From positions 1,120,001 to 1,184,000 of the forward strand of contig CAWFXL010000001.1 in NCBI GenBank assembly GCA_963819815.1: DNA of 64,000 nucleotides. The letters are read 5' to 3'. The DNA is from an uncultured bacterium (GTDB lineage: Bacteria > Babelota > Babeliae > Babelales > Babelaceae). The translations under genes were made by a program, and so were the position numbers. Position 1 is the first letter of the stretch, and each line of letters begins with the position of its first letter. Below the pieces are notes generated by a model that saw nothing but the letters and a program-made list of their open reading frames with translations, had not been told where the DNA came from and did not search any database. Positions 1-64,000 of this stretch are shown here, in pieces.

Positions 1-157
1 TAAATCAATGGGAAAGACTTCTGGTTAGCTAATCCTGCTAAAGGTTTTTATTGCCTGCTCAGCGTACCGTTAAAAACCGAATTGACGATTCGAGACTTTT
101 TGTGTATAATCTATATATAATTTATCAAAAATTTGCCAATTAATCAAAAAAATTCTT

Positions 158-1681
158 ATGGTTGTATTAAATATGACAAAAAACATCCGGCATTCAATCA
201 TCAATAGACTATTCCTTGCTCTACTGTTCAGCATTACACTATTCCAATACATATTTTCTGCAGACTGCACTAAAGCCTTCACAGATACGCGCAAACATCT
301 CACCCTCGAGCTCATAGCAGCAGTGAAAAGGGGAGATCACCTTGAAATAAAGTCTCTCGTCAGAAGAGGTGCTCTTATTGCCGATGATGATGGGGTTGGT
401 GGCAATAGAGGCATCAATGCCCTTGAATGGGCAGCTATTAAGGGTGATGAAAAGTGTATAAATGCGCTTCTAGATGCCTTAGAAAACAATTCCCTTCCCC
501 AAAATTCTCTATCTTGTGAAAGCAGCTACATCAATCCGAATGACACATTAGAGGAAATCAAGCAATTTCGTGAGGGTATTATCCTTTCTTTCTGCAGACT
601 CGATGGAGAAAACCGGCTAAATCTTCTTAGAGGCATCATGCGCCATGAACTCCCACCAAAAGCAAAGGAGTTTTTTGCGAATGTCATTGAAGACGCTGGG
701 CATCAGCTCACAAGAGATAAGCTCTTTGCTTTTGCTAAGTCTAGATATTATCGAGAGGTGGCAGAAGCTCTCTTGGCTACTGGATATATCTATTCATCAC
801 ATCCTTTAAGAGACTGGCCAGACTTTCAAGATCTTGATAGGCTCTATCAGGCAGCGGTTAGACGTTGCGATTACCGACTCATGAAGGCAATGGAAGGACT
901 TGCTATCTCTACTTTCAAGTTTATTACGACACCCTGCATGACTCAGGAAGATAAAGAGGCAAAAAAACTTTATTTTGAAGTCTTCATTCGAGCTAGCATA
1001 CTAAGGTATATGCCAACAAGGCAAAAAGCTAAGAAAGCTCTTTTTAGCTTGTGGCGCAAGATAGAGTTGCTCAACAAAGTTACCGTACTACCTCCCTATG
1101 TTCTTCTTGACATTCTCTCCTACCCTGGAGTATCCGATAAAGATTTGCTTACCCTTTCGGTGTATGAGGTGGCGCACTCTCTTGACGATATTGAGGCTCT
1201 GTTCATTACGATACCCATGAGAACCACTAGGACGGCACCTGAAATCAGGCAGCAGTTTAATCACTACTTCTGGCCATTATTGAAAGCAACAAGACAGCGT
1301 ATGATTAAGCAACTTCACAAAATTTCAAAAGCTGAGGAATGCTATAACCGACTCTTCCCGAACGTTGACTCATTTGAAAAGGACTATGAAAATGCGCTTA
1401 AGTCAGTTGCCCTGAAATCTGACGGCTCAGCCACAACAATTTCTTCTGCAAATCTTACTCAAATACTCCCTCCTATTGCTATAAAAGATGAGTCTCATAG
1501 AGATGCACCTAAGCCAGTTACCCTGGAATCTGAGGACTCAGCTACAACAAGCTCTTCCGCAAATTCAACTCAAATGCTCCCCCCTATTGCCACAGAAAAA
1601 GAATGCGCAAGCCATGAAACGGTGAGAAGTAATAGCTGGGCCTGGAAGCTCTTGGAGGTATTTTGGGGTCAAAGTGGGTAA
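158..1681 (+). CDS. Secreted ankyrin-repeat-containing protein with a duplicated 37-aa C-terminal segment
   Basis: N-terminal hydrophobic signal (LFLALLFSITLFQYIFSA); ankyrin-like helices LIAAVKRGDHLEIKSLVRRGA and NALEWAAIKGDEKCINALL; start may be 173. Confidence 0.65.
   Translation: MVVLNMTKNIRHSIINRLFLALLFSITLFQYIFSADCTKAFTDTRKHLTLELIAAVKRGDHLEIKSLVRRGALIADDDGVGGNRGINALEWAAIKGDEKCINALLDALENNSLPQNSLSCESSYINPNDTLEEIKQFREGIILSFCRLDGENRLNLLRGIMRHELPPKAKEFFANVIEDAGHQLTRDKLFAFAKSRYYREVAEALLATGYIYSSHPLRDWPDFQDLDRLYQAAVRRCDYRLMKAMEGLAISTFKFITTPCMTQEDKEAKKLYFEVFIRASILRYMPTRQKAKKALFSLWRKIELLNKVTVLPPYVLLDILSYPGVSDKDLLTLSVYEVAHSLDDIEALFITIPMRTTRTAPEIRQQFNHYFWPLLKATRQRMIKQLHKISKAEECYNRLFPNVDSFEKDYENALKSVALKSDGSATTISSANLTQILPPIAIKDESHRDAPKPVTLESEDSATTSSSANSTQMLPPIATEKECASHETVRSNSWAWKLLEVFWGQSG
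1400..1600 (+). repeat. Intragenic imperfect tandem duplication, 111-nt (37-aa) period
   Basis: KSVALKSDGSATTISSANLTQILPPIA versus KPVTLESEDSATTSSSANSTQMLPPIA; DNA copies start at 1400 and 1511. Confidence 0.85.
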
Positions 1682-1863
1682 AACCTATTCTTTACCAAGG
1701 ATGAAAGCATAACTATTAGATCAATTTTTTGAAAGTAGCACGAATAGTTCAATTTTTCAAAATTTTAGAAGATTGAGCTCCTTCGACTCATAGGCTAGGT
1801 GAATTCATTCAAGCATGCTACACTACTTCTTATACAGCAACTACCTGCGCTCAAGGAGCTCCT

Positions 1864-2217
1864 ATGAATGACTCAACTACCACTATAGATTCCCTCAAAA
1901 AGAACGTACGCTCCTTTATCGAGGAGCGAGATTGGCAGAAATTTCAGACTCCCAAGAATGTCACCATGGCTCTTTCGGTGGAAGTCGCTGAACTCATGGA
2001 GTTTTTTATGTGGGATACTTCTCAAGGGTCAGTTCAAAAGCTTGATGAAAAGCGAGAAGCAGTAGAAATGGAAGTTGCTGACATAGCATCATATCTTTTA
2101 ACACTCTGCACCTATTACAATATTGACCTGACAAAGGCAATGGAGCGCAAGGCCAAGCTTAACGCAGACAAATACACTCTTGAAAAGAGTAAGGAAATCT
2201 CAGGCACCATATACTAA
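1864..2217 (+). CDS. MazG-like nucleotide pyrophosphohydrolase (dCTP pyrophosphatase-type), copy 1
   Basis: ERDWxxFxTPKN..ALSVEVAELMEFFMW and EVAD motifs; aaggag RBS. Confidence 0.85.
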   Translation: MNDSTTTIDSLKKNVRSFIEERDWQKFQTPKNVTMALSVEVAELMEFFMWDTSQGSVQKLDEKREAVEMEVADIASYLLTLCTYYNIDLTKAMERKAKLNADKYTLEKSKEISGTIY

Positions 2218-2340
2218 TTGGGTAGCTGCATAGTTGTAATTGTTCAAACTCTACCCGATTTAGGCGAATTTACTCAGACATGCTACACTACTTCTTACTA
2301 GCACCCTATAGAGCAACTCTATACGCTTCAAGGAGTACCT

Positions 2341-2700
2341 ATGAACGACTCAACTACTACCATAGATTCCCTCAAAAAGAGCGTACGTTCCTTTGTCGAT
2401 GAACGAGACTGGCAACAATTTCGTACTCCTAAGAATGTTACTATGGCCCTCTCAGTAGAAGCTGCTGAGCTCATGGAGTTTTTTATGTGGGATACTCCTC
2501 AAGGGTCCGTGCAAAAGCTTGAAGAAAAGCGAGAATCTGTAGAAATGGAAGTTGCTGATGTAGCAGCCTATCTTTTCTATCTCTGCTCAAACTATAATAT
2601 CGACCTTACACAAGCAATGGAACGTAAGACTAAGCTCAATGCGGCTAAATACCCGATTGAAAAAAGCAAGGGCATCTCCGCAAAATATAATGATCTGTAA
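2341..2700 (+). CDS. MazG-like nucleotide pyrophosphohydrolase, copy 2
   Basis: Same motifs; canonical C-terminus KYPIEKSKGISAKY. Confidence 0.88.
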   Translation: MNDSTTTIDSLKKSVRSFVDERDWQQFRTPKNVTMALSVEAAELMEFFMWDTPQGSVQKLEEKRESVEMEVADVAAYLFYLCSNYNIDLTQAMERKTKLNAAKYPIEKSKGISAKYNDL

Positions 2701-2702
2701 GC

Positions 2703-4667
2703 ATGTACATCACCGTCAAACTCCTTAACGGGTTTAAAGAATCACTTACCTATAAAGTTCCCCACGGATGGTCCTCAAAAGAACTAGAGGGAACCCTTAT
2801 CAAAGTACCTCTTCAAAAGAGGTATGAATTCGCATTCGTTGAAAAGTGCTTTACCCATCTTGATAGCAGAGCTACCTACGTCATTAGAGAAGCAGCCGCC
2901 ACCGACCTTATCCCTACTGATCCCCATTACATGTCGTTCTTAACCAAGTTAAGTGCATACTATGCTCTTGATAAGTTCACCTTTATACGGCGGTTAAAGC
3001 ATTTTTTTGAGGAAAAGAAGCAAACGCACGAGATTATCTTATCTGATTCATTTGAACCAAAGAGCACGACGCTCACTCAGGAACAACAGACTATTGTTAC
3101 TACCTTGTCTCAAAAAATTACTGAAGGGGTATACTACCCTTCCTTGCTCCATGGAGTTACTGGATCAGGAAAAACTGAAGTCTATAAAGCGCTTATCCAA
3201 CATGCTTGGCAAGAGGGGAAAGGAGCCTTACTGCTTTTACCCGAGGTATCGCTTGCAGCTCAATTCTCCCGCCTTTTGAAAAAGCAGCTGCCGAGCTCTA
3301 TTTCTCTGTTTAGCTTTCACTCAGCTACCAGTGCATCAGAAAAACGTGCCCTCTGGGCACATCTTATGGAAAATAGGCCTGCCGTTATTCTCGGTGTACA
3401 TCTACCTATGTTGCTGCCTCTTCCGCAACTTGGTCTTATTATTATCGATGAAGAGCATGACCCTGGTTACCAAGAAAAGCGTCATCCTAAAGTAAATATG
3501 AAAGAAGCAGCACTCTTACGAGCCCAATGTTCCTCTATCCCGGTCATTGCCGGCTCTGCCACACCCTCTATAACTTCGCTTTATAATGTAGAACATAGAG
3601 GCTGGCATCTCTTTACGTTAAAAAAACGTTTTGCCGGTTCATTTCCCAATGTTCGGGTAGTTAAACTTACGCATAAGAGTCCGCGAAAACATTTCTTTAT
3701 CAGTACTGAACTTGAAGAAGCTCTCAAAAAGCAGCTTGAGAAAAAAGAGCAGACCATCATATTTCTCAATAGACGAGGGTACTGCTTCTTTATTCAATGC
3801 AAATCGTGTGGTACGGTCCCTCACTGCGTAAACTGCGACGTGAGCCTCACCCTTCATAAAAATGATACATTACGCTGCCACTATTGCTCCTATGCTATCG
3901 CGCTCCCTTCTGAATGTAGCTCATGTAAAAAAACGGTCTTCCTCAAAAAGGGAATCGGCACGCAACAAGTCGTCACTATTCTTGAGAAACTATTTCCTCA
4001 CGCTCGCATAGCTCGAGCTGATCTTGACACTACCATCGATAAGAAAAAATGGACTGAGACCATGAAGGCATTCGAGGCAGGAGAAACCGATATTCTTGTC
4101 GGCACTCAAACGATTACCAAAGGGTACCATTTCCCTAAAGTTACCTTAGTGGGGATCCTCTGGGCAGATATTAACTTAAGTATTCCGATGTACAATGCAG
4201 CAGAAGTTACTCTGCAGCAGCTCATTCAGGTAGCAGGACGAGCAGGACGACAATCACCTGACAGTCAAGTCATCGTACAGACCCTGATTGATCATCCTAT
4301 ATTTCAGTACTTGAATGAGCAGGATTATACAAACTATTACGCCCATGAAATTGAAAAAAGAAAGGAGGTTATCTATCCTCCTTGTATCCGATTTGCTGAA
4401 ATAGAGTGTAAGCACGAAAATGAATCGATCGTTGAGCAAGAAGCCAAGCGTTTAGCACAGATACTTAAAAAGTCTGCACTGCAGGACAGAAAAAAGATCA
4501 CGATACTCGGGCCAAGCACACCACCCGTATCAAAAATTAAAAAGGTTTATTCTCGGAAGATATATATAAAGGCTGAGTCGATAGATACTATTATAGGCAC
4601 CTATCGTGCAATAGATCGCAGCTCATTCAAATGCGCGCTCTACTTTACCCCAAATCCCCTTTCATAA
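2703..4667 (+). CDS. priA: Primosomal protein N' (replication restart helicase)
   Basis: GVTGSGKTEVY, DEEH, GSATPS, FLNRRG, four CxxC zinc motifs, QVAGRAGR. Confidence 0.97.
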   Translation: MYITVKLLNGFKESLTYKVPHGWSSKELEGTLIKVPLQKRYEFAFVEKCFTHLDSRATYVIREAAATDLIPTDPHYMSFLTKLSAYYALDKFTFIRRLKHFFEEKKQTHEIILSDSFEPKSTTLTQEQQTIVTTLSQKITEGVYYPSLLHGVTGSGKTEVYKALIQHAWQEGKGALLLLPEVSLAAQFSRLLKKQLPSSISLFSFHSATSASEKRALWAHLMENRPAVILGVHLPMLLPLPQLGLIIIDEEHDPGYQEKRHPKVNMKEAALLRAQCSSIPVIAGSATPSITSLYNVEHRGWHLFTLKKRFAGSFPNVRVVKLTHKSPRKHFFISTELEEALKKQLEKKEQTIIFLNRRGYCFFIQCKSCGTVPHCVNCDVSLTLHKNDTLRCHYCSYAIALPSECSSCKKTVFLKKGIGTQQVVTILEKLFPHARIARADLDTTIDKKKWTETMKAFEAGETDILVGTQTITKGYHFPKVTLVGILWADINLSIPMYNAAEVTLQQLIQVAGRAGRQSPDSQVIVQTLIDHPIFQYLNEQDYTNYYAHEIEKRKEVIYPPCIRFAEIECKHENESIVEQEAKRLAQILKKSALQDRKKITILGPSTPPVSKIKKVYSRKIYIKAESIDTIIGTYRAIDRSSFKCALYFTPNPLS

Positions 4668-4711
4668 AGCAGCGACCGCTGAACTTTTGAACAGTCGAAG
4701 AAGCTAGAAAA

Positions 4712-5401
4712 CTACTTTCGACGAAAGGCGAGCCTATCAAGGAAGAATTCTTGTTTGATATCACCGGTATAAAGATCTTTATTAATCCCTATAAGACGTA
4801 CTTTTAATGCGGCGACCTCTTTCTTATTGGTAGCTACAGAAGCTATTAGATCAGAAAGCTCATGCCTTCCTTTCTCATTGCGATAGGTCTCAGATGTGTG
4901 CTTCATGGCTGTAAGGGTATACTCTTGCTTATCCACTTCAAAGGTTTTCAGAAGAAGCTTTCTTTCAACATCTACCTTATCACCTGCCAAAAATGCTTTT
5001 TTCATGATCAGGTCAAACACTGGTTTGCTCACCGGCTGTCCCCCGTTAAGTACAGCAATATCCTTTTCCATTGAGGCAGCAAGAAGTCCTAACTCATCGA
5101 TATAGGTTGGATACAGGAGCTGCTTCAGCTTCTCATGGTACTGTTGATAGGAAGGAACCTGACCCTGAACCGGAACTGACAGGTTCTGCTTCTCTTTAAA
5201 AGAATCTGCCAGTTCTTTCTTCAAATCTTGAATCGCTTGCTTAACGGCCAGTTGCTTGTTTTGAACGATAAAAAGCCCCTCAATTACAGCCCCCTTTGTA
5301 ACCGCATCTGATTCAGCAGCACCTTTGGAAACGGAATGTACCTGAGCTTTTCCCTGGGCGCTACATATTCCCAGAACAAAAATGACACTATATTTTTTCA
5401 T
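4712..5401 (-). CDS. Hypothetical secreted helical protein
   Basis: 229-aa ORF with signal peptide MKKYSVIFVLGICSAQGKA and aaggga RBS. Confidence 0.7.
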   Translation of the reverse strand: MKKYSVIFVLGICSAQGKAQVHSVSKGAAESDAVTKGAVIEGLFIVQNKQLAVKQAIQDLKKELADSFKEKQNLSVPVQGQVPSYQQYHEKLKQLLYPTYIDELGLLAASMEKDIAVLNGGQPVSKPVFDLIMKKAFLAGDKVDVERKLLLKTFEVDKQEYTLTAMKHTSETYRNEKGRHELSDLIASVATNKKEVAALKVRLIGINKDLYTGDIKQEFFLDRLAFRRK

Positions 5402-5458
5402 GATCTATCCCTTTTTATTTAAGCGTACACAAACAAAAGAATCACTGTAAAGAGTGCT

Positions 5459-6421
5459 TTATAACTTATTTTTATACTGCATAGAACGCTCATCATAAAA
5501 GAAAAGTGCGACGCCCATAAAGGTAACAGCGCATGCTATGAAGAAAAGCGTTGAGAGTGGTTCGCCAAGCAACGTCCAACCAATAAGTTGAACAAAGATT
5601 GGAATCAAAAATCCAGCAAGGGCCACAAATGTTGCACTGTGCCTTTTAAGAGCATATCCATACAGCGTGTACCCAAGCACATTTCCAATAAGCGTCGTAT
5701 ACAGAAGAAAAACACTCAGCTGAGCCATGGATGAAAGCGATATAAATGGCTGCATGCTTAAAAGAGGTATATCAGCAAACGATAAGGGAGTCACGGTATA
5801 GGTTCCTCGCATTAAAACCATAGCAAGACAGAGAATGCCACTCACTCCCATAGTAAAAACATTAAACTGAAGCGGTGTTATATGCTCCTTCTTCAAGAGC
5901 TGCTGCCCCTGAATCCAACCCAGTCTACTTATGATAACTGCGGCTAAAGCGGCTAATTCAGGGTAAGATAGGATAGCAAATGCTTTAAGCTGCTCTTCCA
6001 TGGGAGACAAGCTTGATAATAGGATGAGCATCCCACAAAACCCAATCGCTATGCCTAGCCATTGTCGCCAACTCAAGCGCTCATGAAACCAAAAATATGA
6101 ATAGAGCGCTGCCACAAAGGGATCAAGTGTGCCAAAATATGCCATCTTATAAGAAGGCATATTGGCTAAGGCATAGGCTTTTAAGTTTGAAGGAAAAAAC
6201 GTTGTACACAAGGCGATAATGATCAGCCCTGCAAAAAACTGCTTAAGTACCTGCCATCGTAAGATATACCCCTCACGAGCGTAGACATACCCAGCAAGCA
6301 AAACAGATGCTGCCGCCATACGTATCCCTACAAGGAACTCAGGACTTAATGCAAACAAAATCACTTTATTGGCTGAGATGCCACTTGCTAAGAAAACATA
6401 TGCTAGGAATAGGAGCATCAT
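5459..6421 (-). CDS. DMT/EamA family transporter
   Basis: About 10 TM helices, two EamA halves (ERLSWRQWLGIAIGFCG; GWTLLGEP). Confidence 0.9.
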   Translation of the reverse strand: MMLLFLAYVFLASGISANKVILFALSPEFLVGIRMAAASVLLAGYVYAREGYILRWQVLKQFFAGLIIIALCTTFFPSNLKAYALANMPSYKMAYFGTLDPFVAALYSYFWFHERLSWRQWLGIAIGFCGMLILLSSLSPMEEQLKAFAILSYPELAALAAVIISRLGWIQGQQLLKKEHITPLQFNVFTMGVSGILCLAMVLMRGTYTVTPLSFADIPLLSMQPFISLSSMAQLSVFLLYTTLIGNVLGYTLYGYALKRHSATFVALAGFLIPIFVQLIGWTLLGEPLSTLFFIACAVTFMGVALFFYDERSMQYKNKL

Positions 6422-6975
6422 ACCTTATTCTCACAAAAGAAAAAAGTGCGATAATGCTTCAGCTCTTCAATCGACTGCATAATATCCTCCATCGCCCGGT
6501 GGTTCTCTACCTTTACAAAAAACGTATGCTCATTTGTAGGGTACCAACGCTTAATAGCCTCTTTTATTGAACTCACATCGATAATACGATAGTTCAAAAA
6601 TCGGTCTAGACGAGGCATCTGCTTGCGCAAGAAATGGCGATCTTGCCATACTGAGTTTCCACACAAGGGAGAAAGCCCTCGATGTGCAAATTCCTCAAGG
6701 AATATAAGGGTGGCTTCCTCAGCCTCTTCAAGAGAAATGGTAGACTTGACCACTTTATCGATAAGTCCAGATTTGCCATGATGAGTTTTATTCCAATCAT
6801 CCATGCTTTCTAGATATGACTCATCGCAGTGTATAACCAGAGAAGGGCCCTCGGCAACCAGGTCGAGATTGTTCGACGTTACCACGGTGGCAATCTCAAT
6901 AATAGTCTCCCGATCGGGATCCAAGCCGGTCATTTCTAAATCAATCCAAACGAGGTTACTCTGATAACGGTCCAT
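6418..6975 (-). CDS. orn: Oligoribonuclease
   Basis: LVWIDLEMTGL, CGNSVWQDR, YRIIDVSS, HRAMEDI. Confidence 0.97.
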   Translation of the reverse strand: MDRYQSNLVWIDLEMTGLDPDRETIIEIATVVTSNNLDLVAEGPSLVIHCDESYLESMDDWNKTHHGKSGLIDKVVKSTISLEEAEEATLIFLEEFAHRGLSPLCGNSVWQDRHFLRKQMPRLDRFLNYRIIDVSSIKEAIKRWYPTNEHTFFVKVENHRAMEDIMQSIEELKHYRTFFFCENKV

Positions 6976-7002
6976 ACTATTTTCTTAATCGGTTAAACGT
7001 AT

Positions 7003-8211
7003 TTAGCCTAGTATACGACCTTCATAGTAAATTACCAAGAGTGCGAGGGGCATTAAGAGGCAAAGCGATAAACTTATCGACAGATTTGATGCCACAGACT
7101 TGCAATCTCGCGGGAACTGCTCACATTTTTTATAAATTTCGGGCGCAAACTGGAATTTGGTTAATTCCGTTTTATGCTGATCTGTAAACTGTGTTTCCAT
7201 ATCTTTGAGTATCTCCTTCACAATACCTCGAATCGGAAATGAATCAGCTTCTTGAACATTCTCCCAAGCTAATATGAGTTCAAGTAAAGCCGGGAAAATC
7301 TTTGTCCATTTTTGCTTTTCTTGCATTTGCATAAAACCGTACAGAAAACTAGGCAACACAATCTGATACCATTGTCTAGCCTTGAAGCTATCCATAAAAC
7401 CTGGATAGGACCTCTCTAAAAGATTGGGCGAAACAATAAACAAATAACCTAAATCGCTGCCAATATTATCTGCTTTTGCAAGCGTCTGTGCGATAAATTC
7501 ATTATCTATTAAACTGATAAGACCATTGCTCTCATAGAAAATATTGCCATGATGGAAGTCTTTGTGGCTAATCGTTTGATTAATGGTGCCAAGGCTGCTA
7601 TAGAATTTTGCCATAGCATTACCAAGATCATAATAGGCTTTAGAAGCAAAACTAATTAAGTTTTGATCATCAGGGTTACGTTCAAAATCTTCCATTATTG
7701 ACTGGAATCTCACTCCTTGTGCCTTTGGCATGAGTGACATGATATGCTGTCTACCACCGTAGTTATACATTAAGTAGCGGCTAGGAAGTATCAACTGCAG
7801 ATTATCCCGCTTATTGGGGTAGATATAGGGCTGCAGTCTTTGAGCGCTACGTACCTGTTCTAGCCTATCAATTTCTTCAAATTCCCTATCTTTTTTTATC
7901 TTTTTAAGTACGTGTGAGTTACCATTCATACATTCGATTAACCACAATTGATCTGAGCCATAGGATTCTTTAAGCTCTTTTGAAAGGAGTTCTACCTTCT
8001 TTACTTCGTGAAAATCGCTTGGAATTGCTCCTTCTTGAGCCGCCTGTTTCAAAAAAAATACAAGATCTGTATCATCTTTAAAGTTTCCATAGCTATCAAA
8101 TTGAATATGACTTTGAGGGATGATGTCGGCTGGTTCAAGCAAATTGGCTCTCGCTGCGCCCATAAGAGCACCTGCAGCTACTAAAAAAGACATTGCTCGT
8201 AGTTTTTTCAT
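7003..8211 (-). CDS. Secreted kinase-like (APH/protein kinase fold) protein with C-terminal hydrophobic tail
   Basis: Signal peptide; VLK lysine motif, HKDFHHGN catalytic loop, LIDNE; hydrophobic C-terminus. Confidence 0.65.
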   Translation of the reverse strand: MKKLRAMSFLVAAGALMGAARANLLEPADIIPQSHIQFDSYGNFKDDTDLVFFLKQAAQEGAIPSDFHEVKKVELLSKELKESYGSDQLWLIECMNGNSHVLKKIKKDREFEEIDRLEQVRSAQRLQPYIYPNKRDNLQLILPSRYLMYNYGGRQHIMSLMPKAQGVRFQSIMEDFERNPDDQNLISFASKAYYDLGNAMAKFYSSLGTINQTISHKDFHHGNIFYESNGLISLIDNEFIAQTLAKADNIGSDLGYLFIVSPNLLERSYPGFMDSFKARQWYQIVLPSFLYGFMQMQEKQKWTKIFPALLELILAWENVQEADSFPIRGIVKEILKDMETQFTDQHKTELTKFQFAPEIYKKCEQFPRDCKSVASNLSISLSLCLLMPLALLVIYYEGRILG

Positions 8212-8550
8212 CGAATTTTACTTTCTTTGTACATTTCTAAACTAATTATAGAAAAAAATATTAAAAACAGTCAATAATTATCAACATATTAAGCCGACTA
8301 ATAGCACACCTGGAAGCATAGCAATGAAGCAATCCAAAATTGCAGGATTGAGAAAACCTCTGGACAAATAATTTCACCCATCTAACCCTCTTTTAAAAAC
8401 TTGAGAAGTTTGCATCAAGATCGTTCCCAAAGCATCTAAGCATTTGATAGCGCACATGCGAGTATCTCAAGTTTTTTTGACGCATTCTCTCAGTATGATA
8501 AGCTTAAGCAAGATGGGTCCATAACTATTCATAAGATGCAGGGGTTTATC

Positions 8551-10805
8551 ATGAGTGCATTACGAGTCGGTGTATTGATGGGAGGCCGAGGAAGTGAGCG
8601 CGAAGTATCACTCAATTCAGGGCGTACCATTTGTGATCATTTAGATACGTTTCGCTACATGATTATTCCTCTCTTTCAACGACCTGATGGCTCCCTGTAT
8701 ATTTTACCATGGCGCTTTCTTCATAGAGGTAAAACCACCGACTTTGAGCACCGTCTTGAAAAAGAGGCGGAAAGAATCACTTGGGATTCGCTAAAAGAAC
8801 GTATCGACTTTATGTATACAGCTATGCATGGACGATATGCAGAAGATGGAACCCTACAAGGATTTTTGGAAGTGCTTGGTATCCCCTATCTTGGATCAAA
8901 GGTATTTGCAAGCGCCCTCGGCATGGACAAGATCATGCAGAAAAAGTTCCTCAGAGCAGCCGGCATAACTGTTCCTCAAGACATCATCGTAAAACCACAT
9001 GAGATACCAATGTACCTGCAAGATCCTTCATCGCTCTATAAGAAGATTGATCACATTGGCTATCCTTGCATCGCGAAGCCTCATAAAGAAGGATCAAGTA
9101 TGGGAATTAGCGTTGTCCATACTCAAGAAGAGCTTCTTCCTGCGATTACAAAAGCCTCTCAAGCCGATGCCTATAAGGATCAAGCGGTGCTTGTAGAAGA
9201 ATATATCGAAGGTATGGAGTTTTCATGTATTACCATCACCGACCAAAAAGGTATAATCAGACCACTCCCTCCAACCGAAATCGTCTGTGACCCTTCAACT
9301 ACTTTCTTTGATTATGAGCAGAAGTATATGCCAGGTAAATCAACAAAGTTCACACCTGCACGCTGCTCAGCGGAGCTCCTTAAAAAAGTTCAAGATACAG
9401 CTATTGCGGTAACTCAAGCCCTTCATTTTAGGACAATTTCTCGTATTGATGGGTTTGTTACGAAAGATGGCCGCATCGTTATTACGGACCCTAACTCGTT
9501 AGCGGGCATGGCTCCTTCAAGCTTTGTCTTTCGACAAGCAGCAGAATGCAATTTAAGCCATACAGACTTTATTAATTATCTCATTGAAACTGAGCTCTCT
9601 CAGTACGGCATGCTTTCAGAACTCTTACAACACGAGCATACACAGCGAGCATCTATGAAACAGCTAGAAAAAAAAGAGTCGGAGTCCTCTTAGGTGGACG
9701 TAATCATGAGAGAGAGGTCTCTTTAGACTCAGGACGTAATATCTTTTACAAACTTTCTCCTGTCAAATATGAGCCTATAGCTTTATTCGTTTCAAAAGAT
9801 CTCGAGCTCTTTAAAATCGACCAAAATCTCCTCGTGCGTAATTCAACCAAAGAAATTGCGCTCGCCCTTACTCCCGATATGAAAATTGCCTGGAATGATC
9901 TTTCTGCACTCGTCGATTTTGTGTTCATTGGACTGCATGGCGATGCAGGAGAAAATGGAAGTGTTCAGGGCACCCTTGAAATGCTTGGGGTGCCTTATAA
10001 TGGTTCTTCAGTACTTGCAAGCGCTCTCTGTATAGACAAATATGCAACGGGACAATTTCTTAAAAGTGAAGGCTTTGATGTTCCTGTACAATATCTTATA
10101 GAAAGAAAACAGTGGGAAACCTCTCAAGACGAGGTCCTTCAAACCCTTGATGCTCTCTATAAGAACAAGTCATTAATTATTAAGCCTTATGATGATGGCT
10201 GCAGTGTTATGGTAGCGCAAGCTCGCACCAGGGAAGAAAAAATACAGGCGATCAGTACAATCTTTAATGATGGCAAGTCACATGCCCTTGTAGAAGACCT
10301 TATTCAAGGAATGGAATTAACTGTTGGAGTCATAGGAAATGCAATTCCACGAGCATTACCGCCAAGCCAAGCTATATCAGCACATGCTGTCCTCTCTATG
10401 GAAGAAAAGTTCCTCCCTGGAGCCGGCGAAAACCAAACTCCCGCCCCTATACCCCAGCACGCTCAAACCTTTGTTAAAAAGATCCTAGAAGAAGCGTATG
10501 CAGCACTTGACTGCAAAGGATATGTTCGTATCGACTGCTTTTACCAAGCAGCTCAAGAAAGCCCCACGGGCTCTGAAAGGCTCGTTATCCTCGAAGTCAA
10601 TACACTCCCCGCACTTACCCCCGCAACCTGTATCTTCCACCAAGCTGCCGAAATCGGCTTGAATCCTATGGAATTTATTGACCTGATTGTCGAGTTCGGG
10701 TTTGACGAGCATAGCCGGCGGGGAATTGTAGTGGCTACTGACACATCCATGCATAGCCGCTCAACTAGTATGGCTATGAACCCGCCGGCCCTCGAGACTC
10801 TCTAG
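8551..10805 (+). CDS. ddl: Tandem double-domain D-alanine--D-alanine ligase, split by a -1 frameshift at A8 (9668-9675)
   Basis: Domain 1 has VGVLMGGRGSEREVSLNSG, HGRYAEDG, FFDYEQKY; after the A-run the -1 frame reads KRVGVLLGGRNHEREVSLDSG and continues into ORF 9834-10805 (HGDAGENG, EVNTLP). Confidence 0.85.
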
Positions 10806-11488
10806 AAGTAACTCTTGGCATAGGATAGGCGCTTTTTCTTATATCAGTTTCGTTGATAGCACCCATCTTTTTGCTCATTGCCATTTCTCCAACTACTGCC
10901 AAGCAGAGAAAGATGCCCTGTATTGCTAAATATGCCTGGCTAGCAACTGGCAATAAAACTAGGGTGGCAACATTCGGCTTCACGATGCTCCCACCCAGTT
11001 TTAGAAGGGAAAGAATCTCACAGTTCTTATTGATTTTCCGATTGGTTAGCACATTTTTTCTATCCATCAAAGTACCCTCATCGCTTTCTGCCTGAGAAGT
11101 TAATAGATTTTTTTATCCATGTCTAGCAGAATCTTTAACCTCTCAAAGAAGATTTAGACCCTCTCAAAAAGAATAATGGAAAAATAAGCCCTTTTTGATA
11201 AAGCTTACAATGTGAATTATAATTGAAAAAAACCACCCTATGCCCGCGTGGGGCCTTGAAGAAATACAGGATTGATACAGTCCAAAAACCTGCTTTCATG
11301 ATTGATACGCCAATTACCTATAAATCCCTTCTTGGATCTCCTCTGGTAATGGGAGCAAATCGGCATTTCGGCCATGCTTGGCCTCTCTTTGGTACGATTA
11401 TATATGAGGCTATTGAACAATGCATAGAAGATTTAGTATACTCTTATATGTGAATGAATAAGAAAAGAAATATTAGGGAGAATGTTTC

Positions 11489-12145
11489 ATGATGAATCGT
11501 TTAACACTCATCCTCTGGGGACTCGTACTCAGTATGACCTCTGCTGCTTGCAGCATGGAGAGAAATAGCCGATTTTCTTACTCATATGACCATATCAACT
11601 CATGGTCTTTCTTAGAAGAGCTTGTAGTCAGCCAGCCACAGCGCTCGGTTAATGCTTGGTTTGGCCGAGGTGGTATTTCAGTTCTTGCTTCTCTTGGCGC
11701 AGGCTATCTCACCTATCTTGGCTCAAAGCAACTTTTTGACCATGCTAGTAAAGTGGGCAAAGTAGCTTCAGTTGGTGCTGGTCTTGGTGTTGGTTTCATG
11801 AGCTACTCTGCACTCCAAACATATCTTCTTAACCGAGCAGAACGAAACCAGATCCTCATGATCATGAAGTTATGGAATCAACTACGAGATAGAATTCCCT
11901 ACGAAGTATGGCCTATGCTCGATATTCTCTACAATAGTTATCTGAACGATAAGACATTATTCGAAAGCCAAATTGATGAAACACTGAGCTATCTCAAAGC
12001 TGAAGTGTATGGCAAATTCCCCAGTCGCTATAAAACTACCAGTGAATCATTCTTCACCAGCAGAAACTTAAGCGTCCAAATACGCGTAAATCTGTATAAG
12101 TTCCTAACAAAGGGCTTTGTGCTTCTTAAAGAACTTTTAAATTAG
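11489..12145 (+). CDS. Hypothetical exported/membrane protein
   Basis: Signal peptide plus two Gly-rich hydrophobic segments; agggag RBS. Confidence 0.7.
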   Translation: MMNRLTLILWGLVLSMTSAACSMERNSRFSYSYDHINSWSFLEELVVSQPQRSVNAWFGRGGISVLASLGAGYLTYLGSKQLFDHASKVGKVASVGAGLGVGFMSYSALQTYLLNRAERNQILMIMKLWNQLRDRIPYEVWPMLDILYNSYLNDKTLFESQIDETLSYLKAEVYGKFPSRYKTTSESFFTSRNLSVQIRVNLYKFLTKGFVLLKELLN

Positions 12146-13473
12146 CGAGCCTGCTTAAACTTCAGTATATGTGGATAGGTAAAGGCCAGATATAAAAGGC
12201 CGAGAAGATTTGGTACTGCAACCAATACTAAAATAACGTCCATAAGATTCCAAATGAGAGGCACAGCTACTAAAGCCCCACTAAATGCAATCATCGAAGC
12301 ACCAATATAATACGCACGAACATATCTATAATTGGTAAATGCGGCGAAACTCTGGCTTCCATTATAAGTATTACCAATAAGTGCAGTAATAACAAAAAGA
12401 AGTATGCTAACCATCAGAGCATATTGGGCACCAGGAAGCGCATGCATTTTAAAGGCCTCAAAAATAAGCGTATTATTGAGCCTATCTTTCAGGAGCCAAA
12501 CTCCAGTCACTAACGTCAATAATCCCGAAAGGGTACATAAAAGAATATCAGCGATACCTGAATAAAGAGCTAAAATACCCTGATCAGTTGGATGTTCAAC
12601 ATTAGCAAGGGCATGGGGTATAGATGAAGTACCTAGCCCAGCTTCCGTAATAAAAATACTTTTATAAATACCTTCCCTCATTGCAGCAAATACCGTTAAA
12701 CCAAGCGCTCCTCCAGCTAGTGCTGGTTCTGAGAAAGCATGAGCAAACACGGAACCAAGAGCAGGTAGGACGGCAGCATAATTCTTAATAAGAATGATCA
12801 AAGCAAAGCCTACATAGAGAAAAAATTTAATTGGCACGGCCCGACTTGCAAAATAGCCGATCCGATCAACCCCGCCAAGAACTACTACAAGCAGAATGAA
12901 CACGGCAAGAAGACCGGTCACCCAATGAGGTATTCCTTCCTGTGCCCATATACACGAGAGTGTATTAACCTGAACGCTTGACCAGCAGGTAAAAAGCAAA
13001 ATAGTGAGCCCCGCATACCATCGACCCAAGGAAGGCGTTATGAGAGCTAAGTATTGCGATGGGCCACCAATAATATCCCCTTTTAACGAGGTAGTGCGCG
13101 AATAAACTGCATAGCATACTTCCGTATATTTAGTTACTGCCCCCACACAAATATACAGCACCATCCAGAAGAGAGCTCCCGGCCCACCTATACTAATAGC
13201 CATTGAGGGACCAACTATATTACCCATACCAAGTGTAGTTGCCATGGCACTAAATAAGGCGCGAATTGGACTAATCGTATGAGCACCTGTATGGCCCTTT
13301 TGAATACCACTCTTGAGTAAATAGAGAAAGCGAGGGAAAGCACGAATTTGAATAAAACCGGTTTTAATGGTGAGGATAATTCCCGTCGCAAGGAAAAGAG
13401 CGATCGTGGGTATCGCTAAATAGGCATTAATAGTAGAGAGAACAGAATAGCATGTAGTTTGAATATCGATCAC
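12142..13473 (-). CDS. Sodium:alanine/glycine symporter (AGCS family)
   Basis: GMGNIVG, GGPGALFWM, GGP, ITEAGLGT motifs. Confidence 0.93.
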   Translation of the reverse strand: MIDIQTTCYSVLSTINAYLAIPTIALFLATGIILTIKTGFIQIRAFPRFLYLLKSGIQKGHTGAHTISPIRALFSAMATTLGMGNIVGPSMAISIGGPGALFWMVLYICVGAVTKYTEVCYAVYSRTTSLKGDIIGGPSQYLALITPSLGRWYAGLTILLFTCWSSVQVNTLSCIWAQEGIPHWVTGLLAVFILLVVVLGGVDRIGYFASRAVPIKFFLYVGFALIILIKNYAAVLPALGSVFAHAFSEPALAGGALGLTVFAAMREGIYKSIFITEAGLGTSSIPHALANVEHPTDQGILALYSGIADILLCTLSGLLTLVTGVWLLKDRLNNTLIFEAFKMHALPGAQYALMVSILLFVITALIGNTYNGSQSFAAFTNYRYVRAYYIGASMIAFSGALVAVPLIWNLMDVILVLVAVPNLLGLLYLAFTYPHILKFKQAR

Positions 13474-13491
13474 AACTTTCCTTTTCTCTGT

Positions 13492-14091
13492 TTATAACCG
13501 CTTTGCAAGTACCGATAGGGCCTGCTTAAGAAGCTCATCAAATGAGCTTGACTCAAGGTTTGCATGTTTGTTTATAAAATCAAGGGCTTGAGAGACCTCT
13601 GAGTGCTTATAATGCAGTGCAGTAAGAGCTGCCGATATCTGTTTAACTTTATGAAGGCCGGCATGTTGTGCTGGCTGAAATTCTTCAGGGGCTATCTTAG
13701 CCACTTTATCCTTGAGTTGCATGATGATGAGCTCTGCTTTCTTCGGGCCAATACCATGCACTTGGCTTAAGGCTTGCGCATCACCCGTCACCACAATCTG
13801 CAGAAATTGATAGGGTGGCATAGCGCTCAGAACGGCTAATCCAATTTTAGGACCACAACCGGTACAGCTCACAATGTTCTGGAATACCATTTTAGCACTT
13901 AAGGAATCAAACCCATACAACTGGGGTCCATTATCCTGGCTCCAATGAGTATACACCTGTAAGATAACCTGCTGATCTTTCTTGTACAGTCGATCATCGC
14001 ATACCGCAATTGCATACCCGATACCGTGAACGTCAACAGTAATGAGCTGATGAGCTTTATCTATAATGGTACCTCGAACATACGCTATCAT
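13492..14091 (-). CDS. ruvA: Holliday junction branch migration protein RuvA
   Basis: MIAYVRG, GIGY, LYGF, GPKIGLAVLS, GIGPKKAELI. Confidence 0.95.
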   Translation of the reverse strand: MIAYVRGTIIDKAHQLITVDVHGIGYAIAVCDDRLYKKDQQVILQVYTHWSQDNGPQLYGFDSLSAKMVFQNIVSCTGCGPKIGLAVLSAMPPYQFLQIVVTGDAQALSQVHGIGPKKAELIIMQLKDKVAKIAPEEFQPAQHAGLHKVKQISAALTALHYKHSEVSQALDFINKHANLESSSFDELLKQALSVLAKRL

Positions 14092-14346
14092 ACTGTTTTT
14101 CCTCTATGGAAAGTATCTTTCACCGTTGCTAGATCACTATGCCTTTTAAGAATACTGTTTTTTCAATATCTCTCAATAGAAAAGCTACTCTTTCGTTCCA
14201 AAGATCCTATTGCTCATCAATCATAAGGCCCAAGATCCTGGCATATGAAGCTATTAAGAACCAGCACCTTCTCTATAAGCTCGCAATAATCGCACTATTC
14301 CACTCATTGACCAATCTGTTTCATTGTGATACTGTGATAGGTATGC

Positions 14347-14422
14347 GCGGGAATAGCTCAGCTGGTAGAGCGTTGCCTTGCCAAGGCAAAGGTCGCGGGT
14401 TCGAATCCCGTTTCCCGCTCCA
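14347..14422 (+). tRNA. tRNA-Gly(GCC)
   Basis: GCGGGAA/TTCCCGC acceptor stem, anticodon arm TTGCC-TT-GCC-AA-GGCAA, GGTTCGAATC T-loop, encoded CCA. Confidence 0.98.
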
Positions 14423-14472
14423 GTATCATAGACACTGTGCCCCCTCATTACATGTTACCATCAAAGGGACCT

Positions 14473-15057
14473 ATGAAATCACTCATGGAAGAAGCTTCAT
14501 CGATCAGCAAAGCTATCGAAAAAGGCTGGACAAATGCAGGCAAACCTAAAGAATTTACGATTAAGGTGTATGAAGAGCCACAGAGAAACTTTATCGGAAT
14601 GACCATCCGTCCTGCTAAAATTGGCATATTTTTTACCGAACCAATTAAGCAGGCCATCGATACTCGGCGAATCAAACCAAAGGCTCCTGCACCTGCACAG
14701 CAGCCAAGAGTCATTGAACGAATAAAAGAAGAACCAAGAAGAGAAACTAAACCTCTTGAAGAAAGACCGCCCAAAAAACTGGAAGACTTAGGACCTATAT
14801 GGAGCGACGAGATGGTCAGCTCAGGAAAAGAATGGGTCACCGAACTACTCAAATACATGGGGTTTGGCCATATATCATTTACGATAGAGCCGGTACGTTT
14901 CCATCTGAGAATCAACTTTCAACAGGGCCTTATTGAAGATAAAGAAAAACAAAAACATCTCTTTGCAGTTCTTTCAGGACTGCTTTTAACCATGCTTAAG
15001 CGCCAATGTAAACGACCTCTTCGCGGTTATAAAGTTGTGCTTACAGAGGAGTCCTAA
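14473..15057 (+). CDS. jag: Jag/EloR N-terminal domain protein (no R3H domain)
   Basis: Jag_N-like start (SISKAIEKG...IKVYEEPQRNFIGM.IRPAKI); position directly upstream of mnmE matches conserved synteny. Confidence 0.7.
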   Translation: MKSLMEEASSISKAIEKGWTNAGKPKEFTIKVYEEPQRNFIGMTIRPAKIGIFFTEPIKQAIDTRRIKPKAPAPAQQPRVIERIKEEPRRETKPLEERPPKKLEDLGPIWSDEMVSSGKEWVTELLKYMGFGHISFTIEPVRFHLRINFQQGLIEDKEKQKHLFAVLSGLLLTMLKRQCKRPLRGYKVVLTEES

Positions 15058-15067
15058 CGGTGATCAT

Positions 15068-16441
15068 ATGCTATCGCATGACGATGAGTGCATAGTTGCG
15101 CAGTGCACTCCCCAAGGAACAGGTGCTCTTGCGTTACTCAGGATTAGCGGTACTTCTGTACGTACACTTGTCAATGACATCGTACATCTTGCTTCTCAAA
15201 AATATATTACTGAGGTTCCTACCCATACCATTCATTACGGTTCTATCATCGATGATGCCGGATCTCTTATTGATCAGGTTATGGTTATCGTTATGGATGC
15301 GCCACGAACCTTTACTGGTCAAGACGTTATAGAGATTACCTGCCATAACAACCCTTTTTTAATTGAATCGATCATTAACCAGATCATCAAACGGGGCGCG
15401 CGACTTGCCGAGGTAGGCGAATTTACTCGTCGAGCATTTCAAGCTGGTAAACTGGATCTTGTTCAAGCTGAAGCGATACATGAGCTCATAGGAGCTCAAA
15501 CCCAACATGCACTTAAAGCATCCTTAGCGCAGCTTGAAGGAAGCTTATCAAACTGGATTCATGCACTTGAGAAAGAGCTTTTACAGGCAATTGCCTGGTG
15601 TGAAGCAAGCTTTGAATTCTTAGATGAAGAGGTGGAGTTTGGCGTCCGTATACAGCAACGGCTTGAAAGCCTACTTACTAGAATTAAAACCTTAAGGCGT
15701 ACCTTCAATACTCAGCAGCAGATTCGTCAAGGAATTAGGATTGCTCTCATAGGCTCAGTTAACACCGGTAAATCTTCCCTTTTTAATATGCTACTTCATC
15801 AGAAGCGAGCTATTGTTACCGACATTGCCGGCACCACTCGTGATTCGATCGAGGCCGGTCTTACTATCCAGGGCAACCATTGGACCCTGGTAGATACTGC
15901 AGGGCTGAGAAGTACCAAGGACATCATAGAGCAAGAAGGAATAAAGCGCTCTCATGAAGAAGCAAAGAAGGCGGACATCATTCTCTTAGTAGTTGATGGA
16001 AGTCGCCCTCTTACCGACCAGGAATATGCTGCCTACGTAGATTTACAGAAAACCTATGCCTCAAAGTGTATCCTGGTCCATAATAAAGCAGATTGTCTTT
16101 CGTCTGAAAGCAACCAACTTTTACTACATTGTCCGATTAAAGTTTCTGCGATGAGAGATACAGACCGAGAGCTCCTTGAAAATGCTATCCAGAAAAAGAT
16201 AGTTGAGTTATTTACAGAACTAGATTCACCCTACTTACTCAATGCAAGGCAACATAAGCTCCTTGTAGATCTTGAAGCCAAGCTTACACATATTCATGAT
16301 CACATGTTTCAGAGTCCACAGTACGAACTTATTTCATATCACTTACAAGACGCCCTCACCACTCTGAGTGAACTCACAGGCAAGGCAATCAGTGAAGCTG
16401 CTCTCGACACCGTCTTTAAAGAATTCTGCGTCGGTAAATAG
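15068..16441 (+). CDS. mnmE: tRNA modification GTPase MnmE
   Basis: PRTFTGQD, GEFTRRAF, GSVNTGKSS, IAGTTRD, DTAGLR, C-terminal FCVGK. Confidence 0.97.
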   Translation: MLSHDDECIVAQCTPQGTGALALLRISGTSVRTLVNDIVHLASQKYITEVPTHTIHYGSIIDDAGSLIDQVMVIVMDAPRTFTGQDVIEITCHNNPFLIESIINQIIKRGARLAEVGEFTRRAFQAGKLDLVQAEAIHELIGAQTQHALKASLAQLEGSLSNWIHALEKELLQAIAWCEASFEFLDEEVEFGVRIQQRLESLLTRIKTLRRTFNTQQQIRQGIRIALIGSVNTGKSSLFNMLLHQKRAIVTDIAGTTRDSIEAGLTIQGNHWTLVDTAGLRSTKDIIEQEGIKRSHEEAKKADIILLVVDGSRPLTDQEYAAYVDLQKTYASKCILVHNKADCLSSESNQLLLHCPIKVSAMRDTDRELLENAIQKKIVELFTELDSPYLLNARQHKLLVDLEAKLTHIHDHMFQSPQYELISYHLQDALTTLSELTGKAISEAALDTVFKEFCVGK

Positions 16442-16476
16442 CATAAACTTCACGTAGACCTAGAAGTATCACCATA

Positions 16477-16965
16477 TTAGCGGATGAGCATGATTAGGGC
16501 CATTGCAGCCATTAAAAGGTCTTCAAAGAGGGTCACATACGTCATAGGAATCTTAAACACCGTTCCCAAGCAAGCACACATTATCGTTCTTTTTTGTGCT
16601 AGTTCCTGAGCAACTCCAATACTGCTCACAAGCATGAGCACTAGGGTAACCCAATTAGTGATGATCGGATAGAGATGTCCGATATAGGCAATACCCAAAC
16701 CGATCTCAATAAAAGGGTAACTGTAAGCATAGAGCGTACTTCGTTGTGCAAGGATGTCATAGGTAGCATACGCTTCAGCAAATTCCTTGAGCTTGAGAAG
16801 TTTAAAACTCCCAAAAATAAGAAAAAAGCTCCCCATGAAATCATTCATTGCTTCATGGAGATCCCACCCAAAAATCCACCGCCGAAGTAAGCTAAAACAG
16901 AGAATTATGCAGAAAATACTTATGAGAGGCAAAAAGTCTTTTAATCTATAGGTACCTTGCTTCAT
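16477..16965 (-). CDS. MauE/DoxX-family membrane protein
   Basis: MNDFMGSFF..FK, YD.LA, YPFIE, CACLG, EDLLM. Confidence 0.8.
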   Translation of the reverse strand: MKQGTYRLKDFLPLISIFCIILCFSLLRRWIFGWDLHEAMNDFMGSFFLIFGSFKLLKLKEFAEAYATYDILAQRSTLYAYSYPFIEIGLGIAYIGHLYPIITNWVTLVLMLVSSIGVAQELAQKRTIMCACLGTVFKIPMTYVTLFEDLLMAAMALIMLIR

Positions 16966-16988
16966 CGCTCACCCTCCTTATATAATTC

Positions 16989-17552
16989 TCAAGGAGCCAG
17001 AGGATACCAGCGCAGATGCCACGGCTCATAGACATACTCAGTACCACCCTTAGGATAGCTTATCTTAAAGTTAAACTTGGGAGCATTCTTCTCAAGCCAG
17101 CCTACATATTTAAGCTTCGGATCAAGAGTAAAGGTAAAATTATTTTCGGAAGAAAGAACATCTACTACGGTACCCAACTGATGCTCAGAATGGCCAGGAC
17201 GTGCAGAATACGTATTTGCCAACTCTTCGGCCTGTGCTCGAGTTAGCTTGGTATTTTTTGTGCGTTCTTGATCTACCCAACGAGTAAACACAGTCTTCTG
17301 GTAGTCATAACCACGATACCCTGATACTACTTTGAGTGTTAATCCATCTTTCTTCGCAGCATCTAAGAGTCGTTGAAGATCTTGAACAATCCGCTTTGAT
17401 ACTTGTACACCATTAAAGGTTACCAGGTCATGAGGTGCATAGTCACCAAGTGAAATCGTTTTAGATACCTTTTTTAAAGCAGGATCAGCCGCCTCAGTAT
17501 AACCAAGGACAGCTGATACTACAATCACTGTAAAAAGAATCTTAGTAAGCAC
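16989..17552 (-). CDS. M15B D-alanyl-D-alanine carboxypeptidase (VanY-like)
   Basis: SGYR, SARPGHSEHQLG, YEPWHLR; signal peptide. Confidence 0.93.
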   Translation of the reverse strand: MLTKILFTVIVVSAVLGYTEAADPALKKVSKTISLGDYAPHDLVTFNGVQVSKRIVQDLQRLLDAAKKDGLTLKVVSGYRGYDYQKTVFTRWVDQERTKNTKLTRAQAEELANTYSARPGHSEHQLGTVVDVLSSENNFTFTLDPKLKYVGWLEKNAPKFNFKISYPKGGTEYVYEPWHLRWYPLAP

Positions 17553-17558
17553 TAGTTG

Positions 17559-18194
17559 TTACCCTTGAGCTCTCATAAGATCCGCATATATTTCTACTCG
17601 ACGATTAGGTGCTTGTTGTTGTCTGTCACCAGAAGGCACTATAAGATGCTCACATCCTCGACCGACGACGTGAATTTCTCCGCGAATTCCCTCGTTTGCA
17701 AGAGCATCTTTTACCGCTTGCGCGCGTTTCTCTGACAACATCATATTATAATCAGTAGAACCTGCAGAATCACAGGCATGCCCTTCAAGAGTAATACGGT
17801 ACCCTTTATCAAGAAGTGATTTTATTACCTGAATGTCATGAGCAAGAACCGATCTTTGATCAGGAGGAAGATCGCTCATTTCATACTTATTAAATTCAAA
17901 GTAAAGTGTTTTCAACCCGTATTGAGCACTATCAGCTCGTAGATCTGCAGCCTTTAATTCAGAGCGCGTAGCTTTGAGTTCCTCTTCTTGTTCCATGTTG
18001 GCTGCAACAGCTGCGCTGAATGAGTTCTCATCATCTCTTACGACAAATGCACCCAGTTCATCATCAAATTCCGTACGACTGACAGTTGGCTGTTGAGACC
18101 CCGTCGTCATCTTGCGTGGGGTATAGCGAGAATTTCTCCTGCATGCAGGAACGAGTAATAGAAGACCTGACAGTATGATTATTTTTTTAGTCAT
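17559..18194 (-). CDS. OmpA/Pal-like peptidoglycan-binding lipoprotein
   Basis: Lipobox-like LVPAC; LEGHACD..GS..YN..LSEKRA, NRRVEI; ggagg RBS before ATG 18194. Confidence 0.9.
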   Translation of the reverse strand: MTKKIIILSGLLLLVPACRRNSRYTPRKMTTGSQQPTVSRTEFDDELGAFVVRDDENSFSAAVAANMEQEEELKATRSELKAADLRADSAQYGLKTLYFEFNKYEMSDLPPDQRSVLAHDIQVIKSLLDKGYRITLEGHACDSAGSTDYNMMLSEKRAQAVKDALANEGIRGEIHVVGRGCEHLIVPSGDRQQQAPNRRVEIYADLMRAQG

Positions 18195-18275
18195 TAAACG
18201 TTCCTCCAAAAAATATAGTGATAGTTTGTCGCTATCACTATATCATATGGTAAGAAAATTTCTAGCTAGAAGAAA

Positions 18276-18689
18276 TTACGCGGCTTCTGTCGTTGTCGGT
18301 TCAGTTGCCGCAGGCTCTGTCGCTGAAGCTCTTTCGCCCACTGAGAATAACTCATAAGGAGCTGCACCTTCAACTGTTGAAACAGAGTACACAAATGGTT
18401 GGCCCCATGCATCAACTAAATCTGCTTCTACAGCAAGAGCTTCTGTCCAGTTTTTGCGAAGAGACTCATCTTTAGGTCCTTCAACCAACTCTTTAAGATC
18501 TCCTGGAAGAACGCCAACTTTTTCTTTATAGGCAGCAATTTGAGTATCGAGCTTTTGGAGCTTTTCTCGCGTTGCTACAGCATTATCTTGTTGTGTTTCC
18601 GCAGATTTTTCTTGTGTAGTCTCGCTACTGAACCAGTTACATCCTGGTACCATTAAGAGAAAAAGGGAAAGAACAAGCACTTTTTTCAT
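18276..18689 (-). CDS. Lipoprotein with GspG-like (T2SS pseudopilin) C-terminal domain
   Basis: MKKVLVLSLFLLMVPGC signal; LP.DLKELVEGP, DAWGQPFVY and YELFSVG resemble GspG DPWG..Y.Y and ..L.S.G. Confidence 0.65.
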   Translation of the reverse strand: MKKVLVLSLFLLMVPGCNWFSSETTQEKSAETQQDNAVATREKLQKLDTQIAAYKEKVGVLPGDLKELVEGPKDESLRKNWTEALAVEADLVDAWGQPFVYSVSTVEGAAPYELFSVGERASATEPAATEPTTTEAA

Positions 18690-18842
18690 AAAATAACTCC
18701 TTAAAATATGTGGGTTTAAGGGGTAGTATACTCCCATATTAGAAAAATACTAGATATCCGTTCTATTTATCCAAAAAGTTATGGTATACTAAGCCTATTA
18801 AAAAATTTATCGTTGGCTCGTTACCTCACTTAGTTAGGCCAC

Positions 18843-20348
18843 ATGAAAAAGATTCTCATTAATGTCACCCCTTGGCAGACACGTGTTGCAATTACACGCG
18901 GGGATAATCTGCAGAATATTTATTTCTCGTCCCATGCTACTGAGCGCTTGGAGCGTTCCTACTTTTTGGGCGTTGTTACCAAAGTGCTTCCTGGCATACA
19001 AACGGCATTTGTCGAAATTGGTAAGGAACGTGCAGGATTTCTGCATATCTCTGAGATAGATCGTTCCCTTGCTCTCAACAAAATGTCCGATGTCTTTGAG
19101 GATGATGAAGAGATACCAAAACAAAGGCCTACACAAAAGCCAGACATCTCAAAGATTGTTAGAGAGGGTGAAACACTTCTCGTTCAAGTAAGCAAGGAGC
19201 CGGTTAATGAAAAAGGTGCCAAGCTTACCACGTGCTTTACCTTACCTGGCCGGTTTATTGTACTTATGCCCAATATCCCTCGGATTGGTATATCTAAAAA
19301 AATCGAATCTCGTGAAGAGCGTGTCCGCTTAAAAGAGCTCCTGCTTTCGAACTTGCCTGCTGGCATGGGAGCAATTATTCGTACAACTTCTGAAGATCAG
19401 AATGCTCAAGACATTTTACAAGATCTTCAGTACCTTGTTTCTACGTGGCGCACGATAGAAGCGCGCGCTAAAGACGCAAAAGCTAAAGAAAAAATCTATG
19501 AAGACATAGATCTGAGCCTACAAGCAGTTAGAGACCATCTTGATACCGATGTTGAACTTGTTATCAGTGATGATCCTGAAAATCAGAAAGAGATCCATAA
19601 ATTCGTAAAGAACACTGCTCCAGAGCATGCTCATAAGGTAAAGCTCTACAGTGGACCTCCTGCCTTATTTGATCGCTATAATATTGAGACCCAGATTGAG
19701 CAAAGCCTTAAAAGTAAGGTCTTCTTAAAATCTGGGGGCTCCATCGTTATCGAGTCAACCGAAGCTATGACCGTCGTCGATGTCAATACGGGCAGATTCA
19801 TAGGCAAAACAAATCTTGAAGACACCATCTTAAAAACTAATATGGAAGCAGCTGAAGAAGTCGTGAGACAATTACGCCTGCGTAATATTGGTGGCCTTAT
19901 CGTTATCGACTTCATAGATATGGCAAGTGGTGCACATCGTCAAAAACTGTTCCGCTTCTTTGAGAAAACTCTTAAGGAACATGACAAATTCCAGTCAGTC
20001 GTTCTTAAAGTATCTGAGTTTGGCCTTGTCCAGATGACGCGTAAGCGCTCTGGCAAGACACTTATGCATGAACTCATGCAACCCTGTGACGAATGCCGTG
20101 GGCTTGGCTTTGTAAAATCAACCTCAAACCAGTCCTATACCGTATTACGGGCACTGACGGAAGAGCTTTCACATAAGAAAAAGGAGTGTAAGTCTGTTAC
20201 TCTCAGCCTGCACCCAGCTATATTTAATTTCATTACAACGCTTGAATACAATGCTATTCTCGATCTTGAAAAAAAATATGGTATCAAAATTATGCTCATA
20301 AGTAGTGACCACATAGAGATTCACAGCTATAAATTTCAGATGAACTAA
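18843..20348 (+). CDS. rng: Ribonuclease G (Rne/Rng family)
   Basis: S1 domain VLPGIQTAFV..GFLH, DVNTG, GGLIVIDFIDM, FGLVQMTRKR, CxxCxG. Confidence 0.95.
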   Translation: MKKILINVTPWQTRVAITRGDNLQNIYFSSHATERLERSYFLGVVTKVLPGIQTAFVEIGKERAGFLHISEIDRSLALNKMSDVFEDDEEIPKQRPTQKPDISKIVREGETLLVQVSKEPVNEKGAKLTTCFTLPGRFIVLMPNIPRIGISKKIESREERVRLKELLLSNLPAGMGAIIRTTSEDQNAQDILQDLQYLVSTWRTIEARAKDAKAKEKIYEDIDLSLQAVRDHLDTDVELVISDDPENQKEIHKFVKNTAPEHAHKVKLYSGPPALFDRYNIETQIEQSLKSKVFLKSGGSIVIESTEAMTVVDVNTGRFIGKTNLEDTILKTNMEAAEEVVRQLRLRNIGGLIVIDFIDMASGAHRQKLFRFFEKTLKEHDKFQSVVLKVSEFGLVQMTRKRSGKTLMHELMQPCDECRGLGFVKSTSNQSYTVLRALTEELSHKKKECKSVTLSLHPAIFNFITTLEYNAILDLEKKYGIKIMLISSDHIEIHSYKFQMN

Positions 20349-20554
20349 TTGAGATATATTAGAAATATCAGTGATTCAATCTTGGTGAGGGGATCCCTTT
20401 TTCAGGAACAGACATTTGAAAAAGTATTCTCAGATTATCCACCATCAATAGGCATGTCTTGGTGAATTTGCCAAGTATCGATTTAGCGAATCTCTTAAGC
20501 CATCAAATTTAGCGGAAAGGCTTTCCTGTTGCCAAAGAACTCTTTCTGTATTTT

Positions 20555-21295
20555 CTAATAGAGTTCAGGTAAATAATCATGCAACCTTGAAAGATTACAT
20601 GATTTCGAAAACTTCCGCGCGAATAGATATGATTTGTCATTTATGGCTTTTACCAACAATGTAAAGTAGTGCCCATCATTAAGATTTTCAAAAAAGTACG
20701 GGCTGCTGATGCAATCTGGGCACCAGAACTCTAAGGTCAAGTACTCATTTACAATCTCATGTAACAACCCATTGAAAGCAAGGATAGATGATGGAAAATG
20801 CTCCTCATCAAAACGAGCACTCGCAAAGATATCAATATAGGTAGTATCGTCAACCATTAATTGAGCATGCTTTCTATTAAGGACTATCCAGGTACAATTT
20901 TTATAGATATCTTTTAAATTGCCAAATTTACGATCATTCCGACTGTAAGGCGAATGCCAAAATTCACTATAAGGATGACGCATCAAGTGCATATAGGCAT
21001 GCTCAAAAGAAGTAATCGGTATAGCTGTCTCAGAAAGAAACACAAACTTTGAGTTATTCTGATCTTTTAATGCTTCCCTCAGTAACGCAATTTGTGCTTT
21101 CATCGTATTTGCCCACGTCGTAGGAACTATCTCACCGATGACAGAAGGTGCAAAAAATGATCTAGAATCCACTCCGTTCTTCGAATGCATATATATCGAA
21201 CAATATTTTTCGTGGCCTGAAAAATATTTAATCCAGTTGGGTGTATGATAAACATCTCCCACTGTAAGAAAAAGAAACGCTATTTTTGGTATCAT
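20555..21295 (-). CDS. Core-2/I-branching-type glycosyltransferase (GT14-like)
   Basis: KIAFLFLT, SIYMH, ALLREAL.D..N.KFVFLSE..IP, W..LNRKHA, DEE, LFARKF. Confidence 0.82.
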   Translation of the reverse strand: MIPKIAFLFLTVGDVYHTPNWIKYFSGHEKYCSIYMHSKNGVDSRSFFAPSVIGEIVPTTWANTMKAQIALLREALKDQNNSKFVFLSETAIPITSFEHAYMHLMRHPYSEFWHSPYSRNDRKFGNLKDIYKNCTWIVLNRKHAQLMVDDTTYIDIFASARFDEEHFPSSILAFNGLLHEIVNEYLTLEFWCPDCISSPYFFENLNDGHYFTLLVKAINDKSYLFARKFSKSCNLSRLHDYLPELY

Positions 21296-21531
21296 AATCC
21301 AAACCTCAGTTGGGCGACAAAGTGCTATTACTACAAACTCTATTATTAATAGTACTCAAAAGTCAAGGTTTGTTTGGACTTCTAGAATGATGCTATAGAA
21401 ATGTCTTGATAGAACGCTAACTCCCACTATAGAACTATTTCTGAGAACAAGAACTTGCTCGAACCGTAACTTATGATACGAGCAAGCTTACATGCTAAAA
21501 GGATAACCAATATGCGATATTATACTGAGCT

Positions 21532-21996
21532 TTAGTTCACCGGACGTCCACCGCGAAGCCTATGCTGTTTTCTTTGGGGGAATGGAGTCCCTCTTTCCTT
21601 TTCTAAAGTCTCTATCGCAAGTGCAAATGCTTCCTCCGCAAACCCTGCTACGGTAAGTCCCGGCTCCCAATACACGGCATTTTTCACTCGATCAACAAGT
21701 TCTGTGGATATATGAAGGGTAATACGTTGCTTGGTTGCACGCGGCAACTTCTCTTCAGGAATTCGTGTTCCTTTAATAGCAAGTTGTCCTTGCACATCAA
21801 CTTCTACCGCTTCACCAAACTCAACAGGTACATGCGCGGCCTGCATAGGAACTTCTGGAGCCTTAGGTTGGGGAGGCTCAGCATCCTTCTGTGATACCTT
21901 GGGTTTTTCGTTCATCTTGCTCGACACCTTCGTTGAACTCTTGGGCGTCGAGAGATACTCTTCTAATGGATTAAGACCTATAGTTTTTTTGCTCAT
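21532..21996 (-). CDS. ParA partner with probable ribbon-helix-helix DNA-binding C-terminus
   Basis: Directly downstream of parA; low-complexity N-half, then QRITLHISTELVDRVKNAVYW strand-helix-helix pattern. Confidence 0.65.
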   Translation of the reverse strand: MSKKTIGLNPLEEYLSTPKSSTKVSSKMNEKPKVSQKDAEPPQPKAPEVPMQAAHVPVEFGEAVEVDVQGQLAIKGTRIPEEKLPRATKQRITLHISTELVDRVKNAVYWEPGLTVAGFAEEAFALAIETLEKERGTPFPQRKQHRLRGGRPVN

Positions 21997-22013
21997 ACAT
22001 CCTGACCTTACTT

Positions 22014-22778
22014 TTATTGTGCATTTTCTTGACGGATTACTTCTTTAGCAAGATCTTGATAATCGATAGCTCCATTGCTGGAAGCATCATATTCTGTAAT
22101 CGGCTTTTGAAAAGAAGGTGCCTCTGATAGGCGAATATTTTCGCGAATAGCAGTTTCATAAACTAAACCACTAAAATTCTTACGTAGCTCTTCTACTACT
22201 TCTCTGGCATGACGCGTGCGACTATCCACCCTACAAGGAAGAATGCCAGAAATTTTCAGGACATTATTCAGGCGGTGTCTCACCACATCTACCGTTTGCA
22301 GCAATTGTACAAGACCAGCTACGGCCATAATGCGCGCTTCAACAGGAACAATAACTTCCTCACAAGCAGTAAGCGCATTTATGGTTAGTATCCCAAGCGT
22401 AGGTGAGCAATCTATAAGGATATAATCCCACTTAGCTTGATCTAATTCTTGTATTTTTTGCTTTAATAAAGTTTCAGCACCCACTTCATTGGCTAACGTT
22501 TTCTCCAGGCCATACAGCCATGAAGAAGAAGGGATAACGTCGACACCAAGAGTGGTTGTACTGGTAATAACAGACGTAAGTGGGGTGTTTTCAGTAAAGA
22601 CACTTAAAAGGCCTTTCTCAACCGTCGTTCTACCAAACCACTGTGAAGTGGATGCTTGAGGATCCAAATCTATAACTAAAACTTTTCGTTTCTTTTGCGC
22701 AAGAGCGGCGGCTAAATTTACCGTCGTGGTTGTTTTGCCACTACCACCCTTTTGGTTAATTATCGCAATCTTCCTCAT
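22014..22778 (-). CDS. parA: ParA/Soj family ATPase
   Basis: NQKGGSGKTT, DLDPQ, IDCSP, IRENIRLSEAPS. Confidence 0.95.
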   Translation of the reverse strand: MRKIAIINQKGGSGKTTTTVNLAAALAQKKRKVLVIDLDPQASTSQWFGRTTVEKGLLSVFTENTPLTSVITSTTTLGVDVIPSSSWLYGLEKTLANEVGAETLLKQKIQELDQAKWDYILIDCSPTLGILTINALTACEEVIVPVEARIMAVAGLVQLLQTVDVVRHRLNNVLKISGILPCRVDSRTRHAREVVEELRKNFSGLVYETAIRENIRLSEAPSFQKPITEYDASSNGAIDYQDLAKEVIRQENAQ

Positions 22779-22829
22779 GTATTCCTCAACTCTCTCATTA
22801 GAGACCCAAGTCTAACAAGCACAAAAATT

Positions 22830-23680
22830 ATTAACAACTTTTATGCTATTTTAACCATTATCATTATTTGCTTCCAATAATGTTAATACTCTCCAATGAA
22901 ATAATAAGCATGAAATACATAAATATGATAATTACCGCTAAAGAAACCTTATCATCATATATGTCAATAGATACATTATAAGTATTTTATGCAACGTAAC
23001 CATATCATGCAATTATCGTCTTTGCAAGTTTTTTATGAAATCAAGCCAATACCCAAAATACCTACCTTGTTTACATTTTAATACTTACATTAAATACACT
23101 CAACACTTTCATTTATCGCATTTACATAAATATATTAAATGCAATAAACACATCACTACTAACCATTTCCCCCATTTAATTAAACTGCGCCCATGTCAAC
23201 ATTGACACCATATGATTCATTTATTCCATTTGTCGCTATACACAAAATACATCCAATGATTGCGTTTGTGACATTTTATGAAAAACACACAACACATTTA
23301 ATGCTGCCATTTACTACATTTACACCTATGCAAATTATACGTACATTGCCTTCATTTAGTGTATTTGCTCCAATATACTAAATGAAGGCAATGCATACAT
23401 TGGGGGCGATTTATTATTTTACAGCTTTTAATACAACGCCGCCTTAACACCCATTTATGCCATTTAATAAAAACCATAAATAGCCTCATGGTAATAAAAG
23501 CACTCATTTAAGATGTGTAATAAATGCTTTCTTTTCATGTGTATGCGGTATATGCATAATTTAATGAATTGCGTTCTTTGGATGGATTGTATGTATTTGC
23601 TTATTTTGATGAAAGGAATGAAATGTAATAATTGCTGCTATTTGTGGTATTTTATATATTGTGGGTATTTGTTGTGTTTT
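22830..23680. repeat. AT-rich non-coding array of degenerate 9-bp repeats (core CATTT, reversing to AAATG near 23500)
   Basis: Examples: gattcattt-attccattt; ctgccattt-actacattt-acacctatg; ccttcattt-agtgtattt; right part has ATG recurring every 9 nt. Confidence 0.65.
23344..23393. repeat. 22-bp inverted repeat with 6-nt loop
   Basis: cattgccttcatttagtgtatt-tgctcc-aatatactaaatgaaggcaatg; one mismatch. Confidence 0.9.
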
Positions 23681-23749
23681 AAAGATAAGACATCTACCAA
23701 TTTATAGCTGGGCTCAGTAGAAATGTCTTATCTTAATGAATCATATACC

Positions 23750-23974
23750 TCAACAAGGTACACAAAAACCATTCCCTGAACAATTGCTTCCAGGACAACA
23801 ATCACCATCACTGTCACATTTACCATCCCCTTGCTCCCAATTACATATACCAAGGGAACCTGGTCGAGACATCATAGTTTCTTCACCATAGCACTCGGCA
23901 TTGAGGGATTGGACTGAAGTAGCGATAGGAAGACTCAAAAGTGCGAGAATAATAGCTATATGTGCTGCTTTCAT
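23750..23974 (-). CDS. Secreted cysteine-rich knottin-like peptide
   Basis: Signal peptide; aaggag RBS; C-x8-C-x5-CC-x4-C-x5-C core, 8 Cys in total. Confidence 0.8.
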   Translation of the reverse strand: MKAAHIAIILALLSLPIATSVQSLNAECYGEETMMSRPGSLGICNWEQGDGKCDSDGDCCPGSNCSGNGFCVPC

Positions 23975-24311
23975 AGATACTCCTTTTATTATATTTCAAC
24001 AATAAGTATATCTTTTACTTTACCAAATTTTCATATAAGATTTCAATGGTTCTTAAAAATATTTTTTCCATTCACATTGGAGGGATTACAAGAAGGTTCT
24101 ATGTTTCGGTATGCTTCAGGCTTTCCATCTCATAAGTTCTTTCTTCCGCCCCTCAAATAGTTCATATTACCGCTCATTTTCTATTAGCCACCTCACTCAT
24201 CATGTTACTCCCCAGCATACTAACGCTACCGATGAAGCCACATAGATGAACCCTCTCTTTTTTGATATACTTGCTCACAATACATTACTTGATACTCCAT
24301 AAGGACCACCA

Positions 24312-25772
24312 GTGAAAGAAAACCCCTCTATCTTAGATAAATATCCTGATTATGAAGTAACAATCGGTATGGAAGTGCATATTCAGCTCATCACGAACAG
24401 CAAGCTCTTCTGCAATAGTTCTAATGCAATTACCGATACGCCTAATGTTCATATCTGCCAGATCTGTACAGGGCAACCTGGGGTACTTCCCGTATTAAAT
24501 AAGCAGGTAGTTGTAGCTGCCGTGAAAGCCGGACTTGCGCTCAATTGTGATATTCAGCAGCGCTCCATATTTGCACGGAAGCACTATTTTTATCCAGATC
24601 TTCCAAAAGACTACCAGATTACTCAAAATGACTTTCCTATCTGCCTCAATGGGCATTTAGCTATAAAACTTCAAGATGGGTCTACCAAAAAAATACGTCT
24701 TACTCGTATTCATATCGAGGAAGATGCAGGAAAAAATATACATAGCTCCCTAGGCCATGAAAGCTTCGTTGATTTTAATCGAGCGGGAACACCCCTATTA
24801 GAAGTAGTAAGCCTTCCCGATCTCTCTAGCGCCTACGAAACGCGAGAATATCTGAAGAACCTCCGTCTTATTGTGCAATACCTACAGATCGGCACTGGCA
24901 ATATGGAAGAAGGAGCATTTAGAGCTGATACTAACATATCAGTCCGCAAAAAAGGTGCTAAAGAATTTGGTACCCGATGCGAGCTTAAGAATATAAACTC
25001 ATTTAAGTACATTTCAGATGCCATTGAATATGAAATTGAGCGGCACATTACAACCTTGGAAGCGGGGAAAAAACTCTTTCAAGAAACAAGGCTTTGGGAC
25101 ACTAAAGAGGGTGTTACCAAAGTTATGCGCTCAAAAGAAGAAGCGGTAGATTATCGATATCTTACAGATCCTGACCTTCCCTCAATTGATCTTGATCCAG
25201 AATTTATTGCCCAAATTAAAACTCAGATGCCGGAGCTTCCTTTTGAGAGGCTGACCCGCTACACCAATGATGGTCTTTCTGAATACGAAGCCGATATCCT
25301 TATTACTGATCTCTCAATAGCTCAGTTTTATGAAAAAGCCCGCACATACACGAAAAGCAAACATCTTATCAACTGGGTTCTTCGAGATTTTCTTGGGCTA
25401 CTTAAACAAGAAAAGCTGGAACCTTCAACCTGCAAAATCACTCCCGAAATGCTCGCCAAGTTAGTCGAAATGGTTGACAGCGGGGCCATTAACAATCGTG
25501 CTGCCCAAGAAATCTTTTCAGACATGGCTACTACTGGACAAGATCCACATACCATTATGGAGAAAAAGGGTCTGCAGCAGATGGGGGACACCAAAGAGCT
25601 TGAGCTCATGGTCCAAAACCTTATCAAAGAATATCCTGATAAAGCTGCCGAGCTTAAAGAAGGCCGAGACCGACTGCGCGGATTCTTCGTTGGTGAGGTT
25701 ATGAAAAAGACTCAAGGTAAAGGAAACCCTCAACTCATCAACCAAATTCTTGATTCTCTACTGAAGAAGTAG
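24312..25772 (+). CDS. gatB: Asp/Glu-tRNA amidotransferase subunit B
   Basis: IGMEVHIQL, RKHYFYPDLPK, HIEEDAGK, RCELKNINSF. Confidence 0.97.
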   Translation: MKENPSILDKYPDYEVTIGMEVHIQLITNSKLFCNSSNAITDTPNVHICQICTGQPGVLPVLNKQVVVAAVKAGLALNCDIQQRSIFARKHYFYPDLPKDYQITQNDFPICLNGHLAIKLQDGSTKKIRLTRIHIEEDAGKNIHSSLGHESFVDFNRAGTPLLEVVSLPDLSSAYETREYLKNLRLIVQYLQIGTGNMEEGAFRADTNISVRKKGAKEFGTRCELKNINSFKYISDAIEYEIERHITTLEAGKKLFQETRLWDTKEGVTKVMRSKEEAVDYRYLTDPDLPSIDLDPEFIAQIKTQMPELPFERLTRYTNDGLSEYEADILITDLSIAQFYEKARTYTKSKHLINWVLRDFLGLLKQEKLEPSTCKITPEMLAKLVEMVDSGAINNRAAQEIFSDMATTGQDPHTIMEKKGLQQMGDTKELELMVQNLIKEYPDKAAELKEGRDRLRGFFVGEVMKKTQGKGNPQLINQILDSLLKK

Positions 25773-25964
25773 TCTTTTTTACGTAAGTCTGGCGGACTCA
25801 TGATTGAGTTCCCTTCCATCAATTAGGTAAAGCCCTTGTGGCAGCTCATCTAAGAGTATTTTCACCCACCCCAAACAATTCTTATAGAAACTATTGCAAT
25901 TCAATACTAGTTTTAAATATACTATAAGTAACAATGTGAAAATATCTCATTAAAAGGAGTCATC

Positions 25965-26192
25965 ATGAAATGTATTGTAGCTTTACTAGCACTATGTGCA
26001 CTTGGTATAGCGTTCCAAGCGAGTGCTGAAGAAAAGACCAAGTATATCTGTTCGTTTGGCGGACTTACGACTGTTGAATTTGATACGAAGGAAGAGTGCT
26101 TTAAAGCATGTCTACAACCCGGTATAGCTGCCGTGTGTCAAAAAGCAAGCATCGAAACTGATATCGAAGACTCGGAAGAAGATATCTACTAA
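25965..26192 (+). CDS. Secreted cysteine-rich mini-protein (array member 1, divergent)
   Basis: aaggag RBS, signal peptide, FDTKEECFKAC motif, 4 Cys in mature part. Confidence 0.8.
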   Translation: MKCIVALLALCALGIAFQASAEEKTKYICSFGGLTTVEFDTKEECFKACLQPGIAAVCQKASIETDIEDSEEDIY

Positions 26193-26215
26193 GATTTTTC
26201 CTCAAAAAAATCTAG

Positions 26216-26241
26216 AGGGGGTGAGTTAAGTCTCATCCCCT
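26216..26241 (+). terminator. Stem-loop, probable intrinsic terminator
   Basis: agggggtgag-ttaagt-ctcatcccct downstream of stop at 26192; U-tract weak. Confidence 0.5.
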
Positions 26242-26279
26242 TACTAACTTTAAATTGTAACTACATCATGGAGAAAAAC

Positions 26280-26543
26280 ATGAACTTTCAAAACCTATTC
26301 TTCTTTGTATTATGCCTATTAGGGGCAGGGGTAACGATAAACGCTATGGGACCTCAAGGAAATTATACTTCTAAAGAGGCATGTGAAAAAAGCTGCGGCA
26401 AAAACATGTGTTATTATCATTCGCAATCAGCACCGGCACCTGAACGACAAAAAAATATTGATCCTTTAGCAATCGATATCGGTGTACGTTATTCTGTAGC
26501 ATTTATGCCAGTTGGATGGTATTGCAATCAAATCCTTAATTAA
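26280..26543 (+). CDS. Secreted cysteine-rich mini-protein (member 2)
   Basis: ggag RBS; MNFQNLFF signal; YTSKEACEKSCGKNMC...GWYC...LN. Confidence 0.85.
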   Translation: MNFQNLFFFVLCLLGAGVTINAMGPQGNYTSKEACEKSCGKNMCYYHSQSAPAPERQKNIDPLAIDIGVRYSVAFMPVGWYCNQILN

Positions 26544-26679
26544 AAGTATACTCGCAATCGGTACCGCTACTGAGAAGATTCCCGAGGAATGATACTTGCA
26601 GATGTAACTAAACTAGAGAGACACTCATCCCGACTGCAACGTAGAAAACAGTCGTATTTAAAAAAATGGAGAAAAAAAC

Positions 26680-26973
26680 ATGAAACTTCAAAATCTATTC
26701 TTCTTTGTAGTATGCCTATTAGGAGGAGTATCACATACAAAAGCTATGTCAACTAAGGAAGAATGTGAAAAAACTTGTAAAAGAAAATGCATTCCTAATC
26801 CAGTGCCTACTGGGTGGTATGTTTGCCAAGAAGGCGGATACTATTCCCGAAAATATACTCATTCTGAAGAGGGGTGCCAAAAAAACTGTAAAACCAAATG
26901 TTTTCCTGAGCCAAAACCGACTGGGTGGTCTGATTGGATCTGCGAACCAGATCCTAAATCCCCGCTCAATTAA
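26680..26973 (+). CDS. Secreted cysteine-rich mini-protein with two tandem modules (member 3)
   Basis: STKEECEKTCKRKC..PTGWYVC and SEEGCQKNCKTKC..PTGWSDWIC; 8 Cys. Confidence 0.85.
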   Translation: MKLQNLFFFVVCLLGGVSHTKAMSTKEECEKTCKRKCIPNPVPTGWYVCQEGGYYSRKYTHSEEGCQKNCKTKCFPEPKPTGWSDWICEPDPKSPLN

Positions 26974-27091
26974 AAGGAAATGCATTGACTGCAGTTTTCA
27001 AGGTTGTGATTTTGCCTTTGCTTCCTTAGTTACTTAATATAAACAAAAAAAAGGTGCCTACAGATAACGCGCCTAACATGGAGAAATCAAC

Positions 27092-27337
27092 ATGAAAATT
27101 CAAAAACTATTATTCTTTGTATCCTGCCTATTCGGGGTAATAAATGCAGAGCCTATGTATATGAAGACGTATCCTACTAAGGAGGCGTGTGAAACCAACT
27201 GCGGCAAAGAAAATATATGTTCTTATATTACTCAAGCGGCACGAGCAAAAGAAAGAGAGTCCCTTAGGCATACTGGAATAGGGATATTCGTACCTCAGCT
27301 GCCTGACGGATGGTATTGCGAAGCGGTCCTAAATTAA
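27092..27337 (+). CDS. Secreted cysteine-rich mini-protein (member 4)
   Basis: MKIQKLLFF signal; YPTKEACETNCGKENIC...GWYC..LN. Confidence 0.85.
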   Translation: MKIQKLLFFVSCLFGVINAEPMYMKTYPTKEACETNCGKENICSYITQAARAKERESLRHTGIGIFVPQLPDGWYCEAVLN

Positions 27338-27456
27338 AAGTATACTCACAATCGGTACCGCCGCTGAGAGGATCCCGAAGAATGATACTTTCAGACGTAA
27401 CGAAACTATCCCTACTGTAACTTGGAAAAAAGTGAAACAAAAACATGGAGAAAAAA

Positions 27457-27663
27457 ATGAAACTTCAAAAACTATTCTTCCTCGTATCATGCGTATTTGG
27501 AACCATAAATGTACAAGCTGTGAAACTAGAGAATGTACGAATCTCTCTTTGGAGTGGAGGTTATCCTACGAAGGAGGCCTGTGAAAAAAGCTGCAGCAAA
27601 AACCCCTGTATGAGAATGGAAGGGGGAATGGATATTCACTCTGGATGGGTCTGTCTTAATTAA
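27457..27663 (+). CDS. Secreted cysteine-rich mini-protein (member 5)
   Basis: MKLQKLFF signal; YPTKEACEKSCSKNPC...GWVCLN. Confidence 0.85.
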   Translation: MKLQKLFFLVSCVFGTINVQAVKLENVRISLWSGGYPTKEACEKSCSKNPCMRMEGGMDIHSGWVCLN

Positions 27664-27782
27664 TAAGCGAACTTGAGATAACTCTAAGGTATTTTCACGA
27701 GGCAATTGATGCTTACTTTGATGTCAAATGCCAAGTAACAATAATATAACTAATATACACACCATGCAGAAAAAGGAAAAAA

Positions 27783-27995
27783 ATGAAACTTCAAAAACTA
27801 TTCTTCCTCGTATCATGCGTATTTGGAACCATAAATGTACAAGCTGTGAAACCAGATGTGAACGTAAAAATTGATATGACGGGCGGAGGTTATCTTACGA
27901 AGGAGGCCTGTGAAAAAAACTGCGGTAAAAACTCTTGTAAGATAATGGAAGGGATCCCCGCATATGGATGGGTCTGTTTTAATTTTACGAATTGA
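27783..27995 (+). CDS. Secreted cysteine-rich mini-protein (member 6)
   Basis: Signal identical to member 5; YLTKEACEKNCGKNSC...GWVC. Confidence 0.85.
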   Translation: MKLQKLFFLVSCVFGTINVQAVKPDVNVKIDMTGGGYLTKEACEKNCGKNSCKIMEGIPAYGWVCFNFTN

Positions 27996-28109
27996 TGACT
28001 CTAGATGCCACTAAAGTATTTTCACGAGGTAATTGATGCTTACTTTGATGTCAATGCCAAGTAACAATAATATAACTAATATACACACCATGCAGAAAAA
28101 GGAAAAAAA

Positions 28110-28352
28110 ATGAAACTTCAAAAACTATTCATTTCCTTATCATTCCTATTAGGAACAATGAATCTAAATGCAATTGAAGGACCTTATGGTTCTAAGGAAC
28201 AATGTGAAGGTGCAAAACAAAGTGATTGTCAATGTTTTTATCATTCCCAACCGCCAGCACGGAGCGGTATTGACATCAGAGGCGGAATCCCTGATCGAAT
28301 GCAGGGGATGCGCAATGGATGGTATTGCAGCCAACAACAAGTTCTTAATTAA
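28110..28352 (+). CDS. Secreted cysteine-rich mini-protein (member 7)
   Basis: MKLQKLF signal; YGSKEQC...CQCFYHSQ...GWYC...LN. Confidence 0.85.
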   Translation: MKLQKLFISLSFLLGTMNLNAIEGPYGSKEQCEGAKQSDCQCFYHSQPPARSGIDIRGGIPDRMQGMRNGWYCSQQQVLN

Positions 28353-28497
28353 AAAGAGAACTAATGGGTTGCAGTAGAAATGTTTTGTCCCTCGCATGCT
28401 GTTATCCGCATCTTTAGCGCAGGCGAACAAAAACAGCACTAAATTTGCTCAAATGCAAATTCGAAGACATTTGCCTTATCTAGTTATATTTCGAGGC

Positions 28498-30273
28498 TTA
28501 TGAGCCCGCTTCCTTCTTCACAACCCTAAGGCCATACTCCTCTAGCTTCTTCGGAGCGACTGGAGTCGGAGCCTGCATAAGAGGGTCATATCCACTTTGT
28601 GTCTTTGGAAAGGCTATCACATCCCTAATTGACTTACAGTGAGCAAGAAGCATAACGAACCGGTCGATACCCAAGGCAATTCCTCCATGAGGAGGAAAAC
28701 CAAGTTCTTGCGCTTCAAGCAAGAATGAAAAATGGGATTCCATATCATCTTTGTTTAACCCAAGGAAATCAAATACTTTGCGCTGCACTTCTGGGTTGTG
28801 AATTCGAATGGAACCTCCACCAAGTTCAATCCCATTAAATACAATATCATAGGCACGAGCCTTCATTTCACCTGGTTGCAACTTTTCCCAACCTTCTTGA
28901 GGTGAGGTAAAGGGATGATGCACAGAGCTCCATTGTCCACGGGCGTCATCATACTCAAGTAAAGGGAAATCGGTCACCCACAAAAGATTTACTTCTTTGT
29001 GGTCTATAAGACCAAGTGACTCACCAAGCTGTACGCGCAAACGACCCAATTGTGTCCAAGCATCCTGATATTTGCCGGCGACGAGGAAAAGAGTATCACC
29101 TTCCCCTAAAGAGGGAATTAAGACCTTTACCTGTTTAAAAAAATCTGCTGGAAGGAATTTGGCAATAGGAGCCTCAAACTCTCCATTCTCTTTAAAGCGT
29201 ATCCAAACGAGCCCCTTTGCTCCATTAGTTAAAGCCTTGCTTACCCATCCTTCAAGCTCAGAACGAGTAAAGGCATGCTTAGCTATATGGAGGGCACCAA
29301 TTCTACCACCTTTATCAAGCACTGCTTTTAGAAAGGCTAGCGATGTTCCCTGAAAAAGAGACGTCAACTCAGTAATAGGCAAATCAAATCTTAGATCAGG
29401 CTTATCAGAACCATAGGAACTCATTGCCTTGTCATAGGTCATCCGAGGCAAAGGAAGAGAAATCTGATGGTTCATTATCGTACCAAAAATATGTGCTAAC
29501 AGTCCTTCAATGCACAACTGAATATCAGCTTCAGAAATAAATGACATCTCGACGTCAAGCTGAGTAAACTCTGGCTGCCTATCAGCACGAAGATCTTCAT
29601 CTCTAAAGCACCGTGCAATTTGCATATAGCGCTCAAGTCCGCCTGCCATGAGAAGTTGCTTATAAATCTGTGGTGATTGAGGAAGTGCATAGAATGAACC
29701 ATGATATTGACGAGAGGGCACAAGAAATTCCCGTGCACCTTCAGCAGTATTTTTTGTAAGAATAGGAGTCTCAATCTCATAGAAATTTTGCTCATTAAAA
29801 TACTGCCGCATAGCATAGATAATCTTATGGCGCATTGCTAGATGGTGCTGCATTTCAGGAGTTCGCAAATCAAGATACCGATATTTTAAACGAATCTCTT
29901 CATCCACGTGAGCTGCTTCATCAAGTTGGAAAGGAAGTGCTTTTGCTTTGTTTAAAAGCACCACCTCATGCACCTGTAATTCATATTTACCTGTTGGAAT
30001 CTCAAGGTTAATCGTTCCAGCAGCGCGGTGAACTACCGTTCCTTTTACAGAAATAACATACTCAGAACGCAATTGATCGGCTAATGCATGAGCCGTTGCC
30101 GAATAATCCGGACTAAAAACGAGCTGCATAAGACCTGTACGATCACGCAGATCCACAAAAATAATAGTCCCGTGATCGCGCCGTTTGTTAACCCATCCTG
30201 AAAGTGAAATCGTTTTCCCTACAAGATCCCCGTGTACCTGGCCGCAGCCAACGGTACGTTCATAATAATTCAT
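28498..30273 (-). CDS. aspS: Aspartate--tRNA ligase
   Basis: RRDHG, YRYLDLR, LPQSPQ, CFRDEDLRADRQPEFTQLD, GGGSIRIH, PPHGGIALG. Confidence 0.98.
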   Translation of the reverse strand: MNYYERTVGCGQVHGDLVGKTISLSGWVNKRRDHGTIIFVDLRDRTGLMQLVFSPDYSATAHALADQLRSEYVISVKGTVVHRAAGTINLEIPTGKYELQVHEVVLLNKAKALPFQLDEAAHVDEEIRLKYRYLDLRTPEMQHHLAMRHKIIYAMRQYFNEQNFYEIETPILTKNTAEGAREFLVPSRQYHGSFYALPQSPQIYKQLLMAGGLERYMQIARCFRDEDLRADRQPEFTQLDVEMSFISEADIQLCIEGLLAHIFGTIMNHQISLPLPRMTYDKAMSSYGSDKPDLRFDLPITELTSLFQGTSLAFLKAVLDKGGRIGALHIAKHAFTRSELEGWVSKALTNGAKGLVWIRFKENGEFEAPIAKFLPADFFKQVKVLIPSLGEGDTLFLVAGKYQDAWTQLGRLRVQLGESLGLIDHKEVNLLWVTDFPLLEYDDARGQWSSVHHPFTSPQEGWEKLQPGEMKARAYDIVFNGIELGGGSIRIHNPEVQRKVFDFLGLNKDDMESHFSFLLEAQELGFPPHGGIALGIDRFVMLLAHCKSIRDVIAFPKTQSGYDPLMQAPTPVAPKKLEEYGLRVVKKEAGS

Positions 30274-30375
30274 GGTTCTTAACTTTCTTATGCACCAAAC
30301 TCTCGATCAATAGATATTTCCGTTATCTATTCTAAACAAATTACCCAAAGCATGCAACTTTACTCTGAGCAGCAA

Positions 30376-30409
30376 ATAACCCAGCAAGATGCGTACCTTG
30401 CTGGGTTAT
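30376..30409 (-). terminator. 13-bp perfect hairpin, probable terminator
   Basis: ataacccagcaag-N8-cttgctgggttat just downstream of the minus-strand gene ending at 30433. Confidence 0.7.
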
Positions 30410-30432
30410 AGATATTCTTTTCTGAGTAGTAG

Positions 30433-39482: not shown

Positions 39483-41639
39483 CTATTTTGTTACGGGAAC
39501 TTCTTCATAGCATTCTACACGATCATCGGGCTCAAAATCACTAAACCCTTCTATCATGAAACCACATTCAAATCCCGAGTGAACTTCTTTCACTGCTTTC
39601 TTTTCACGTTGGAGACTCTTAATAGGGCCTTCACCAATCTTTTCCTTACCGCGGTACACCTTTACCTTACCATTACGTGTAAAGCGCCCTTCACGTACAA
39701 TAGAACCCGCAATAACACCAAGATTCTTAATATCAAATACCTTGAGTACTGTTGCTTCACCAATTTTCTTGGTAACCATTTCAACAGGTTTGCCTGATTC
39801 TAAGAGCGCCTCAACTTCTTCTATCAGCTTATAGATGATATCGAAGGTTTTAATGACGACACCTTTTTTGTGCACAAGATCCATGGCATTAGGTTGCACT
39901 TTTACTCCGAACCCATAAATATAGGCTCCTGTATCGGCTGCAAGCATAACATCACTTTCAGTAATATCCCCTACGCCAGACTGAATAATTGAAATAGCAC
40001 CATGTTTAGAAGTTAGACGGGAAAGAGATGCTGCAACTGCCTCGCGCGATGACACATTATCAGTTTTGAGAATAATATCGATATCTGCTTCTCGAGAAGC
40101 ACCAGCTTTGCGCAGCAGTAAGTCAGCTCGCTGCTGAGCAGCAGGGATGCCTTTTTTAATAACTTTTGACGTATGTACCTCAAAAAGATCCCCCGAATGA
40201 GGAAGCTCTGAAAATCCTGCAACTTGCACAGGCACCGAAGGTCCTACTTTTTGTACCCTTTTACCATCAGAAGTAACGAGAGAACTTACACGCCCCGTTG
40301 CTTCACCAGCAATAAAATAATCGCCAACCTTAAGAACACCATGCTGACAAATAACTGTGGCTACTGGGCCTCGACCCTTTTCAAATTTTGATTCTAAGAT
40401 GTACCCGCGAGCTGGAACCGTAACATTCGCCTTAAGATCCATAACTTGAGACTGGAGCACCAGCACATCAAGAAGATCATCTACACCTTGTCCCGTTTTT
40501 GCTGAAATCGGCATGACAATAGTCTGTCCGCCCCATTCTTCGGGAACCAAGTTATGACGCGCAAGTTGACTTTTAACCGCTTCTATTTGAGCAGGAGATG
40601 CTTTATCTATCTTGTTAATCGCTACAACCATAGGAATGCCAGCAGCTTTAGCTGCATTAATCGCTTCTTCTGTTTGAGGCATGATACCGTCATCTGCAGC
40701 TACAATGAGAATTGCAATGTCGGCCACTTTAATTCCACGTACACGTATTAACGAGAAAGCTTCATGGCCGGGTGTATCGAGGAAGATAACCCCGCCCTGT
40801 TTCGTCTTAACATCATACGCGCCTACATGTTGCGTTATGCCCCCTTTTTCACGAGAGGCTACACGTGTCTTACGGATAAAGTCTAGCAGAGTAGTTTTAC
40901 CATGGTCCACATGTCCTATCACAACTACTATAGGCAATCTTTCTTTCCATTCTCCAGCAGCCTCTTGAGAAACTAAGGGCATCTCTTTTGATTGCCGTGC
41001 TGTCTCTTTTTTTACCAAAGTAAGACCATGCACAGTAGCAAGGTCTCTAATTGTTGTTTCAGGTAAAAGCTGAGTCACCGGTGCTGCAATACCTTTCTTC
41101 AGGAGAGCAATAATAATTTCGCTTACAGGAACTCCCGCTGCTGCAGCAAAATCTCCTACCGTCATCGGCGCATCATATGCTGTTCCGGGCTCCAATCCAG
41201 GCTTCTTAGTTTCAGGTTGCTCAACAACCTTCTTTTGAATTACAGGAGTTGCAGCTTTCTGGACTGTCGGTTTAGCCTGTATGGTCGGTTGGCTGGGTTT
41301 TTGTGGAGCTTTTTTTTCTGGAGAAACTTTTTGAACTGGTTCCTGAGCGGCTTCTACTTTTTTAACTGGAGCTTTTTTAGCTTGTTCTTTTGGCTGTTCC
41401 TTAGATTCAGTCTTAGGAGATTCGATCTTAGGTTGTTCTTTTTGAGAAGCAGGTTCTTTGCTCACCGGTTTTTGGACCTTAGAACTTCCTTTGGTCATCA
41501 GCTTTTCTACGAGAGCCTGCGCTTCTGGCGGTACCAAGGCAATACTTGCCAAAGAATAGCCATGCTCCTTCAAAAGATCTATAAGCTCTTTATTGGTAAG
41601 GCCTAACTTCTTTGACAATTCATATACGCGTATCGCCAT
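39483..41639 (-). CDS. infB: Translation initiation factor IF-2
   Basis: [41 protein letters not shown]. Confidence 0.98.
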
Positions 41640-41671
41640 ATTTTTTTTCCTTAAGTCATGCAACCAAAGAT

Positions 41672-42763
41672 CTATTCAGTTTCTTCCTGAGAAGACTCTT
41701 CATGCTGAACATCCTCGTCACTATCTTCAAAAAGCTCTTCCGCCGTGGTAGCTTCATTTTTAACCAGATTGAGCTGCATCCCGGTAAGCTGGGAAGCAAG
41801 AGCAATATTTTTGCCCATCTTACCAATAGCTACCGAGCGCTGATCCTCATCAACCCACACATTTGCCGTTTTGTCATCAAGAATCTCAACACGATTAACC
41901 TCGGCAGGCTTCAGTGATTTTCTAATAAGCTCTTCTTTCGAAGTTGTAGCCTCAATGATATCGATCTTCTCAGCGCCAAGCTCACGCAAGATAGGCTTAA
42001 TACGGGCTCCACCTACACCTACACAGGTCCCTACGGGGTCAATATTAGGATCATTTGAAGCAACCACAATCTTGGATTTGTAGCCTGGAGCTCGAACAAT
42101 CCGCTTAATTTCCACAAGTCCTTCAAAGATCTCGGGAACTTCAAGCTCAAAGAGCTTCATAAGAAACTCGGCTGAAGAACGATCGAGAATGAGCTGATTT
42201 TCATTACGAGGTTCCGTAAGCACCTCTTTCAATAAGGCACGAATCGAGTAGCCAACCACATACTTTTCTTCCGGGATCTGAAGAGATCTTGGTAAAAAGG
42301 CTAAAGCATCCTCAATTTTAACGGTGACCCCATGTCGGTCAGCCTTATGCACAACACCATGCACAATAGTGCCTTCTTTGGGCTTAAACTCATTATAGAT
42401 GGCTTCGTACTCAATTGAGCGAATCTTTTGAGCAATTATTTGCTTTGCTTTTAAGATTTCTATACGACCGATTGGCCCTTCAAAAGGCAGGGGCATCATG
42501 TCATCAAGATCTATATCTTTCTTAACAGCCCGCGCTTTTCGAAGACTTATTTCTGCCAAATCGTCTTCAACGTTTTGAACGACCTTTTTATCAACCGTAA
42601 CCTCTAACTCATCAGAGTTCTTATTGTAGGCAACGTTTAAAGGAAGGTCTGGATACCTTTTTTTGTAAGCAACAAGAAGACCTTCGCAAATGATAGCGCT
42701 TAACACTGATCGGTCAAGACCTCTTTCTTCAACGAGCTCTTCGATAACTTGGGAAAGTTTCAC
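41672..42763 (-). CDS. nusA: Transcription termination/antitermination factor NusA
   Basis: GRIEILKAKQ, LFELEVPEI, IDPVGTCVG..GARI, AIGKMGKNIALAS. Confidence 0.97.
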   Translation of the reverse strand: MKLSQVIEELVEERGLDRSVLSAIICEGLLVAYKKRYPDLPLNVAYNKNSDELEVTVDKKVVQNVEDDLAEISLRKARAVKKDIDLDDMMPLPFEGPIGRIEILKAKQIIAQKIRSIEYEAIYNEFKPKEGTIVHGVVHKADRHGVTVKIEDALAFLPRSLQIPEEKYVVGYSIRALLKEVLTEPRNENQLILDRSSAEFLMKLFELEVPEIFEGLVEIKRIVRAPGYKSKIVVASNDPNIDPVGTCVGVGGARIKPILRELGAEKIDIIEATTSKEELIRKSLKPAEVNRVEILDDKTANVWVDEDQRSVAIGKMGKNIALASQLTGMQLNLVKNEATTAEELFEDSDEDVQHEESSQEETE

Positions 42764-42884
42764 GTATTATGTTCCTTGTAAACAACTAAGAATACTTGAG
42801 CATTGGTCTAAGTGTACCAGATTTTTCTAAAAACAGAACTCAGTTCTTTACCTTGGGTGGCAAGATTTCTTCTTAATGAGACTC

Positions 42885-43120
42885 ACTAACTATAATATAT
42901 GTATAATAATAGTATATATAAATATAGTTATAGTAGGGGGAAGAATCTTGGTGGATAGGTCATGGGTTTTGTTCGAAATAATATCGATTGAATCTATATA
43001 TTCGTGCCATTTGGGAGTGGTGGTTATCTGGTGGGGACTAGGTGAATCTGTGGTGGACAACTCGGGGGCTTACTTTGTTATACACCACCTATCCCCATTT
43101 CATTCACCAGTTATTCACCT
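42885..43120. other. Probable chromosomal replication origin (oriC)
   Basis: AT-rich unwinding element with DnaA-trio-like CTA/TTA repeats, a G5 tract and nine DnaA-box-like 9-mers; apparent GC-skew switch across the locus. Confidence 0.8.
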
Positions 43121-43161
43121 TAGAAATCTTCTAAGGTTTTTCTTTTCCCGCCAAAGAGAAA

Positions 43162-43749
43162 CTATCTCGATTGCACGCTTAAAAGGGCATTTTTGAGTGT
43201 CTTGAAATCTTCAAGCCAGCTGAGAGCTTGGCTTTGGTTTCTCAATATATATGCCGGGTGGTAGGTCGGTATAATGGTGAATCCTTCCCACTCTAAGCTG
43301 GTTCCACGAAGCTTTGTGATCGAGCAAGGCTTACCAAGAAGATTATTGAGCGCAATCGAACCGAGTGGGCAGATAATCTTAGGCCGAATGATCTTAATTT
43401 GGTTATATAAGAAGAGGCCCATACAGGTAGCAGCCTCTTGGGGACTCGGAGCTCTATTATTAGGGGGCCTGCATTTGACGATATTGGTGATAAACACCTC
43501 AGATCGCTCAATGCCAACTTGTGCAAGAACGCGATTGAGCAGCTGGCCTGAGCGGCCAACAAATGGGCGACCTTGCTCATCTTCATCTCTTCCGGGTCCT
43601 TCTCCTATGAATAGGAGTTCGGCGTCAGCATTTCCTTCACCAAAGACGACATTTTTTCTTCCGGTAAATCCTAGGTGACACTCTTTACAGTTCTTATAGG
43701 GAGCATAGAGTGCTTTTAAAAGCTCTTCTTTGTATTCGCGTGGGTTCAT
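43162..43749 (-). CDS. Uracil-DNA glycosylase, family 4
   Basis: GEGPG..ED.QGRPFVG, NIVKCRPPNNR, YHPAY, Fe-S cysteines. Confidence 0.95.
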   Translation of the reverse strand: MNPREYKEELLKALYAPYKNCKECHLGFTGRKNVVFGEGNADAELLFIGEGPGRDEDEQGRPFVGRSGQLLNRVLAQVGIERSEVFITNIVKCRPPNNRAPSPQEAATCMGLFLYNQIKIIRPKIICPLGSIALNNLLGKPCSITKLRGTSLEWEGFTIIPTYHPAYILRNQSQALSWLEDFKTLKNALLSVQSR

Positions 43750-43831
43750 TGTGGCTACGTTTTGTGTGAGGAATATATCCTTTTCCTCTTATCATAGCAG
43801 AAAGCAAGCATGAGGACTAGCGGTCTTTTGG

Positions 43832-45193
43832 TTATTGGGAGTTTACAAATTCTTGAAGAAATGTGAGCCAATGGGTACGTTGTGCAAAGCTATTTGTTTT
43901 ATACGATTTATGAATCAAAAATTCAGGGAAGTAAATCGATATACCTGAGGCATGTTCATGTTTATTGCCTACCTCATTTGCTTTAACCGCTTTTTTAATG
44001 ATGGTTAGCCCCTCGTGAAGAATAGCAGTAAGTTCCTGCTTAAATACATCTGAATTCTCTCCTTTTAAGGTACATATATCGACGTTGATTAGAAGATTTG
44101 CATACAGGCTACCTAGGTCAAGGTACGTTGGTTCATTAAAGCGAATGCAGTTTTTTTTATGTCTGCTTAATCGTATTGCTTCTTTGACTGATCTTTGTTT
44201 TTGATGGGTAAGTCCGTAGCTTAAACAGCGTGCCAGGCTATCAATATTGGTCTCGAGGGCTTGAGCATGGGAGAGATCGATCGCCGCATGGGTATAAAAG
44301 TCGATTTTAGGGCTATAGTACTCCCTGTATGCCTGCACAAAATGGCGAGCAAGTTCCTCTCCGCAGCAGATCTGATTACGTACAAGAGGCTCTACAATAT
44401 GGTCATATTGATATCCTAGTCCTAGTTCAACTTCCTGTGAAGCGACAAAAAAGTTTGCAAAGGGATGAAGTCCAGTAAAGATTTCGATTCCTGACATTAA
44501 GCAAGCATCGCAGGCAATGATGCTAAACTTCTTATGTATTACCTGTTGTGAAATATACTCGATTGCATCAGTTAAATCTTTGGTGGTAAGGTAGTGACCT
44601 GTAGAATCATCGAAACATATTCCTTTAGGTTCATTATAGGAACCTTCACCTGGAGAAAAACGGTCAATGTAACCTATTGACTGGTCAAGATCGATTTTGC
44701 CTGATCGCTCATCGACATGCCATAATTCCCATTGACGTATGTATGGTGCAACCATAGGTTCTAATGTACCCGTACCATGATTCGATAAGACAAGTACTAC
44801 TTCATCTGCAGGGAACTGCTCATATGCCATAGAAGCGGCATTAATGAGTGTTTCTTTTTTTCCACTATCCATGGGGCTATCACTGCCTACGGGTAGAAGT
44901 TTGTCTTTTTCAACGAAAAAATTCTTGGTAACAAGGGGCTCATCGCTCTTTTGTAAGTCTAAGTGCACAAAAAGTTTTACTCGGTCAGATGCGCCTAAAT
45001 TAAGCAGCTGACGTATATGAGCTTCAGCATACAATGAAAGATCATTGCGAGCTGCCATGTAGATAATTACCAAGACCGACTTTGTAGGAGGCTTCCTATA
45101 TAAGCGATATTCGTCATGAGCAAAGATTCGAGTGCCTTCTGGGCATGCCGTTATCCAAAGAATTATCAAAATGAGTTTATTTGCTTTCATCAT
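43832..45193 (-). CDS. Clostripain-like cysteine peptidase (C11), secreted
   Basis: IYMAARNDL, NHGTG catalytic His, DACLM catalytic Cys, VASQE, GISIYFP. Confidence 0.88.
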   Translation of the reverse strand: MMKANKLILIILWITACPEGTRIFAHDEYRLYRKPPTKSVLVIIYMAARNDLSLYAEAHIRQLLNLGASDRVKLFVHLDLQKSDEPLVTKNFFVEKDKLLPVGSDSPMDSGKKETLINAASMAYEQFPADEVVLVLSNHGTGTLEPMVAPYIRQWELWHVDERSGKIDLDQSIGYIDRFSPGEGSYNEPKGICFDDSTGHYLTTKDLTDAIEYISQQVIHKKFSIIACDACLMSGIEIFTGLHPFANFFVASQEVELGLGYQYDHIVEPLVRNQICCGEELARHFVQAYREYYSPKIDFYTHAAIDLSHAQALETNIDSLARCLSYGLTHQKQRSVKEAIRLSRHKKNCIRFNEPTYLDLGSLYANLLINVDICTLKGENSDVFKQELTAILHEGLTIIKKAVKANEVGNKHEHASGISIYFPEFLIHKSYKTNSFAQRTHWLTFLQEFVNSQ

Positions 45194-45497
45194 ATTCTCC
45201 CTTATTGCTTTCAGTATATTAAATATATATTTGAAATATCAATGATAATTATTTTTTTATTTTTAAATTAATTATGAAATTGATTATAGGTCTGAAGCGC
45301 GGGAAACAGTCCATTTAGAGAAGTTTTCTCAAAGTTTCACCTTAAGTTCTATCATGATGCTAATGGAAATAATATGGATGTTAAAATTTAATTAACGTGC
45401 CTTCTTCGGTGGGTTAGATATGTTGGAAATCCTTAGCAGATGAATGGTGAAATCATGGCGAATCAAGCAGATCGCTTGCTCAACCGAGAAATATTGA

Positions 45498-46652
45498 TCA
45501 TTCGTGAGTGATTGGTTTATTGAGTGCACCTATCGCTATAGAGCACTTATGCTGATAATATGCCTCCTGCCACCAGGCAAGAGCACAGGTTAATCCAAAG
45601 CTCAATTGAAAATCGAGAAAAAAAAGCTGATAAGGGTTGTTAAGCAACACAATCAGGGTTGTCAGGGCGAGTATATGGAGTATTCTTGGTGTTCGTCCTA
45701 TGTATATAAAACATTGATAACAAAGCCATGCTATACATGCTCGTATGAATGAGATGCTTGACCATGAAAGGAGGTAATAAAAGCCCAGGATAAGTAGTAG
45801 AATGATCTGGCTTAGTATCCAAGGAATGCAAAGGTAGACTAAAAAGGTTCTCCAGACTCCCATAAGGACCATAACGTGGAGGCCTGACCGTGCAAGGAAG
45901 TGGACAATGCCCCAGTAAGAAAAGATGCGACGTAGTTCCTGGTGATGGGTTGGTGCCTTACCCCCCATAAAAAGGGTAGAAAAAAGAGCACCTGCTTTTG
46001 GTGACATCTTATGCAGAAGATGTTTCATCATCCTTTCTCTCTTTTGTACGCACCATCTTCTTGGACTGAGCAAGGGGCGTGCCACACGTCTATATATAAA
46101 TCTATCGGAATAGATCGCAGTTACAATTCCTTCTTTAAAAAGGTACTTTTCATATGATGAATTGGTCATTCTTTTGCATGTAAGACCGTTGAATTGAATC
46201 TCATCGCCAGGCATTAGGGAGGGTTTTTTAAGGAGGTACAGCGTGATAACCCTACGTTCAGGAGCCTCCTTAAGCTTGTTGAAAGAAAGAATCCTGATGG
46301 TCAAACAGTTAGGATATCTTTTACCATGCTGAATTTCTTGATCTATGACAAGTGCCATTCCTGAAAGCGCTTGATGAGCATGATCCCGGAAAAATTGAGC
46401 GCTTGCCTGAAATGAAGCATTATAGCTGGTGAAACGATATGCTCCAGCTATAAAAAAGCTCAGAAGTATAAGGCAATGGGACCTTCTTTTGAGCCATAAA
46501 AAGCTTATAGTGGTTATGAAGATACCTCCAAGAATGGTATAGTTGATTGAAAGGATCGATGCACATAAGATGCCACCAATGCATGCCCAAGCACTTAAGA
46601 AGCTGAGCGCAATGGGCACAACTATTAAGCGCTGAGTGAAGTATTCTCTCAT
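45498..46652 (-). CDS. comEC: ComEC/Rec2 competence membrane protein (no beta-lactamase domain)
   Basis: GIVHFLARSGLH, S..RA, NPYQLF..FQLSF; start uncertain. Confidence 0.85.
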   Translation of the reverse strand: MREYFTQRLIVVPIALSFLSAWACIGGILCASILSINYTILGGIFITTISFLWLKRRSHCLILLSFFIAGAYRFTSYNASFQASAQFFRDHAHQALSGMALVIDQEIQHGKRYPNCLTIRILSFNKLKEAPERRVITLYLLKKPSLMPGDEIQFNGLTCKRMTNSSYEKYLFKEGIVTAIYSDRFIYRRVARPLLSPRRWCVQKRERMMKHLLHKMSPKAGALFSTLFMGGKAPTHHQELRRIFSYWGIVHFLARSGLHVMVLMGVWRTFLVYLCIPWILSQIILLLILGFYYLLSWSSISFIRACIAWLCYQCFIYIGRTPRILHILALTTLIVLLNNPYQLFFLDFQLSFGLTCALAWWQEAYYQHKCSIAIGALNKPITHE

Positions 46653-46840
46653 ATGTAAGATGCTTAACTGGCACATGAAGATGGGTGGGGAGGAGGGGTA
46701 TGGTACTAGAGTAGTTACGTGAGAAAAAACGTCAAGCAAGGATAGATAGAGATCTGAGGGAGGGGAAATATCTTGTAGGAGAAGCTGTTGGAGAAGTTAG
46801 AGATCGGTTATTCTCAGCTTTTTTGAAAATTTTTTTACAG

Positions 46841-46919
46841 AACAGCCGTCTGTTTTGGATGATTATTGGTTAAAACAGACGGCTGTTTTATGGGAAAACC
46901 CTCAGAACAGCCGTCTGTT
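46841..46919. promoter_or_regulatory. Three copies of quasi-palindromic AACAGCCGTCTGTT in alternating orientation
   Basis: Exact 14-mers at 46841-46854 (+), 46874-46887 (-) and 46906-46919 (+). Confidence 0.65.
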
Positions 46920-46982
46920 CTTGAAATTTTGAGAATTTCAGATACACTTTACCCTTGAATTTATAAAGTATTCAGCCATTGC

Positions 46983-48368
46983 ATGGGGAGCAAGATGTAT
47001 AGAACGAGCCTGCCTTTCTTGAAAAATTGGCTTTCACACCCTGATCGCAAGCCTCTGGTGATTCGCGGTGCACGTCAAGTTGGAAAAACCTGGCTTGTTA
47101 GGAAACTGGCTGAAGCTGAGGGAAAGAAACTTATTGAAATTAACTTTGAAACTCATCCATCACGTATAAGCCTTTTTGAACCTGAAGATGTGAGTCGTAT
47201 ATTTTTTAATATTGAAGCAGCCTTTAAAGAGTCATTTGATTCGCATAAAAGCATCTTGTTTATCGACGAAATTCAAGCAGCTCCTCATGTTTTTGCAAAA
47301 TTACGAAGCTTTGCAGAAGAAATGGTGCAATTGCCCGTCATTGCAGCAGGCTCTCTTCTTGAGTTTATGCTTGAGGATCATGAGTTTAGTATGCCCGTTG
47401 GTCGCATTGAATATATGTATCTTGAACCATTTTCTTTTGAGGAATTCTTACTTGCGCGCAATGCGGGAAAGCTTGTTGAGTATCTCAAGCAGTATAGCTG
47501 GCATGAGGAGATACCACTTTTCATTCACAATGAGCTTATGACCTACATTAAAGAATATATGATTGTAGGGGGCTTACCTGCAGCAGTTAAGAGTTGGCAA
47601 TCGCATCAGTCCCTTCAACTTGTGAATCAAGTGCATCACAATCTCATTGGCACCTATAGAGATGATTTTCCGAAATATAGTAGAAAAATATCCGCAGCCC
47701 AGCTTAATGATGTTATGATGGCGGTGCCAAGACACTTGGGGCATAAAATTATGTACAGCAAAATCAATCCGGACATACCGGGCGCTATAGTTAAACAAGC
47801 GCTAACACTATTATGTGGCGCTAAACTCTGTTATAAAGTAAGAGGATGTCATGCTAATGGGATCCCTCTAGGCAGTGAGCTGCAGGAGGCATATCGCAAG
47901 GTGATCCTTGTCGATGTTGGCTTGTGCTCAACGACATTAGGGCTCTCTTTAGAGTACATGGCTTCAGTTAACGAGATAGATCTTTTTAACAAAGGAGGTA
48001 TAGCAGAGCAGCTTGCAGGACAGATTCTAAGAACCGTTAATCCGTATTATATTGAACCGGCACTATATTACTGGCATCGCGAGGAGTCTGGATCAAGTGC
48101 TGAAATAGATTATGTTGTGCAACATGGTAACAAAGTAGTTCCTATCGAAGTTAAGGCCGGTACCACAGGAACACTCAAATCTCTCCATGTTTTTATGGAG
48201 CTTAAAAAATCTAAGCTAGCAGTTCGTGTAAATTCTGGCGTACCAACGAAAACTGAAATATCGGTAAAAGGGTTACGGGGTACACCGGTGCAGTATACAC
48301 TTCTTTCAGTTCCCTTTTATCTCTTTGGCGAGGTACATCGATTGATTAAGAGCGCCGATGTACTTTAA
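46983..48368 (+). CDS. AAA_14-type ATP-binding protein with DUF4143 C-terminal domain
   Basis: GARQVGKT, FIDEIQ, AAGSLL, PVGR, GGLP, D.GL, AEIDY...PIEVKAG. Confidence 0.9.
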   Translation: MGSKMYRTSLPFLKNWLSHPDRKPLVIRGARQVGKTWLVRKLAEAEGKKLIEINFETHPSRISLFEPEDVSRIFFNIEAAFKESFDSHKSILFIDEIQAAPHVFAKLRSFAEEMVQLPVIAAGSLLEFMLEDHEFSMPVGRIEYMYLEPFSFEEFLLARNAGKLVEYLKQYSWHEEIPLFIHNELMTYIKEYMIVGGLPAAVKSWQSHQSLQLVNQVHHNLIGTYRDDFPKYSRKISAAQLNDVMMAVPRHLGHKIMYSKINPDIPGAIVKQALTLLCGAKLCYKVRGCHANGIPLGSELQEAYRKVILVDVGLCSTTLGLSLEYMASVNEIDLFNKGGIAEQLAGQILRTVNPYYIEPALYYWHREESGSSAEIDYVVQHGNKVVPIEVKAGTTGTLKSLHVFMELKKSKLAVRVNSGVPTKTEISVKGLRGTPVQYTLLSVPFYLFGEVHRLIKSADVL

Positions 48369-48562
48369 GATATCTCTTTTGTGAGTTTCCAGATGACAAA
48401 GCTGATGAGTTTCAAGATGAAAAAGATCATACAATTTGTTACCTCCGTTCATTTCTTATTCTTAACTTATTTGCTCAGGTTTGAATTAAAGGTAATAGTG
48501 CGCTATTCTTGGTAGACAATCATTATTATTTAGTGAGCGCACAGCATGCGCGTAGGATGCAT

Positions 48563-51190
48563 ATGAAACCACATGTCATTAAGAAAGTTTTATCAAATGG
48601 GCTCACCGTATTACTTAAGCCCTCATCGGTAGTGCCAAAGGTATCTGTTCAGCTGTGGTATAATGTTGGCTCTAAAGATGAAAAGACGAGCGAAAAGGGA
48701 ATAGCACACCTTATTGAGCATATGATATTTAAAGGCACGAAAAAGCTTTCTGAATGTGATATCAATCTTATTACACATAAGCTTTCAGGCTATACGAACG
48801 CTTTTACCTCCTATGATTATACCGGTTATTTATTTGATTTTCCGTCGCAACAATGGGAACCTGCCTTAAGTATACTTGCAGACTGTATGCACAATGCCAC
48901 TTTTAAAGAAGAGCATTTAAATTCTGAATTGAAAGCGGTTATTCAAGAGCTCAAGATGTACAAAGATAGCTATACGTCAAGTGTTGTAGAAGATCTTGTT
49001 GGGATGATGTTTCCCGATCACCCTTACCATTATCCAATTATTGGGTATAAGCAAGATTTATGGAGTCTAAAGCGCGAATCCTTGGTGAATTTTTATAAGA
49101 AGCATTATATACCCAATAATGCAACGCTGGTAATCGTCGGAGACATAGATCCTGATAAAACTATTGAGCTTGTTAAGAAAGAGTTTGGCCATCTTACGCC
49201 GAATTTTGAGTATAAAAAAGAAGTTTTTTATCACGGCAGTGATCTTCAAAGTAAGTCGGTAACTATCTACCGTGATGTGCAACTACCAAGTTACATTCTT
49301 GCATGGGAAATCCCCGGTGCAATTCATAAAGTCGACTATCTTGTAGATATCATTCTCTGGATTCTCGCCGATGGTAAGGGGTCTCGACTCTATAGGAAGT
49401 TGGTCGATGAGCGTGAGCTGGTCACCGACCTAGATGTATTTACCTATGACCTATTTGATGCGGGGATACTCTTTTTCTATTTTCAACCTCGTGAGGGCGT
49501 CTCTTTTGATCAAATCATCGAAGTAGTACAGCAAGAACTTGCTGACATTGTTACCAATGGGGTTACCCATAATGAGCTTGTGCGCGCGATTAAGCAGGTA
49601 GAAGTTGATCAGCTATCACTTCTTGAAAATCTTTCAAAGCAGGCCTATGAACTTGGAAAGTTTTATCTTGCAACGGGAGATGAAAACTATCTTTACACAA
49701 GGACTCAACAGTCAAAAGATGAACTTGCCGTTGATGTGCAAAGTTTTGTAAGAAACTATTTGCGACCGGCACTTACGCAACGAGGTTTGGTCGAACCGAT
49801 CTCGGAACAGGAGAAACAGCATTGGCTCCTTTTACAGGAGCTTTCTGATGAGGAAGATGCTCGAATACTTTCAGGCAGAAGTAGAGAAGAGGCGGTAGAG
49901 GAAGGTTGCCACGTAAAAGAGATCAAGGTAGTTCCTCCAAAGCCATTTGCTTTTCCTCGAGCAAAAGTTTTTGGGCTAGACAATGGACTTAAGGTGCTCT
50001 CTCATGCATCTTCACATCTTCCCAAGATAGATTTTCTTGTCGATTTTGTTGCAGATCATTTATATGATCCCAAAGGAAAAGAAGGCATTAACGCCTTTGT
50101 TGCTGCAATGTTATTAGAAGGGACAAAAGATTATTCTGCTCAAGAGTTTGCCGATACTGCGGAGTCTTTAGGTATGAGTATCTCAAGTTCTCCAGGTCAA
50201 ATTAAGATGAGCGTACTTTCTGAAGATCTCCCTAAAGCCCTAGAGTTGCTTCAACAAATGCTTGTGCATGCTACGATGAACAATGATGCAATTGAGCGTG
50301 TTCGTGCACGTATGCTTGCTGGATTAAAAGAATATTGGGATGCCCCAGAGCAGTTTGCTGGGCAACTTGTACGACAAGATATTTATAAAGATCATCCCTA
50401 TAGTAAAAATGCCATGGGCACCCCTGAAGGGGTACAGGCAATTACGAGAGATGATATTATTGCTCATTATAAGAAATACTTTAGCCCTTGTGGAGCTCGT
50501 ATGGCTATCGTGGGAGATATGAAAAATTATGCACTCCAGCAGGTGCTTTCAGAGGCACTTTCTTCATGGAAAGGGGCAGCTGTAGAACCACTTGTCTTTC
50601 CTGAAATTAAGCCGGTGAAGTGGCATGAAGTAAATTATCCTATAATGAGAGATCAGACAGTTCTTTATTATGGAGCACTTTCTGTTTCTCGCTTAGATAA
50701 AGACTATGATAAGCTTCTCTTATTTGATCAGATATTTACAGGCGGTGTACTTGGTTCAATGGCATCTCGGCTATTTGATTTACGTGAGCAGTCAGGACTT
50801 TTCTATACTATTGGAGGCTCGTTGCTTTCTCGTGTAGATAAAGATAAAGGCCTTATTGTCATCCGTACGATTGTCTCAAATGATCGCCTTAAAGAGGCGG
50901 AAGTTGCTATAGAACAGCTTATTAATTCAGCCATCAACGAAGTTTCTGATGATGAGTTTACTGAAGCGCAACAAGCTATTATTAATAGTTTGGTAAGTGC
51001 TTTTGAATCGAACATTTCAACGGCCGCAACACTTCTTGCTCTTGATAAATTTGGGTTACCAAATGATTACTTTGATACTCGAGCAGCTCATCTTGCACAA
51101 ACCAGTAAGCAGGAAATGCAGTATGTTGTTAAAAAGTATCTCACAACGGAGCGGTTTGTCTTAGTTCGTGCAGGGCGTATGGGTTCCTAG
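48563..51190 (+). CDS. M16 family zinc peptidase (fused two-half pitrilysin-like)
   Basis: GIAHLIEHMIFKGT (HxxEH), NAFTSYD; second inactive M16 half with SRLF.LRE..GL.Y. Confidence 0.93.
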   Translation: MKPHVIKKVLSNGLTVLLKPSSVVPKVSVQLWYNVGSKDEKTSEKGIAHLIEHMIFKGTKKLSECDINLITHKLSGYTNAFTSYDYTGYLFDFPSQQWEPALSILADCMHNATFKEEHLNSELKAVIQELKMYKDSYTSSVVEDLVGMMFPDHPYHYPIIGYKQDLWSLKRESLVNFYKKHYIPNNATLVIVGDIDPDKTIELVKKEFGHLTPNFEYKKEVFYHGSDLQSKSVTIYRDVQLPSYILAWEIPGAIHKVDYLVDIILWILADGKGSRLYRKLVDERELVTDLDVFTYDLFDAGILFFYFQPREGVSFDQIIEVVQQELADIVTNGVTHNELVRAIKQVEVDQLSLLENLSKQAYELGKFYLATGDENYLYTRTQQSKDELAVDVQSFVRNYLRPALTQRGLVEPISEQEKQHWLLLQELSDEEDARILSGRSREEAVEEGCHVKEIKVVPPKPFAFPRAKVFGLDNGLKVLSHASSHLPKIDFLVDFVADHLYDPKGKEGINAFVAAMLLEGTKDYSAQEFADTAESLGMSISSSPGQIKMSVLSEDLPKALELLQQMLVHATMNNDAIERVRARMLAGLKEYWDAPEQFAGQLVRQDIYKDHPYSKNAMGTPEGVQAITRDDIIAHYKKYFSPCGARMAIVGDMKNYALQQVLSEALSSWKGAAVEPLVFPEIKPVKWHEVNYPIMRDQTVLYYGALSVSRLDKDYDKLLLFDQIFTGGVLGSMASRLFDLREQSGLFYTIGGSLLSRVDKDKGLIVIRTIVSNDRLKEAEVAIEQLINSAINEVSDDEFTEAQQAIINSLVSAFESNISTAATLLALDKFGLPNDYFDTRAAHLAQTSKQEMQYVVKKYLTTERFVLVRAGRMGS

Positions 51191-51298
51191 GACTAGAGTT
51201 ATGGATGGTTCATTTTGTTGCAACTGTTTGTTCTTCAATAGCTTAAAATGCTTAATGTAAAGACATCAGGGATATTGGATACGAATTGGAGTCTCACC

Positions 51299-52132
51299 AT
51301 GCCAAGGGTACAAACATTATCTGAACAGGAAGTAAACCTATTTAAGAACCTGATCTACGGTTACTATGAAAGCAACAAGCGAATATTTTCTTGGCGGAAT
51401 GTCGACAATGCTTACCATATAGTGGTATCCGAGATTATGTTGCAACAAACTCAAACTGACCGTGTTGCAAAAAAATATGAGGAATTTCTTGGAATGTTTC
51501 CCACCATTCAATCATTAGCTCATGCTTCGCTTGATAGAGTTATAGCTACTTGGCAGGGGCTTGGGTATAATCGGCGTGCCATAGCGCTTAAACAGTTTGC
51601 TGAGAGAGTTGTTGCAGAACATGGAGGGGCTGTTCCCAAGGATCCGGAGATTCTCGTAACCTTTAAAGGGATTGGACCCAATACGGCAGCCTCGATCTGT
51701 GCCTTTGCTTTTAATAAACCGACAATCTTTATCGAAACAAACATTCGGTCTGTATATATTCACGAGTTTTTTAAAGATGAGACGGAAGTGCATGACCGGG
51801 ATCTTATGCCGCTCATTGAGCAAACTCTTGATAAGAACAATCCGCGCACCTGGTATTATGCCTTGATGGACTATGGAGTGATGCTCAAAAAAACACTCAA
51901 GAACCCTAGCAGGAAGAGTAAGCATCATACAAAACAGTCTCGGTTTGAAGGCTCTGATCGGCAAGTACGTGGAGCAATCTTGAAAATGCTTGTGATTGGG
52001 TCAACCCTCAGTGAAGAGTCTTTCGTTGAGACAATCGCACGGCCAGCAGAGAAAGTGAAACAGATATTGAATGATCTTGAAACTGAGGGTTTTATCAGGT
52101 ATAAAAAAGGATATTATGTACTGTCGAGTTAA
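51299..52132 (+). CDS. mutY: A/G-specific adenine glycosylase (short MutY, no Fe-S cysteines)
   Basis: VSEIMLQQTQ, WQGLGYNRRA, GIGPNTA, ALMDYG. Confidence 0.88.
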   Translation: MPRVQTLSEQEVNLFKNLIYGYYESNKRIFSWRNVDNAYHIVVSEIMLQQTQTDRVAKKYEEFLGMFPTIQSLAHASLDRVIATWQGLGYNRRAIALKQFAERVVAEHGGAVPKDPEILVTFKGIGPNTAASICAFAFNKPTIFIETNIRSVYIHEFFKDETEVHDRDLMPLIEQTLDKNNPRTWYYALMDYGVMLKKTLKNPSRKSKHHTKQSRFEGSDRQVRGAILKMLVIGSTLSEESFVETIARPAEKVKQILNDLETEGFIRYKKGYYVLSS

Positions 52133-52143
52133 GGAGATAGAAA

Positions 52144-52473
52144 ATGCTGTTCTATAAAACATCATTATTGATAGCGGATGAACTTTTATCATTCATTGGA
52201 ACTGCGATTATTCTTTTTGCGGGACTGAAAGCTGCATTTCTTTTTTGTAAGGCTTTGTTCACAGATAAGATTGATGTTAATAGCTTGAGACTTGAGCTTG
52301 GATATGGGATTATTCTTGGCCTTGAGTTCATGATTGGTGCAGACATTATTGAATCGATGGTGAAACCTACATACTATGATATCGGTATGCTTGCGATACT
52401 CGTGGTAATTCGAACTTTTTTGAGCTATTTTTTGGGAAAAGAGTTAGCGGAGCTCAAACCTGAAAAGAAATAA
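52144..52473 (+). CDS. DUF1622 family membrane protein
   Basis: RLELG..IILGLEF.IGADII, IRTFLSYFL.KE. Confidence 0.88.
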   Translation: MLFYKTSLLIADELLSFIGTAIILFAGLKAAFLFCKALFTDKIDVNSLRLELGYGIILGLEFMIGADIIESMVKPTYYDIGMLAILVVIRTFLSYFLGKELAELKPEKK

Positions 52474-52617
52474 AGACCTCAGCTTTCAAGAGCTTTCAAG
52501 CCTAATATCTCTTTTAAATGCTATAGGTTTTTCGCTCACTGTTCAGCCGTGTAAGAACGATAAATAACTCATCAAGAAGCTTAAGCCAAACTTCAGAAAG
52601 TCATGAGGGACAATTCT

Positions 52618-53229
52618 TTAAACAAGAAGTTCCAGCAAACCTATAACGAAGGTAATCGCTTGTATGAGAGCATTACGAAAAGGTGGAAGCATTATGAGTA
52701 CGATGAGCACAATAAAAGAGATGCGTTCAAATTGGTAATAGTAGGGTAAAAATTTCTGAGGCATCAGTGCCTTAAGAAGATGGCTCCCATCTAGAGGTGG
52801 TATGGGTAGCAGATTGAAAACTCCCAGCATGACGTTAATCCAAACACTAAGTTGAAAAAATTCATTCCATACGAGTGTCCACTGTAGCGATAAAAAAGAT
52901 GGTACATGATGCAATGCTAGTAAAGATACTGTCGCAAGAAGAATATTGGAGAAAGGTCCTGCGAGCCCTACCATTACCGAATAGAGGCGCGGGTGAGTAA
53001 AATTGTTAGGATTAAAAGGTACTGGCTTGGCCCATCCAAATCGGACCAAAATTAGGAACAGCAGACCCAAGGGATCAATATGCGCAAGGGGATTTAAGGT
53101 AAGACGTCCCATCCGTTGTGCAGTGTCATCTCCAAGGAGGTATGCTGTTAGGGCATGGCAGAACTCGTGGAATGTTAGTGCGCATATGAAAACGATGATC
53201 GATATGATAGCTGTGGTAAAATCAAACAT
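52618..53229 (-). CDS. Site-2 protease (M50 family)
   Basis: HEFCH, GRLTLNPLAHID, AGP, FNLLPIPPLDG. Confidence 0.95.
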   Translation of the reverse strand: MFDFTTAIISIIVFICALTFHEFCHALTAYLLGDDTAQRMGRLTLNPLAHIDPLGLLFLILVRFGWAKPVPFNPNNFTHPRLYSVMVGLAGPFSNILLATVSLLALHHVPSFLSLQWTLVWNEFFQLSVWINVMLGVFNLLPIPPLDGSHLLKALMPQKFLPYYYQFERISFIVLIVLIMLPPFRNALIQAITFVIGLLELLV

Positions 53230-53342
53230 AGGTACTCTTTAATGTATTGTTCACGGGCTGGTCGAACAAAGCTTAGATCCCTTACGGAGAATTGTCGAGA
53301 GATTAAGCTTATAAAAATCCTGATTATTATGTAAAGAAATCG

Positions 53343-54735
53343 TTATTCGCGGAACTTCGCGGCCGCTTCTTTGTAAAGCTCCTTTATTCTCATGCTTTCT
53401 GTTGCATGATCGACCATCGGCAAGGGATACCCATTGATGGAACTCTTCTGGTTATACCACGTGTGTATAATCTTCGGATCACACTGCATAAGTTCAGGAA
53501 TCCATCTTTTAATATAGGTACATTCAGGGTCGAACTTTTTCTGTTGCAACCAAGGGTTGAAAATTCTAAAAAAGGGCTGTGCATCACATCCGGTAGAAGC
53601 TACCCATTGCCAGTTTCCATTGTTCACGCACGGGTCATAGTCTTCAAGTTGTTGCGCAAAATATTTTTCTCCCCATTGCCATGAGATGTGTAGATCTTTG
53701 GTACAGAAACGAACCTACAATAAGCCGAGCTCGGTTGTGCATATAGCCAGTTGCATTTAATTGTCTCATACCTGCGTCAACAACAGGAAAGCCTGTCGAG
53801 CCTGTGCACCATCTTTCAAAATCCTTTTTGTTAGTGCTCCAGGGTACCTGTTCGAATTTTTTCTGAAAGGCATGACCAAAGACCTTAGGATTAAAGTAAG
53901 CAACATGGGTAAAAAAATCGCGCCAATAGAGTTGACGCAAGAGCCCTGAACTTCTGCCTACAGCTCCGACTACTGCATGGTACAATTCACGAATTGAGAT
54001 GGTGCCAAATTTATTGTGAGCAGAAAGCTTAGTTGTGTGTAAGGAAAGAACATCATGGGTGATCGCATAATTTTTGATATCTTTCAGATGCGTGATGATC
54101 TTTTGTGCTTCAGTACGACCACCATGAGTGTACAAGGCTGTTTGAGAGGGAACAAGACTATCAAGAAATGCATGAGGGACGAAAGACGAAGTAAGTTTTG
54201 TTATGTAGTGAGCATGTTGATTATATTGGGGCAGTGCAATAGGTAACAGTCGGTTCTTGTTAAAGAATGGCGTAAACTTTTGATAGGGAGTACCTTGCGC
54301 GCTGAGACCATCTTCCGGCTCGATTAAAAGACTATCCGGGCTCGTTATAAAAGCAACGTTGTTCTTGTTGCAGATCTTTTCAATGAGCTCATCCCTAACT
54401 TTGCTATAGGGCGTATAATCGCGGTTTACAAATACTGCATTAATTTTTTCAGCACGTATCAGACCCTCAACTATAGTATGAGGAGGTCCATGAAAGAGAA
54501 ATAGGTGAGCTCCCTTTTTTTCAAACTCTTGAGCAAGATCTTTTAATGACTCCACCATGAATTGAATGGCATGCATGCTCCTAAACATATTATCCGAACC
54601 AATTTGGTCATCAGTGAATATAAAGCAGGGAATAACGCGTTCTGATAACTCAAGTGCGTTGTGTAGTCCAGTATTATCTTCAATGCGTAGGTCCCGTCTG
54701 AAAATAAAGAGACTTGTAGAATAGCGTTTAGTCAT
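53343..54735 (-). pseudogene. phrB: Deoxyribodipyrimidine photolyase with a single-base frameshift near 53703
   Basis: FRRDLRIEDN, TGFPVVDAGMRQL..TGYMHNRAR; after +1 shift TKDLHISWQWGEKYF...DYD...NNGNWQW...RIFNP. Confidence 0.85.
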
Positions 54736-54939
54736 ATGATGCCGTGGTGGTTCGGTTGCTTGTCTAAGTGTGCAGAGTATAGACTAATCGGATGAAATGA
54801 AAAGAGATGAGAGACATCTCTTGTTTGTAGTCGATCATTTTTCCCTTCAGATCACGATATGCTCCCTGATCCCTCGAGGAACTTTATCAGCTAGCTTCGA
54901 CTCTGTTGTTGCCCTTGAGGAACATGCTATACTAACTCC

Positions 54940-56172
54940 ATGAAGATAGCACAGATATATTATCTGGTACTGACTCTTATAACCCTTCCTGCAAGATGTC
55001 CTGCTCAGAAACAGGCACTGGTAAAAGTGCCCGTTGCTGATGCATGCGGTCTTCAGATGGGTAGTTGTACAAAGCAAATCACTGATTATTATGCAACTCT
55101 TCCCTATGCACCTGATTCGGGATCATATGGATGTTTAAGAATTCACCAATTATTGTTTAATGAACTAGTTACTATCACTAAGGAATATCCTGGAGGTGAA
55201 GTTGGGGTAGAAGTTTCAGGATTCTTTTTTCTTGATGGACTCCATAGAAAGCGTCATGATTTTTGGATGCTGAAGAAAGATCTTGTGCTCGTTAACAGCG
55301 TACCGCAGAGGTTACGAAAATATATCCCACCACCAGTAGATTACGAAAAACCGATCGAAGAATTCTCAAAGAATGTGCTGGTATTGTCCGCTCCCTGGTT
55401 TGATGAAAAAACGAACCAGATCTATTCTGTGGGAACGCGATTTCTGCGCCAGCTAGAAAAAGATACCGAGACTGAGTATGCAGTGTCCTTAGTAAGTTTG
55501 GAAAAGAAAGCAGCAATCTCAGCATTGGTTCCTAAGGAAAAGGCTCTCGTATATGCACCTAAATCTTTTGATGCGTCTTTGCAAACGTTTTTATCTCTCA
55601 TTCGGAGTTGGGCTCACCAGAAGGGTGGTTTTATTCCTTATGTTTATGGTGGTTGTAGTTTTAGGGAACTGCTTCACGATATAAGTTATAGTAAAATATC
55701 TGGAACGAAGTGTCATTCGAAAGCAAGCTATTGGGATCGACCGGCAGTGAGCAGTATAGTGCCCCATTCTGGGTTTGACTGCTCCAATATGATTCTGCGT
55801 GCAGCACAGATGTCCTTTATGCCCTATTATTTTAAAAATACCTTAACGCTGATTAAGTATCTTAGGCCGCTAAAGCTGGGTGAGAAATTGGAAGAGGGTG
55901 ATCTTGTATGGTATTCAGGGCATGTTATGATTGTGAGTAACGTCGAAAAAAATCTCCTGATTGAAGCAATAGGATACGATTCAGGCTATGGACGGGTTCA
56001 TGAGCTGTCTGTACGCCAGGCGTTTCACGGTATGAAAAACTTCGAACAATTAATTCATGCTCATCATGCGCGTCAGTTTATGTACCGTCTTAATAGCTCT
56101 GGCGGGTTATGGCGTTCTGTGTACCGTCTGAGACTTTTTAAGCTGCGGAGCATCTTAGAAATTACGTATTAA
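54940..56172 (+). CDS. Secreted NlpC/P60-like peptidase
   Basis: Signal peptide; PYVYGG, GFDCS, GDLVW..GHV. Confidence 0.75.
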   Translation: MKIAQIYYLVLTLITLPARCPAQKQALVKVPVADACGLQMGSCTKQITDYYATLPYAPDSGSYGCLRIHQLLFNELVTITKEYPGGEVGVEVSGFFFLDGLHRKRHDFWMLKKDLVLVNSVPQRLRKYIPPPVDYEKPIEEFSKNVLVLSAPWFDEKTNQIYSVGTRFLRQLEKDTETEYAVSLVSLEKKAAISALVPKEKALVYAPKSFDASLQTFLSLIRSWAHQKGGFIPYVYGGCSFRELLHDISYSKISGTKCHSKASYWDRPAVSSIVPHSGFDCSNMILRAAQMSFMPYYFKNTLTLIKYLRPLKLGEKLEEGDLVWYSGHVMIVSNVEKNLLIEAIGYDSGYGRVHELSVRQAFHGMKNFEQLIHAHHARQFMYRLNSSGGLWRSVYRLRLFKLRSILEITY

Positions 56173-56211
56173 ACGTACACATTATTAATGCAGTAACGAG
56201 TTACTCTTTAG

Positions 56212-56415
56212 TTATTGGGTAATAATACACATCGATTTCTGTAATGATTCTATATGTTTTTCTAAATCCAGACGGATTGCTGTTAAAGCTTTAACACATT
56301 CTTTATCACCAGCCTCTTGAGCATCCTTGAGTGCATGTTTGTCAATAAACCAGCAAAGCTTACTTAATGTGCTCAGCATCTTAACTTTATTGTATGTTGA
56401 ATTATCAAGCATCAT
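56212..56415 (-). CDS. Small helical hypothetical protein
   Basis: 67-aa ORF with aaggaaggg RBS, fills the intergenic gap. Confidence 0.6.
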   Translation of the reverse strand: MMLDNSTYNKVKMLSTLSKLCWFIDKHALKDAQEAGDKECVKALTAIRLDLEKHIESLQKSMCIITQ

Positions 56416-56495
56416 AACGAAACCCTTCCTTTTCTATGGTAACTTGTTCTAAGGTTAGTGTGATAAAGAAAACTTCTTAACGTCAAGAGTTTGTC

Positions 56496-57743
56496 ATGAA
56501 GATTGCACAGGTGACTGCTCGGGAGCTGTACGATTCACAAGGATGGCCCACGGTGCAGTGTGAGATTATCTTAGACACGGGCGAGTTTGTAACGGCCATG
56601 GTCCCTAGAGGAACTTCGGTTGGCCTTTATGAAGCCAAAGAGATGCGTGACCAAGAATCGCGCATGGACGGTAAGGGCATGCATAAAGCCGTAGAGATTA
56701 TCGAAAGTGTTATAGCACCTCTTCTTATTGGTGAAGAGCCACGTGCGCTGGAGCTTGACCTCAAAATGATAGAACTTGATGGTACCTCCGATAAGTCTCG
56801 TCTTGGTGCTAATACGATGCTTGCCGTCAGTCAGGCTCTCTACCGAGCGGAAGCATTATGGCACGATATTGAACTCTTTGAATTGTTTGCTGCACTCTAT
56901 AATGTAGATACTGTTACGATGCCAATCCCAATGCTTAATGTTATTAATGGTGGGGCTCATGCATCAAATAACTTAGCGATACAAGAGTTTCTCATAGTCC
57001 CTGTTGGTGCTCCGACATTTAGAGCAGGATTGGAGCTCGGCATTACGGTCTACCATGAACTTGGCAAAGTACTTAGGGGCCTTGGTAAATCAACAGCGGT
57101 AGGGCTTGAAGGAGGATATGCTTCTTCATTTGCCAACGAGTATGAGGCACTTGATATTCTCAGTGAGGTTGTTGAGCGTATCAATACTCAATATACTTCA
57201 AGTTGTATGATAGCACTTGATATGGCTGCATCTCAATGGACGGTGGAGGAAGGGCTCTATCTTTGGCATCAGAATGTATACACCACTGACGAGATGATTG
57301 CGCTTTATAAAGACTTGGTCAATCGCTACCCATTGTACTCGATCGAAGATCCGTTAGGGCAAGATGATTGGAGCGGCTGGCAGGAGCTTTCTAAAGAGCT
57401 TGCAAATAGGGTACAGTTGGTGGGTGACGATATTTTTGCAACAAATGTGCAACGCATTGTCCGAGGAATTCAGGAGAAGACAGCAAATGCAGCTATTATT
57501 AAGCCTAACCAGATAGGGACGGTTACCGAGGCACTGCAGGCAATTATGTTTTGTAGAGACCATCAAATAAATACCATAGTGTCTCACCGCTCTTCAGAGA
57601 CGGAAGATACCTTTATTGCAGATCTTGTTGTTGGCACGAGTGCTGGTCAATTCAAAGCGGGTGCACCCTGTAGGTCTGAGCGTATGGCTAAATATAATAG
57701 ATTGTTAGTGATCGAAGATACCCTTACCTTTTTGGTGGAGTGA
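56496..57743 (+). CDS. eno: Enolase (divergent)
   Basis: NVINGGAHA, QEF, SIEDP, VGDD, IKPNQIG, VSHRS, RSERMAKYN. Confidence 0.9.
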   Translation: MKIAQVTARELYDSQGWPTVQCEIILDTGEFVTAMVPRGTSVGLYEAKEMRDQESRMDGKGMHKAVEIIESVIAPLLIGEEPRALELDLKMIELDGTSDKSRLGANTMLAVSQALYRAEALWHDIELFELFAALYNVDTVTMPIPMLNVINGGAHASNNLAIQEFLIVPVGAPTFRAGLELGITVYHELGKVLRGLGKSTAVGLEGGYASSFANEYEALDILSEVVERINTQYTSSCMIALDMAASQWTVEEGLYLWHQNVYTTDEMIALYKDLVNRYPLYSIEDPLGQDDWSGWQELSKELANRVQLVGDDIFATNVQRIVRGIQEKTANAAIIKPNQIGTVTEALQAIMFCRDHQINTIVSHRSSETEDTFIADLVVGTSAGQFKAGAPCRSERMAKYNRLLVIEDTLTFLVE

Positions 57744-57752
57744 GCATCTGTC

Positions 57753-60119
57753 TTATGCGCTTTGCGCAGCTGGTCTTTGCACGATCGGTTTTATTCCGAT
57801 CGGTGCTTGCTTAGAGACAAGAACTCGCTTCAGTTTATGGGGATCATAAAGAGGGATAGGAGGTTCTTTTTTCTGTCCTTGTAAGATTTTAAGGCCACAG
57901 AGGGAAGTGTCGGTATTCGTTCCTGCGGCAAGAAATCGATCAATTGTTTTTTGTTCGCTTTCATCTTTAAGAAAGAGTCGATAAATCGGATCGCGTGGTA
58001 CCAAGGGTGTTTGATCTCTCGTAACAAAGTTTTTATGGTCGCACAGGTATTCGTTCGTTTTATTCGTCCAACGAGATCTGGGCTCTAAGATGGTTGGCAT
58101 AACAAAAACGGTAAGATTTGTGGTGATCGTTTCTGCTTGGGTACCTCTAAAAAATGCACCAAAGATCGGTACATGTCCTAAGATGGGAGTGTAGCTACCA
58201 AAATCAAGATTATCGACACGAAGAAGGCCACCCATCACAAGAATCTCTCCCGAGTTGAGTGTGGCTGTGGTTGTTAGTTCCTGTGTACGCCGAGTTAAAT
58301 TAGTCGTGTTGGTGTACCTATCATCTTTAAATCCTACAACTATTCTAAGACGGGTATCTGAAATAACGTGAGGAACCACATTGACGGAAAACGTTGCTGG
58401 TAAGTCGACTATAGGAATCGTGGCAGTACCATTGGTGGTGATAACAAGATCACCTGTCGTACGAATCATAGTGCTTGAATCAAGCAATCCCTCCATGTGA
58501 TTCTTGACGGTCACATAGGGATACGAATTTATTCTTGCAGATACTACCGTATTAAGAATTTCAAGGAGTCCAAATATACCTGGGGTCTTAGGATCGTTAA
58601 GAGATATCAACATAGATCCTGAGGCAATTTGGCTTGGAACATTGCCAGGCCCAATAACCTGTAGAAGGTCGCTTGCAAGCTGGGTAGGTGGTATTCCCAG
58701 TACCGAGACTACGGGAGTAATATGGGATGCTAAGTATTGCACCCCATGAGGAAGTATTGAAGAATCTGTTTTACTTCTGATGGTGCCTGAAACATTGGTT
58801 GTTTGGTCATAGGCAAACTCGACGACAAGGACTTCTAAGAGGACCTGCGGTTGAGGAGTGTCGAGCTGCTCTATAAGCTTTTTAATGATGTGCCAATCTT
58901 TCTGGCGTGCTGCAATGAGGAGTCGGTTGCCTGCATTAGTGGCTATAAAGTCTAATTTTTGTACCTCCTCAAATCCTTTTTGCTCAATGGCAATATCTTC
59001 TGTTTGGAGGGCTGGTTTGACAAGAGTTGACTCGAGAGCAGCGATTGCCACACCCTGAAATAGGGGCGGTTTTTCACTTTCAGCAGTAGCTTGCTCTCCT
59101 GTAGGGAGTGCTGCGGCAACGATACGGTTAAGTATAGGAGCCGTTTTGACACTATCAAGATAGTTAAGGTCATAATAATGGAGAATAGATTCTCCAGCAT
59201 CTTCTTGGAGATCAAGGCTATCTTGTATAAAATCGATGATCCTATCTATATTTGCTTTACGGCCCATGAGTATGACGCCATTTCTTGCGGGATCTGCGAC
59301 CATTTTGGTATCTTCGGTGATAAAATTAAGGCCATCAGCTTTAGGACCTTTTCGAATAAAAGTTCGTATCGTATCAGTTCCTGCTGCCATCTTAAGAGAT
59401 TCAAAGACGTTCACGACCTCTTGTGCAGGAAGGTACTTGAGAGGCACATAGGCTACATGTTCTTTCATTCCTTGATTGTCGAACTCTTTGAGTAGCTGTC
59501 CGATAGATGCGGCATGCGAAGCTTTGTCGATGATAATGATGGCATTACTTCTTGGATCAAACATGAGTGAGGCATTGTAGGTGAGGAGCTGTTTCAACAT
59601 CATAGACAAAGGATGAGAATCTTTTTCTGCAACCTCGGGAACCTTTAAATTTTTAAGATAATGAATGTAGATGATGCGCCCATCATCATGCGGCAACTCC
59701 TCAGGAAGAACTCCTGCATAGACAGGTAAGGGTTCCCGGTTAATAGCTCCACCGTCGACACTTGCATTACGCACAATAGTAAAGTTTTGCTCTTGCTTAA
59801 ATAGGCTAAAGCCTGATAATTCTAAGAACGTCTTTAAAAGGTTCCATGCAGCATCTTGCGAACTCTCTTTTTCTTGTGGTAGATAGGTGATCTGTTGTTG
59901 TTTGAGCATCTCAAGATCAGCAGCTCTTTGCGGGAACAGAAGATTTGATCCTGACGGGGCCATTTTTTCAAGAAGGTCTATCAGCGATTTCTTTTTAAAA
60001 GAAAAGGGCACTTTCCTATCCGGCTCATGAGAATGCTCATTAGACGACTCTGCATGGAGCATCATGCCTACACTGAGCATGGTCCCCATGACCCAAACAT
60101 GATTCCATCGTACATTCAT
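57753..60119 (-). CDS. T2SS secretin GspD-like, second paralog
   Basis: Signal peptide, N-domains (DPRSNAIII), LDTPQPQVLLEV, GG.L, P.LGHVPIFGAFF. Confidence 0.88.
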   Translation of the reverse strand: MNVRWNHVWVMGTMLSVGMMLHAESSNEHSHEPDRKVPFSFKKKSLIDLLEKMAPSGSNLLFPQRAADLEMLKQQQITYLPQEKESSQDAAWNLLKTFLELSGFSLFKQEQNFTIVRNASVDGGAINREPLPVYAGVLPEELPHDDGRIIYIHYLKNLKVPEVAEKDSHPLSMMLKQLLTYNASLMFDPRSNAIIIIDKASHAASIGQLLKEFDNQGMKEHVAYVPLKYLPAQEVVNVFESLKMAAGTDTIRTFIRKGPKADGLNFITEDTKMVADPARNGVILMGRKANIDRIIDFIQDSLDLQEDAGESILHYYDLNYLDSVKTAPILNRIVAAALPTGEQATAESEKPPLFQGVAIAALESTLVKPALQTEDIAIEQKGFEEVQKLDFIATNAGNRLLIAARQKDWHIIKKLIEQLDTPQPQVLLEVLVVEFAYDQTTNVSGTIRSKTDSSILPHGVQYLASHITPVVSVLGIPPTQLASDLLQVIGPGNVPSQIASGSMLISLNDPKTPGIFGLLEILNTVVSARINSYPYVTVKNHMEGLLDSSTMIRTTGDLVITTNGTATIPIVDLPATFSVNVVPHVISDTRLRIVVGFKDDRYTNTTNLTRRTQELTTTATLNSGEILVMGGLLRVDNLDFGSYTPILGHVPIFGAFFRGTQAETITTNLTVFVMPTILEPRSRWTNKTNEYLCDHKNFVTRDQTPLVPRDPIYRLFLKDESEQKTIDRFLAAGTNTDTSLCGLKILQGQKKEPPIPLYDPHKLKRVLVSKQAPIGIKPIVQRPAAQSA

Positions 60120-60130
60120 GGCTATCGTCC

Positions 60131-62602
60131 TTAAGCAACTAACTCAGCAACTTCGCCGGGAGTAGCCTTTTTTGTTATAGGGGGCTCCGGACGTTTTGTT
60201 GGTCTACGTGCTTCCCTGCGACGCTGTCTTGAACCTTTTATATATTCTGCATCAGGTGGGTTGCTTACCTGGCTCAAGTATTTTGGTAGAACTTGTTCTG
60301 CTGGATTTGTACCTTTAAAGAAGAGCCGAGTAATCGGATCTTTTGATTCACCAAAAATTGCGAAGTCATCAATGTCACGCTGACCTTTGCGAATTTTATC
60401 TGCAGTATACACATCAAGGCCACCACGCAGTTTTGGATGAACGATCGTAGGGCAGATAAAAATGGCGATATTAGTCGTTGTTGGCATACGGCTTTTACTA
60501 CTAAAGAATGAACCTATTATAGGAATTCGCGACAAAATAGGGGTACCCGTAACGATGTCATTTTGTGTCGTGCTTGCAAGCCCTCCAATTACCAGGACCT
60601 GTCCACTTTCTAAATTGGTATTGGTATTTACCCGTCGTGTAAGACGCGTATTAGAGTTAGCATCAACAAAGGTATTGATATCTACAGCGACTTGGAGACT
60701 AAGCCGCTGTAGGGAGCTTAAACGTGGTATCATCTGCACCTGCAGTGTTGCCGGAAGATCGACAATTTCAACAGTAATTACCCCTGCAGCTCCTGGAATT
60801 GCGTTACCTACAACGCGGCGGAGCTCCTGGTTTGTGAGTGTTGCTTTCTGATTATTTGTCGTTATCAGGTACGGGTGTGAAAGAATTTTGCTATATAGTG
60901 CCGTATCTAAGATTTGTAAGAGACCAAATATACCTGGAGTTGAAGGATCATTAATTGAAACAATCGTTGACCCTGGAGCAAGCAATGAAGTGAGTGAAGG
61001 ATTGCTGGCATTGGCACCGGTAATTATTCCCAGTAAATCTACATCAAGCTGTGGCGGAGTTGCCCCAAGTACGTTATTGACGGCTGTTATGTTTGAGGAA
61101 AGAAGTTGAAATCCATTAGATGGAAGATTCGTTGCGGTCTTATTACGGGTGGTTCCTGCAATAAGTTTTTGTCGCGTGCCGGTGACATCTGCGATAACTA
61201 CCTCAAGAATAACATAGGGCTGTGGCTTATCAACTGCTTCTATGAGATCCTTAAGCCTCACCCAATCATCTTGTAATGCTGCAACAATTAGCCTGTTGCC
61301 TCCAGTAAAGATTTTTTGAGAGCCAAGGCCTGTAGGGAGGAAGCCTCCAGTTGCTTCAAGTGTAATTTCCTCTGTGGTCGTTTTTATATCAACCTCTTTT
61401 ACTTCTTCAGCTGCGATGACGACGCCTTGGAAATACCGTTCTGGGCCTGCCGGTTGTCCTGCTGTTGCTTGAGTTCCTGTAGGTGGGAGTGGAGAAACAA
61501 CTTGATTTAACACTGTTGCAAATTGAGTGGCATCGAGGTACTGAAGGTCATAGGAGTGGAGGACCGACTTACCACTATCAGGTGCTGTATCCATATAGGT
61601 TGATACAAAATCAGCAATTCGCTCCACCGATGATTGGCGGCCCATGAGGATAATATTGTTTTGTCGTGGATCTGCTACAAGAACGGTATGTTCTGCAAAG
61701 CTTGATAAGGATTCTGTACGGGAATCATGCCGTATAGAAGGTCCAGATCCGTCACCTCCAGCGGCTGCACGGAGAGACTCAAATATTTTTACGACATCTT
61801 GGGCCGGTGTGTTATTCAGATGAACGACCTGAATAGTTTCATGGAACCCGCTATGGTCAAGTTCATCGATGATACGCATAACTGAGGCTATCGTGTTTGC
61901 TTTATCCGTAATAATTATAGCATTTGTTTTTTGTTCAAACACAACGGGAGCACCGGGAGTAAGCATGTCTTTAAGGATGCGCGCAATGGCGTTGGTATCC
62001 TTGTCCTTTTCATCAGGTACGCGCAGATTTCTTAGATAATAGATGTACCGTATATATTCTTGGCTATCGGGAAGCTTATCCGGTTTCACATTTGCAAAGA
62101 TAGGTAAAACTGAACGGCTGATACCCGGCTCTAGAGGTTTGCCAACGCGCTCGATGGAATATAAGAAGGGCTTCTTTGGACTTATTGCAAAGCCAGAGAG
62201 CTCGAGAAAAGTACTGAGGAGCTGCCAGGCCTCTTCAATCGGGATTTCCATACGCCCTTGTGGTCGGTAGGTGATCGTTTGCGCCTTCAGTATTTCAAGG
62301 TCTGCTGCATTTTGGGGCAGAATAATATTGGCCTCCTTTTTAAGAGCCAATTCGCCGATAATATCGACTAAACTTTTCTTTTCAAATGAAAAATTGATGA
62401 ACCCTTTTTGGGGTTCTTTCTTTTGAACAAAATCGAAGGGTTCATCTTTTAGCGGTACATCTTGAAGTAGAGAATTTGGGGTGGGTGTATCATCTTTTGC
62501 ATAAGCGGCAAAAGATAAAGCAACCCCTACAAGGAGCATAGAAAGAACCCGACGAGAAAAGAATTGCAGGTCGATCATAATGATCCTAACATCGTTATTC
62601 AA
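60131..62602 (-). CDS. gspD: T2SS secretin GspD
   Basis: EQKTNAIII, DPRQNNII, DKPQPYVILEV, GQVLVIGGL, PILSRIPIIGSFF, IFICPTI. Confidence 0.9.
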   Translation of the reverse strand: MNNDVRIIMIDLQFFSRRVLSMLLVGVALSFAAYAKDDTPTPNSLLQDVPLKDEPFDFVQKKEPQKGFINFSFEKKSLVDIIGELALKKEANIILPQNAADLEILKAQTITYRPQGRMEIPIEEAWQLLSTFLELSGFAISPKKPFLYSIERVGKPLEPGISRSVLPIFANVKPDKLPDSQEYIRYIYYLRNLRVPDEKDKDTNAIARILKDMLTPGAPVVFEQKTNAIIITDKANTIASVMRIIDELDHSGFHETIQVVHLNNTPAQDVVKIFESLRAAAGGDGSGPSIRHDSRTESLSSFAEHTVLVADPRQNNIILMGRQSSVERIADFVSTYMDTAPDSGKSVLHSYDLQYLDATQFATVLNQVVSPLPPTGTQATAGQPAGPERYFQGVVIAAEEVKEVDIKTTTEEITLEATGGFLPTGLGSQKIFTGGNRLIVAALQDDWVRLKDLIEAVDKPQPYVILEVVIADVTGTRQKLIAGTTRNKTATNLPSNGFQLLSSNITAVNNVLGATPPQLDVDLLGIITGANASNPSLTSLLAPGSTIVSINDPSTPGIFGLLQILDTALYSKILSHPYLITTNNQKATLTNQELRRVVGNAIPGAAGVITVEIVDLPATLQVQMIPRLSSLQRLSLQVAVDINTFVDANSNTRLTRRVNTNTNLESGQVLVIGGLASTTQNDIVTGTPILSRIPIIGSFFSSKSRMPTTTNIAIFICPTIVHPKLRGGLDVYTADKIRKGQRDIDDFAIFGESKDPITRLFFKGTNPAEQVLPKYLSQVSNPPDAEYIKGSRQRRREARRPTKRPEPPITKKATPGEVAELVA

Positions 62603-63140
62603 GCTCCAATGTTGCCACGGTTATATCTATATCTACAGTCTGACGACCGGGTGTTCTTTTAATAGTAACCTCTTTTGTATAGAGCTGAGGAATCTCTGCT
62701 ATACCCACAAGAAAGTCGGTTACTTCCTTCATGGTAAGCCCCTTCAAATGTGAGGTTATCTGTACTTCTGTTTTCCCGCTAATTGATTCACCTGTTGTGG
62801 GAGATGAGGTATCAACGAGTTTTGGAGCCATTCCAACATTGCGCACAACAGATTGGTACGCTTCACCAATTCTGAAGTCCTTATCTTTTGAGAGAATTTC
62901 TTCAACTTGCTGTTGTTGTGCTTTTACCAGTTTCGCATCTCGAAGAATTTGAGAGGTCTGTTTGCGCATAGCATCAAGCTGTTTCAGTTGGCCCGTATAC
63001 CAATTTACTCGCCTATAATGCATGAAGATAAGAAGACCAAAGACCAGGCAAAATACTCCTGCAAAAATGCCAAGATATTTAGCAAGCTCTTTCGGTTCAG
63101 AATATTTAACGACATCCCGTAGCGAATCAAGCATGTTCAT
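62595..63140 (-). CDS. GspM/PilO-like inner-membrane platform protein
   Basis: Single N-terminal TM, coiled coil, ferredoxin-like C-terminal pattern; position upstream of secretins. Confidence 0.65.
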   Translation of the reverse strand: MNMLDSLRDVVKYSEPKELAKYLGIFAGVFCLVFGLLIFMHYRRVNWYTGQLKQLDAMRKQTSQILRDAKLVKAQQQQVEEILSKDKDFRIGEAYQSVVRNVGMAPKLVDTSSPTTGESISGKTEVQITSHLKGLTMKEVTDFLVGIAEIPQLYTKEVTIKRTPGRQTVDIDITVATLELE

Positions 63141-64000
63141 TGATAGCCTCCGGATTAATAACGAGTGTTATAGGCTCAGATTTAAAGTTGAAGGCCTGCA
63201 ATTTCTGGACCTTTTTAAAGATTGGGCATTCAAGCTGGTCCTGCAAGCGGGTGAGCTGTTGATACCCAGGAACACTTCCATATATCTTAATAGTGTCGTC
63301 TTTTATAATAAGTGTATCAAGTTGAAGTTGAGACTCTTTCATATTAATGCATTTGGTGAGTTCGGCCAGATAAGTTACGTATGCATATCTATTTTCTGCA
63401 GAGATACGTTTCCAAGCCGATTCTTGCTTGCGAAGTTCTGCTTGTGCCGCTTTGTTTGCAATATCGAGTCGCTGCGTTTGAGTTGCTCGCAATTTGAACT
63501 GTCTTTTAAGTTCATCGATAGCTTCCAATTCTGATGCTTTATAACTCTTCTTTAAGGCGCGAGTTCTTAAAAAGCTATAGCCCATAAAAGTTGCTAACAG
63601 GGTTATGGCAAGGGCTCCAATAGTGTATAGTTGATAGGTAACCTGCTTGTTCTCTTTCTCCAGCTCTTTTTCTTGAAGTAGGTTAAATGACTCAGTTTTT
63701 TCAGAAGCACAACCAGCAGCTATGCTTGGCATATAGACTCCTGATATAGTAGGAATTTTACTTGAGACTACCTGCTCCTGAATCAGCTTTTTGGGGTCAA
63801 GCAGCTCTGTGGGGCATGCCAAACTGCGGGTTGCATGCTCTTTAACTCCCTGATCTTGTATGTCGGTAACCGCTCCTGTAAGAACTATTTTTGAAAGTGA
63901 CGATCCTGGAGCAACTTTTTGAAGAGCGATATCAGTGGTAAGTTTTATCTCATCAAAAAGTGAGCTTACCTGTTCTTGCATCTGCTTATCAAAAACATTT
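63127..64000 (-). CDS. GspL/PilM-PilN-like protein, 5' end outside the window
   Basis: KIVLTG actin-like end, FNLL motif, TM, then PilN-like IKIYG domain; frame open to the window edge. Confidence 0.7.
   Translation of the reverse strand, partial: NVFDKQMQEQVSSLFDEIKLTTDIALQKVAPGSSLSKIVLTGAVTDIQDQGVKEHATRSLACPTELLDPKKLIQEQVVSSKIPTISGVYMPSIAAGCASEKTESFNLLQEKELEKENKQVTYQLYTIGALAITLLATFMGYSFLRTRALKKSYKASELEAIDELKRQFKLRATQTQRLDIANKAAQAELRKQESAWKRISAENRYAYVTYLAELTKCINMKESQLQLDTLIIKDDTIKIYGSVPGYQQLTRLQDQLECPIFKKVQKLQAFNFKSEPITLVINPEAINEHA

Follow-up and report, generated by a model that had tools for sequence, protein, structure and literature searches.

What kind of proteins are encoded by the seven short tandem genes that an uncultured Dependentiae bacterium carries between gatB and aspS, and on what do they act? 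The Dependentiae, a widespread group of protist parasites, deal with their hosts in ways of which, to our knowledge, almost nothing has been learned. Repertoires of disulfide-rich mini-proteins typify the venoms and the immunity of eukaryotes, and we are aware of few descriptions of them in bacteria. The locus was analysed in a window of 64,000 nucleotides, the whole stretch of DNA under study (Table 1), and in the context of the genome, which is 88% complete. An earlier note on this DNA had described a tandem repertoire of seven secreted, cysteine-rich mini-proteins. That the family is real and of a secreted type is borne out by intact frames, ribosome-binding sites and signals in all seven genes and by purifying selection in orthologs; its treatment as one uniform set did not hold, m1 being a genus-wide ortholog joined to the other six by a 14-column motif only. 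Judged from sequence, this is an undescribed and very rare family of Sec-signal, even-cysteine mini-proteins.

Locus and protein architecture

The slot bounded by gatB and aspS holds seven co-oriented plus-strand genes (m1-m7, 70-97 aa), and gatB itself is present in all ten genomes of the genus. A ribosome-binding site (RBS; AGGAG, GGAGA or AAGGAA) lies 7-12 nt upstream of every start. An upstream in-frame ATG overlaps this site in m2 and m5, so the second ATG of each is the likelier start; with these starts, six members do share the opening M(K/N)xQ(K/N)L that had been attributed to them. In public annotation most of the seven genes are unnamed or missing. Behind m1, the segment 26193-26262 folds with -22.6 kcal/mol (z -4.35; 0 of 200 shuffles equally stable), and the hairpin within it was missed by a simple terminator scan. 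The promoter and terminator scan did not rise above shuffled sequence, with 7 promoter-like sites against 7.6 expected, and G+C content gave no signal of foreign origin (0.38 in the cluster, 0.41 in the window).

A Pfam scan of the ten larger ORFs located at 18.8-37.7 kb identified GatB, AspS, ParA, RNase E/G and a glycosyltransferase of the Branch family, as well as a TIM-barrel protein and two AAA ATPases; the remaining two proteins have no Pfam match. No modification enzyme is encoded by these ten neighbours, in agreement with the earlier reading that this is not a RiPP locus, and no leader protease or dedicated exporter was found among them. A profile search of the 14,454 ORFs of the genome returned no further copies of the family.

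Table 1. Features of the gatB-aspS slot, in window coordinates.
Feature	Position	Strand	Basis
gatB, left border of slot	24312..25772	+	Pfam GatB_N 2.4e-114, GatB_Yqey 5.1e-43
m1, exported-type four-Cys protein, 75 aa, signal 1-21, acidic tail	25965..26192	+	ORF, AAGGAG upstream
Terminator-like 11-bp G+C-rich hairpin 3' of m1, without clear U tract	26215..26242	+	RNA fold
m2, long-loop member, 87 aa from second ATG	26280..26543 (ORF opens 26268)	+	ORF, RBS
3' end of m2 and downstream repeat	26506..26615; copy 27300-27408 behind m4	+	D6 77 nt 81%, D10 36 nt 89%
m3, two-module member, 97 aa	26680..26973; module a 26746-26838, module b 26839-26970	+	ORF, internal repeat
m4, long-loop member, 81 aa	27092..27337	+	ORF, RBS
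m5, short-loop member, 68 aa from second ATG	27457..27663 (ORF opens 27445)	+	ORF, RBS
Intergenic repeat unit upstream of m6	27671..27783; copy 27998-28109 upstream of m7	+	D9 57 nt 88%, D8 57 nt 100%
m6, short-loop member, 70 aa	27783..27995	+	ORF, RBS
m7, long-loop member, second Cys shifted, 80 aa	28110..28352	+	ORF, RBS
aspS, right border of slot	28498..30273	-	Pfam tRNA-synt_2 1.6e-119, tRNA_anti-codon, GAD

All seven proteins begin with a Sec-type signal, judged by eye according to the -3/-1 rule (positive n-region, hydrophobic core, small residues at -3 and -1), with cleavage sites of the form x-x-A: ASA/EE, INA/MG, TKA/MS, INA/EP, VQA/VK (twice) and LNA/IE, the slash marking the cut. 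For m4-m6 a lipoprotein route (L/F-V-S-C) may be an alternative means of export. Every one of the eight mature modules has four Cys, and the motif (Y/F/M)x(T/S)KExC, said to be common to the mature parts, is seen in all seven proteins. The even number and fixed spacing of the cysteines suggest internal rather than cross-linking disulfides. The frame C-x3-C-x3/4-C stands as the usual one, but m1 (C-x15-C-x3-C-x8-C), m4 (C-x3-C-x5-C) and m7 (C-x7-C-x-C, the second Cys being moved) deviate from it. The segment between the third and fourth Cys, counted at 11, 12, 13, 14, 30, 32 and 37 residues, has the reported range of 11 to 37; it is very variable, but the description "highly divergent" goes too far for positions such as (V/I)DIG(I/V) that are conserved and shared with distant homologs. 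As described before, a GW-containing Cys motif ends all members except m1: GW-x(1-3)-C closes m2-m7 and is followed by 1-9 residues, of which the last is Asn (LN in four of six). A C-terminal Asn is present in all 13 known members of the m2-m7 type. The two modules ascribed to m3 are confirmed, with an internal 73-nt direct repeat (D7, 71% identity); they close with GWYVC and GWSDWIC, and the protein has Pro-rich Cys-closed loops (CIPNPVPTGW.., CFPEPKPTGW..). By residue counts the peptides are near neutral or acidic, and none is cationic.

The AF2 model of m1 (pLDDT 64) is ordered strand-strand-helix-strand, and that of m4, built with the family alignment (pLDDT 78.7), has a helix at 11-18, a strand at 22-27, a helix within the insert at 29-40 and a strand at 54-59; in both models the motif forms a helix that is followed by a strand. 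The Foldseek and family comparisons called for in the earlier note matched no characterised family by Pfam, NCBIfam, PDB sequence or fold. Nothing exceeded the Pfam or NCBIfam cut-off for any of the seven proteins, and the best Foldseek matches in PDB had E values of 1.8 (m1 model) and 1.9 (m4 model). The top Foldseek row for m1, a designed EEHE mini-protein, merely restates the topology and was rejected. A wide VIA-align search gave a best Z of 3.5 for m1 (rmsd 3.9 over 53 residues) and 2.3 for m4 (rmsd 5.0 over 45), and none of the 24 Foldseek chains re-examined had a Z of 2 or more. PDB sequence searches with both profiles returned two rows each (E 0.21-8.4), all of them covering the short helix motif.

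Conservation and turnover

The seven genes fall into two layers. m1 has one ortholog per genome in 8 of the 9 other genomes of the genus and also in G012, with a weak match in G011; none of its 31 database homologs has a Pfam domain, and the four Cys are invariant in 22 aligned m1-type sequences. The m2-m7 type is found in 2 of 261 Dependentiae genomes, plus about five further metagenome proteins, and makes up 10 protein clusters among 5.8 billion. Comparison of m1 orthologs with m2-m7 by hhalign gave 87% probability over 14 columns, which correspond to the shared 14-residue helix motif (F/Y)-x-(T/S)-K-E-x-C-x3-C. The seven-gene set is more than chance, because m3, m4, m5 and m6 take the next four places when all ORFs of the genome are ranked with a profile derived solely from m1 orthologs found in other genomes. 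The reciprocal profile rankings of the two layers agree. Homologs from other assemblies keep the Cys frame and the C-terminal Asn. In G003 the gatB slot is occupied by seven genes that form an independent array, four of them twin-CX3C paralogs, and in G006 it is occupied by two genes.

Wider searches add few relatives. A motif scan of 185,579 species genomes gave 240 pattern matches, of which three were confirmed by tblastn, one being the closest genome, G001; matches in Collinsella and Bifidobacterium covered residues 1-14 only and were discarded as signal-peptide noise. Among 79 pattern matches in JGI metagenomes one was a relative, namely G001's own contig. A word-based homolog search with m4 produced no candidate, and the ESM Atlas gave no usable match for m4 and two unnamed clusters for m1 at 0.76-0.77, below the lead threshold. 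Contigs of soil run X1 show the G001-type arrangement, in run X2 a single 196-nt contig covers 26606-26801 and differs at 1 position, and runs X3 and X4 have one 151-nt contig each, identical to 28125-28275.

The fast change expected from the earlier note is seen in gene content and in some mature regions when the present genome (G000) is compared with G001, the GatB proteins of the two being 96% identical. The slot holds seven genes here and five in G001, and the ends of the aligned blocks lie in signal-coding repeats. m1, m3 and m7 are conserved. m2 is without a counterpart in G001, the block 24312-26323 running there straight on into the m3 ortholog, and m5 has no counterpart either. The mature part of m7 shows no change in 59 codons, and columns 28174-28383 are identical at 210 of 210 positions. 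For the positional counterpart of m4, 101 of 210 nt are identical over 27128-27337 against 419 of the 450 nt upstream; for that of m6, 82 of 150 nt are identical over 27844-27993 against 378 of the 390 nt downstream. The mature parts of m4 and m6 are saturated relative to G001, at 48-55% identity, whereas their flanks are 93-97% identical. Within the array, the signal-coding parts of m5 and m6 have no differences in 21 codons (dS 0), and their mature parts differ with dS 0.42 and dN 0.27. Direct repeat D1 is also counted among the repeated flanks. Identity of the upstream-plus-signal part and of the mature part differs in 6 of 15 paralog pairs at p < 0.05, uncorrected, so the contrast between a constant signal and a variable remainder is clear for some pairs, among them m6/m7, m5/m7 and m3/m4, and not for the others. 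The turnover of m2-m7 points to birth-and-death and cassette replacement, probably at the repeated 5' and intergenic sequences.

The excess of non-synonymous change in mature regions, for which the earlier note had proposed a dN/dS check, did not appear: pairwise Nei-Gojobori estimates, calculated on very short and partly saturated sequences, lie at 0.04-0.64 in the eight differing pairs (the ninth, m7, having no change), and none is above 1. Against G001, dN/dS is 0.04 for the mature part of m1 (6 synonymous to 1 non-synonymous change), indicating strong purifying selection, and 0.16 for that of m3 (7 to 5). The two modules of m3 give 0.20 with dS saturated, and the variable part of m5/m6, the youngest pair, gives 0.69. 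Since dS rises together with dN, cassette replacement, old paralogs and gene conversion fit better than positive selection on point mutations, and with no dN/dS above 1 the comparisons give no evidence of an arms race.

Proposed function and competing explanations

We propose, tentatively and with rather less than an even chance of being right, that the products are exported two-disulfide mini-proteins built on one scaffold, encoded by a remodelled array and acting as host-directed tight binders or inhibitors. The precursors would enter the Sec pathway, and signal peptidase I would cut them after x-x-A. Oxidation outside the cytoplasm could be provided by a VKOR/thioredoxin-type pathway, the genes for which are present: VKOR was matched at 87.6 bits and the thioredoxin fold eight times, three of them over cut-off, and DsbA and DsbB were not found in the 88% complete genome. 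The fold is predicted to be an alpha/beta unit of 45-75 residues with an N-capped helix, (F/Y)-x-(T/S)-K-E-x-C-x3-C, whose two Cys would staple it to neighbouring strands through putative disulfide partners. The partner Cys of m2-m7 would lie downstream, and the 11-37 residues between them would form a displayed insert that GW-x-C closes, ahead of the C-terminal Asn. m1 is taken as the conserved founder of the slot, its function presumably fixed across the genus, and tandem duplication within one lineage may have produced m2-m7 from it or next to it. The array would be reshaped wherever ribosome-site, signal-peptide and intergenic sequences are repeated, through unequal crossing-over and conversion, and whole mature cassettes would therefore appear, vanish and be replaced between close relatives such as the present genome and G001. 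The least certain step is the last, in which the products would bind or inhibit protist-host proteins outside the bacterial cytoplasm, protease inhibition being the most concrete candidate activity. They may reach the host compartment through a secretin-type system or in vesicles; four secretins and T2SS-type ATPases are encoded in the genome. One source describes Dependentiae as known only as intracellular protist parasites enriched in exported ORFans (PMC6561590).

Rapid turnover in a parasitic phylum, the non-cationic peptides, the Kunitz-like helix, the two-headed m3 and the secretins speak weakly and indirectly for a host-directed binder. On the other side, conserved m1, m3 and m7 would also suit a housekeeping envelope role, no inhibitor family was matched by Pfam or fold, and the m1 model has a pLDDT of 64. 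An extended version, which we regard as distinctly doubtful, sees in the array a bacterial equivalent of the peptide repertoires of animal venoms and plant defence. It makes the fixed slot beside gatB a nursery in which the CX3C-helix scaffold is re-wired, with the partner Cys before or after the helix, expanded independently per lineage and supplied with new cassettes swapped at the signal; by injection or leakage the products, and with them a knottin-like neighbour that is conserved, would enter the host and block proteases or channels, and the Asn would be a sorting or processing mark for some step of export or maturation.

A lesser but serious possibility is that the seven are periplasmic or envelope housekeeping proteins, such as disulfide-linked components or folding or metal-handling factors, whose expansion reflects neutral copy-number drift. 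A single-copy m1 beside housekeeping genes in eight of nine other genomes with dN/dS 0.04, a mature m7 identical in G001, the lack of any dN/dS above 1 and the fact that a Sec signal alone delivers just to the periplasm all suit this account. A core envelope part is hard to reconcile with the rarity of m2-m7 in genomes and protein clusters, gene content differs between genomes with nearly identical GatB, the even Cys number and fixed spacing suggest internal disulfides, and no Pfam envelope family, including the chlamydial Cys-rich ones, was matched at E up to 10. Fast turnover and tandem, varied genes for small exported products braced by disulfides are traits that the array shares with some bacteriocin loci, and Sec-dependent antibacterial peptides against competitors in the same host or habitat would look similar. 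We consider them improbable: no immunity-like membrane protein, processing protease or ABC exporter is encoded in the slot or by the ten neighbours scanned, the charge of the peptides is close to neutral or negative, and PMC6561590 portrays the phylum as intracellular and dependent on its hosts.

A tandem series of short genes, each constant in front and variable behind, also recalls RiPP precursors and the targets of diversity-generating retroelements, both of which seem very improbable here. What is constant is an ordinary Sec signal with its x-x-A site and not a leader, and modifying enzyme, protease and exporter are absent among the ten neighbouring proteins. No reverse transcriptase was found in the genome (RVT_1, 0 matches; 88% complete), and the differences between the variable parts are indels and replacements of whole segments instead of adenine-directed substitutions. 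That the frames are non-coding and arose by chance, or are decaying pseudogenes, can practically be set aside. No RNA or protein evidence accompanies them, and most lack a name or an entry in annotation; against this, frame, RBS and signal are intact in seven of seven, m1 and m3 are under constraint (dN/dS 0.04 and 0.16), and homologs from other assemblies retain both the Cys frame and the terminal Asn.

The locus is a compact case of a new scaffold without a fold match, with a conserved founder, two independent expansions in one slot and cassette turnover. If its products are host-directed inhibitors, they would constitute a new bacterial effector class and could supply stable scaffolds for binding; if they belong to the envelope, the locus would amount to no more than one further orphan exported family in Dependentiae.

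Comparison with known systems

Kunitz/BPTI domains (PF00014) come closest in the helix, which has the motif aromatic-x-(S/T)-x-E-E-C-x3-C and uses both Cys as disulfide staples; they are also small and exported, and multi-headed forms exist, comparable to the two-headed m3. The only named look-alikes are a five-domain Kunitz protein, which the family profile matches with its positions 25-42, and boophilin and dendrotoxin K, both among the four weak PDB sequence matches. Membership was rejected, as the resemblance covers 14-18 residues and is non-significant (PDB E 0.78-5.8). No Kunitz_BPTI row was returned for the seven proteins at E up to 10, and Foldseek and VIA-align listed no Kunitz chain for the m1 or m4 model, both models being small and of moderate confidence. 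The Kunitz frame comprises six Cys and has its CX3C helix as the C-terminal element of the domain, whereas the mini-proteins have four, with one or two Cys and 10-40 residues after CX3C. The cysteine-stabilised alpha-beta defensin frame was likewise rejected: CXC occurs only in m7 (CQC), and an AtDEF-like match was obtained for m1 only, at E 0.041 and 14.6 bits against a cut-off of 25.

Conotoxins, defensins and legume NCR peptides combine a constant signal, a fixed Cys frame and a variable inter-cysteine segment with tandem duplication. The array shares the M(K/N)xQ(K/N)L signal (6 of 7), the fixed Cys frame, the variable C3-C4 segment, the tandem copies and the low synonymous divergence of the signal (dS 0 in m5/m6, against 0.42 in the mature part). 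It differs in being bacterial, in its Sec and signal peptidase I route, in having no pro-region and no cationic peptides, and in showing no dN/dS above 1. With no relation in sequence or in fold, we regard the likeness as one of organisation, not of descent.

The same helix motif occurs in a repeat of Bacteroidota-type T9SS cargo proteins (P0039, P0041, P0042), with the unit ...C-x4-C-x-D-x7-G-S-(F/Y)-x-(S/T)-L-E-E-C-E-x2-C and a Cys-bearing hairpin before the helix, as in m1. The cargo proteins are large, consist of many repeats and carry a Por_Secre_tail, and their matches are weak, with E values (9e-7 to 2e-4) summed over 4-6 repeats of a short motif; a relation to the mini-proteins is conjectural. 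Within the phylum, Chromulinavorax also has exported ORFans, according to PMC6561590. The mini-proteins described here combine 45-75 mature residues, a four-Cys helix scaffold, a genus-wide founder at a fixed slot and an invariant C-terminal Asn.

The gatB–aspS cluster

The seven co-oriented genes m1 to m7, of 70-97 codons each, lie between gatB and aspS in the window, which is C1:1120001-1184000 of the 1.64-Mb genome G000 (two contigs, 88% complete), and are parted by spacers of 87-192 nt. A purine-rich ribosome site stands 7-12 nt 5' of every start (7/7). In m2 and m5 this site is overlapped by an additional in-frame ATG lying 5' of the other, and translation of these two probably begins at the second ATG; with this choice m2-m7 have the N-terminus M(K/N)xQ(K/N)L in common. 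Read by eye, all seven products carry a positive n-region, a hydrophobic core and an x-x-A site, with a lipobox-like L/F-V-S-C within the core of m4-m6. There are four cysteines per mature module, and m3 consists of two modules (internal repeat D7). The ORFs, ribosome sites and cysteine frame bear out the seven-gene cluster described in an earlier note made from the sequence alone, whose shared motif, loop lengths of 11-37 residues and GW...C...N ending also hold, with three small corrections to the cysteine spacing: C-x15-C-x3-C-x8-C in m1, C-x3-C-x5-C in m4 and C-x7-C-x-C in m7. The cluster comprises real genes with a conserved frame for exported-type small four-cysteine proteins, one founder and fast-turnover paralogs. 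Because a strong hairpin (z -4.35) comes 3' of m1, this gene is probably its own transcription unit.

Beyond aspS are two AAA-ATPase genes, the first with a signal-like hydrophobic N-terminus; G001, the closest relative within the genome collection, has this first gene and a 126-aa ORF whose N-terminus resembles that of the gene product.

Positions of the features discussed (window coordinates unless a contig or locus is named)
Feature	Position	Strand	Remarks
74-aa ORF	23750-23974	-	divergent from gatB
gatB	24312-25772	+	Pfam; left neighbour of cluster
m1-m7	25965-28352	+
C-terminal Asn codons of m2-m7	e.g. 26538-26540, 28347-28349
m4 variable stretch	27128-27337		101/210 identical to G001; 450-nt upstream flank 419/450
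m6 variable stretch	27844-27993		82/150 identical to G001; 390-nt downstream flank 378/390
Soil-metagenome match	28125-28275		two contigs of 151 nt, identical
Antisense ORF	28164-28439		91 aa
m7 mature part + 31 nt past stop	28174-28383		210/210 identical to G001
aspS	28498-30273	-	Pfam; right neighbour of cluster
First AAA-ATPase gene	30433-31872	-
Second AAA-ATPase gene	32658-34313	-
Secretin-domain genes, three clustered	57753-62602 and G000:C1:1184989-1185459	- (first range)
Other scan candidates	G000:C1:68242-68421; 264201-264512; 280161-280316	-; +; -	outside the window
Independent seven-gene array of G003	L032 (G003:C4:579000-586900) 4205-6285	-
G003 genes with C-terminal Asn	L032 4205-5323	-	four twin-CX3C paralogs, m1 ortholog

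A conserved founder and a rare second layer

G000 and eight of its nine congeners each contain a single match to the profile of m1 orthologs; the remaining one, G007, is 70% complete and has gatB on a short contig. The search covered 41 genomes of the family and gave a further match in G012, from a different genus (2.7e-19), and a weak one in G011 (0.0017). In the eight congeners whose loci were read the ortholog lies in or at the gatB–aspS slot, parted from gatB by other genes in G002. Of 106 candidates from a collection of 5.8 billion proteins, 31 are m1 homologs (E up to 0.01); none has a Pfam domain, and 'hypothetical protein' is the single name given. Four cysteines and one glycine are invariant in 22 aligned m1-type sequences, and the mature part differs from that of G001 by six synonymous changes and one non-synonymous (dN/dS 0.04, compared with 0.05 for gatB and aspS).

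The profile of m2-m7 with their outside members matches G000 and G001 only, among 261 Dependentiae genomes. When 1.84 billion representatives were searched exhaustively with a profile, 12 matched with E no higher than 0.001: four are proteins of the window or G001 themselves, four are weak motif-only matches and four are new small proteins of the same architecture (P0035, P0036, P0038 and P0040); the 5.8-billion search with the m2-m7 family returned 10 clusters and adds P0049. Long-loop members and distant homologs share positions inside the 'variable' segment, such as (V/I)DIG(I/V). All 13 known m2-7-type proteins (12 aligned in the profile, and P0049) have Asn as their last residue, mostly preceded by Leu or Ile. 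In m3 and m6 the stop codon no longer lies in an intact TTAATTAA palindrome, yet the Asn is retained, which suggests a signal at the protein level. A C-terminal Asn also occurs in G003, in four twin-CX3C paralogs (..IN, ..PN) and the m1 ortholog.

A common origin of the two layers is likely, judging by profile comparisons. In hhalign the m1 orthologs and m2-7 align at 87% probability over 14 columns only, (F/Y)-x-T-K-E-E-C-x-K-x-C; an m1-only profile ranks m3, m4, m5 and m6 right behind m1 among 14,454 genome ORFs (E 0.013-0.52), and with an m2-7-only profile the best-ranked of 172 ORFs are m1 orthologs and further peptides from the slot in congeners. The element in common is the helix, and the positions of the partner cysteines vary by type: one before and one after it in m1, both after it in m2-7, and a CX3C before it in the four-member G003 family. 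The single repertoire proposed earlier divides into two layers joined by the 14-column motif, m1 being conserved across the genus and m2-7 present in two of the 261 Dependentiae genomes.

The gatB–aspS slot may be a nursery of such genes. It holds seven small signal-peptide Cys-rich ORFs in G003 (the m1 ortholog, four twin-CX3C paralogs and two others) and two in G006. Screened for same-strand ORFs with an ATG start, at least 40 codons and at least three cysteines, the slot has the m1 ortholog only in G002, G004, G005, G008 and G009. Two neighbouring genes of the G003 array encode twin-CX3C peptides of 63 aa with four residue differences. On the other side of gatB, the divergent 74-aa ORF has a signal peptide and a knottin-like C-terminal frame, C-x9-C-x6-CC-x4-C-x6-C-x2-C, with a sub-threshold match to Pfam Toxin_12, a family of spider toxins that inhibit ion channels (E 0.0068; 17.5 bits, cut-off 21). 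Of 40 further genomes in the family, nine carry homologs (E 2.8e-12 to 9.8e-4), which adjoin gatB in G002, G003, G005 and G006; with m1, the ORF places conserved small Cys-rich exported-type genes on both sides of gatB.

None of the seven proteins scored above cut-off in Pfam or NCBIfam. Modelled by AF2 with the family alignment, mature m1 (pLDDT 64) forms strand-strand-helix-strand, and mature m4 (pLDDT 78.7) a short strand, a helix on the TKEACETNC motif, a strand, a helical insert and a last strand on GWYC; neither model has a convincing structural neighbour (best Foldseek E 1.8-1.9; best VIA-align Z 3.5 and 2.3). Profile searches of PDB sequences hit the short helix motif only (boophilin, dendrotoxin K and two unrelated chains, E 0.21-8.4). 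The confident match to a characterised domain family of known housekeeping role that the earlier note named as a refutation was absent from these searches, and no account of peptides of this kind in Dependentiae came up in full-text literature searches. The family is very rare, undescribed and without a structural assignment.

Turnover of the array

G000 and G001, whose GatB proteins are 96% identical, differ in the slot, with seven genes in the former and five in the latter. The BLAST block that covers gatB and m1 continues in G000 into the start of the m2 signal and in G001 into the ortholog of m3, the m3 block extends through the m4 signal to the CX3C motif, beyond which similarity collapses, and the two genomes are collinear from the m6 start to aspS. 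Compared in 30-nt windows, identity falls in the variable stretches of m4 and m6. Mature dS (Nei-Gojobori) is 1.3-2.2 for m4, m5 and m6 against their G001 counterparts (m4/o24, m5/o56, m6/o56), compared with 0.15-0.34 for gatB, aspS and the AAA gene, and dN/dS for these pairs is 0.11-0.39. In the youngest paralog pair, m5/m6, none of the 21 signal codons has changed and the mature part has dS 0.42 and dN/dS 0.64 (0.45 in the scaffold and 0.69 in the variable parts when split by hand).

The excess of non-synonymous change predicted for the mature regions did not appear: dN/dS is nowhere above 1, and synonymous divergence is raised in the variable regions as well. Taken with the repeats in signal and intergenic sequence (D1, D6, D8-D10), this points to an array shaped by birth-and-death, with unequal crossing-over, conversion of 5' regions and old paralogs or alleles as replacements. 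Positive selection on point mutations is disfavoured as the driver by the same dN/dS values and elevated synonymous sites; a mutagenic device is also disfavoured, no reverse transcriptase having been found in the 88% complete genome.

The mature part of m7 is identical in G001, within a perfectly conserved stretch in a block that is elsewhere about 93.5% identical; recent exchange between lineages or nucleotide-level constraint could possibly account for it. The antisense ORF overlapping this stretch is probably a by-product.

Export setting and possible function

According to a published account (PMC6561590), members of the phylum are intracellular in protists and export numerous ORFans. In the 88% complete genome no DsbA- or DsbB-type match was found; a VKOR homolog (87.6 bits) and several thioredoxin-fold proteins are present and make extracytoplasmic disulfide formation plausible. 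The peptides would fold with two disulfides outside the cytoplasm, and the folded mini-protein would display the C3-C4 insert. Four secretin genes, three of them clustered where the window ends on the right and shortly past that end, and T2SS-type ATPases offer possible outer-membrane routes. As had been claimed, no modifying enzyme is nearby, nor is there an exporter or immunity-like protein, among the ten larger neighbouring proteins scanned. Across the whole genome, a crude scan for short ORFs that have a signal peptide and four or more cysteines gave 21 candidates, six of them cluster members (m7 escaped the filter); the others include a Cys-rich ORF of 59 aa with the ending ..CCN and one of 103 aa rich in Gly and Tyr.

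The helix motif of m1-m7 resembles the one that closes Kunitz domains. The family profile matched a five-domain Kunitz protein, and Pfam puts the motif stretch of P0041, a T9SS-type repeat protein, at Kunitz positions 35-53; m3 is two-headed, with Pro-rich Cys-closed loops. On the strength of this Kunitz-like motif, the two-headed m3, the quick turnover of paralogs and the intra-protist life and ORFan export of the phylum, we tentatively suggest that the peptides might be binding or inhibitory ligands for host proteins, protease inhibition being the most concrete candidate. The main rival, a periplasmic or envelope housekeeping role, accords with the conservation of m1, m3 and m7 and with dN/dS not exceeding 1, and we consider it rather unlikely. 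From the earlier reading as a diversifying effector, toxin or inhibitor library, the undescribed exported-type cysteine family without RiPP-type neighbours stands, and the dN/dS excess and the single layer fall away.

The evolutionary behaviour of the family is documented by the comparison of G000 with G001. In charge its members, near neutral or acidic, differ from cationic antimicrobial peptides.
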